This document shows positions 1-64,000 of a stretch of DNA of 64,000 nucleotides, in pieces. A program made the position numbers and the translations under genes. Position 1 is the stretch's first letter; every line of letters starts with the position of its first letter. The DNA is from Calcarisporiella thermophila CBS 279.70 (taxonomy: Eukaryota; Fungi; Calcarisporiellomycota), in the NCBI RefSeq assembly GCF_041956535.1, contig NW_027192207.1, positions 276,454 to 340,453 of the forward strand. Direction: 5' to 3'. Below the pieces are notes generated by a model. That model was not told the origin of the DNA. It did not search any database and worked only from the letters and a program-made list of their open reading frames with translations.

Positions 1-1641
1 TTTAAATGAAAATTGTATAAAAAATTGAAATTTAGTTTATTGAAAAATTAAATATTGAAACTATAGTTTAAATTATATATCATGTAGTTGAAGCATTTAT
101 TAGTGAATACGCGTTTTATAAATAAGTTCTATTGTGACAGAAGTAATTTGGGACTTCTGGACTCATATAGTAAAATAATAGTAGAAATAAAAGAGAAAAT
201 TAGTAGTAAGAATCAGAAAACCAATTGCTGAACTATTAAATAAATAACAGGAAAAACAAATAAACTGGATTCTTCATCTATAAACAAATAAGATAATAAT
301 TAAAAGTATGTAATATTAAGTTGCAAATTAAAAATCCTGACAATAAACCTCTAATATCTAATATGAGAAATATTCATAATGACGTATCACTCAATGAACA
401 CAAGTAAAATAATAAGACACTCTTCCACAAGAAAATTTTTGAAAATTTTTCTAAGATACGTAGCCAATTTTTTTTAAAAAAGAATGTGCAACATTAGTTA
501 AAACTTATCGTGATTTTACAAATCATGCATATTTATAGGAGGCCTTCTATTTACTTGCCCATAATCAATTCAAGCACTATACAGAAGTATAATTTTAGTA
601 TTATGGAAAGTTTGTAAGAACGTATATAATTTTTTTAAAACCATCCCCTTGTGAAGAGCTCATAACTTTGTTGAAGCAATTTTTTTATCAGTGTAAAAAA
701 CGTTTAATTAATTGTTTATTTCCAAAAATTATTGATCTAAAGTTCTTTCGCAACTGGTTATTTCCCAAGAAGAATTTCTTCAATAATAAGATGAGAGTGC
801 AGATGATAAACGAGAACTGAAATATTACTTTCAAATGTATATAGCTCTTACACATATATATATGGGTACAATACTTCGCTTAATCTACTAAATCATCTAG
901 CTAGATTCTCTTTTCTGAAGTAATGCCGATTCTATCTTCCGTTTCTTACCAGCAATTTGTAATAATAGGTTTCTTATGAGGCTGTACTGGAACAAGTGCC
1001 AGTGTTTAAGTCAATTTTTAATTTTTCGTGCCTTGGTGAAAAGTTTTTACCACATTAAACTTTACGAATCTTCTGAGAGTGCTTGTAATGTCTCGGGCTA
1101 TTTTCAACACCAATTAGGCACAAATGAATCACTTTTGGGCATGTAAAATTGCATCTCAAAAACTGGAACGAATATTAATTCGCTCGATGTATTTTCCCAT
1201 GGAACTTGTTCAGTCTTCAAATATAATCATACGTCTTTGATCTTTTCAAAATTGCCAGCCACGTTCTTAATATTATGTAAGTATAAAAGTTCCATTAGGA
1301 TTTTATAGCCAGATTGCCTCTAATCGTAAAATTTTCTTTGGCCCTTTGCAAACCTCTTTTCATATTGGTCGCAACGCACCTTTTGTTATATCGCTAGGAT
1401 TCCAGCGATATTACAGGTACGCACGGATATGACTCTTTAGTTCATGGCATCCTTATATGTTCCTTCTTCGGGTCAATTACCCCTAGGTGCATCCCTTTAG
1501 CCCGAAACAAGAGGATGAAACCCGAGGCATTTCCTGGTTTGAAATCATTATTAATTGTAATTTCAATCGCTGTATAAATAGTGTTCAAATCAACCTTAAA
1601 TTTGTTATTACGTAGCCCCATATTAGAATAACATTTCCCTC

Positions 1642-3243
1642 ATGCTTACAATATTGATTTTCTTGGCTGCGTTTCCATGTGTCATTTGCGATACAATTTT
1701 GAGGCTCGAATATGGAATATTTAATGGCACTATTGAAAACGGGCTATCAGTGTGGCGGGGGGTGCCGTTTGCTAAACCGCCTGTTGGAGACCTGCGGTTC
1801 CGGGCACCGCAGCCACCGCAACAGTTCACTTCGGTTCAGAAGGCTGACACGTTCGGAAGCAGCTGCATTCAGTTTCGTACTCCTAGAGATAAAGAAAGTG
1901 CTGTAACTGACGTCTCTGAAGATTGTCTATATCTGAATATCTGGAGGCCCACAAACGCTCAAAATCTACCCATTTTGTTCTGGATCTATGGAGGCGGGTT
2001 TTTAATGGGTTCTTCTTCGTTGCCTGCATTCGACGGATCCCATCTAGTCCAGAGATCAAACAATAGCATCATTTTCGTATCTGCAAATTATCGCGTGGGT
2101 CCTCTCGGCTTTCTTTCTTCTGAAGAAGTTCGCAGGGATGGAGATTTGAATGCAGGCCTTCTCGACCAGAAAATGGCGTTGGAATGGGTCCGCAAGTATG
2201 CGAGTGCATTTGGGGGTGATCCGACGCAAATAACAGTTATGGGCGAGAGTGCAGGCGCTATTTCAATTGGACTCCATCTTATTTCTGCCTCTTCCACGGA
2301 GAGCTCCCGCTCAAATGGAAATTTAGAGTTGGGATCTCGGCAAGAGAACACTTCAAAGGCCTCAACAAAACGCCTTTTTGATAAAGCCATCTTGTCGAGC
2401 GGATCGCCGGCCGCCGAGACTTACTGTCGGCCATATAAGGACTTCCAATCAGTTTACAACAGACTTCTCAAGAAAGTTGGATGTTATTCAGCCGCCAATA
2501 CGTTGGAGTGTTTGAGGCAATGCGACATCAGATTGCTGCTCAATGCGGGCTATCAATTAACGCAAACATCGAACCCTATCCTTGCGTTTAGTCCAGTTGT
2601 TGATGGAAGGTACATTGTTGAAGACTGCTCAGAGCGCTTGAAGCAACAAAAGTTCCTCCATGTTCCGCTCATTGTGGGAACCAACACCAACGAAGGCGTC
2701 TCCTTCGTAGATAGAATACCATTGAAAAATACTACATTAGTTCTATTTGCGGCCATAAAGCGAGTTTTCCCGTCCGTTTCTATTTCTACTCTGCTGAGAA
2801 TTGCTCAGCTATACCCAATTGGGGCAGCATATCCTAAATATGAGTCGCGGCTGTCTCTAGCTGTCGGAGAGGAATCGATAATTTGCCCTTCGTTAAAGCT
2901 GGCCAAGGCATTTTCACCCGATGTATATAAATACCGCTTTAATCAAGCCGAAGGTCCTAATGGAGCATTTCATGGTGCCGACATCCCTTACATGTTTCAT
3001 AACACTCGGGGTATGATGGATTCAGAAGTTCAACTTGCGGACCTCATTTCAGACTATTACATCTCTTTCATACAATCTGGAGACCCTAACACGAATTCTT
3101 CACACATCAAATGGCCCAGATATGACGCTGGAAAACAAATTGTATTTGAGGCTGAAAAAACTGGTCTGGAAAAAGACCCAAGCGACAACGAGAGATGCGA
3201 TTTTTGGAATTCTTTTGACTATACCAGCTCTATTTTTGGGTAA
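1642..3243 (+). CDS. Secreted type-B carboxylesterase/lipase, intronless, 533 aa
   Basis: Signal peptide; WRGVPFAKPPVGDLRF, SEDCLYLNIW, oxyanion YGGGF, nucleophile GESAG, acid NTNEG, base GAFHGADI; TATAAATA at ~1573. Confidence 0.95.
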   Translation: MLTILIFLAAFPCVICDTILRLEYGIFNGTIENGLSVWRGVPFAKPPVGDLRFRAPQPPQQFTSVQKADTFGSSCIQFRTPRDKESAVTDVSEDCLYLNIWRPTNAQNLPILFWIYGGGFLMGSSSLPAFDGSHLVQRSNNSIIFVSANYRVGPLGFLSSEEVRRDGDLNAGLLDQKMALEWVRKYASAFGGDPTQITVMGESAGAISIGLHLISASSTESSRSNGNLELGSRQENTSKASTKRLFDKAILSSGSPAAETYCRPYKDFQSVYNRLLKKVGCYSAANTLECLRQCDIRLLLNAGYQLTQTSNPILAFSPVVDGRYIVEDCSERLKQQKFLHVPLIVGTNTNEGVSFVDRIPLKNTTLVLFAAIKRVFPSVSISTLLRIAQLYPIGAAYPKYESRLSLAVGEESIICPSLKLAKAFSPDVYKYRFNQAEGPNGAFHGADIPYMFHNTRGMMDSEVQLADLISDYYISFIQSGDPNTNSSHIKWPRYDAGKQIVFEAEKTGLEKDPSDNERCDFWNSFDYTSSIFG

Positions 3244-3504
3244 AGTCTTCACACAGACTTTACGTTGGCAAAAGACGAATTAGAATATAAAGCTAATGGA
3301 TAAGTAATTGTAATATTGACTCTAATATTTATTTATTAATGTATTTCAGCCTTTAATATTAAATTCAGAATCTTCCCAGCTTGTTAATATCTAAATGTCT
3401 AATTTATTAATATTTTAATCATGCATTATCTGCATAAATTTTTTCAAAATGTACTTAAAGACGTGTTTCTAACTCGACTAAATTTCAAACCTCTTATTTT
3501 CACA

Positions 3505-3872
3505 ACGCATAGGATGTGGCTTTTTATGGTACTTCTCTCATACTTGTTGTGCGACACGCTTTTGACACTGGATAATGGAGTATTTAACGGTATGAAAAAA
3601 AAGAGACCTTAGTATGGCGTGGGGTACCATATATTAAGCCGCCGGTTGGAGAATTGCGATTTAGGGCGCCCGAACCGCCACGGCGAACAATTATATCTCG
3701 TTCATACGCTCTGGAGACCTAACATGTTCACTTCACACACCAAAATTTGGGGTGACATACTCAGGATATTTAATGGCCTAAGTACGTCAGGAAACAAATT
3801 AAATTCGAAGCGGAAAATACGATGCGGACGACGCGGATCACTCTCACAATGTGAGATGTATCTTCTGGAATA
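3505..3872 (+). pseudogene. Carboxylesterase pseudogene with a large internal deletion
   Basis: N-terminal LLCDTLLTLDNGVFNG, frameshift, then VWRGVPYIKPPVGELRFRAPEPP joined directly to C-terminal YISFIRSGD...QIKFEAEN...RCIFWN remnants. Confidence 0.85.
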
Positions 3873-5007
3873 ATCAATATCACCAACCAGATATCTCCAA
3901 TAAAAATTATCCATACTGGTACCTCCACACATAGTTGGATCTAGAAAACTCAGCTAGCACCACTACAAGGGTATGAAATATTGTCTTACTTAGGGTTACA
4001 CCAAGCCTCCTTAATCCCTACAAAACATGGTAATAAAAAATGCTCAAAGAAGATTACAAGAGCTTTAGGAGATGTTCACGATTTTCAAGTATCGGAGATA
4101 GTCACAAGCGAAAGGGGGCTTGCAAGTGTAAAATGGCTAGCTTAGCTGATAAACTATTTGCAGCCAATCGGCTGTTTAAAAGTAAATGCTAGAGTTATAG
4201 TATAAGCAACAGGAAATATATTTGCGCAAGAAATGTTGTGCAGTCTATGGCCATAACCTTGTTTTCAGATCGACCTTCAGATCAGCCCACTTCTGTCCCA
4301 GAATTCCAAATCCGACTTCTGCTTATATCCTTTTGGTCCCTGTGTTGTTTCGAAATGACACTAAAAATAACCGAATCTCATATTAAATCATTTTCAATAC
4401 CTATATTGTCATGATGGAAACATACGTTACATAACGAAAATCTCAAGAAAACAAATAAATGTGCCTGCACTCCATTTTCCTATTGTATCCAACAATTATC
4501 ACAAAAAGAGTGTTTCTGTACCAACCTTTATTTCCACTGCAGCAATACCCATGTGCCCACCCCTTAACACTCACACTGTAGTTGCCACGGGCCTAAATGT
4601 GAATAAACAATGCAGCCCCACTACAACTACCTTTGTTGCGTAATTATCTTCCAATTGATTACAGCTCATGATTCCTAACCCAAAATGCGAATACGAAACC
4701 CAGGACTTGGCACTGAGTTTTCATTGCGGAGAGAGGCTAAAGTCCGCAAAAGGCAAGATTGATTTCCTTATCTCACCTTTAAGGCTCAACATGTTTTAAC
4801 ATTCGAGTTCTATAGTTGGGATTGAGTTATCCGAGCCGAGAGTCCCACTTTTGAAATATCAAACTACCTCGGACTTCAATCCAATTCCACGTTTTATCAG
4901 ATCTCTCCGAGCCCCCACCTCCCTAATAAATACACCTTATTTAGCACTGCCATCAAACAATTTGGTACTATTGCAGCTTCATTTTATTATATTATACTAT
5001 TTCACCC

Positions 5008-6600
5008 ATGCGTAGGATTTTAGTTTTGGCGACGCTGTTCTGTTGCGTGTTGGGCGACACGCTATTGAAGCTCGACTATGGCATGTTTAATGGCACAAAT
5101 GAAGACGGGCTGACCGTTTGGCGTGGGGTGCCATTTGCTAAACCGCCGGTTGGAGACTTGCGATTCAGAGCACCGCAGCCGCCGCAGCGCTTCTCTTCCC
5201 TGCAGCAGGCCGACAAATTCGGAAATAGCTGTATCCAATTCGTGAACATGACGGCACCAAATAATGCCTCAGAAGACTGCCTGTCTCTAAACATCTGGAA
5301 GCCCGCAAATGCACAAAATCTTCCCATTGTGTTCTGGATACACGGAGGAGCGTTTTTGTTGGGCTCGTCGGCGATGGACGTTTACGATGGATCGCGTCTA
5401 GTCAAGCAATCGAACAACAGCATCATTTTTGTTTCCTCCAACTATCGCCTTGGTGCGCTTGGCTTCCTAGCCTCTGATGAAATACTCAAGGACGGAGATC
5501 TGAATGCTGGTCTCCTTGATCAAAGGATGGCCTTGGAATGGGTTCGCAAGTATGCGACCTTATTCGGGGGCGACCCAACGCGGATCACCGCAATGGGAGA
5601 GAGTGCCGGCGCTATTTCAATTGGTTTACACCTTGTTTCTAGTAGCCCAAAGAATACAAAAAAGAGGCAGCGCCTAAGTTCACGGCAGGAGAAAGCTCCA
5701 CTCCAGCGTCCATTTGATAGAGCCATCCTGTCAAGCGGATCTTCAACCAGTGCTTACAATTGCATGACATACAAGTCCTTCCAACCCGTTTACAACGCAC
5801 TCGTTGAGAACGTCAACTGCTCAAATGCCAACAACACTTTGGAGTGTCTTAGAAAGAGCGATATAACTGTCCTGCATACTGCAGGCGTGGCGTTAGCAGA
5901 ATCCACATTCCCTCAACTTAAGTATCCTCCTGTCGCAGGTGGAGAGTATATTTCCAAGGGTTGCTCCGATGTGTTAGACAGCCGCCAGTTCCTTGACGTT
6001 CCGCTCATCGTGGGCACAAACACCAACGAGGGGACCTTGTTCGCCAATAATATCCCCAGCAATACAACTGAAGAATACATTTCAGGATTGAAGAAGATCA
6101 TTCCTTGTATCTCCAACTCTACCATACAGGATCTTATCAAATTGTATCCGGAAGAGAAGGAGATCCCACAATTTGATACACGACTTTCGCTACCATTTGG
6201 AGATATGACTTTTATATGTCCCGCGTATAAGCTAGCGAAAGCCTATTCCACCAATGTGTACAAATATCGGTTTAACCAGCCAGATGGCCCTCTCGGCGCT
6301 CGCCACGGAGGCGACATCCCCTACATGTTCCACAATGTAGCCAACTTGACTGCTTCAGAAGCGCAACTGTCGGATATCATGACGAATTACTATATCTCAT
6401 TCATCCGTTCTGGAGACCCCAACGCCCATACCCCGTATATCAAATGGCCTAAGTTTGCCGGTGAACGAATTAAATTTGAGGCAGAAAATACGGAGCTGGA
6501 GAAGGACACCTCTGACAATGAGATATGTACTTACTGGAACTCGCACAACTATAACTGCCAGCCGGATAATGCAAAAAACGAACCTAAAGATGAGCAGTGA
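5008..6600 (+). CDS. Secreted type-B carboxylesterase/lipase, intronless, 530 aa (tandem paralogue)
   Basis: Signal peptide; SEDCLSLNIW, HGGAF, GESAG, NTNEG, GARHGGDI; collinear with 1642-3243. Confidence 0.95.
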   Translation: MRRILVLATLFCCVLGDTLLKLDYGMFNGTNEDGLTVWRGVPFAKPPVGDLRFRAPQPPQRFSSLQQADKFGNSCIQFVNMTAPNNASEDCLSLNIWKPANAQNLPIVFWIHGGAFLLGSSAMDVYDGSRLVKQSNNSIIFVSSNYRLGALGFLASDEILKDGDLNAGLLDQRMALEWVRKYATLFGGDPTRITAMGESAGAISIGLHLVSSSPKNTKKRQRLSSRQEKAPLQRPFDRAILSSGSSTSAYNCMTYKSFQPVYNALVENVNCSNANNTLECLRKSDITVLHTAGVALAESTFPQLKYPPVAGGEYISKGCSDVLDSRQFLDVPLIVGTNTNEGTLFANNIPSNTTEEYISGLKKIIPCISNSTIQDLIKLYPEEKEIPQFDTRLSLPFGDMTFICPAYKLAKAYSTNVYKYRFNQPDGPLGARHGGDIPYMFHNVANLTASEAQLSDIMTNYYISFIRSGDPNAHTPYIKWPKFAGERIKFEAENTELEKDTSDNEICTYWNSHNYNCQPDNAKNEPKDEQ

Positions 6601-7239
6601 ATCATAGAGTAGAGTTAGTGCAGTTTATTTTTGAATATATCATGTATAAGGTTGCATAAAATTCTGAATCCTGAAATGAACACAATTTTTTTCTTTTTCC
6701 TCTTGTTAACAGGACCTTGGCATGACTCAATAAAATTTTCAACTATTGTAACAAAAAACTCAGCTACTAATTGACATTGCATTACCTTTCACACCTGAAA
6801 TTGACTTCGACCTAGTATATACAGCAAGTACTACTTCATAAGAGTCCCCATATTTTGTTAGGATATACAATATATCAAGTCAGTTTGATTTCTATGATTG
6901 TTTACAATGAAACACAAGAAGCATGTAGAAGCATTTCACTTAAATCGAAGACGGCGGCAAGACGTACGCTTATTGATAGAGCACAATAGTTGGCTCATCT
7001 GATAAGCTATTCTCTGCCAATCGAAAAACTTAAAGCATCAGTTCGAGTTATGACAAAATTCAAGTGGCAGGATAATATATTTGTAAGCGTCATGTTGTGT
7101 GGCGTGTGGTACTTAAAGGGTGTATTCAAACCACCTACAGAACTACTCGCCTCTACTCCAGAATTCTGAGTATCGAATTCGCTTTTACTACAACTAGTCC
7201 CTACCTAATATTGAGAAAGCAACTTAAAAGTGTCCAATA

Positions 7240-8030
7240 TTTTTGCCAATCATGTCATGTCTACCAGTCTGTATACAATGAATTTGCTGAGAATTTTGAC
7301 TGTTCAAATGCAAACAGGACGCTAAACTATCTAAGGGAGTTCATTATAGCTCACCTACACAATTCAGGTATAGCCATTGCACAAACAGAAGCATCGCCAT
7401 TTTTCATTAAATATAATCCTGTCGTCGGCGAATTGTATAATGTCAACGATTGCTTTTCCTTTGAAAGATAATAGATTCGTTCATATTCCGTTCATTGTCG
7501 GAACAAACACCATTGAGGGGACCATATTTGCGGGACAATTACCGTCTAACATAAAGGAAAAGTTCAATTCAAGTTTGAATAAATTGACATGCTTTCAATA
7601 TTCCGTTGCAGGAGATTGCCAAGTTTGTATCCAGGAGGAGAAGCTTACTTAATATACGAAATACGAATAATTCTAGCAATCGGTAATCATATATTTAGAT
7701 ATTCTGCGCTAGAGTTAGCCAAGGCATATTCTCCCAATGTATCGAAGTACGCTTGATCAGTCCAACGGACCTCCTGGTGCATATGGCTCCGAAGATATCC
7801 GATATGCATTCCAGGCCACACAAAATGTCAGCTTCAAAGGCGCAACTAGCAAACATCATTTCGGACCATTATATCTCGTTTGTCCATTCTGGAGACCTTA
7901 TCATCAACTCTCCGCACATCAAATGGCCCAAAATGCTGCCGGGAGCAAATTATATTTGAGGCGGAATATATAAGAAACAGCATCTCAACAACCAATGGTG
8001 TGCTTATTGTAACGATTCCAACTACACCGG
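7240..8030 (+). pseudogene. Carboxylesterase pseudogene (3' half, frameshifted)
   Basis: Fragments in different frames: YQSVYNEFAENFDCSNANRTL, HIPFIVGTNTIEGT, NGPPGAYGSEDIRYAF, ISDHYISFVHSGD..HIKWPK, QIIFEAE. Confidence 0.85.
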
Positions 8031-8249
8031 CCCTCTATTTATATGTTCCCACGAAGACTTTCATGCAAGAAAATATAGTTGGAGATCACGGGCTATCTTT
8101 TTTTAATATATGTTTCTGAATTGTACAGAATTCAAGAAAGTTTATATTAGGATTATAGAGATATAATCTTAATGGAAATTATTCTTCTGTTTATTTTTTG
8201 AAAAATGTTTAAACATTTCCTAACTCTACTTTGGCCAAAAAGTATAAAC

Positions 8250-8340
8250 ATCGTCATTTCAGAGACTTAAATACATTAAATAATCATGAACTGAGCACGA
8301 GGCTCTGATTCAATGACTTTCCTCTCATCATTATGACGAT
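8250..8340 (-). ncRNA. Box C/D snoRNA
   Basis: Box C AUGAUGA (8331-8325), D' CAGA, C' AUGAUUA, box D CUGA (8262-8259), closed by a perfect 8-bp terminal stem AUCGUCAU/AUGACGAU. Confidence 0.85.
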
Positions 8341-8360
8341 AATATAAAAATAAAAAAAAA

Positions 8361-8452
8361 GTGGCCGCGAGAGGTGTGACCCTCTAGTTCAGCTCCACTC
8401 CCCCTTCTACAAAGATATTCATAGTTGAGGAATGGAGCGTGAAAACACCGCC
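8361..8452 (-). ncRNA. Unassigned three-way-junction structured RNA upstream of the snoRNA
   Basis: GGCGGUG/CGCGGCC closing helix; long hairpin UUCA(C)GCUCCAUUCCUC...GGGGAGUGGAGCUGAA with several G-U pairs; short AGAGG/CCUCU hairpin; followed by U9; TATAAATA at 8534-8527. Confidence 0.5.
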
Positions 8453-8749
8453 TTGTCAGAAAATGTGAAAAAGAAGGAAAGGAGAATAAGGAGGAGGTTA
8501 AGAAAACAACAGATGAAACCTCCCACTATTTATACACTCGATGTTAGCAGTCACAATTTGTTTATTTAACACGAAAAAAAAGAATAACTAGGAAAAAAAA
8601 TATAAAGAACACGAAAAGTATTGGAGCATATATGGAAAGTAAATTTCTTTGCTAGAGACAATGCAACACAAAAAAAAGTATGATGATTAGTAAAACAAGG
8701 TAAATAAAAAATTATATAGAAACCCTTAGGAACATATTAAGAAAAATTT

Positions 8750-11420
8750 TCAGCCATGAAACCCATTTTCATCTGTCTTCATATCCTCTTGACCTCGGAA
8801 ATCGAATTTTTCCACCGCTGTACCAGCGCTCGTGGGCGCATTCTCGTTTGTATTTAGACGCTCGTAGGCAAAGCGTTGATAATGATTTAATGTGAGCAGG
8901 AATTTGACACCGACCTAATCAAAGAGAGATGTGAGTCACCATTCACTAAATGCCATGCTATCGGCATTACTTACAGGGTGCGCGTTCATACGATTGAACA
9001 AGTCGAGCGTGTGTTGTCTGACGACTCGTGAAGGGTGGAAGAGCCCGAATCCAATTGGTGTCAGCCCTCCTCGATAGTGTGGAAGATACGACAAAAACTA
9101 TAAATGATTCGAGCATTGGTGAAGAGAATAAGTTGAGGACGAGGTGGACGTGGAAGGGAAACAGAACTTACCTCGACAATTTGCTTTGGTGTCACGACAT
9201 TGTCCACGAATGATTTGAATATAGCGATGACCTCCGCATCGGGAATATTCCGTTGCACTTGTAATTTGGATATTTGACGTGCGACGTCTAGATTTTTGAT
9301 GCTGCGTGTTTTCAATGATTTCATGAAATCCTAGTCCACCCAATCCGAAGAAAATTGACTTAGTAACAGCGCTCAATTGAATCAGGCAGCAGTACACTTA
9401 CAATTTGCCGGTATTTATAACTTATCGTCCCTCGCCATCCCTCTATACGATTCGCATTAATTGCGAGTTCACGTTGTTTTGTTGCCTCGTCTGCGAAAAA
9501 TATACCCGTGCCAAGCTGTGGCGATGCGTCTGGCATATTGGAGGTGGCCAGATCTACCTGCGTGGAGCCGTACGTTTCTTCTTCATATACAGCTGCTAGT
9601 TTGACAAATCGAGCAATATAATCCTGGAATTTGGCTCGAATAGCCGACTCACTGAAATGAGATTGAATAGCAACAGTCACCTAGGGAGAAGTTTAGAGTA
9701 GGGTCAGTATATGCAGTTACACGAGCCTCTTTGAACCAACTCACGTTTGCCATAAATTCGTTATCGGGCGATTCCCACTTGTCTCTTCCCCAAGTTTCGC
9801 CTTTGTCGCCACGAGCTTTCGAGTCATCTCCCGTCAAATCACCGCCCCGTGAGGTTTGCGACGGCATTTCGATATCCTTTGATATTAAAATTTTTCCAGT
9901 GTTTATATTACAGAGCACGTCCCACCATGATGGATGGTCCTCAAAAGTTGGATTCGTCACGCCAGCAATAAACCCGGGGCTGGATTATTTCGAAAAATTT
10001 AGCCAGAAAAGGGGACGGAAAAGAATAGAGTAAAAACAAACCATTTAAGTAATTCGTCCACATAGAGCAGATTGGTGTAAGGAAATGCGCGCTCCGTGAA
10101 TCCCCTGAGCACCGTCCCGCACCCTGTTCCCATTGCACATGCAGCTAGCACATAGTTTGCTACCTCACCGGACGGCCGGCCATGGCCAAGGAATACAACT
10201 CGTTTCTGTGTAAGCAAAGCATTAATGAGCACTATGATGGGATGGGTGAAAGGGCCGTTGATGTCAAGGTGAGGGTGGTGCACACCCGTCGAGGGTGTCA
10301 AGTTCGCAGGGCTGAATGTGGATATAAGCTTGATGAGAGAGAAATCCCCCACCTCCTCCGGATTCAGCGTGAGTGGAACACGGATTGGGAGACGAATACC
10401 ATCGTAAACTCCTTTCGTCTCGAAAAAATGGCGATCTTTATTACGACTTATGCTATTACGCCGGTCCGCAATGAGTGACATATAAGGTCGGCGTCGGCCT
10501 AGATCATCTCCTTCGTCACCTGCCCCAGTAGTGATGTCATTGCTGGTTTGAATGCCGAGCCCGGCCTGCGTGGTACCGATGCCAGGGCGCGAGTCATTGG
10601 AGATGGAGGGCTCTTCGTTGAATTTCTCCTCGAATAGATCATTATTTTCAGCATGACGTAGAATCTGCTTTTCATACCAGGTGAAGGAGGGCACTTGGGA
10701 AAGATCCATGGAGTTAACTGCTTCGTAGAGATCGGAAAGAACCTTGACGGAAGCATCCTTAAATGACTTTTCAATAGCTAAGAGCAAAACAGGCTAAAAG
10801 ATATATCCCATTAATAAGAAAATCAAATGATCATCTGCCAATGAGGTTCAAAAATGCACTTACTTTGTAGATATGCAAGAATCGGTGTCTTGTGCAAATG
10901 GCCATCGCTTTTACAATAGCTCCTCTACAATGCCATTAAAGTTTACTATTTCCATGTTCAACCTCCTTGATTTAGAAGTTGCATAATGGATACCTTTTGA
11001 CGCTTGCATCATGTTTTGTACGCACCAAATTAAGCACATAAAGTAGCGGTTTCTTTTCTTTATCGCCGTTCGTTCCGGACGAGATGGCATCGGGATCTGG
11101 CACGGTCTGATTAAGGAAGAAAACAGTCCAATCTTCGGAACGCATATGAGCACCATCCGGCAGCATCAGCTCGGCCAGTAAACTAGAGTAAGAAGAAGAG
11201 TTAATTGAGAAACTCACAATGAACACTGCACTGCGCATCTATTCCAATCTCCAAAATAATGCATTCCATCCATCCTAACTGGAACTTACTGTTCATCCAT
11301 GCCTGTCTCAGACGGATACTGGTAAGTAAGAGAGGCTCCTTTGTCAATGTCGAACTGTGCCTGCAGAATGTACTCGACGTGAAGTTCGGAGCCCTGCTGC
11401 ATCACATTCTCGTCCTCCAT
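8750..11420 (-). CDS. mesA: Polarity protein MesA/Afi1 (DENN-like Afi1 + SPA domains), multi-exon
   Basis: [63 protein letters not shown]; GT-AG introns traced to a TGA at 8750. Confidence 0.85.
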
Positions 11421-11613
11421 CGTCACGAAAAAGAAATAATGTAGACTACAACTTCTGTCGGGTCGTGCACACTCTAATACAGCAAAATTGGACCCCCGAT
11501 TCTGGCTGTACTTATGAAATATTAGCCAACGGTGTAGTTTTAAAAGGATTTCATACGTCTGAAACCTTTGAGCAAGAAAGTTCATGTTTGAGTTGGGAGA
11601 AATGGAGTGTATT

Positions 11614-14600
11614 TTAGTAGCAATCCAGCCAATTGTCATCCTCTCCTTCGGACTCCTCACCCTGCATATCCATCATTAGAGCCATCATAGATGCTAGTTC
11701 GGTATCTTCCTTGTTTTCTTCCACCGTCACATGAGGATGGTCGATGTCGTCCACCGCCTCCTGGTATAGATGCTCTACCAGAGTCGATTTCTCGAGCCGA
11801 TTCCAATCCACCTCCCTTATCCGGATTCGAAAACTTTGATGGTGCATATCTAGCCATTCGAATGCAGAATCGGCGGGACGTTTCAAGGGGATAGATTGAG
11901 CTGAGCTTTCAGAACACGTAATATTTGACAATAGAGTATCTAGTGAAGGAAGGATATTTTGTAGAGCATGGAGAACTTCGAGCCTCACCATTCTCGCATA
12001 GTCATCCACCTAATTCGCAAAAATATTAGCAAGGGGTGCTAGTCTAACGTAAAGGATCTTCGTGCATTATTACCGCAAATAGGATGAGCTCATCGCACCT
12101 TAGCCTGTAAAACCAAGTTGCAGCCGAGTGCAGTGTTATTTCCTCTCTGTTATTTTCACCGGTTTCGAACCCACTTGTACCGGTTAGGTCAGACTTTGAC
12201 CGCTTTGAATTTTGTCGGTACATTTGTTCTGCATTCAAGCTATAATCCCAAATTGCTCGCAAAAGCTGTGATACGCGCTGCCGAACCTCCCAATCTTGGT
12301 CATCCATTAATTTTCTGAGCAAAGTTTGGCTATATTAGAAGAGCTTAGGTTATTTCTACAATAGCGTATCCATCCTTCCCAGAGGTAAAGCATACTTTAA
12401 AAACTTTTCTTCGTCTTCGAATATCCACTCGACGGTATTCCCCAAGCCTCGGGCAATCATAGAGCTTGCCCATTCTACAGCAGCCCGACGAACGAACGCC
12501 TCTGGGTCGCGTAGACCTTCAACCATTTTATCCCGAAGAGGTTGGGCTGCCAAGTATTCTGGGGCAAGCGGATTTTTGGAAATAATCTGTTTAATATAAA
12601 TTGAGTACTAACTTCATAGAGACTCGAATAATTGCAACACTAACGCATATGGCTTTGATGGCGGACGCTCGTACATACACTCCTGCATCAGTAAGCGCGT
12701 TTACCGTTGCGTCTACTAAGTGAGCATTTAAGGCAAATCGCACTGCGTCATGGCATTCAGACTATTCCATTAGAAATACGAGGGCAATATAAATGGGATG
12801 ATAATAAATACTAACTGTATCCATAGAATGTTACCTCAAAGAGTCTCTCAACAAAACCTACAATAGAGTCCCGTATATCCCACTGGGGATTTTGAAAGCG
12901 CATTTGGAGAGCTATCTCGAAGTCTTTGACCTAATTTTCAATACAAGTTCAGGCCTTACGCCTAGGAATTACGTGCAAAGAATACTAATGATTACCTGTT
13001 CGCAGAATATTTTTGAGAGATTTTCCTGTAACAAAAAATCGCCTAGCACTTCCAATATCAATGTGATGCCCGCGCATTCGATAGATTTATTTTGGAGCAA
13101 CTGTAAAATGAGAGGTACTACCTGAAATATCTGGCTGTTATTAACTTACTTCTGCAGTGAAAGAAAATTGATATTTACCAGTCGAACTTTAATACCCACT
13201 TGTTCGTTGTACACACTTTGGAAGCCAAGATTGAGAAGCCGAATTGCAGGTCGTAAGATGTTCATATCAGATCCTAGTGACTTCTCTTGAAGTACCACGG
13301 ATACCAAATGATGTAAAATTTCGCCTTGTCTATTAGTTACCTAAGAATAACATATTAGTATAGCTAAGCGTAAAGCAAAAAAAAACTTACATATATTAAT
13401 TTTGGAGATTTAAAGGAGACGGTAAGAAATGTTTTTAGAATGGCAGATATAAGCGATTTCTTTTTCAACAAAGGGTAATTGAAATCAGGTGAAAGATGCA
13501 ATACCTAAATAAAAAGTGTGACCAGGGAGATGAACACGTTAGTATCCTTATCCATTGAAATTATACATTCTAACCCCATACATGGCATTTATACAAGCAA
13601 TTGTATAGCTTTTCTCTAATAATTGTACTGGGTATGTCTGAGAGAATAGATTCCATGGTCTGATATCTTGTGTCCTGTATACATGTTCGCAACAGATAGA
13701 GAGACGCAGACATTACTCCGATATTTATATCGTATCCATACTTTGGCGTACGATCAGACAGATGTAGTAGTGATTCGAGAACTCGGACGGCCATTACGGT
13801 GGAATCGAAATCGGCATTTAAGAAGAGCTTACTTATTAGATGATCCAGAGAATAGCAAAAAGCTAGAATATAAAATGGGGTTAACCATTGTACTAGTGGT
13901 TAAATTAAGTATAATTTACCTTCAAGAAATTTCTCCTCTTCCTCTCCATCAAAATCCAAATCATTTTTGTTAGCAATGATGAGCAAAGGATTGGGAGCAT
14001 GCTCCAATATACTAGTGAAGATCTCCAGGGTGCGATTCCTCAAGATCTTATCGGGCTCTAGAAAGTGCTCGTTAAGACTAGCAAGCTACAGGATAGTAAA
14101 CACTATTATTTTAGCTGAGCTTAACATCTTATATTGCATATTTACCAAATGACTTTGATGCAAAAACTCATAAGACCCAGGGGTACGGGAATCCACCAGT
14201 TCCCAGAAAAAATTGAGAGCTGATAACCAGTGCTGATGAGATTGGAGGTTGGCATTCTCGGGCATGATGACTTCTTTTATTTGATGAATAATATCAGCGG
14301 TCCTATTTAATGGCTCTATCCCTGAGTGACTATAGTCCCATTCTCCATGCTTGACCATTGCGACAAGGAGTTTACAGGTTGCCGAGACAACCTTTCAATA
14401 GGAAGAGTTAGTGATATTCTTCGAGTGTCTTAAGGGGATTAAATCCTACTCACATAGGTGCTCTCATCTTCAAAACCTCGCTTGCAAACCGCAGAAAACT
14501 CTTTCGATGTCAAAAGCCTGTAGGTCAGGGTAATATTTAATTATTTGAAAAAAAAAGGAAAGTACAATGGATACGAAAATTTCATACCAATTAAAACCTA

Positions 14601-15054
14601 TCTTGCTACTTGCAATTCCTTCAAGTGCGTCAACACATGAGAAGCGAAGCAGTGCCTCTTTAAAGTGCAGACCCGACAGGATGTAATCAAGAATATCGTG
14701 GTGAACATTAAGGAGCGCATGCAAGAGTTCTTCGTCTTGGCCATCAGTGGACACTAAACGACCCAAGAGCCGAATAGCCACTGAGGATATCCGATAATCC
14801 TGATCCCTATGAATACATTCCTAGCGATATTATAAGAATAATAAGGCCAAGTGTCAATCCAACCATTTGCATACCCTCAATATGCTTAAACCGTCCCATG
14901 CCAAAAACTGGTGCTGAAGAGTTCCTGTCGAGAACTGATTAACAAAACTTAATAAATACGACAACACTTTTTCATGGATTGTGTCGTCCGTAATGCGGTG
15001 GGACATCTGAGGGAGAACCCGCAAGACCTCATGGAACTGCGAATACTCGCTCAT
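11614..15054 (-). CDS. BRAT1: BRAT1-like HEAT/ARM-repeat protein, multi-exon
   Basis: HEAT repeats (QWDIRDS, DAGVYVRASA, DPEAFVRRAA, DQDWEVRQ), acidic tail ending EDDNWLDCY*; about 12 exons, all GT-AG. Confidence 0.7.
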
Positions 15055-15270
15055 TATTACTTGGAATTCACGCGTTGGAACAATCTACACGATCGGTATG
15101 CAAGAAATAAAAGTCACAAAAATGGATTCGTGACGTAAACATTTTTGTGACGCCCTGAAACTTTAATACAAATATAACCCATGTGTTTTGCTGTTTACAT
15201 TTATCTCTTCTTTTAACGAATTCTTTAATTTCACCCTCCCCACTCTTCAATTACACATTCAATATCAAAA

Positions 15271-15888
15271 ATGGCCGGTGACGCTGGTATGATTTCTACT
15301 CCTACCCCACTCTTCTACTCCACTTTCCTCTCGTTTATAGCAGGCTCTTATTAACTGTGCTGTTCTTTTTTTACGATAGCTATCGGAGCTAAGCTCTTCA
15401 AGACCCGTTGCGCTCAATGTAAGTTGACACTTTCCATCCATGCTTAACCTAACCTGCTGCTAACGGCAACTTGTCGTCCTACCCTTAGGCCACACCGTTG
15501 AGAAGGGTGGTGCCCACAAGGTCGGACCCAACCTTCACGGTATCTTCGGTCGTCAGTCCGGACAAGCTGAGGGCTACAGCTACACTGATGCCAACAAGAA
15601 CGCCGCTGTTCAGTGGAATGAGGACACTTTGATGGAATACCTCATCAACCCCAAGAAGTACATTCCAGGCACCAAGATGGGTATGTGCTTACATTTTCTC
15701 GTATCCTCGAATTTATTGGAGCTAACCCCTCGCTCTTGACTTATTTAGCTTTCGCTGGTTTCAAGAAGGAGGCCGATCGCGCCAATGTTGTAGCTTACCT
15801 CAAAGAGGTACAGTCTTTCATGGATTTTATCTATTGCATTCTCAAGCTAACCTGGTCTTTTTTTCTCTCCACCTAGGCCACTGCCTAA
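15271..15888 (+). CDS. CYC1: Cytochrome c (5 exons)
   Basis: Spliced product [36 protein letters not shown]...[18 protein letters not shown]...ATA*; CxxCH heme motif split by an intron. Confidence 0.97.
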
Positions 15889-16640
15889 ATTTCTATGAAG
15901 AAACCTCTTCATTGTACAATGAAATAGAATATCACATCAATATACTACTTAATTTTTTCTCAAAATACACAATCCCTAGAGATCTAAATGATATTAGAAC
16001 ATCTGTGAAAACTTAGCCGTAATTTTCCGAAGAACACATTAATAAATAGATGAGCCAATGAGATGTATGCTGCACTAGAATATATGTTTGGGATTAAGTC
16101 CTCCGGCTGGCGGACTTTGAAAGCTGTACCACACATAAGCTCCCCTTGTGTTTGAAGTGTTTTTGAAGGGAAACAACTGAGTTGTGCAAGCGGCTTACCA
16201 TCCGCGCATTAAGATTTCGGGAGGCTTGTGCATTGTGGAATCAGAGACGGCGATTCCCAGGCGCCCACGTAGCCCCCACCGCCAACTAGGGCAAGAGGAG
16301 ACAGAAGGTTTGCATAGGCCAAGCGCATCTGGCGATGCTGCTCAAGGGCTTATTGCTGAAGAGAAGCAACACGACTAACGCTTCAAAAAGATTTATTTAC
16401 CACCCCGCCAACGCGGGATCCACGCCGTCCTCACATTATAGAAGGGTATTAATATACGGGCCACGCCTTGGAAACATAGAAATATTCACATTATTACAGA
16501 TTGTACTTTATACACTACACAGGAGGGGGAGGGGGAATTATACAGAAATAAATAACAATGCATACAAGATAGAAACTAGCTAGCCGCTGAACACTAAATG
16601 AACACTATCCCGCATGGCGATGCTTATCGATCAAATTAGC

Positions 16641-18617
16641 TCATATCGATAAAGTCATGAAGCTGGCCATGTTCGCATTGAGCTCCTTCGTGGTGAGGGC
16701 CGGGCGGCCGGTGGTGTGGCGGCGAGAGGTTGGATTTACCAAGATCGGGGGAAACGTAGTCACCGGCGCCGATGCAGTGCGCTCTGAGACTATGGGTGCC
16801 GAGAGCTTTCGCTTTCCAATGGTTTTGCTGATCACCGACGACACGGTCGAGGATGCAACAGAAAACGTGGACGACGACGAAAGCCTCCGGTCTGCCTGAT
16901 TCAGAGCCTGGATGGTTTCAGTGATCCTTAGCAGCCACTCACGCCGTTCGTCCTCACTGTTCGCGCGAACTAGAAGCGGTTTATCGGCATTTGCTGCGCG
17001 AATTTGGAGGCAGTTTGGGTGGCGAAGCTCGACCGTTGCATGCAGCAGATCGATCTGGGCCTAGAGAGTCAATGGATCAGTGAGCGAGAATGCGGATATA
17101 TACGTCCGAATGAAGACAGCACTCACCTTGAATGTGTACGAGTTCTTGTTTCGGAATTTGGCCTCGATGAGCTTGTCGTTGAACAGGAAAAACGCTCTAG
17201 GCTCCACTAGCACGGTGTTGTTCACCCCGATTTTGTTCATGTTCCCCTGCAGGATGAGGCGCCTATGCGGGGCAACTAGGGGTTGCGGGAGGTTGGCTAT
17301 TGACTTCTGAAGCTCCAGTACATGCCGCTGGTTCTCAGCGTCCCGAATTCTGTGAGTAGAGTCATTAATTTAAACCATATTTTTAGAAACTTCTTTATTA
17401 ATGAATCCATACTTCTCATTAAGCTCCTCGGCAATCTGGGCCACCAAACTTGCGCAACTGCTCAGGTTGATAAAGTCTGGGTGGAGCGGATTGGTGAATT
17501 TGAGAAGGGCTTCAAGGAGGAGCTTGTAGCGCGGGATGCGCTGGATCGGCAGAATGAGATAAGACTCCAGGTTCATGTTTTCGAGCAGAGGGTTCTCATG
17601 GCATGCCTGTTTCATGACGATGGAAACTTAGCTTCCAATCCATTCTATATGCAAATAAGTAGAGAGCTTACATCTAAGAATTTTTTGAATTGCGAGTTTG
17701 GCTTCGTAAGTCTCTCAAGGGTAACGACAGCTTGTGGGAAACTAAAATAGAAGAGGTACTGATTAGCTGTTGCCTGGAATGTCGAGGAGGAATAAGTGAG
17801 AGTACTTTTTCAAATACGGAATGTACATTCGGAAAAACGGAATCTATCGCAGAAAAAATGGACCATCTTCATTAGAAAAGCATAGGCGGAGCGAGAAAAC
17901 CCAATCCTTTAACTCACTGTTTTCAAAAGCAAGTCTCCTAGGATCTGCGCGGGACACCAAATACGCTGCCGTTCATTCAAGTCCTCAAGGAATTGTTCAT
18001 GGAGCTGTAGAATTTGGTCAAAATTGGAGAAGATAGCTTGGAAGTCGTCGAGCGTTAGCACGCCTTTAGACTGCCCGAAAAAAGGGGTTGGGGACGGGTT
18101 GGAGAGTTTCTCGAGAAGCGGTTGGTAAAATATGTTACGAAGCTTACGCAGACCCTGCACATAGGCCAGCTCAGAGGAAAATATTTCGCGGACAGCCAGT
18201 TCACGCTTTTGAAAATTGATCTCCTCCTCTTTATAAAGGATAGATAGTATCAAGAACTAAACTTCAGTCTAGCATTGTTCTTTTTGTCTTACCGATGCAT
18301 TGATAGATAGACGATAGGCTATCCTCATCAGAGTAGAGCGTGCAGAGCTCATCAACCAGGGCAAAATGCTCATGGTTCTCTGGAGCATAGGCTTGATGCA
18401 TGCCGAGCTTGCTTGAGTTCTTAAGAAAGGGAGCATTTGGCAGCGGTGTAGAAGATATGGGTGAATCGACTTCATCGTAATATGGTGTGGTGGATGGATA
18501 GAGAGGCAAGTTATGATAGGGATGTGCCAAATAGGAGGAAGAAGAAGACGAGCGAAGCCTCGAGCGAAGCGAAAACGTTGGGGATATACTACGTGTCTCT
18601 AGAATGCTTTCGGCCAT
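16641..18617 (-). CDS. Rho guanine nucleotide exchange factor (DH-PH), multi-exon
   Basis: RELAVREIFSSELAYVQGL, LESYLILPIQRIPRYKLLL (DH); AFFLFNDKL...EDERREWL (PH). Confidence 0.9.
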
Positions 18618-19219
18618 GGTTTCTTCTCTGATTGCAAAACCGTACAAAGTCTTTTAGACAAGTTGGAGGGGATGGAGATTTGGAATGTAGACGCACTTAT
18701 TAATTTCCAAGTGGAAGGAATAAGTGGGCACAATTTTGAGAACAAAGGAGAAAGAGGGAAGAGCAAAGGGTTTGTAGTGGATTCAGGGAAAGAAAGCAAA
18801 GGAAAAAAGGTGAGAGAGAACACGTCGATCATCCTTTTTAAGATTTTTTGCTTTGGCGGAGGAACCGAGGGAAATGGAAAGGGAAACATGAGAGAATTTC
18901 ATATTCTCCTACACAAAGGTTCATTTAAGATTCATATCATTATGTGAGTTTAAACTTCAGATTATTAGGTGAGCAATAATTTTGTGGGTGAATATTAGAT
19001 AAATAGGCGTGATGATAGGCAAAACAAGGTTGCGGCAAAGGGTGAGTGGATGCAATGGCTATTCCAGGCTCCTATTTTACGTGATCTTCAATCCTTTTAG
19101 ATTAAACGTTTTCCATTACGTCTGCGCATAGACACTTGCTCCTTCTTGATGTGCTGTCAAAAATGACTTAGCGGTGGGAGTGCTGAAGTCGCCCCCCCTC
19201 CCCCCTCTTTAGACTCGCT

Positions 19220-19373
19220 ATCACGAGGCCAGACCTCGCTCTACAAAATTTGGACCCCTCGAAGCAGCTAGAGACCGTTTAGGTCTAGGCCGCTAGGGTC
19301 ATTGTGCAATCCTATGACTCCTCCTCTAGCCGACAGCGCTTCGCTGATGCGGACTAGAGAGGTAGGAAAGTGT
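19220..19373 (-). ncRNA. Divergent U1-like snRNA with an altered 5'-splice-site-pairing end
   Basis: 5' ACACUUUCCU; helix H ACCU/GGGU; SL1 with AUCAGCGAAG; SL2 loop AUUGCAC; SL3 AGACC-UAAAC-GGUCU; Sm site AAAUUUUG (19251-19244); SL4 GCGAGG/CCUCGU; about 154 nt. Confidence 0.8.
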
Positions 19374-21529
19374 CTTTTCTCTCTTTTGGTATACACTATT
19401 AATTGCTCATCTGTATTACTTTATTTTTTACAGTGCACAATTTGATTTATTAATAATTTATCCGGGATTGGGTGTGTATTGATCAAAAAAATTCAGGAAA
19501 TCCAGGAATCAAAAGGATACAGATTGATTAAATTAATCTGAAAGTTACTGGCAGCCTCTCAAGCGTAAATTATAGGGTCAAAATTAACGGAGAATTTCTA
19601 AAAGCTTATACGCAGGCATCATGGCTGATAATTAGGCATGCGCATATACCAACTTCATGCAATACCTCATTGGATCATCCCAGATCGATTGTAGGATATA
19701 TTAGATACTGTATTCAGCTGGGAGTTTGAATTGCACTAAAGAAGAATAATATCAAAAAGTTCATCAAGATGCATCTATTTTTCTAAAAAGAGTGCTCTCG
19801 GAATTGGTATATATGGTAAAAATAAGAACTGGGTCATAGACAATGAAAATAAAATGATCGAGTATCATTCTCGACCATGCTTGTACTGTCAGAGAACTTT
19901 TCACACATTTCTCAAAGTCGTTTGCTATTTGTGCCATGGCTATTAGTATTCGTTCTCCTCTTACAATTTCCAATATAACTCATTGCTTAGACCCCCATGA
20001 ATTGGTCTATAGGACTGCTGCCAATTTCATCTAGATATCCTTTCCATCTCGAACACTTTGATTTAGTCTCCAGCCGCTCAGTCACCATAGTTGTGTATCA
20101 TGGTTGACAGACTGCAAGACTACGCGTATCAAGTGGTGGGCGCGAGACATACCAGCCAAGATGATCAGAAAATGGGGAAACTGAATGGCATCATATCTGC
20201 GAGCATTTAAGACATGGTATACTGTATAATCGGTCTCGCCTAAATGACTCGCTGATATAACTGACAATAGGCAACTTTATGTGTTGTTGTGCGTCAATAT
20301 AACCTCCTGCTTGATGTCCAAGGGGAATATTAGTTCAGGCCGCCACGACTGCACATTGACATCATCCATGGAACTGCTCTATAATGATGACCTTGCCGGT
20401 CGAGGAAAATCAGCTCAACGAATGGTGCTGAGCATATATCCGTGTGCTGTTTACTTATCTATGGAGGGTTCAATAAACCATATGTTTTTTTTTGATGGGC
20501 ACCACAAACGCAGTAAGTGGGTGCTGCTATACCAATGAAGTCCTCTCCAACTAGGACTTTCTTGGTGGTTCGAGCGATCCTACTGCTCCTTCCCACACGA
20601 GTTTAATCGAGAGCATGGGTCATATAGTCGGCAGCGGCTACCGGTGGCAAGAAAATGGATATTTAACCACACTCGACAGAGTGATGTGGTAGTTGCGGTA
20701 TCCCATAACTCAGCAAGTTAACTGCACCCAACGGCATCTTCGCTCATTCGCACAAGCCAGCCCTGCAGTCTTAATTCCGTACTTTAACCTGTATTTCTCT
20801 CGGATTGGTGTCGTGAACTTTCGGCTACTCATTTACTCACAAAAGAACTGGAAACTACAATTGTCTCCCCTATGTCTCAACCTCGTGTCAAAGTTTGTAG
20901 GGACATTAAATGTGTGGAGCGCAAATGGATGGCCCGTGGTCTGTTAGCTCAGGTTGGTTATTCCAATTTCAGTCTGGTCAAGTTCATTTTAGAGAGTGAT
21001 TTTGTATGGGCAGCCGACATTACTGCTATTGCAGTGCTGAGATCCGTAGCAAATGCAGTAACTAGATCGCCAGCCTTCTCAACAAAATTATTCTTTGGAA
21101 AGACTGAGACATTCCGAATATTCTATATACTAGTTTAATGAATATTGCGGAATAGCTAACATTGCAGCTAAATTGAGAGTGACTTATTTCTTTGGTATAA
21201 AGGACGTTTGAATTCTCATCATTGGTAGTTAATTTTGGATGATGCCGGAACGGTTATCTCATTGATATCACAAATATCAGATATCTAACTGATTTCAAGT
21301 AAGGAAAATAAAGTTTTTGATCCGGTTTCTATTTGCAGCCGAATCGAACTTCGTTTTGAAAAACATTGCCCATTGTCTGAGCTTTGTTGCGTTTCTAAAC
21401 TTCGAGAACATCTTTTTCATTAGATTCATCCATCTTTCATCAACATCCGTTTAACCTTATTTTTCGTTTTCTTTTATTTAATTCTGTGTGTGAAGGGGTA
21501 AGAAATACTCGGTAAGGCGGGATCTAATT

Positions 21530-24500
21530 ATGAACGGTTTTTCGCCGCTGGAAGCCTATTCTAAAGGCACCCGGGTGTGGTTTTCTGATGAGCGCGAGGG
21601 CTGGATTAGCGCACAAGTTACCACAAAATCAGTCACTGGAGATCGGCTACGACTCGAGTTCATTGACGAAAATGGAAAGGTGGATTGAAAGAAAAAAATT
21701 CGAATTTCTGGCATGATCTCAATCATCTCATCTGTCTATTCCTAATGCTATAGGAAGTCGTCATTGACACCACATTAGCCAACCTCGAAAAAACACAGTA
21801 CGCTGAGCTTCCTCCACTGCGAAATCCACCCCATCTTGAGACGACAGATGATTTAACCAATCTCAGCTATTTGAACGAGCCAGCAGGTAATGACCGTTAT
21901 TAACATGGAGATGGCGATGTTGTCATCAGGTTTCATTAATGCTCTACATCTTTAGTATTAAATGCTATTCGTACTCGATATGCGCAACGTAATATATATA
22001 CATATTCCGGCATTGTTTTGATTGCGGTCAACCCTTTCCAAAGAGTGAATCTTTACGAATCCGAGATCGTACAAGCTTACTCCGGAAAGAGGCGAGGTGA
22101 GCTCGAGCCGCACTTGTTTGCTATTGCCGAAGATGCATATCGCTGTATGCTTCGAGAGCAGAAGAATCAGACTATCGTCGTTTCTGGCGAGAGGTATAGT
22201 GGATGACGATCTCTTTTGCTTGCAAACTCCCTATTAACCATTCTAAAATGAATAGTGGTGCGGGTAAGACGGTGAGCGCCAAATATATCATGCGTTATTT
22301 CGCCACGGCAGATGACCACGAAAAAACCCTCAAAAGATCTGTTCGAACACTCGATGGTATGTCTGCTGGAACAGGAATGTCTGAGGTCGAAGAGCAGATC
22401 CTAGCAACCAACCCAATCATGGAGGCCTTTGGTAACGCTAAAACAACGCGCAATGATAACAGTTCTCGCTTTGGCAAATACATAGAGGTAGAACGGCTGT
22501 CGGACCTATTTTCATCTTATTGTTCTAATTCAACTCACGTTTATTAGATCCAATTTGATGATGGTGCAAATATCATTGGTGCTAAAATTCGCACCTACCT
22601 TCTTGAACGCTCTCGACTAATTTATCAGCCGGATACCGAGCGAAATTATCATATCTTCTACCAACTCTGCGCAGGCGCACCCACCTCTGAGAAGAAAGCC
22701 TTCGACATCAGGAGCTATGATCAGTTTCACTATCTTCGTCAGGGAGGAGTCGCGACCATTCCCGGTGTCGATGATGCGCAAGAGTTCGAGACAACTCAAA
22801 AGGCCCTCTCGACGGTTGGCATCTCTGTGCAATTACAATGGCAAATCTTTCGCTTGCTTGCTGCTCTTATGCACATCGGCAATATTGAGATCACTGGTCG
22901 CAATGACGCTATGCTTGCAGAGGATCACCCGCACCTCACTATGGCCGCTCAACTCCTAGGGATCAATCAGGCGGAGTTCCGCAAGTGGATCATTCGTAAA
23001 CAGATTACCACTCGGTCAGAGAAGATTGTAAGCAACCTGCAGCCTGCTCAAGCAATAGTGGTGCGAGATTCCGTGGCCAAATATATTTACGCCAATTTGT
23101 TTGAGTGGCTTGTCGGAGTGATCAATGAGAGCCTATCGCATAAAGATGTGTCCAATGTTAACACGTTTATCGGCGTGTTGGATATCTATGGTTTTGAGCA
23201 CTTCAAAAAGAATTCGTTCGAACAATTCTGCATCAACTACGCGAACGAGAAACTACAGCAAGAATTTAATCAGCATGTGTTTAAGTTGGAGCAAGAGGTA
23301 AGCATTAAATATCAAAATACGTCCTATCTATATTTTTAATACGTGCTTATTATGTGACAGGAATATATCCGGGAAAACATTGACTGGACTTTCATCGAGT
23401 TTAGTGACAATCAGCCCTGTATTGAGTTGATCGAGAGCAAGCTCGGTATTTTGTCTCTTCTTGATGAGGTTCGTGTTATTTCTTTTCAGCGCTCATCGCA
23501 ATGCATATTTAAATTCATTCGATATATATCTGCTATAGGAATCACGTCTTCCTTCGGGCTCTGATCAAGGACTTTGTAATAAACTCTTCCAACACTTTGG
23601 CACTCCTCAATACAAGCGCTATTTCCAAAAGCCTCGTTTCGCGAACAATTCTTTCACTATTAGCCATTATGCCCATGATGTCACCTATGATTCCGAAGGC
23701 TTCCTCGAGAAAAATCGTGATACATTGCCCGATGAGCACCTTTCGCTTTTGCAGAACACTGAGTTCGAATTCTTGAAGGAGGTACTCCTCAAGGGTATTG
23801 CTTCACAGCCTGTTGTGGTAAGTTGTCCCCCATAATATTTAAAACCTTTCATTGCACTCATGCAAATATCTATTTTTTCTCCTTAGGAACAAGCCAGCAA
23901 ACGCATGAGTGTTATTGCCAAGAAACCAACTCTTGGCTCAATCTTCAAAGGCTCTCTCATCAGTCTCATGGACACCATCAACTCTACCAATGTGCATTAT
24001 ATTCGCTGCATTAAACCCAATGAAGCAAAGGCACCATGGGCCTTTGAACCCCAAATGGTCCTCTCACAGCTACGAGCATGCGGAGTTCTTGAAACCATTC
24101 GTATCAGTTGCGCAGGTTATCCCTCTCGCTGGACCTTTGAGGAGTTTGCCGATCGATACTACATGCTTGTCCACTCGCAATACTGGACTCAAGATATCCG
24201 TCAGCTCTGTTCTACAATCCTTAATGAAACCATCAAGGATAGCGACCGTTTCCAAATCGGGACCACTAAGATCTTTTTCCGGGCTGGTCAACTTGCTGAG
24301 CTCGAGCGATATCGTACCGACAGGCTACACCTATGTGCCACCGTCATCCAGAAAAATGTTCGTCGCTATCTCTGCCAAACAAAATACCTCCGTATGCGAC
24401 AGGCTGTGGTGCGCCTACAATGTCTTACACGACGGATCATTGCACAAAGGAGAGCCAATACAATGCGGAAAGAACTTGCGGCTATCCGTTTGCAGCGGTT

Positions 24501-27192
24501 GGTGCGTGGATATCTTGCGCGGACGAGAAAGCAGCGCACCAAGAACGCTATTGTGTGCTTGCAAAGCTTAATCCGTGGTCGGGTTGCCCGCCGGGCCTAC
24601 TCCAAGCTTAGAGAAAACAGAGCGGCTGTTAAAATCCAGAGTGCTTACCGCGGTTATCGTGTTCGCCGTGAATATCAAGAAACACGCAAGAAGATTATTC
24701 TGGCCCAATGCTGCATTCGCCGATATCGGGCACGGCGCGATCTTAAACGTCTTAAGCAAGAGGCTCGCTCTGTCAATCACTACAAGGAAGTCAAGTATAA
24801 GCTCGAAAATAAGGTGGTCGAGCTCACACAACTCTTGGCGGTGGAGCGTGAGAAGAAGCAAGAGCTAATCAGAAACACGAATACACTGGAGGCCCAAGTG
24901 CATTCGTGGGCCGAGAAGTGCGAGCGACTTGAGAAGCGCACGCTAGAGCTTGAACAACAAACACAGCAGCAATCTGTTCCCCTCGTTGAATTCCAGGCGC
25001 TCCAAAAGGAAAAGAACACCATCTCTTCGCAGTACCAGGAGTCTCTTGATCGAATCAAGGCGCAGGACGAGCAGATTGTACAGTTGAAAGCATCGCAGGA
25101 CAAACTTCGCGAGGAAATCACAAAGTTGCAGGAGGAGCAGGAGAAGCAGCGCAAAGAGGTTGGAAAAAATGCAAACCAGGCCGATATTGTCGCCCAACTC
25201 CAAAAGGAGATTGCGCGGTACAAAGCCGAACTTGCGCTCAATGCTAGAGCTCCTCCTCAACCACGTCCTCAGCGTTCCATTCCTGCACCCGCTCCCTATG
25301 GTGAAGATAACCGCTCCACGTCCCTTGCGAGTACCCTCGTCGAGAATCACTATGAGAACGGATTCTTACTTAAGGAGTCCGGGGCTAATCACGGTGGTAA
25401 TCGCCCCGCAGGAAAGGCATCCACTGGATTGTCCTCTGCAACCCGGCGCCTGCGCCGCAACAGCTCCGCCGAACCCTACGATATGCTCAAAGGTTCGGGT
25501 AAACCACGCACTTCCATGGAGCATGTCATCAAGGAGGCCGTGTTTAATCCGAAGCATGTCTCTACCTCTTTCGACCATCTGGATATGAGTAAGATTCTGC
25601 GCCCGACACGTCGTGCGGCGGATCCTGAAGAAGGCGACCCCGAGGGAGAAATCATTCGATTGCTGGAGGAGGAGGAGCCAATGCGGGCAGAGATTCTTGA
25701 AGGACTTATCAAGAACCTCAAGATTCCGATGCCAAGTGTACAAAACCCATCTTCAGCGAAGGAGGTGCTTTTCCCCGCGCATGTTATTGGCCTCACGATA
25801 ACCCAAATGTGGAAGCTGGGCTTCTTGTCTGAGTCAGAAAGACTGCTTTTCAATGTGATGGATACGATTCAAAAGCAATGCTTGGTAAATATTTCTTCCT
25901 TTTTTTCATCAATATTGTTGTACCGTTACTTAACTATCCCGCTAATGATATTTCCCTCCTTCGAATAGACCTATCAAGGAGATGAGGCCCTGATTCCATG
26001 CGCTTATTGGCTTTCAAACACACACGAGCTCTACTCTCTTATCTGTGCCTCTGAGGAGGAGCTACAGCATCAAGCAAGCCTCACATCCAATGCTGGCATG
26101 CGAGCCTTTGGTTGGCATGATTTCGAGAAGCTTATTGCCACGGTGAAATACGAGATGCAGTGTCTCGAAGACAACATCTACCATGCCTGGCTTAAGGAGC
26201 TCAAGAAGCGCCTTGTGAAGATGATTGTTCCCTCGGTCATCGAGAGCCAATCGCTTCCAGGTTTCATCACCAACGACTCTGGTAGTCGCTTCCTCAACAA
26301 GCTGCTTACGGGAGGATCTCAAAATGCTTTCAGTATGGATGATATGCTCAATTTCTTCAACAAGCTGTGGCGCGCCATGAAATGCTATTACATCGAGCCT
26401 GCTGTCATACACCAAGTTCTGGCAGAGTTGCTGCGGTTAATTGGTGTGACCGGATTTAATGACCTCTTGATGCGAAAGAACTTCTGCTCATGGAAGAGAG
26501 GTAACCCACTCGACTCCTTTTCAATTATCTGAACAGTTCACTTACATTTATCCATAACCTTCTAGCAATGCAAATTCAATACAACATTACTCGCATCGAG
26601 GAGTGGTGCAAGAGCCATGATATGCAGGAGGGTACCCTGCAATTGGAGCACTTGATGCAGGCCACAAAGTTGCTTCAATTGAAGAAGGCAACGCTTCAGG
26701 ATCTGGAAATCATCTACGATGTATGCTGGATTCTCACGCCCACACAAATTCAAAAGCTGATTTCCCACTACCATGTCGCCGACTACGAGGTACTATCCCA
26801 TTGATATTTTACCGTTGTTTTTTTTATTGGTGCTAACAATGGTCTTTGTAAAACAGAGCCCAATTAGCCCAGAGATTCTAAAGGCGGTGGCTAGTCGCGT
26901 GAATGCGTCGGATAAGTCCGACATCCTGCTGTTGGACACAATCCCAGTTGAGGAGCCAGCGGCCGCTTTCGAGATTCCTGAACAACGTCCCTCGCGTACG
27001 CCAGAGAAATACCTTCCTTCATGGGTAATTTCCCTCCCTCTATTTACATTACAACATCAATCCAATATTGCTAACCTTAATTTTTGACAATCCTCACAGT
27101 TGAATCTTGCTCGTTTGCGTCGCCTCACTTACCTTTGTGAATTGCAGAGTGAGCTTGAGATGGCCGCAAGAGACACTATCGATGAAGAATGA
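21530..27192 (+). CDS. MYO2: Class V myosin (motor, IQ repeats, coiled coil, DIL cargo domain), multi-exon
   Basis: GESGAGKT P-loop across an intron, [28 protein letters not shown] motifs, DIL domain CSWKRAMQIQYN. Confidence 0.97.
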
Positions 27193-27628
27193 ATTTGATC
27201 GCATCTGGTTTTTTGGTTTCTTTTTTGCAGCGGTTTTCTTATTTTATTCGGGCAGGCTATGGATAGAAACTCATTTTGTTGTCATAACATTATTATATAC
27301 ATATAGCTTTTATTTGTTATTGTTACTACTTGGTAATTTCATTTATAGCCTATTTTATTTGATCCTATTCCTACTTCCCTTGAAATAGAAGGCCAAATGG
27401 AAGAAATAACTTTATGCTTTTCTTGAGTGTAAAACTTGTTTCCTGTTGCCACCGAACTCGCACCTCTCCAACCTTCGCAGCCAATCCACTTCAGTCCAAG
27501 TAGGCAGTCACATATCTTAGTTTAAAAAATGCGAGTTCGACGCGGTCCAACTCGTTCCTTGTCCTTTTTGAGCATTGGGTATACATTATTCACGAAGTCG
27601 TCCAAAAGCTAAATTATTTTCATTTCCC

Positions 27629-30196
<2,568 letters not shown>

Positions 30197-30523
30197 ATAT
30201 TATAATGTTGATTTTTGAACAATTTTTTGTTGTTTTTGCTCTAATATTTTCTTCTCTTGGTTTATACTTTTTCAAGTAGTTTCATATTATTTCATTCCCA
30301 TTTCTATATCCCCGGTTATTATATACATAATTTTCCTTATTCAAAACGTGTTAAATATACCGAAAAAAAAACTTATAATATGAATACTCCAATATTTAAC
30401 TTTCTTCCTCATGAACGATTTCTTCAATAAGTCTTGGATTTATTTGATGAATAAAATACGTGGTTGATTTAAATAAAGCTCGGTTAAAATTGGGGGGCCA
30501 TTCGAGTAAAAAAAATAGGTACT

Positions 30524-31956
30524 TTAGTAAATCTGCCAAAGGCTGATGCGTTCATCCTTTCCGGCGGCAGCCACCCAATTTTTCGATGCCTCCCCCTCCT
30601 CTGTTGGCTCCTCTTGGCTCAGTACGTTGGTAAATGCCAGGGCATAGACACTCTCAGTGTGATAGGATAGTATGGCTAGTGGTTTGAACGTCTTTGAAGA
30701 GAAAATTCGTACTCTTCGGATAGTATTATTTCGAAAAAAAGTATAATTAGAGGCCACCCTTTTGGATGAAAAAAAGAAAGTTTGCTTACTTTCCATCCCA
30801 CCCGGCGGTACCAAAAATTCGACCATCCGAGCGTATCTTGACATTGGAAACGCCAGCATGTTTTACCGTCAGAATACGCACAACAGGTTTGTCCGTCTAT
30901 TTCCAAGTCACCTGTCATGAGTCAACCATCACCAAAATATTATTTGGTAAACCTACCTCAACAAGTGAGTACTTGACAATTTTATCATCTTCGCCGCAGG
31001 AGAGGGCCCAGTTACAATCACTTGACACATCCAATCCTAATGCTATTCACATGCACGCCAGTAGAACGTTGAGAGGAATTTCTTATCCATCACATATATG
31101 CAAAATCCAAAAAATACCTGTGCCCGAATGCTCCTTTACGGACCACACCTTTTCCACATTGTCCATTAATTTCCATAGAATTACATTGCCAGATTCGTAG
31201 GCGACTAGAAGAAGGTAAAAGCTCTCAAGCTTAAATAGACGAATTGCCATGCAGAGTCCTAGAGAGCAACATTAGGACATATATCATAACGAGATAGATT
31301 TTCAATGGGATACCTGTTTGCTTTCGTACATCCTCGCCGATATTTTTGAATAGTGGTTGCATCTCGTTAAAATCAAAAATATCAACCTACAATGAATGGT
31401 TAACAATTAAAAAGGCTACAGGTACACATGCGACAAGCTTACCACATCGGATCTTTCGAGACCAGGAAGTGCAATCAACTGTTGATTACTCCCTCCACAG
31501 CAGAGAGAGAAGGAGCAGAAATTGAGCGAGTTCACGGGTATTGTTCTTTGCGGTGAATTCATTCGAATTGGCTCGGACGCAGAATCTTCAAGCTCCCATA
31601 CCTTCAACTTATTATCACGTCCTTGACTTTGCAAATAGATTGTAAAGAAAAGATTATATTTATATGTAAACGAATTATATCCATACCTGATAATAATCCC
31701 GTCCAAAGGCCAAACTGCTATAATTGAGTCTTCATGGCCTCGAAAACGGTGTAGCGGTCGACGTGTTTTTAAATTCCAAACAATAATATATCCATCAGCA
31801 TCTCTAAAAACGCGAAAAAAAAAACATTAATTCAAATATCACCTAATTTGAATACAAAGATTACCCAGATATGAGATTCCTGTTGTCATTCGTAAATAAT
31901 ATTGTGTTTACTTGCGATGTATGACCTCGAAATACGTAGCTTGGTACTAGTGTCAT
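30524..31956 (-). CDS. ASA1: WD40 protein ASA1/GNB1L (ASTRA/TTT-associated), multi-exon
   Basis: YVFRGHT, SQGRDNKLKVW, NSLNFCSFS, WDGKVRIFSSKTFKPLAILSYH, AAGKDERISLW. Confidence 0.85.
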
Positions 31957-32329
31957 CAAAAAGGTGCTCTGCAAGAATGCATCGTTAACTTTAACTTCAT
32001 GTACTGTGACTTATTATTTTCATCCCAATTGATGCATGAAAATTTGCTGTACTTTCATTGTCCGTAGCAAATTCATTATCACAACTTATTATCAACGGAA
32101 AACTATAAGTAATATTAATTTTATTATTAATATAGAAAAATACTATAGAGTATTGCAAGGTATCTTTATATCAGTCAGTTGTTGAACGGGGTAGAAGAAT
32201 ATCTTCTTCTCGTTATCTTAGTGGCTCTTTTGCTTGCGTTATACAAGGAGATTGATGTTAATTGAGCAGAGGATGGAATGTTATATTTTCAATGCTGCAA
32301 TTTTATGTTAAAATATAGGCAATTTCCAA

Positions 32330-32610
32330 TAAGACAAATATCTTGTTCAAGGAAGCGAGGTCAGATATTGAAAACTGTTTAGGAGCTGAGAACTGTGAAA
32401 CGGTTGATTTTTACTAAGGTTAGCGAGTTTCTACAGAGAATGCGGGGACTTGAAAAGGCAGAACAGCCGTATCAAATGATGTTGGCGATTATGGAAAGGG
32501 TATATGGAGCTGAGGGTCTTGATATTGAATATACTCTGCAAAAGTTAGCAGATTTTTACATTATTCGTCGAAATTGCAACTAGGCAGATCAACTATATCA
32601 AAGAGGTGAT
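32330..32610 (+). pseudogene. Degenerate TPR-repeat gene fragment
   Basis: EKAEQPYQMMLAIMERVYGAEGLDIEYTLQKLADFY, in-frame stop, then ADQLYQR; resembles the repeats of 61303-62043. Confidence 0.7.
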
Positions 32611-34292
32611 GTATAACAATTTAAAAAATCCCTAGATTGGTATTCTCAAATATATAAACACCATATACATTAAAGTAATTTTGATATTGAAAAAAGGGTT
32701 ATAAAATTGAATACTCAAGCTCTTAAACTTGCCTTAGAAATTGTGTATGAAATTTTTATTTTTCACTTCTTATCCTTTCATATCATCATATCAAACTATA
32801 TTAAGGTGCGTTAAAAATAGCAAACACGTCTATTTATGCTCTATTTGACTGTCTTTATGGACTTGTAAAAACTTGATGTTGGATTAACTAGAGAATTACA
32901 GTTGTATACTTTGGTATGTAAATGAAGGGTTTTTATATATTCGCACGTCCGACCATATGACGCATTTACAACTTTCAAGATCCTATGCCGATATTTACGG
33001 GCAAAGCCAATGTAAACATATTGATAGCCAATTTACAAAAGAAGCCTACTTTTTTTACACAACCTTGAATTCACTTTACTACTATTCAGCGTATTACTCA
33101 TTCCTGTCAGAAATAATTAACATTGTAATTCTCCATGGATTTTTCGTTAGCATCCAAAAAAATATTACACACGCTTGCATTGAAGTTTCGAAAAAGGGGC
33201 TTTTTCCTGTCTTTCTGAAAGAACGCGTGGACAACCTGCAGTTGGCTTGGGAGCTTGAGGTGCGCACAAGCTACAATATTTATTCACGGAACCGCACCTG
33301 ATCCCAAGTGTAAGGGAGAACTTTTTAGAAGTAATCCTTCAATCCTTAAGGTGATCCAAGTTGTAACACCTTCTGGAAGTTTCTTCATTAGGTGTGGCAA
33401 TAAAGTGTTGGAAGTAAGGAGAACTGCAGCAAGTGAAGCATTTATTTTAAGACTTTTTTTATATCAAGTAGCCTTGATTTTTTTCACAATAATAAAAAAC
33501 TTATTTAATTTTTCGAGCGAGAGAATATCTTTTACCTTCACTTTTCATATCTATTTCTTACCTGACTTTGTTTAGTTCTTTTAAATAGTTTCAGTCAATA
33601 GTTTTCTAATTCTTCTAGCGATTCTTTATTATTTTTTAAACTATTAATAATAATGCTCTCGTCACTTTACAGTTCTGTTGACGCAATTTACTCGATCGAT
33701 TCACTCCACGCTCTTTCGAAGCCACTTCAGCATGCGTCGCTCCACGCTTACATTCTCGCCAGCTTCTCTGCGCAGATTTCCTTCTTTATCCTTTCGCTCC
33801 ACCTGCACTAAAATACCTGTCGAGGGACCAATCAAAGCACCACATTTTGTAAGAGTACTGTGGGAAGCACTGCAGCTTCAGCGTTGATCCACCTTAATTA
33901 AGGTGCTGTAGTACTTCTCAGAGTCTGATCATCCACCAATAGGCGTAATGGTCTCGACAACGCACTTCTAACATTATTGGCCTGAGACAGGTTGAGTGAA
34001 AGGTATGGGGTCTGAAAGATGCATTTGCACGTTCCCCTTGTCTTCTCAGCGGCAGAGTCCATCAGCGCATCACCCAAAGAGAAATGCGTAACCGGTTTGA
34101 TGCTCTATATTTCCGCATGCACCCAAACGACTCACCTGGGCACAATTGAACATCACTACGACTATAAAAAAGGCCTCAGCAGGGCATTCGCAGCACGCTC
34201 TTTTCTACCTACAATTTGTTTCGCCAGTTGATTTCTCACACCGTTGACAAAAGAATCAATCGCAAACTTACCTGCAAGTGGAATCAACCAAA

Positions 34293-34864
34293 ATGCAACT
34301 TGTAAAATTAGCTGTCAGTTTCGTGGTTGTTTGCGCAATCCAGCTGTTTGCATCGGCAAACGTGATTACAAATGATGAAATTATGAAAAGGCAGAGCGCA
34401 GGTAGTATCTAAGTTCGAATGCTTGTAGAACGGTCAATTCAGACTAACTCGCACTATTGATTATTTGCTCCATAGATATAACAGGTAAACATCGCTCAAT
34501 CATGCCATAGCCAGGAATTTATTTGTATGCTAATGGACCATGCATCATGTCATTTGTGCTTTTCGATTACCCTAAATAGAAGGCAACCTAAGTATTGTTA
34601 AATGGTATAATATGATATTTCTTTTGAAGACTAACGCAGTTATGTTCAGTTATGTCAGAGACCCTACTCCCTGCAAATTCTTTCTTTCAAAAAATAGGTA
34701 AAAGACAAACTTGTCCAAGTGGCTTCGGCTTGTGTAGTAGTGGAAGGTGTTGTCCAATCGGAGGCGATTGTTGTTCAAACCAAAGTTGCTGTAATAAGGG
34801 TTCGTATTGTTTGAAATCTAAGGGAAAAATCGGTTGTTGCCCGAATGGTAAAACGTGCGAGTAA
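34293..34864 (+). CDS. Small secreted cysteine-rich prepropeptide (4 exons, including 9-nt and 12-nt micro-exons)
   Basis: Exons 34293-34401, 34476-34484, 34580-34591, 34650-34864 splice in phase; signal peptide, two KR|Q sites, 12-Cys C-terminal domain; TATAAAA at ~34163. Confidence 0.8.
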
Positions 34865-35214
34865 AAAGAAATATCTACGCAGTTGGTGTATATTGTTTAT
34901 AATGCTATGTATATAATATAATTTCACTACCACCTAGGCCATTCAACAATTCAATCAGGTAAAATTTTAATAAATCATGTCAGGAGGAGGTTCTATTTTT
35001 TATTTTACAGAATTGATGAAACAGAAAATATAATCAACATCGTAGTGAAATATATACATAAATGCATATTTGAAAGAGTCACTCAAAAACATAGTGTAAT
35101 ATATCATATTACAGCTATTTTTCAGGCATATAGCAAGTGTGAGCAAAATCGTACTAGTAAAGAAATAGGAATGATAAAAAATGTTAAAAGCTATGACAGA
35201 AAAGGGAAAACTTT

Positions 35215-35380
35215 CACATATTCAGAAAATGGTCTACATATTGATTGAGTTTGGTTGTCATCATATATCTTCTATCAAAAAATATAATGATTCTCCGAGG
35301 AAAAATTGTATAGAAAAGCCAATGTCGGGTTACCGACCATAAGCTAGTTGTGTAATCTTCGCTTGTCGACAAGTTCACAT
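35215..35380 (-). repeat. Degenerate tandem copy of the SIW14 3' end
   Basis: gaggaaaa(a)ttgtataga...ttaccga...cgcttgtcgacaag matches ~35850-35998; contains an in-frame stop. Confidence 0.7.
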
Positions 35381-35875
35381 ATTGTAATCCTTGTGGATGA
35401 TAATGATGATGGCATTACTAATAGGTGCAAACATTTTCCGAAGCAATACAAACGTCTAAAAAACACTACTCGATCGTCGAAGCAAGATGGTGGTGAAAGG
35501 GGTGAAAGTTATATTCAAAATAAAATGACACCATGGTTTGTATAATATTGAGGAATAATAATTTTAATTACTTTTTGCATTTATTTAGCGTTCTATTTTC
35601 TTTTTTGCATATACATTATTTTAGCTTGCTTGTCAAAAAAATTATAAAACTTATTTTAATGACAGCTTACAGATCCTTGTTCAGTCTTTCCGCAATTTGA
35701 GATAATCATAGCTTTATACTTTTTTGTCCTTGATCAAAGTTTGTCGAAGAAAAAACAGATAAATATTATTAAGAAAATGGATGTATATACAAGAGAGGAA
35801 ACAAAGAAAAATATCACATTTTCAAAAAAAAAAAACTTACAAATCATGACATACATATTGAATCTTTTTTGAGTG

Positions 35876-36990
<1,115 letters not shown>

Positions 36991-37953
36991 GATGTACTGA
37001 GCTGAGGGGAATGACGAATGGTCGATCTATCGTGCAAGCGGAGAAAGGATTTTCTACTTTCACTTTATCAAAACGCAAGGACATGCCAATCGGTGTATTA
37101 AAGTCTAAAAGATATTACACGTGCCCCCAGCCACGAAATGGATCAAAATAGAGATGCGCATACATCGAAGTTTTCGATGCGATGTTCCCAAAAAAATACG
37201 CCACCGCCTTGTACTTCAATCTGCAATTTGGCGAGGGAAAGAGGCGCTCCATCGAGGGAGAAAGCTATCTTAAACCTTGTCTGATTCGAACCAGCAGAAA
37301 ATCTCTCCGTTGGTGCCGATTCCAAATCTTCGTATAACCAAGGGCAAAACAGGCACAACTGACGAGCAAGGTACCTTACCCGGGAGCCCTCCTCTTGACT
37401 GAGGAAATGCTAACGAAAGGAAAAGGCCAGCGATCCGCTTCGCACTTTGCAGACTCTAGATATTGCAGGTTCGCACCATTCAAGTGGTCTCCTCTGGATG
37501 GAAAATTGATTGTGCGGAGGTTGATCGTTAGGGCACCGCCAGCAGCGAGCTTCATGATCTGGGGACTCTCTCAAGCAACTCTAAGATTTCGCGATTTTTA
37601 ATATACCTGTTCAATATCGAATGGCCACGCCCAACGCGACACAGAGATACGGACTCCCACCAGTGCTCCGGTCGTTGTAAGAGGTTCCAGAGCCCACACT
37701 TGCCATTTTCCTCTCTAACAAAAGCCAGAGTTCGGGGCCCCCTTCTTCAGCGCTAATAAGCCCCTTGATTCTTTCTCATCAGCCCCCAGGCTACCGTCTC
37801 TGGGGCCGCTCAAAGCTAAAAAGCCATCCAAAAAAGCAATGAAAGTGAATAAAGCTGTTGGGGTGGTGAAGCGAGCCTTCTTTTTCCCTCTACATGGTAT
37901 AAAGTTCGACTTCCTCTTCATTGCGCATTCCATACATTCTACATCCCAAAAGC

Positions 37954-38361
37954 ATGGATATCAACTGGTGTCTCGTGTGCGAGAAGAAATTCAACAATCA
38001 TGTATGTTCTCGATCCCCTTTCTTAATGCCAAGACACTCGTGAGCCTAACCCTCTCCTCTCTCTTCCGCAATTTACCGTTAGGATGACGACCTCGCCCTC
38101 TACTGCAGCATCCATTGTGCGCGTGCCGACTCTCAGCATTCAAGCATGTCCTCATCCCCGCTCTGTTCCCGGCTGCCCCTCGACTCTTTGTCCACGATTG
38201 GCTCGGCTTCTCCTTGCTCTACCCCTCCTGCCACCATCGTCGACACTCCCATTCTCAATCCACGGCGTCGCTCTCTGCAACAGCAAGTCGCTTCGCCACC
38301 CTTGCTCTCGTTAACAGCATTATACCCACTGGCCGCCACGAGCTTCCAGAAAAAAAGATAG
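37954..38361 (+). CDS. ECL1: Ecl1-family zinc-binding protein (2 exons)
   Basis: Exons 37954-38001 and 38083-38361 give MDINWCLVCEKKFNNHDDDLALYCSIHCARAD plus an S/P-rich tail; TATAAA at ~37898. Confidence 0.85.
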
Positions 38362-39025
38362 ATGTTACTTACCTTGATATCGATTGACTTTCGATATTAT
38401 CCTCTTTCTCCCATCCATTCCCTTCATTCCTTCAGTATATCCAACTCGACTTTCTGTACATACACACGTACCTATCTATATAGCCAAAAGCAACAAAGTG
38501 GGCAAAAATAGCCTCTGATTCTCCCCTAAGCGGTCTTGCCTTGATATATATATATATACATATTTATTACTCTATCTATACCGTTTGTTGTCCACATTCC
38601 TTTTTGTCATTGGAACTTGTATTCTTGTGAAAAGATGAAAACATATATACACAAATATATTAAATAAACTGTGTAAAGCATTCATAGCATGATCAAAGCA
38701 TATAAAACAAAGTATTACAACCTGGATTTTCTAAAGAGGATTAAGCATATTGCAAAAGACATTAAGAGAGGGATTAGGTGAATTCCTCGAGAGGAGATGT
38801 AGGTTAAAAATTAATGTGGTAGAGTGAAATGGGAATAGTTCCAGGAGAGGAAGTAGGAGCTATGAAATAGAAATATACAGTGCCAAGAGGCCAAGGGGAG
38901 GGAAGATGGATAAATATATAGATAGGACCATGATAAATAACAAAGGGGAGAAATGTACACAAAGTTATTTGTCAAAGGATAAATGATCTCTATAAGCTTG
39001 GGAGGGAGGGAGGGAGGGAGCTATC

Positions 39026-39994
39026 TTAGTACGCTTTTATCGGTGTCATAGAGGCAGGCAGTATCCAACTCCGCAATGAGTAGAGCGTGTCCCACATCGA
39101 GTCTACAATATCTTGAATCTGCAGCACCAGGGTGTTGACGAGATGGTCGATTGCTTTCTGGGTGCATTTCCCCATACGCTTGAGAAGGAGCGCACCGAGC
39201 TCCTCGAAGACGAACTTCACCAGGGGCAGGGCAATCATTGGTGCCTCCTCAATGGCCCGGAGCGTCTCGGTACGCTCGTTCAGGAGGGTCTTCGCATCGT
39301 ATATGCTCTTCTCAGACCAGAGCGCTGTCAACTGGAGCATTTCAATCCGCGAGACAAGGATTTGGTCGAGCTGCAATGCATGCAGCACCCACACCGCAAA
39401 GTGGCCGCAATTGACGGTGATAAGGCGGTACATTTTCTTTCGCTGCTCCTGGGAGTCATTGGTTTGGTCGACTTCCATTACTGCGTTGGCATTATCAGTG
39501 GTCATTGCTTGTGGGACTCCGTCGCGCTCCCATTGATTAATGAGCTGTTGCACCCAGAGGTCTATATCTTCACATTCAAATCGCTTGGTGCCGACAAGGA
39601 GAGGGCACTTGCGACAGGGATCTCTCCACGATTGATCGGGTGGCAACGTGCTTTTGGTCACGCGGGTGACACCCTTGGATATGACAAAGTAAAGCGTGTT
39701 ATTTTGGTCATTCCATGTCACACCCCATTCCAATCGGTATAGTGTCGTTTGTGTCTGGTGAAAAATAATTAGGGCGGATGTTAAATCACTATTCTTGGGT
39801 GTGGCGAAAAAAAGGCTATGAATGCTTACCTGCTGTTTGAACTCGAGCATCACATATATATGCTGCAAATAGGGGATAGCAGCAGCGATATTCTTTGGCA
39901 GAATCGGGATGGGAAGCGGCTCGCAGGCATAGTAGGCGGACAGATGCACGTCGTTGCATCGGCCGCCCTGATGACTAGACTTTGCTGTTACCAT
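39026..39994 (-). CDS. Permuted papain-fold (PPPDE/NlpC-P60-like) putative cysteine peptidase
   Basis: His in LQHIYVMLEF, RLEWG, Cys in YRLITVNCGHFA; in-frame 75-nt GT-AG intron at 39829-39755; TATAAAA at ~40149. Confidence 0.65.
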   Translation of the reverse strand: MVTAKSSHQGGRCNDVHLSAYYACEPLPIPILPKNIAAAIPYLQHIYVMLEFKQQVSIHSLFFATPKNSDLTSALIIFHQTQTTLYRLEWGVTWNDQNNTLYFVISKGVTRVTKSTLPPDQSWRDPCRKCPLLVGTKRFECEDIDLWVQQLINQWERDGVPQAMTTDNANAVMEVDQTNDSQEQRKKMYRLITVNCGHFAVWVLHALQLDQILVSRIEMLQLTALWSEKSIYDAKTLLNERTETLRAIEEAPMIALPLVKFVFEELGALLLKRMGKCTQKAIDHLVNTLVLQIQDIVDSMWDTLYSLRSWILPASMTPIKAY

Positions 39995-42686
39995 AGGCGT
40001 AATGCGGGAGAGTGAAAAGGGGAGGAATAATAAGGGTTGATGCACGGGGGTACAGAGATTAGCAAATGAGGAGCTGCTAGGATGGCGGCTGTTTAGAGTG
40101 TGGAAAAACAAAAAAGGAGAGGCGAAACTCAGGCATGCCCGATTTTTATATTAAGCGGTTTTGGGTCTTGGCTAAATGCTCGCTTTTAATTTAGCCAAGT
40201 TGCGTAAGCAGTTCCCTGGCAGCAGCCGACGCTTTTGACAGGCGTGCTTTCATGTGAAAATCCGGGCGCCGCTGATTGGGTGGGATCAGGCTACGTCGTG
40301 TTGGATCGAATTTCGGCACAGTCGGCCGGAGATCGGGACAGCGGCGGCTCGACTCATAGGGCAGGGTCGAGCCGACGAGTCCAACACTACAAGTGAGGAG
40401 GGAGCGCTGCGAGGGGGGAAAAGGGGCAACGGTTTCGTCCGGGCAGACCCTAGCACTCTCGGCCCTTCCTCGCCACGCTGCGTGATGGCAATCCATAATT
40501 AAGGTGCGAGTATCTACTCTTCGTTACCAATGGGAGGCCATTACGTCTACTTGTGCGCGCTGGGCCATTGGCCTTGGAGCCTTCGTCCACGTATTAACCA
40601 CCAAATTAAACGGAGCCGCACTTTCACATGAAATTTCTCGAGAATTCGACCGCGATCCACGCTGGATACGTGCCTCGACGAGGGCCAATCGCCAGCCCAG
40701 CCAGAGTGGGGACCAAGGAATGTTGACTTCCGTCACATCAAGGGTGCGGATTTGATTGGGTTTCGGAACGGGCGCGATGAGAGTTCATGAGCAAAGGCAC
40801 GCCCGAGCTCGAAAGAAGGTTGCCCCAAACATGTCGCTAGCAGCGCAGCATCGTGTCAGCCGGAGAAATTTCCTAATCGCGGCGGTTCCCTCTCGTCTCC
40901 GGCCCCATTTCTGGGCCCTCTGCGGCTGCTTTTGGGAGACTGAAAAACTTCTTGAATGGGCACGGTCGGAGATAGCTTATCTTAGCCCACCGCGAGGCTC
41001 AGCTTAGGGCAAGCGCGGCTTCTCGGTCCAGGAGCATGCAGCTTCCTCTTGCTAGACAATTGCGGGAGATCGTAGCCTTTTCTGAAAGAAACGTTTCATA
41101 CTATTCTTGCCTCGGGGCGGGGTTTGCATCAAATAGGCAAGGATTCATATTCGAATTTGAAACTTTCTTTGTCGATTGCTGGGCCGACTTGGAGGTCCGT
41201 CACGAGCTTGTGAAAATGTCTCGGCTGAAAAATGGCCATCGTCCAGGGCGAGGATTGATAATACGATTGAGAGACAACACCCTTTATGACCTGGCCCATC
41301 GAAACCGAGAGAGCCTGGCTGTGCTGCGCTTGGCTGGCCGCTCCCTTCCACATGGTTGCCTTTTGCAGATGTCAAAGAATTCGACTGAAACGTGCGCGGC
41401 GCTAATATGAAATGCTGCTCGATTCAGACAGCTGCGCCGCTATGAGCCTGTGAAAAAGATCCCGGCTGGTATCGAATAGACTGCGGACGGAGCCTGAGAT
41501 AAGGCACCTCTTGAGGATAAAACTATTTCAATTGGCCTGTAGAGCATGGAATTAGAAGTCAAAAGCGAAGTATCTCTGCACCCGAGCATTTGGCGTATCT
41601 TTGGCCGGTAGGGCGTGAAAGGGGGCCTAAGCAAGGCGCCCACCCTCTAGCGTGGCCACACAGGGGCATCGGCTAAATTGAGCGAGGCTTCTTCAGCATC
41701 ACTGGGAAGATATTTTTCCAGGATTTTGTAATGAAAAGGGTACCTCAAAACAGGTGATATCATTGGCCTACGCATCCATAGTAAAGGGGGTTTTATCCTA
41801 TTTAGAAGCGAATTTCTAACTAAGATCTTTATGGAAATCATGTTCTGATAGTCCTTCTCTCGATGGGCATACTTCATACCCTCTCTCCGGACATATGCTG
41901 TCGTCCTCGTGAGCTTTATTAAGGGTATTCACGCTTCTGGCTGCCTGGCCTACTATCCCTTGGGCTAGAGGGCAATAATGTATCGATATCCCGGCACACC
42001 AAGATGAAGTTAGGTCTAGTGTACTGACTAGCTTCCCAATTGAAAGAGGAGTTGTTCAGCTTCTTTATTTCATTGCATCTATCAGCAAAGGATGAGGTGA
42101 AGTCTTTCACAAGCCTAGTATATATTTCTATAGAGCACTGCATAGTCCATCTAAGATTGAACCATTATGGAGAGTTTGAAATTACCTATTTGCTACTTTC
42201 CATTCGTTATTACTATATACCTATTCTCAATCTGCTTGAAAAGGGTGCGGTACTTTTGTAGAAGATATCCTACTGTACCACAAGTTCAGACCCTTTTGTC
42301 TATATTAATCCGATCTCTTGGCACTTTGAAGCTCCTACTCCTTGCACTTTGGGAGAATGGGCCCATAGGGCAAAATACGATCTCCTCTTCAATCCACTCT
42401 CATCCCCAGATTTGCATGGCAAGAGCTCCAGGCAGCTCAGAAGATGTTCTAAAATAAAATAAGATATATATATTCAGGGATGAAGAAGAGAGTTTTTTTG
42501 GAAGAAGAAAAGGAAATATATAAAAAAGAAAAAGAATAGCCATGAAACATACAATTGAAAAAAAAAAATAAAACGGATAACAAAGAAATAGACAGAGCAC
42601 AGCTTTAACATCACTCAATTATTTCAGTTTGTATTCTGGTTATGGGTCATCCACCGCAGGGGAAGCGAAATAAAATAGCAATCCGT

Positions 42687-45600
42687 TTAAAGCTTCCCTT
42701 GCAAAATCAGCTCTATGCAATTATTGATATACTCCTTCTTGGGGGTCATGTCCACACCAAAGTAGGCGGAGAGCTCCTCTCGAACCTGTTTCTTGGTGAT
42801 CGACATCAAGTCGCTACTGCTGATGATCCGCCGGATCTGCTCCACGATGGCGTCGTCCGATGGCAAAGGCTGCTGCTGCTGCTGCTGGCCCATGTATCCG
42901 TCGATGAGCGAGAGCTGCATGCCACTTAGGGGACGCGTCGATCCAGCTCCTGTGCCGCCGTTGTAGTCGAGCTCGGAGGGGACACCCATGCCGGCCGAGC
43001 GGTCAAGCATCATGGAGCCGCGTTGGGACGCCATATCAGGGAAGAAGAGGTGTTGAGGAAGCTGGTGGTAAGAGGCCATGGACATACGATCGGCTTCGAG
43101 ACCGGCAGCAGGACCGGGAGACCGCGATCGGCTACGTCCAGCGCTGGCAACGGAGTTACGGTGCATGGCTCCCATGGCCATTGCAGGCGAGGGTATTCCC
43201 ATTTGGCTGGCCGCATAGTGCTCCTCATCCCCGATCACAGACCCCGCCATCGACCGCGAACCCCGCTTCGAGCCGGAGTATCCGCGGGTACGGTAGGACA
43301 CTTGGGTGCCGCCGCTCTCGTGGGAGGCAGCCGTTCCAACCTCCCACATGTCTTGCTCGTAGTCTGACCACTTCCTCAGCGGGATTTCACGGGGGTCGAA
43401 TTTCCCTTCATCGGTGACGACGAATTTCTTGCCCTTTTCACCCACCACCACGCGAGTGTTACCCCACGAGAAGTCGTCGAAATGCCAGAAGGAATACAGC
43501 GGAATGTAGAACGAGAATACGGGAATGGCGAAGATGTAGAAAATCATCCAGCCGATGTGCTCCCACTTGCGCCGCAAGAGGAAGATGATGGCCTGCAGAC
43601 CATACACGGCAGCCAGCATGATCAGCGACGTCATCACCACGAAGCCCTTCGAGGTTGCCGCCAGCACCACCAGGTACACCAGGTATATCACCATGGCAGG
43701 CATGATGAGCGTGGCAAACAAGTCCACGAACACGACGAACCGCATCGAGAAACAACAGAAACCACAGAGATGAGGGAGGAACATAAGCTCAGCCAAGTTG
43801 TGGATCGTCGAGTTGATCCAACGGCGACGCTGCGAAAGCAGCACAGACCAGCGGTCGGGTGCGTTCGTTCTGCACTGAGCATCGGGGATGAACCGCAGCT
43901 TGAACATCGGGAAATGCTTCATCATCAGAGTGGTCAAGTAACGATCTTCACCCAAGTGGAGCAAGTTCTTCTTGTGCAGGGTGTCCACGGAGTTCTCTCC
44001 ATAGTCGTCGATCATCTCGTTGCTCACGATCAACGGCTGTTGTTTCTCGGGCGTGCGGATGCGATACATACAGAAACAGCCGGGCAAGCAAGTGACGGAC
44101 CCAAACAGAGACTCGAAGGCCTTCGAGAGATGATGCGAAATATAGTACTCGTAGACCTGGATCATGGTCACCCAGCTGTCACGCTCGTTGGAAAGCATCG
44201 TCTCACCGCACAAGCCAATCACCCGCGTGTCATGGACAAAGGTCGATACTAGTCGGTTGAGCGAGTCGGGAAGCACCTCGGTATCGGCGTCCACCATCAA
44301 AATGAACTCGTAGAAGCTTGGGTTCACCCCGATCACATTCTTCATTTGATGATACACTTCGAGCTCAAGCGGCGCCATCTCCTTATTGTAGTGAACCTTG
44401 TTGAGGAACCGCATCAAGATCATCTGCGAATCGCGTTTGCCACGGTTGCCGGGACGCTGACGCTCGGTCGGCTTACCCACCTTGACGACGACAATATAGG
44501 GAACCACGTGACCATTGCATTCGTACAATCCTGAATAGACCTTGCCCATATTATGCTGCTTTGCGCCCTCACCCAATGACTGGAAGCTGAGAGGCTCAGG
44601 GTCGACGTTGGGATCCACTCCCAGAATGTCAAGGACGATGCGGGGGGTAGGGCGATCGTTGCCGGAACCAATAATCATACCATCGCAAATAATGAAGAGG
44701 AGTTTGCGCTTGTCATCGTAGCGGAGTGCTGCAAGAGAGTCGATGGTCTTTCGCAAAGACTCTTCACCTTCCGTGTAACAAGGGACTAGAGTAGCGCGAG
44801 AAAAAGGGTCAATTCCAGAGGTCACATAGAATTGGGCTGTAAACGAGTATTCATACCTTGGCAGATGATAAACCGGTCGTGTTCTTCAGGCTCTCTCCGC
44901 GAACCCAACTGCAATGCCGCCAAGAATTTAAAGATGATGATGGACACCATCATGAGTGAGATGGCGAGCAACAAGTAGGTGCCAAACAGACACCGCGCCG
45001 AGCTTCGATTATCTACCACACCCACGAAGAACAAGTTGCGTAGACACACCCGTTGCCAAAGCTTTTCCCGGTCGGGCAAAGGCAGAGAGTCAAAATATTT
45101 GGTCACATCCTCTCCGGCCGATTTCTGGAACAGTTCCGTCACTTTAATATGCATAAATTCCGTTTCACCAATAGGGGCCGTCTGACCGGGAGGGGCTCGA
45201 TTCTTTCGGCCACCTTTGATATACTCCGTCATGTCATATACTGCATTGTCGATGACGGCCCAACGCCGGAGTTTATTGGGGTCGATGGCCTGATCTCGGA
45301 TGGCGTCCATAGAGTAGGCCATGTATCCGACACGATATTTCTTGCGCATCATCTCCATCTGGTTCCAATACCAGTCGCGCCTGAAATCTTCCGTAAAATA
45401 CCGGAAGTCATGGTAACGAGCGATTGGGTTTGTATAATTGAGGTTGGCGTCGAGTGGAACAGAATCATCCACCGAGCCCGTCACACCCTGGCATAGTGCG
45501 CTAACTTGCACAGGGAATATGTCCGAGGCATCCTTCCCCGCAAAGTTCAAGACTTCTTTCTGTGGAATTAGCGAAGGGGCCCAATGATTCGGAGCAAAAC

Positions 45601-48479
45601 GCCCTAGATCGAATACTTCTCCACGGATCGCAGTGAATTTTTCAGAGGAGTCGGAGGGAAATTGTAGTTCGTTGGGAGAAAAGACGTTTTGTTTCGGGCA
45701 GATGATCTTGTCCAAGCCAATGATGAAGAAGAGCTGGAGAGCGCATATAAAGAAAATGAGTATACACAACGCGACCTTCTCGCGCCAGGCGATTTGGATA
45801 TCGGGCCGTTTCTTCCCGCACGAGACAAGGCAGTAATTGGAGAAGGGCCAGGTCAAAAACCAGACGAGGGCAAGCCAGCGCTTGCGAGCCCCAGACATCT
45901 CAGCCACCTCCTCAAGCGTTTCATCGGGCGGAGGTTGTCCATCGGCAAGCATCGTCTTCATCTCCATTTCATTGAAGCCCAGGGAAACATACATATCCGA
46001 GCCATAGTTGGACTCGTTGTCGTTGTAGCGATCCGGATAAAATTCCTCCTCGGAGAGATATGACTGCACGTCCTCTCCGGTGTAGAGTGAACGCCCGTCA
46101 GAAACAGCTCCACCCTCCTGTCGTGGGTGTCCCGTTGTTTCTGACAGATATTCGCCCTCCTTGTCGAGCTTATCCTCTTTGGCGCGTCGCTGCTCGTCCT
46201 TGTCGATGTTCCGCAAATTATCCTCCAAGTCCCTCCACGACTTCTCGTTCAAAAATACCTTTGCATTGCCAACCGCCATGGCATCGGCAGCCCATCCGAA
46301 AATCGTGCGAGCTGCTTCACATTTCTCACGTAGGCTCCGGTTTTGCTCGATACCCAGAGGGTTAAGAACTGGCGAGTACCGCTCGAAAAACTCAGCATGG
46401 GTAAATGATATGGTATAATTCACCTTCAGTCGCTTTGCAATATCCACGAGACCAAGCACCCGAACTTGAGATTTCACTTTCTTGGCGTCAAACATGTTAG
46501 GCTGCCCATTATTGTTAGGCCGGATGCAAAACACAAGCCAGTTGGTGGTTTCGGATAGCGTGGTTGCTAGGTCATCGAGGGCACCGCGAAGTTGTGTAGC
46601 CACACATCTCATCGTTGGCTTGTCTTGCGCATCGGCTCCTCCCTCATTGGTCCCCTCCTTCTTCTTTGGGCGTCGCATTGAAGGGGCTCTTGTTGGAGCG
46701 GCAGACTGCTGTGCACTAACAATCGTGTTTTCATTACGTGGATGGGCCTGAGTAGCAAGAGCCTTCCCACGGAACAATTCCGAGATGAATGAGTTGCTTG
46801 TGGGCTTGATATCACTTCCACCACGGAAGAGCGCGATGAAATCGCCCCCTAGCATATCCAAGTTCATCTCGGTAAAACCGTCGATCGTGTAGTTAACTTG
46901 TCCTGCAAAGTGGCGGACGCTGAAAGAGTGTGACGTCTGCGTGTAGGTCCTCTTGCTAATGTTGGAAATATAGGTGGAATAGGAGGTGCATGTTTTATCG
47001 AATGCTTCCACAAGTGCCGAATCAGTTTTGGGGCCTTTGCCAGAAAATTGCTCATCCATAACCTTGACGATCCCATTTGACAGCATCTCCAAGCATTCCG
47101 AGTTGTCAGTGTAGGGCACCTTGGCCACCGACTGGACGCCATCCTGCTCGAATTCTCCCACATTGAAGAGGTGCTGGCGCACAATGGAGTGGAGGCGCTC
47201 GTTAGCAAAATTAACGCAGAATTGATCGAACAGATTCTTCTCATGACTCTGAAAACCGGGGAGATCCACAATGCCTATAAAGCTTGCAAACTCATCCCGA
47301 CAGAACTTGACGTTGATCTGCTCGACAATCCAGCTAAACAGGAGGGAATAGAGCGCCTTTGCGAGACTATCACGATGGGCGGCAGCCTGTTCAGCATTGA
47401 GAAACACAGTGGTCACGTCTTTCTTGATCATTTCTGTCTTATACGTGAGCACTGTCTCGAGCGCTTTCGTCTCGAGCCCAAGCAAATCAGCAGCAATGGA
47501 GAGGGTTTCCACGTTTTTGATCTGTGCTGATTCCTGCGTGTTCGATGAGACATCAAAGAATATCAAATTCCCGAGATGTAGGATAGCAGCGAGCAATTGC
47601 ATCACTTGGAATATTTGTTTGCTCCTAAATCCACACGACTTCATTGCTGTTCGAAGCTGGCCAAAGTTTTCTGCATCATCTATGGATGGGACATGTGTCA
47701 ATTGGCCCATGCTCGTGTAGCGGAAGGTGGATGCATCACCGAGTTGGAGATGCGATTGTTCGTCGGGCGACGAGCCAGCAAGGAGATAGTAAAATACATT
47801 AAAATTGCGCTCATGGAGGGGCACCGACACCACACGTGATCGCTCCAGTAGATAATCGAGGGTCTTAGCCCCCACCATGCGGCCGCGTTCATTAAAGAGC
47901 ACTTCGACATATCGACCAAAACGCGAGGCACCGTCATTGATGATGGTTTTAGCATTGCCGAAAGACTCCAGCACAAAGGCAGAATTAACCACATGCCCGG
48001 GAATCTTGGAGGGTTTTTTATGCCCCGTACTAAGAGCCCCGAGGTGGTGGAGAATATGGTTAAATGTTTTCGACTTCCCACTGCCGCTTTCACCACTAAT
48101 TTCAAGATAATTAGGTGAGTTGAGTCAAAAGAATGCAAATAATTTCGAGGAGTAAAAACCTGAGTATGATCGCTTGGTCAAGCCCAGTTCGACGCATATG
48201 TAGATAGGCATGTGATGTAAGCTTGAATATGTGTGGAGGGAGTTCATTGCGCTGCCCCGATGTGTCTTTATAGTCTGCTACATAGTCTTGACTTGCAGAG
48301 TCCAGCAGGCCAGGGAGATCTTTGTATGGGTTCACCACGACGAGGGCGACGTCGCTTAATGCTGTGTACACCGCATCCTGCTGGAATCGCTCTCGAAGAT
48401 TAGACACAATGTCATCCTCCGTGTGTGAATTAAGCTGACAGAGGTCAGGGTTTTGCTCGTAGGATTTACGTTTTCCCAT
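42687..48479 (-). CDS. chsV: Class V chitin synthase with N-terminal myosin motor, cytochrome-b5-like and DEK_C domains
   Basis: GESGSGKS P-loop, [22 protein letters not shown]-terminal [14 protein letters not shown]; two coding introns. Confidence 0.96.
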
Positions 48480-49036
48480 CTTGGGGAATCTAGGATGCTA
48501 TTAATGCTGTACACAAGTCAGTTAGCACAAATGGACGGGAGTGGACGGAATCCCACTAATCTCAATGCGGTACCTTTGCGATGAGAGAGAAAGTAGTGGA
48601 GGAGTAGGGCGAATTAAATGATGTTGAAGAGACTTTTTTTTGGGTCAGAGAAGAAAAATGAGAATCATGAAAGAGGAGACTATATGGATGAAGAGATATA
48701 GGAAGTAAGGTTTGAAAAAGTCAAAATAATAGAATTAAGTGTGAGGCGATAGGAGGGTATCAATTAATCCTCGCAAGTGATGTCTTAAGTTATTCTCGAT
48801 GGATATGAATTGGAAGAAGAAACAGGGAGATAAAATAGGTGAACAGAGCATCCATGCCAGTGCGCTTATTCGTGCATTTTATCTATTTTTATTTTATGAT
48901 ATGCGCATTTTCTGAAACCCAGTCAAGGAGGCGGAGGAAATTGGTGAAAGGGGAAATAGTGCGAGGTAAAACCAAATTTACACAACAACAAATAAGTTAT
49001 ATAAATAGCTACTCTAGGCAAGGGGTTATCCAAAAT

Positions 49037-52000
49037 CTAATCATCATCATGATGCTCATCCTGCTGCTGCTTCGCCCTCTCTAGCTTCGCCAGCATCTCC
49101 TCATACATGATAGAATTCAGGATCTCGTAGTCGAGCACTCTCTGTTCCTCTGAGATGGGCATCACTTCGGCTCTGCTGTTGCTTTCACTGATTCTCAGAG
49201 ATTCCTGGTTCTCGGCGTGTTTTTCCTCATTATACGATAAATGGGTCATGAGCACACACTCTCCAACTAGCAACTTCACCATTTCACGCAGAGTATCCAG
49301 CCGTTCGATCACCTCCTCGAATGACGCACTACATGAGTACCAAAAAAGGCGGCGATACAGCGAAGTGGTTTGGTTTGGATCCTCATGGAGTCGGATCTCA
49401 CGGTGAATACGTTGACGTGCTATACGAGGCGAAGGAATAACGGGGGGAAGGGGTGCCTAATGCATGCGCAATAACATTTGTTTAATTTCAATAAAAAAAT
49501 TATACCCACATTAATATACACATACCTTTGCTGTAAGAGATGCACCCAATATGTGAAAATTAAGGGTGAGAGCAGAGTTCTGGAGAGGGGGAAGGAAGAA
49601 AAATGTTAACAGAATTTCCCGGAATAATAAAAACTGAATATATCTTACCAAACTATGGCGGTATCGATTGACAAAGGTCATTTGGTCCATTGGAATGAGC
49701 GGTTGAACATTTTCTGATAAATATCGTATGGATACAAATCTATCGAGTATATCCTGGCAATTCTGGATAATATCGGCGTATATCTTTATAGGAAAAGGGC
49801 CTTTAAGCCTCGGCTCTCGCTCGCTCATCGTAAGTAGCGCACGAGCTCTTGCAAGATCTTTAAGTAGTTTACTCGTCACTGTGTCTACTTCAGCTTTCCT
49901 TGGTCTCGTCTCGTCATAGATATAGCATACTATATAGGAGGAATAAAGCGCGCCTAGTGCTAGTAAATGTTTGCCAAGCAGCTTGCGTAGATGCTTCCTA
50001 TAGGGTTGAGGAGGCGGTCAATTGGCCGAATAACAGCTATTCGTCAATAGATTCACTGACCTTGCAACAAATGGCCACCAGAGCGAATTGACAATAAACC
50101 CGGCTAGGATACCAATGGAAAATAAGCAGATACGCTGATAGGCTATCTCCAATACACTACTTTGCTGGTGATATTGCATCAGAATAACGGTGGTGAAAGA
50201 TAATAAATTAATGAGAGCGAAGCGTCCCCATTGTGGGCTGACGATGATCAGATACCATGAGGGTACAACTAGCGTAGAGAATCTCTCGTTAATGACTACA
50301 AAATATAATGTCTGGAATGTTTCCACAAACAACTCACTTAGGATCTGGCCTAAGATCATGACGACAACCGGGTTCCCACTCCCAATGTAATACAAGACGA
50401 CCGCCCAAAATACACCAAAGATCGATCCAATCAACCGGACCAATCCGCTTAGTATAGTATCACCAACCGAGGGTGAAATCACCAAAAGAAACGCTATTGC
50501 GGCCCAATACCCATGAATGTTCAAGAATGTGGCCATAAAAGAGTCGGTGAATGCAGGCGAAAGAAGGGCAAGCACGGTAACGGTGGATTTAATGGTGAAA
50601 CGAACTTTGACACCCGAAAGAAACCGTCCGACTGCAACGATCTGCTGGCGTAACGAGGATTCCACTGGGGAGCTAATGCTCTCTATTTCTTCGGCGGGCC
50701 TCGGCTCTTGCATCACGCCCACTCGCTGAAGGAAAGCAGTGGTGTCCTCCTCGTATTCAGCTAATAAATATAAAATGTCGGTGTAAATGCTCATAAACAA
50801 CGTATGAAGTTGTATCATATACCAGCTGTAGGGCCATCGCAATCCAACCTCTTCTCCTGGTGCGTATTTTTCATCCACTTTCGATATACCCATCTGGGGA
50901 AAAATATCCTTTTCTTTGCATAAGCCATCGTCGAATTTTTATTACCGGCGCCTTCTTCGATTTGTCGGGAGCCAATACTTCCGACGCCGCGTTTCGCTTG
51001 GAGAGTTTCGATGCGCCGGAACAGTTCAAGAATAGATCTAGCAAGATCCCTCATACTAGCCATGAAAAAGAAAACGAGCAAGATCTCTTCCCGGGGACCG
51101 ACATCCACCCCCTCAATGTGCTGAAGCGCTTCGGTCTCCCGCTCGTCAAACTGCCGAATGGCTTCGCTCAACCGCATAGAAACTTCGTGTACATCGATAT
51201 CAGAGATCCTCTCGGAGGTTCGATGTCTTCGGACGTTTAAACTTTTGAGGTATTTCAAGAGCCAGCCTGCCCTGTTTCTCATTTTTTCCTGCTTTCGAAT
51301 TTCGGCATTGGATGCGTCTGCCTGTGGGCATTCGACATCATAACAGACACAGATGTGTGTACGCGCCTTGGATAAGCTGTCGCAGCACACAGTACATAAC
51401 TCCTCGATCGGGCCCCTGACGATTTTTAGTATAGTCAGGAAATAATCCTTATCTCCCTGAGTAATTTCTTTGTCGGGGATGTGAATGGAAGGTGGCCGCG
51501 ATGAGGGTCGCGAGCCAGTCGCACCATGAAAAGGAACATAGGGAGCGTATTTAGCACTGACAATGTTATCGTTTTCTTGGGTAAGAAGTGTTCGACTAGC
51601 GCGACGGGCTGCGAGGAGAAGATTCTCGTTCTAATGAAAAAAAAAGGTAAAGTAAGCATTCATGAGCCGGTAGAAAAGTGGATCTTACTTGGATTGTCAA
51701 AGCAAGACTTGACCCGTGATTAGTCAGGGTCTCTAGCAAACCTTTGAAAGATTTGAGATCTTCTGGGCGGAGATGCCCGTAAATGATTTCGCGTTTAGCT
51801 GCAGCATAGGCGGCTTTAACTCTATTGACAGAACCTATGGAATAATATTCGAATAAGCCAAGAAAGAGTTAATTGTGTTTACAACATTCCTTGTATCACC
51901 TCGTAGCTTCGCTAAGGAAGCTGAAATTTCGCTTGAATTGATCCCCTCCGCATCTGCCTTCATTAAAAACTTGGTAACGCTAAGGTTGATAAGCTTTTCT

Positions 52001-52913
52001 AGGTCCACAAAGCAATTCAAGAAATCACGACTATATAAATATGCATATGTGTCTTGAGTCTTTCGCAATAATTCAAGTTTTCATTGGAGTATACCCTAGA
52101 TTTTTGTAAGCTGTTTCCGGGAGAATTAGGAAGTTGACAGCCAGACTCACGGCAAGGCCGATGAGTAGCGGTATGGCAATATTAGCGATGTATCGAGGTT
52201 CGAAGACAGTGGCATCGGGGTGGGACATTACTGGAATGGCGGAGCTCATTACTAGGAACACACTAAATATCATGAACTCACCTAAATCACGATATAATTA
52301 TTAAAATAGCAAGCAGAGATAAAAGAAAGTGCTAATAATGACCATTGGCTGCACGAAGATAATGTGAAATAACTAATGACACTGCAATAAATGCAAGGCC
52401 AATGCCCCGCCCCCCCTTGTCTCCTTCTGCTAAATGTAGTGCATTGTAAGTGGTTGAGGCGGCAATGCTACTAGAGGAGAAGATAAGCCCGATGGCTACC
52501 CCCGTAATAAAGTAAGTGGCGAGCCAGATATGCGCACCGAGAGTCCTACCGGGATGAAGTAGCCCTATTTAAAACAAAATAACGAAGAGGGCAGAAGTCA
52601 AACTCGGTAAAGATTTGACAGATTGTATTCATTTTTCAAATAAAAGGTGGGAATATGTACCTGCACTGACAGGCAATAAACTGTATGAAGCAGTGACGCT
52701 CACAATTAGAGGTGAATATGCAATGATAATGGCTATGTCAAATGCAATGATTCCCTTTATGATATATTTGCAATTGGTGTAAGTGAGTGAACGGAGAAAA
52801 TCATCCCAGAGGATCTGTAGCTTTGTGTTTTTCTTTTTTATAACTATGGTGGGGTCAGCATTATTGATTTCGACATTGTTGCTTTTACGTATATTCGTTG
52901 CATTGGCATCCAT
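49037..52913 (-). CDS. FUSC/ArAE_2 family (Bre4-like) multi-pass membrane protein, multi-exon
   Basis: LLHPGR, SLAVNFLILPET, YWAAIAFLLVISPSVGDT, RLIGSIFG, VNSLWWPFVAR, EPRLKGPFP. Confidence 0.8.
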
Positions 52914-53819
52914 AATGTGATAATTGACTAATTACATTTCATAATCAAAGAATGGTGCGCCTTATCGTTTTTCCTAAAATACGGTTTTTAGCGCTCCGGT
53001 TAATCAATTTCATCAATTTGGTTCAACCCCGGCACAACCCAAGCCCCCTGGGCCTAATGCGCGAGCTCTACATATTGGTTCTGATATTGATAATACATCA
53101 CTGCAGAATATAATGTGATGCCGCAGGTAAACTTTGTATAGCGCCATTCAGAAACGCCTAGGATGGTTCACTTCTAGAAGAATCCAGGCACAAATAAAAC
53201 CTTTAGCTTTACTTGATATCCGACAATAAGAATAGACGACACTCGGAAATGTATATTCCTAATAGAAAAGAAGCAATAATTGTAGAAATAAGAGTTAAAG
53301 AGGAAATTTTTGGTAAGAGTTCATGAATCAAACGTAAATTATAGCTTTGGACTTTCGAGACTATCCAGGTTCAAAAAAGGAGCGGGAAGCGGGAAGCAAG
53401 GGAACTTGAGAGGAAGGTAAATGCGTCCGACACAGTTGCCGAAAATGTCAAGTAATTTAAGTAACTTATTCGAACCCAAATCTGCCACTACTATGAATGC
53501 TTTCATTCCCATCTAAGCCACCAATTTACGAATGGTCCAGCTAGGAAGTTTCTTTAAATTTGATATCATCGCAAAGCAATCTTGGGAGGACATCAAGTTG
53601 TGGGCATAGCACTGAATTTTGTGAACATCGTATTTTCTGCCCATTACAATCAAGATATAATCCGTTGTCCAGATAATATTTAATATCAATTTCGTTACTT
53701 TACCACATCGGTGCTTGTCATCAGGGCTCGATTCTTAAATTGCCATTCAACAGAGGATCGAAGGATCCTTCCCCTCTTCCCCTTCAAGACTAGCCAGCTG
53801 ATACACTTAATAGGCTGAA

Positions 53820-56800
53820 ATGTCCCGCTATCCAAAGGAAAATCTTCTTTTAGGGTCATCGCAGTCGTACGATCCAGACGATTCTGTTCCCTATCAACAA
53901 AATCAATGGACCTCCCATGGCGATTATAGAGTTCCTCCACACGATGAGGAAGACCTCATTGACTTACAGCAGCAATATGACCCATATGCCACACCGAGAC
54001 CTGCCTATCTCAGTGCTCCACGATCGATTGACACTCAATCGGTTTCTTTCGACCAGCATATTCGCGATGATGATGAAGCTGGCTTACTGGCGAACATGGC
54101 GCAGAGTCCTTCTCCACTATATGGAAATTCTGCTCCTGTTCCAGATAGTGCCGCACCACCTTCGCGAACTAAAACACAATTGAGTAGGCTCACATCATTC
54201 TCATTTGGACGTCCGAAGCAGGAAGGAACTATTCGTACCATTTACATCAACAATCCTGATCGCAATAGCCAGCAAAAGTTTTTACACAACAAGGTGTTCA
54301 TGGCCAAGTATACGTGGTACTCGTTCCTGCCTAAGTTTTTGAGAGAGGAGTTTTCGAAGACGGCGAACGTTTTCTTTTTATTTATCTCTGCCATTCAAGT
54401 AAGCCTCTGTCGGTGTATAATGGTTAGTTAACGTATTGATTTTAAACGGTCTCTTTTTTATTAGCAAATTCCCGGGATCTCACCCACCTCAAAATTCACC
54501 ACTTTGGTACCGTTGGTTATCGTGCTGACTGCCACGGCAATAAAGGAAATTCTTGAAGATATAGTAAGTAGTCACTTGCTGTAATTATGCTATAACTCCT
54601 TTGACCATTCTTTGCGTGTTTGTAGCATATACACAAATCGGATGCTGAGATGAACGCTCGTAAAGTTAAGATCCTCAGCGGTAGTACTTTTTTGGAGAAG
54701 CAATGGAAAGAAGTTCGCGTAGGCGATATTGTGCGTATTGAGAATTCAGAATTCTTCCCTGCCGACCTTATCCTGCTTAGTAGCAGTGAACCAGAGGGTT
54801 TGTGCTATTGTGAGACGGCAAACTTGGACGGGTGGGTAGTTTAATATGTATGATTATTTTAGATAGTATAACTAATGCTATTTTAATCATAATAGGGAGG
54901 TGAATCTAAAGATTAAGCAGGCTTTGCCTCAGACAGCAAAGCTCACCTCTCCACTAGAAATTAGTCGACTAGAAGGTAATCGGCACTCACGAATACAACC
55001 TATTTAAACATAAGCTTCATCATCTCCATTTTTTTTTTACCGTTAGGTCTCATAAAATCTGAGCTGCCCAACAACCGACTTTATAATTACGAAGGAACTC
55101 TTGCAATAACGGATGAATCCAGTGGACGCCCCAAAGAGTATCCACTCGACCCGACACAAATCTTGCTCCGTGGAGCGCAGTTGCGCAATACGAGTTGGGT
55201 TTATGGGATTGTTGTATTCACTGGGCATGAAACTAAGCTTATGCTGAACTCGAAGTAAGAATCATTGTGAAATAGCTCTTAACCATTTAGCTAATTCATA
55301 ACTTTTCGGTGTTTCCTAGCAAAAAACCGTCTAAACAATCCAATTTAACCAAAATCACTAATCTTAACATTCTTTACTTGTTCGGTGTATTGATGTTAAT
55401 GAGCTTAGTGGGCGCGGCCGGCAACCTTGTTGTGACGGTAAACACTATTTCAGGCAGTTTTCTAATCTTAAGTCGCTTAGCCATCCTTCTATATATAGCT
55501 GAAAGAAGAAGAGCGCCTCTCATATCTTTCACTCGAGAACTTGAATAAGTTTGGTGAATTCGGCATGAATATCCTCACCTATTTGATTTTATTGAACAGC
55601 TTTATCCCTATCAGGTATGAAATTCAATGCTTTTATCGTTCTAAGATATTTCAGTTATGTTAACTAATCTAATTTATTTTATCAAGTTTGATGGTGACAA
55701 TGGAGATCGTGAAATATTGGCAGTCTATGTTTATTGATATGGATCTTGACATGTATTATGAAAAAACCGATACACCTGCTACTGCTCGCTCCAGCTCCTT
55801 GGTCGAGGAACTTGGCCAGGTGCAATACGTGTTTTCCGATAAAACTGGCACACTTACTTGCAATGAAATGGAATTCAAACAATGCTCGATAGCAGGACTT
55901 TGCTATGCAACTGAAGTAGAGGATGGTAAACAAGCACGCGTAGTCGATGGCGCCGAGCAAGGACAATTCAGTTTTAAACAGTTGCAGGAGCACTTGCAAT
56001 CTCATCCAACTGCTAATGTGATTCATGAATTTTTCACTCTACTTTCAACCTGTCACACGGTTATTCCTGAGAGAAAGGAGGATGAAAAGACGGGACAGAG
56101 CGGTATGGATGGAGCAATTTAATTCCATTTTTCGAATGGATAACTAATAACGAGTTTTCTATATACTTTAGAAATTGTTTATCAAGCTTCTTCTCCAGAT
56201 GAAGGTGCATTGGTAAAGGGTGCATCCATTCTAAACTATACCTTTACAGTGAGTATTTATTTTTAGGAAGAATAGGATCAGTAGTTTTAAATATATTTTT
56301 TCTCTTTTCTCCATTTTAGACCCGCCGACCAAACTCTATTACAGTTTCTCTTAATGGTAGAGAGGTCGAATACGAGCTCTTGAATATTTGTGAGTTCAAT
56401 AGCACTCGTAAACGTATGTCTGCCATCATCCGCGACCCTGAAGGTAGAATCAAGCTTTACTGCAAGGGTGCCGATACAGTTATCCTAGAGCGCCTTAGCG
56501 ATCAAAATCCCTTTGTCGAGCCAACATTAGCACACTTGGAGGTACATTATACACTAATTTTTCTTTATATATACTTCAATTCACTCTGCACTTTTATTAG
56601 GAATTTGCTACTGAGGGTCTTCGAACTCTCTGCATTGCCATGCGAGAGATCCCACCTGAAGAATATGAGCAATGGTCGCAAGTATATGATAAGGCTGCCA
56701 CCACCCTCCAGAACCGTCAAGATGAACTCGACAAAGCTGCCGAGTTAATCGAGCGAGACATGTTTTTACTTGGAGCCACTGCCATAGAAGATAAACTGCA

Positions 56801-58446
56801 AGATGGTGTCCCTGACACAATCCATACACTACAAGAAGCTGGAATAAGGGTGTGGGTGTTAACGGGTGACCGACAGGAAACTGCGATTAATATCGGATAC
56901 AGTTGCAAATTACTCTCGGATGAGATGTCCCTGATTGTGTGCAATGAGGAGTCACACTGGGAAGTGAAGAGCTTTTTGGAGAAGAAATTTAATGACGTGA
57001 ACTCTATTTTACAGCGTGGAGAGGATCTAGAGGTTTGTTTATATAACTATGCTCTGCTAGGATTTATATCTAATTTTTCCTTTGTTTTAGCCTTTGGCTT
57101 TGATTATTGATGGAAAAGCCCTCACGTTTGCCCTCGAAAAGGATGTCGAAAAAATCTTTCTTGATTTGGCAGTGCTTTGCAAAGCTGTCGTATGCTGCCG
57201 TGTTTCTCCACTTCAAAAGGCTCTTGTAGTAAAACTTGTGAAGAAATACGTAAAGGCAATTTTGCTCGCAATTGGGGATGGAGCAAACGATGTTAGCATG
57301 ATCCAAGCCGCCCATGTTGGTGTCGGAATCAGTGGTGTTGAGGGTCTTCAGGCAGCCAGGAGTGCGGATTTTGCAATCTCACAGTTCAGATTTTTGAAAA
57401 AGCTACTGCTGGTGCACGGGGCGTGGAGCTATCATCGAATTAGTAAAATGATCTTCTTCTTCTTCTACAAAAACATTGTGCTGTATTTGACGCAGTTCTG
57501 GTTCGCGTGTGTAAGCGCTTTCTCCGCACAGGTAACTTATAATACTCCGAGTGTCAAGTGTTTGATTTTATTGAACTAACATTTATGCTTCTAGACATTA
57601 TATGAATCCTGGACCCTATCCAGTTTCAACGTCATCTTCACCATTTTGCCTCCGTTTGCAATCGGTGTCTTCGACCAATATGTCAGTGCGCGTATGCTGG
57701 ATAAATACCCCCAGATGTATATGCTTGGCCAAAGCAATGAATTCTTTAATAATAAGAAATTCTGGGGCTGGTTCGGAAATGCTGTTTACCATTCTCTGCT
57801 CCTTTTCCTCTGCGGATACTTTGCGTTCTTCAGTGACATCATCTTGCCGGCCGGATACATAGGTGGATTCTGGTTTGCATCCACAACCATGTTCACTGCC
57901 GTTTTGACGACAATTTTGTTGAAAGCCGCGCTGATTATTGAGTACGTCATGTCTGGTTAACTCTTCTTAATATCTCAGTTAATAATTGATTTTTTTTTTT
58001 GGTATAGCACTTGGAACAAATACAGCGCCATCTCCATTGCCGGATCTCTCTTTGTCTGGATCATTTTCCTGCCCATTTTTGCCTTTATTGCTCCACGCAT
58101 CAATCTCTCCTTTGAGTATGACGGCCTCGTTGTGCAGCTCTTTTCCTCGCTCTACTTCTATCTCTTCGTCATTGCTGTGCCTCTATTATGCATTATCCGT
58201 GATTATATCTGGAAGTACACGAAACGCGTCCACTTCCCCATGTCCTATCACTTTGTTCAGGAGATCCAGAAATATAACATCCCCGATTACCGGCCACGCA
58301 TGGATCGCTTCCGCCAAGCTGTAAGTAAAGTGAGAAGGATACAGCGCCTGAAGCGGAATCGTGGTTATGCATTCTCTCAAAATGACTCTGGTCAGACGAA
58401 GATTATTCGAGCCTACGACACAACTATGAAAAAGCCAAGAGGATGA
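53820..58446 (+). CDS. DRS2: P4-type ATPase phospholipid flippase, multi-exon
   Basis: [35 protein letters not shown]-terminal RGYAFSQ motif. Confidence 0.96.
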
Positions 58447-58852
58447 TTTTACTTTATTTTTTCCTGGGTCTGATTTTAAGGAAGAATTTTCTACGCTTCA
58501 TTTTTTTTTTCTATTGCAAGATTATACTCCAAAAAATTGCCATAGCTGCTTTTTTTTTTAATCATTTTACCATTTTCTTTTCACTTTTGTATGTTTATTT
58601 CCTTTCTTTCACTTAGAATCTGACTATATTTTTCTCCTATTCCTTCTCTCCTGCTACATTCTTATTTTTTTTTGTATCAGATTTTGATTCAGTTTTTTAT
58701 AATTATTTTATCCCTTTTTTTGTTTTTTTTTTTTTTTTTACTATAAATAAAATACATTTACAATATCCATGAATATCAGTAGAAAACAAACCGAATTACA
58801 GAGTATAGTATCTTCTTTTAGCGTATCATTAAAATGTTTGTAATATGACTAT

Positions 58853-60614
58853 TCACAGCATGATTCGCTCGGGCTCGAGGAGTAATCTTCGTTTTCCAGT
58901 CTTTCGTTTTTCTTCAGCACCCTGTTGAAGTCGATAGAGGATAGTGCCGTCTAGACACGCCCTACATGCATCGCAAGTCAGAAGGCCAGAGGCAGGATCA
59001 TGTAAAGCAAGCCAGACAAAGGCCCAAAGTAGCTTCGGAAGGAGCCATTGGTGCATAGCGTACCATTGGGGTCGCCCTCTCTCAGTGATTCCTACACGTT
59101 TCCACCCATCCCAAAACGAGAAACCAGTTACGGTGAAAACGTGATCGTCCTCTTGCGAATAGAGCAAGTGGCGTCGAGGCCGCACGATTCGAGCACGACC
59201 ATATTTCACCACTAGCTGATCTATACGTTCTTTTTTCGCCTTCTTGTCACCCTCAACCCATATAGGATCTTCTTGATGACGAACCAAGTCAAGACGCGAA
59301 ATGTATATAGGAAGAGTGATATAGTGCAATGGGTTATGATACAAAAAGGGACCCGAATATGACGAAGTTGCAGGCGAGAAATTTAGATGAATTAAAGCCG
59401 CGAGCGGCACTGAAGTGAGGACTCCAAGGCCAAGGGAGCGCAAGGAACAAGCTGTTTCGAAAACGGTGAACCATCCTCGACTCTGACGATCGAAAAAGCT
59501 TAAATGTCGCACTATAACACTCTTTTCACGAATATTTTGTGTTTTCTCTCGCTTTTCGGACTCCCCCGCATCCACCTCCGCTCCCCCTGTTCTTATATCA
59601 CGCTCCACTGTACCCTCAGGGTGCTCGTCGACCCATAGGCTATATTCTTTATTATCAATGGCCGAACGTGCTTCGTGCTTCTGTACTTCTGGTGGCGGGA
59701 TAAACTCGTAACTTCGTTCAATATTCTTTGCTTCCTCAACAATAACTTTTTGTATGGGCGCCTCCATGTAAGAGGCAGAAATAGATTCGACTGCTACAGG
59801 ACGTTCAATTGGTTTTGGTTTAGCAGAAGGAGGAGCCGAATCGAGCTTCGACGCCGCAACATTAGCAAAGGATCTGTTAATGCCATAAACATTCGCTAAT
59901 TAAATACAATTGTTAAATATTCTGAGTATATTATTCTTGAAAAAAAAATCTACCTTTAGGGTTTCTTTGGCCTATAAATTCCTTCGCTCCAGGCATTGTT
60001 GAAAGACCTTCATCACTGCTTTGTATATTTGCTTTCACCGATTCACCTAAAATTGGGAATTCGGACTTGGATTTATTTTCTGGAAGTACACAAGACGAGG
60101 TGACTTCAGCATAGGATTCCTGAAGTAAATTTTCGGTAGACTCAGAAAGAGAATTTTTCTCTCCCACGTCAATCATTTCCTTCACGGATGGCATCTTGCT
60201 CAAATCATTCTTCACTTGAATCGAGGGATATAGTCCATTATTGGAAGCTTCTGCAGGCGTGGGATCTACTTGTTGCAGAGGCGAAGCATTAATAAGATTT
60301 CTTTCGTCATGGCTCTTCTCCATCTTGACATTTGAACTCAAAATTTGTGGAGAATGTTGTTGGTCTCCAGGTGTATTGGTGCTAGCAATATCAGCCCAAG
60401 AGGAATTAAGAGAGGAGTGGCCTGAGGAATCCAATTGCAATGCGGTACTGTGGATGACCTTCGTATCTTTTTCCAGTTGAGTAGAAGTTTCGCCACTCGA
60501 TACAGAGGATTTATGCTTATCAGCAACATGACTACTAGATCCTGTCTGTAGAAAAATAATGCTAAGTCAGTCTTGCGCTAATATTTTTGGAATTATAAGG
60601 TCTACTTTATGCAT
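58853..60614 (-). CDS. Caleosin-like domain protein with a long disordered N-terminus (3 exons)
   Basis: RHLSFFDR..GWFTVFET..LRSLG, hydrophobic hairpin, PIYISRL, LLWAFVW...LDGTILY; start exon ATGCATAAA|GT at 60614. Confidence 0.65.
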
Positions 60615-61302
60615 TATTGTTATATGGTAGATACGCCAAAATGTTCTTTTTATAAAACAGATGCGTCTAGTAAATGAATATAGGAGAGCAGCAGTTCAGA
60701 TGTTACATATATACTGTGAGCTGTATTTTATAGTGTACTCGAAAACAAAAGGCAATTTAATTGATTTTCGCCTTGAGTAATTAAATAAAAAATTCTTTCG
60801 CCGAGAAATATCTTGCTTTGTCGTGTGATTATAGTGTAAAAAAGTAAGCCACATTTATGGAGAAGTATTGCAGTAATTGTAGCAAAAATGGAAGTCTATG
60901 AAATTCAATGTTGAATCCTTAGACTACAGTAAATAGATGGATCTTTGTTGCGTTATTTATACACTATTTAGACTCATACCAACCATTATGGTTCAATATA
61001 GAAGATTGAAACGTATGCATAACCATCAACTAATGCAAACCATGCAAATTTATATTAAAAAGCATAACATGTACTGTCGATTCACTATGAAATATCTTAA
61101 CATTAAAATAAATTGAAAAAGAATGGTTTATATAAATCTTATTTTTACAAAAGCATTCAAACAAATATTAATATAGTTCAAAAAACAATTCAGATATACT
61201 TTCTCAGTGCTCCAAGTCAATTTGCTTTTATACGTTGAAGGATATGGAGCACCATATCCGTAAATGTCATATCAGTCGGAGGGATATTTTCCACCATCTC
61301 CA

Positions 61303-62043
61303 TCACCACCTGGTTTCAACTACTGAATAAAACTCCTTGGCATTCTTTATAGTTTCAGGGTGAGTTGAACCCAGCAAAAAGTCAGAGAACATAAACGATC
61401 GCAGGTAGAGTAGTTCTGCATTCTCGACTCGTTTCATTTGCAATACAGGGTGATCATTTTCACAAGGTACTATATTTGGAAACTGTGTAGCCAAATAATT
61501 TTCCCTCATGTAGAGTGCCCGCTGAAAAGTAAGGTGTGCGTTGGCAAAATATCCATAATCAAGGTATACCTTTGCGAGATTTCTCAGGAGTCTTCCTATT
61601 TTATAAGAGTCCGGATACTTCTGACTCTCTTCGATTACTATAGCTCGTCGGTACTGATCGACAACCAAGTTGAAAATGCGCAAGCTTAAAATATAGTCCT
61701 GCAAGAGCACATCTGTTATTTTACGGCTCTCAACTCCATAGGTCCTCTCCATAATCACTAACACCTCTCCGTACAACTTCTCTGCTTTGATAAAGTTTAT
61801 ACGTTTGTTATAGTAATCGGCAAACCATTTCAGAGTATCTGCAGTTTCTGGATTATCAACTCCATAGACATTTTTCATTATTGCCGACGCTCTTCGAAGC
61901 AGCTGCTCTATCTTAGCATAGATCCTGTGTTCTTTGTAGATATCGGCTAACTCTTTCAGAACATATGCAGTTTCACGACTTTCAGCTCCATGTATCTTCT
62001 CTATGATCACCAATCTCCTTTTGTAAGGAAACAGACTCGACAT
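61303..62043 (-). CDS. Kinesin-light-chain-type TPR repeat protein, possibly 5'-truncated by the adjacent LTR
   Basis: About 42-aa repeats (IEKIHGAESRETA, MKNVYGVDNPETA, MERTYGVES, LGSTHPET). Confidence 0.7.
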   Translation of the reverse strand: MSSLFPYKRRLVIIEKIHGAESRETAYVLKELADIYKEHRIYAKIEQLLRRASAIMKNVYGVDNPETADTLKWFADYYNKRINFIKAEKLYGEVLVIMERTYGVESRKITDVLLQDYILSLRIFNLVVDQYRRAIVIEESQKYPDSYKIGRLLRNLAKVYLDYGYFANAHLTFQRALYMRENYLATQFPNIVPCENDHPVLQMKRVENAELLYLRSFMFSDFLLGSTHPETIKNAKEFYSVVETRW

Positions 62044-62085
62044 TACTACCAAATATTGCCTAGTACCAGTAACACAATTAGTCTG

Positions 62086-62262
62086 TGTAACAATTCTCAA
62101 TTATCGCCTGATCTTGTTTGTCGCCTGATTTTATTTTGATTCCTTTAAATATTGACAACTACATGTTATTGAATTTAACCTTGTTTTTTTACCTTGTTTT
62201 ACCTTGTCCTTCTCATTATTTTTATTATTTTATTATAAAAACCTTGTTCTCGTCTTATTACA
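62086..62262 (+). repeat. 5' LTR (177 bp)
   Basis: TGTAA...TTACA termini, followed after 2 nt by a PBS. Confidence 0.85.
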
Positions 62263-62264
62263 AC

Positions 62265-62272
62265 TGGTAGCG
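62265..62272 (+). promoter_or_regulatory. Primer binding site for initiator tRNA-Met
   Basis: TGGTAGCG, the same as the Ty3/Ty1 PBS core complementary to the tRNAi-Met 3' end. Confidence 0.8.
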
Positions 62273-62433
62273 ACGAATAACGACCCTTTACACCCTAGAT
62301 AACACAGAAACATAGACACTTAAAACTAGTTCCCCTAATTCCCAAGTTTCTCTAGTTCCCCAGTTCCCTTAGTATCTTAGTTCCCAAGTAACCCAGTTTC
62401 CCTAGAAACCCTGAAAAAACAAACTCAATCAAC

Positions 62434-63357
62434 ATGAACACCACGGACATGGAAGTGACACCCAACACAGACCCTGCGCAGTTGTACAGATACATCATGC
62501 AACTTAAGGAAGCGTACGACTTACTTAAAGCCAAAGTCAAGGAAAACGAGAAGCCTACTCCGACTCCTCCACCCCCTGCCCCAGAGCCAAAGCCAACACT
62601 TCAACCTGGTAAACCCGACTATTTCCACGGTAACTATGGGGAAGATGTGGATTCATGGATCGCGTCAATAAGAAGATTCTTGCAGCTGTATAAGCTGCCT
62701 CCTCAAGATGAACTCTTTTATGCAATCTCGTACTTGAAAGGAAATGCACTGGCCTGGTGGAACACATATGAGAGACGAGCCAAGTTCAACCAAGAGCTCA
62801 TGCCAACCACTTTCGACCACCTCGCCCAACTGCTACATGCACATTTTAAACCTATCGGCTCCGAGGTCATTGCGCGCGAACGACTTGACAGGCTTCGTCA
62901 AACCGGGTCTGTCCAGGAGTATGCGTATGCATTCCAGACAATAATCAACGATATCCCAGAGATAAACTCGGAGACACTCCAATGTTTCATCAGAGGCCTG
63001 AAACCAAACACTCAAGCAGAGGTCAAGATCCGCCAACCCAAATCCCTTGAGGAGGCAATTAACTTAACCGCCAACATTTTCGACCAAGTAAAATATCCGA
63101 GCTTCCACCGAAACCCAAGCTCCAGCCCGATGCATCAAAAAACAAGCCACGTGCCCTTCGACCCTGCCACTCCTATGGAGATAGACGGCGTCCAGACACA
63201 ACGGTTGAAGAAACTAACCCCTGAGGAGCGGAACAGACTTATCCAAATGGGAGCATGCCTTCGCTGCAGAAAAATGGGTCACTTCGCCAGAAACTGCCCA
63301 TGGAATACACCTGTTGTCGGAAGCTCAAATGAACAGGCAAAAACCAACTCCCAGTGA
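62434..63357 (+). CDS. gag: Retrotransposon Gag (capsid + CCHC zinc knuckle), 307 aa
   Basis: KPDYFHG..VDSWI, YLKGNALAWW, LRQTGSVQEY, FIRGLK, PMEID, CLRCRKMGHFARNC. Confidence 0.93.
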   Translation: MNTTDMEVTPNTDPAQLYRYIMQLKEAYDLLKAKVKENEKPTPTPPPPAPEPKPTLQPGKPDYFHGNYGEDVDSWIASIRRFLQLYKLPPQDELFYAISYLKGNALAWWNTYERRAKFNQELMPTTFDHLAQLLHAHFKPIGSEVIARERLDRLRQTGSVQEYAYAFQTIINDIPEINSETLQCFIRGLKPNTQAEVKIRQPKSLEEAINLTANIFDQVKYPSFHRNPSSSPMHQKTSHVPFDPATPMEIDGVQTQRLKKLTPEERNRLIQMGACLRCRKMGHFARNCPWNTPVVGSSNEQAKTNSQ

Positions 63358-63872
63358 AGAACGGGGTCTCCGCTGGGACAAGAGAAGTATCCACACAAAC
63401 CATCGATCTAACTGAAGTAATAGAAAGCCCGACAGAAATACCTTGCCTGCAAATCGATTCCCCAGGATCTAAGTTTTCCTTATTACGATACCATGGAACC
63501 ATAAAATCCTGCCCCATTCTTGTATTCGTTGACGGCAGAGCCGCGGGAGGCTTCATCTCACTGAACGAGGTTCACAAACTCAACCTGAAAACCATGACCA
63601 TCAGCCCCATTTTACTCAAGTTTGCAAACGGCAACACACACGTATGCAACAGCCTAGCTAAGAGCGTCCCTGTGCAAGTGAGCGACCACAAGGAAAACCT
63701 GGACCTGTTGGTAGAAGATCTCCCCCAATACGATATTATCCTTGGAAAACCATGGCTAGCGGGACACCAACCGTTTATCAACTGGGAAACTAATGAAATA
63801 AAATTTGATTTTAATAACCAAAAAAGCAAGGTAAACAAGGCAAAAAACAAGGTAAAATTCAATAACATGTAG
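63333..63872 (+). CDS. Retropepsin-like protease in the -1 frame of gag; active site degenerate, truncated by the inverted LTR
   Basis: VFVDGRAAGGFIS (expected D-S/T-G-A), FANG, YDIILGKPWL, INW. Confidence 0.8.
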   Translation, partial: TGKNQLPVKNGVSAGTREVSTQTIDLTEVIESPTEIPCLQIDSPGSKFSLLRYHGTIKSCPILVFVDGRAAGGFISLNEVHKLNLKTMTISPILLKFANGNTHVCNSLAKSVPVQVSDHKENLDLLVEDLPQYDIILGKPWLAGHQPFINWETNEIKFDFNNQKSKVNKAKNKVKFNNM

Positions 63873-63945
63873 TTGTCAATATTTAAAGGAATCAAAATAA
63901 AATCAGGCGATAAACAAGATCAGGCGATAATGGAGAATTGTTATA
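63827..63945 (-). repeat. Inverted copy of the first ~120 bp of the LTR
   Basis: Reverse complement aligns to 62086-62206 with about 7 differences by eye. Confidence 0.93.
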
Positions 63946-64000
63946 AAGGTTAATTATGGGGGTGTTCACGCTTCCGCTCATTCTGATTGGGGTTGTTCAC

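Follow-up and report, generated by a model that had tools for sequence, protein, structure and literature searches.

Genomic context and the snRNA gene set

The analysed window, a 64,000-nt stretch of the Calcarisporiella thermophila genome (C17:276454-340453), carries a candidate U1 snRNA gene located between the divergently oriented genes of a RhoGEF (minus strand, VTP21DRAFT_3353) and a myosin V (plus strand). The window also contains two intronless carboxylesterase genes in tandem (1642-3243 and 5008-6600), a myosin-chitin synthase gene (42687-47992) and, at its end, a Ty3 gag-like open reading frame (62434-63357). The candidate, its elements and its flanks are as follows:

19223-19373, minus strand: divergent U1 snRNA paralogue (candidate), about 151 nt, single copy in the genome
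19374-19533, minus strand: upstream region, with no WCCCAYA element, no TATA near -37 and a purine-rich -1 region
19364-19373, minus strand: putative 5' splice-site reader ACACUUUCCU (canonical AUACUUACCU), with the changes A7U and U2C
19360-19363, minus strand: 5' strand of helix H, ACCU, able to pair with GGGU (three Watson-Crick pairs and one GU pair)
19324-19359, minus strand: stem-loop 1 (SL1), with AGUC / GUCGGCU common to the candidate and U1a
19295-19322, minus strand: stem-loop 2 (SL2), stem short and weak
19310-19302, minus strand: U1A site AUUGCACAA, identical in sequence (9/9) and position to both canonical U1s
19263-19294, minus strand: stem-loop 3 (SL3), strongly paired, with a 5-nt loop
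19254-19257, minus strand: 3' strand of helix H, GGGU
19243-19251, minus strand: Sm site AAAUUUUGU, ending at RNA position 131, as in U1a and U1b
19223-19239, minus strand: terminal stem-loop 4 (SL4), 7 bp
19207-19211, minus strand: 3'-box-like TAAAG, 12 nt past SL4
19362-19433, plus strand: intron-like stretch AG|GTAGGA ... TTTTTTACAG, antisense to the 5' end of the candidate

An Rfam search of the genome (all genome-wide searches covered the 28.2-Mb assembly) revealed two canonical U1 genes, U1a (C18) and U1b (C5), with scores of 93 and 85 bits; both begin with AUACUUACCU. The presence of a canonical U1 elsewhere in the genome, a point raised with the original prediction, was thus confirmed. 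The other snRNA genes comprise U11, a U12-like match, three copies of U2, one of U4, three of U5 and a canonical U6. The U11 gene (C6:999547; L053:1501-1700) is about 200 nt long, compared with 134 in the Rfam model, and together with the U12-like gene (L172; C1:926673-926772) it indicates that the minor spliceosome has been retained. Two snRNA fragments were also observed: an approximately 24-nt copy of the U6 5' stem-loop (L178:278-301, on C23 near 578128), which is not a full-length U6, gives way to unrelated sequence and a run of T and sits among tRNA-like genes, and a truncated 5' fragment of U2 (L173; C39:109917-109998), which lies between the copies of a roughly 15-nt direct repeat (TGCCTGCGCAAGCGT) and looks like a retro-inserted piece.

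Relationship to U1 snRNA

The candidate shows the order of elements that had been predicted for it, namely ACACUUUCCU at 19373-19364, AUUGCAC at RNA position 64, the Sm-like AAAUUUUGU and a 7-bp terminal hairpin. A genome-wide search with the pattern ACTTNCCT..ATTGCAC..TTTTG returned only four places in 28 Mb, which are U1a, U1b, the candidate and one AT-rich chance match, while the control search returned none. The motif span is exactly 128 nt in the candidate, U1a and U1b alike, and the positions of the individual motifs are equal in all three, with ACUU starting at position 3, AUUGCACAA starting at position 64 and the Sm site ending at position 131. The global alignment score of the candidate and U1a was 54, compared with 9.7 +/- 9.8 (maximum 51) for 5000 shuffles; gapless identity between the candidate and canonical U1 is only 53/153. 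The predicted core fold has an energy of -0.42 kcal/mol/nt, while the best value among 80 chance motif matches from metagenomes, from which motif matches alone were folded, was -0.27.

Searches with the Rfam U1 and U11 models, proposed with the original prediction, found the canonical U1s and a separate U11 in the genome but left the candidate unmatched by both. The Rfam U1 model (RF00003) gave no match to the candidate at the gathering threshold (69.5 bits) or at E<=5, and the candidate is absent from the U1 matches of the whole-genome search. A covariance model built from the two U1 genes of C. thermophila ranked the candidate first in the window and aligned it end to end, at an E value of only 0.52. 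The possibility that the candidate is itself a U11 was rejected: the true U11 lies at C6:999547, and the candidate lacks the U11 5' sequence AAAAAGGGC and is unmatched by the Rfam U11 model.

The absence of an Rfam match and the E value of 0.52 would be compatible with motifs that came together by chance, possibly where a GC-rich exon belongs to a transcript of the plus strand (non-coding or 5'-UTR) with an intron at 19362-19433. This intron-like stretch scores like real introns, its donor being close to their median and its acceptor close to their 75th percentile, and 17 such intron-like pairs are present in the window; it may belong to a non-coding or long 5'-UTR transcript of the plus strand, or may itself have arisen by chance. 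Nevertheless, an origin unrelated to U1 appears very improbable, given that the motif positions are identical to those of both U1 genes, that the pattern search returns essentially only U1s, that the stem-1 sequence is shared with U1a, and that the fold exceeds those of the 80 chance motif matches. Judging from its sequence, the candidate is very probably U1-derived. It was not classified as a plain U1 because of its Rfam score, its altered 5' end and its promoter region, and it is best called a U1-derived paralogue, working, if at all, like U1.

Orthologues in related fungi, which the original prediction had suggested looking for, were found neither at the myosin V locus of Endogone and the RhoGEF locus of Jimgerdemannia, where there was no synteny and no U1-like match, nor by a motif scan of metagenomes, in which all 80 matches were chance ones. 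The closest matches to the RhoGEF are its C. thermophila paralogues.

The 5' end and GA-AG introns

The candidate ACUUUCCU agrees at seven of eight positions with canonical ACUUACCU, the complement of AG|GUAAGU, and thus does not carry a fully canonical end. Within positions 3-10 the single change is A7U, which faces intron position +2 and pairs with A there, and U2C pairs with G at intron position +7. The changed 5' end suited to GA donors, proposed earlier, is present in the sequence. Positions 7-10 are sequestered in the predicted fold of the candidate, as they are in that of canonical U1b.

GA-AG introns with GAAAGU donors had also been predicted, and protein homology supports six introns of the GA-AG type, four of which start with GAAAGU. 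Their donors are listed below:

eIF5: AAG|GAAAGTTT; the boundary of exons 1 and 2 falls between the residues matching human K24 and V25
Peflin-like: ATG|GAAAGTGT; a GT at +5 would shift the frame into stops
PEX39/KPWE (PEX39-like): AAA|GAAAGTAT; a GT at +5 would shift the frame (read by eye)
Aldo-keto reductase (AKR): ATT|GAAAGTTT; with a GT at +5 as donor, an in-frame TGA would remain; GT at this site in paralogues
M13 peptidase: ACG|GACGGTGC; inside HExxH, with GT in paralogues
SDT1: AAG|GAATATAT; GT, in the same phase, in paralogues

In eIF5, Jimgerdemannia and Umbelopsis have a GT intron at the same codon. The NCBI model of this gene (VTP21DRAFT_6607; L037:1267-1347; P0121) is without three conserved residues at intron 1, which implies that a GT 9 nt upstream was used as the donor, probably a forced choice; this GT is a rival donor for the intron. 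An aldo-keto reductase pseudogene with a frameshift, a stop codon and lost donors was also observed (L069; C6:561900-563250).

The predicted pairing of the variant 5' end was stronger than that of canonical U1 at all six GA donors, by 2.1-6.4 kcal/mol. The variant forms 6-9 Watson-Crick pairs with these donors, and the peflin donor G|GAAAGUGU forms nine consecutive pairs with positions 1-9, C2 included. For canonical U1, the AKR, SDT1, PEX39 and M13 donors gave values of -1.8 to -4.0 kcal/mol, compared with -5.7 as the median of real GT donors. An otherwise perfect consensus was found in 4/6 GA donors versus 14.6% of GT donors (p ~0.005, with ascertainment bias). The match of GAAAGU to the A7U variant is built in, since GAAAGU departs from the consensus at a single position, and the excess of perfect GA donors is also predicted without the variant, because a canonical U1 that tolerates a single mismatch would give the same result.

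Taken with the changed 5' end, these introns lead us to favour, tentatively, the reading that the candidate is an old U1 paralogue, specific to this lineage, which has remained functional and supplies 5' splice-site recognition for rare GA-AG introns. An alternative, which we regard as unlikely, is that it is a U1 relic deprived of its promoter and expressed little or not at all, that the GA introns are ordinary +2 T>A mutations served by canonical U1, in some cases perhaps in dead alleles of multigene family members, and that the A7U match is coincidental. The otherwise perfect sequence of four of the six GA donors would follow if canonical U1 accepted the change only in a site that is perfect elsewhere, the GA introns have GT counterparts in paralogues and orthologues, and the NCBI eIF5 model avoids GA, apparently by means of the upstream GT. 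The poor pairing of canonical U1 with the AKR, SDT1, PEX39 and M13 donors argues against such a relic.

The GA class seems to be small. Counts of a GGAAAGT, branch point and YAG pattern were not in excess over controls. When G|GAAAGT sites picked by motif were examined for their reading frame, none besides eIF5 was shown to need GA; most use a GT at +5 or are non-introns, and therefore GA introns seem rare and do not form a large matched class. In targeted stretches, an ab initio gene finder failed to discriminate between GA donors and GG controls (4 versus 1 and 3 versus 4). This rarity is at a level also seen in plant genomes, where GA-AG introns account for 0.01% of all introns, and in Parasponia a single GC-to-GA donor change is spliced normally (PMC10668435). 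In yeast, splicing from U2A donors is held up at the second step, and intron position +2 is checked again once U1 has left (PMC4836653). A change in U1 alone therefore cannot be the whole mechanism. The U6 ACAGAGA box and the U5 loop of C. thermophila are canonical.

Stems and protein-binding sites

The original prediction had stated that the helices stay paired, and in the predicted fold this holds for most SL1, SL3 and SL4 pairs (probability >0.85), but not for helix H and SL2, the pairing probabilities of which are about zero in the naked-RNA ensemble. Helix H is possible at -52.5 kcal/mol, compared with -61.8 kcal/mol for the minimum free energy structure; canonical U1a and U1b show similar gaps of about 11 kcal/mol under the same helix H constraints. 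In SL1, the outer pairs are swapped relative to U1a, with pairing retained. The loop sequence AUCAGCGAAG, which resembles the U1-70K loop of vertebrates, is predicted to be paired, closed by CAGCG/CGCUG, so that the alternative SL1 fold hiding this loop, mentioned earlier as a caveat, was recovered. A single U1-70K gene is present in the genome, and a second copy was not found. The U1A site is intact, although the stem that would present it is weak. The Sm site has four U residues, versus five in the canonical copies, and is followed by SL4, whose pair probabilities are 0.87-0.99.

The conservation is confined to functional motifs and their exact spacing, while SL1, SL3 and SL4 pair strongly in new sequence, as if the stems had been rebuilt; long selection therefore fits these features better than decay, and the candidate is probably under selection. 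The weakness of helix H and SL2 would suit a silent relic. On the other hand, a neutral copy that has diverged so far would not be expected to keep the exact motif spacing, all nine positions of the U1A site and the Sm site, nor would three well-paired stems be expected in new sequence.

The U1A and Sm sites are the best-kept parts, and those that would serve in a splicing particle, the 70K loop and helix H, are the most eroded. One could propose, as a distinctly improbable alternative, that the candidate is a functional U1-derived snRNP RNA with another job, such as protection from premature cleavage, blocking or promoting of GGAAAGU sites, or titration of U1A or Sm proteins, with A7U keeping the RNA off real GU donors. 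The GA introns, seemingly too few to explain long retention, would agree with this proposal, but no target class was identified, and the 5' end still fits the real GA donors.

Promoter and 3' flank

A WCCCAYA element is present at -67 to -107 in 11 of the 12 snRNA genes of the genome, and most Pol II snRNA genes here have a TATA near -37 and a pyrimidine-rich start. The occurrence of WCCCAYA and a TATA near -37 upstream of U1, U2, U4, U5, U6, U11 and U12 genes represents a PSE/USE-type promoter in a fungus.

Upstream of the candidate (19374-19533), the best WCCCAYA score was 1.1 bits, compared with 9.9-20.9 in the other snRNA genes. As judged from the sequence, the missing promoter elements are the strongest evidence against normal expression of the candidate. 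They favour the reading of the locus as a relic, and a promoter unlike those of other snRNA genes is also consistent with a non-splicing job for the RNA. At the 3' end, the box-like TAAAG has an offset of +12, close to those in U1a (+13), U1b (+11) and U11 (+11), but, unlike the boxes of the other genes, it has no A-rich tail, and such a match is expected by chance in about 2% of cases.

If the candidate is the functional paralogue that we favour, it would be transcribed from a non-standard promoter, and its RNA would probably be of low abundance. This RNA would load an Sm ring, bind the shared U1A and perhaps, weakly, U1-70K, and its ACUUUCCU end would pair with AG|GAAAGU donors. The ordinary U6/U5/Prp8 core would then take over the donor, and this core would likewise have to accept A at +2.

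Comparison with known U1 variants and U11

The candidate shares with U1 (RF00003), and with U1a and U1b in particular, the order and exact spacing of the 5' motif, a potential helix H, SL1-3, the U1A and Sm sites and SL4. It differs in A7U and U2C, in falling below Rfam detection, in the weak helix H and SL2, in the occluded 70K loop and in the lack of snRNA promoter elements.

Human variant U1s (PMC10870369) are likewise paralogues existing beside canonical U1; the 5' end is altered in some of them, and their expression and function are uncertain. Most are barely expressed and few influence splicing, which is in line with a relic. Compared with these variants, the candidate is single, is far more diverged and has only two canonical U1 genes beside it, and its change fits a natural donor class of the same genome. 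In Entamoeba and Mastigamoeba the U1 5' end has changed to complement atypical donors, as in the candidate; there the change tracks the genome-wide donor consensus (10.1101/2022.06.08.495308). Unlike the amoebozoan U1, the candidate is an additional U1, has changed the base facing the near-invariant +2 position and would serve a rare donor class.

A U1 C8U isoform of Eurytemora affinis has been proposed as a reader of GA-AG introns, the role we suggest for the candidate; the change is at position 8, which implies a shifted register, and also occurs in a human copy (PMC7072748). The change in the candidate, unlike that in this isoform, directly compensates +2. GA/GG donors make up about 12% of Eurytemora introns (PMC5714493), whereas they are apparently rare in C. 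thermophila. U11 (RF00548), like the candidate in its proposed role, is a four-stem, Sm-class 5' splice-site reader for minority introns, but the candidate has U1 motifs rather than the U11 5' AAAAAGGGC, which pairs with U12-type donors. In those tunicates in which 95% of introns are off the GT/AG rule, no dedicated U1 has evolved and the U1 5' ends are identical (PMC13326754). A natural U1 with direct +2 compensation was not found in the literature searched.

Implications for splicing in C. thermophila

The mechanism by which GA-AG introns are spliced is an open question in the field (PMC10668435, PMC7072748), and C. thermophila, which can be cultured and has a single gene of this kind and only a few listed GA introns, offers a way to test it. 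Should the RNA prove silent, the locus would still be a U1 relic missed by Rfam, and the GA introns would be annotation corrections. It is possible, if somewhat doubtful, that U1 and U11 are joined in C. thermophila by a third 5' splice-site reader, a natural U1 paralogue with a compensating change for the near-invariant +2 base, licensing GA-AG introns including that of eIF5; if so, and if the unusual promoter is conditional, the RNA could switch GA-intron genes on and off.
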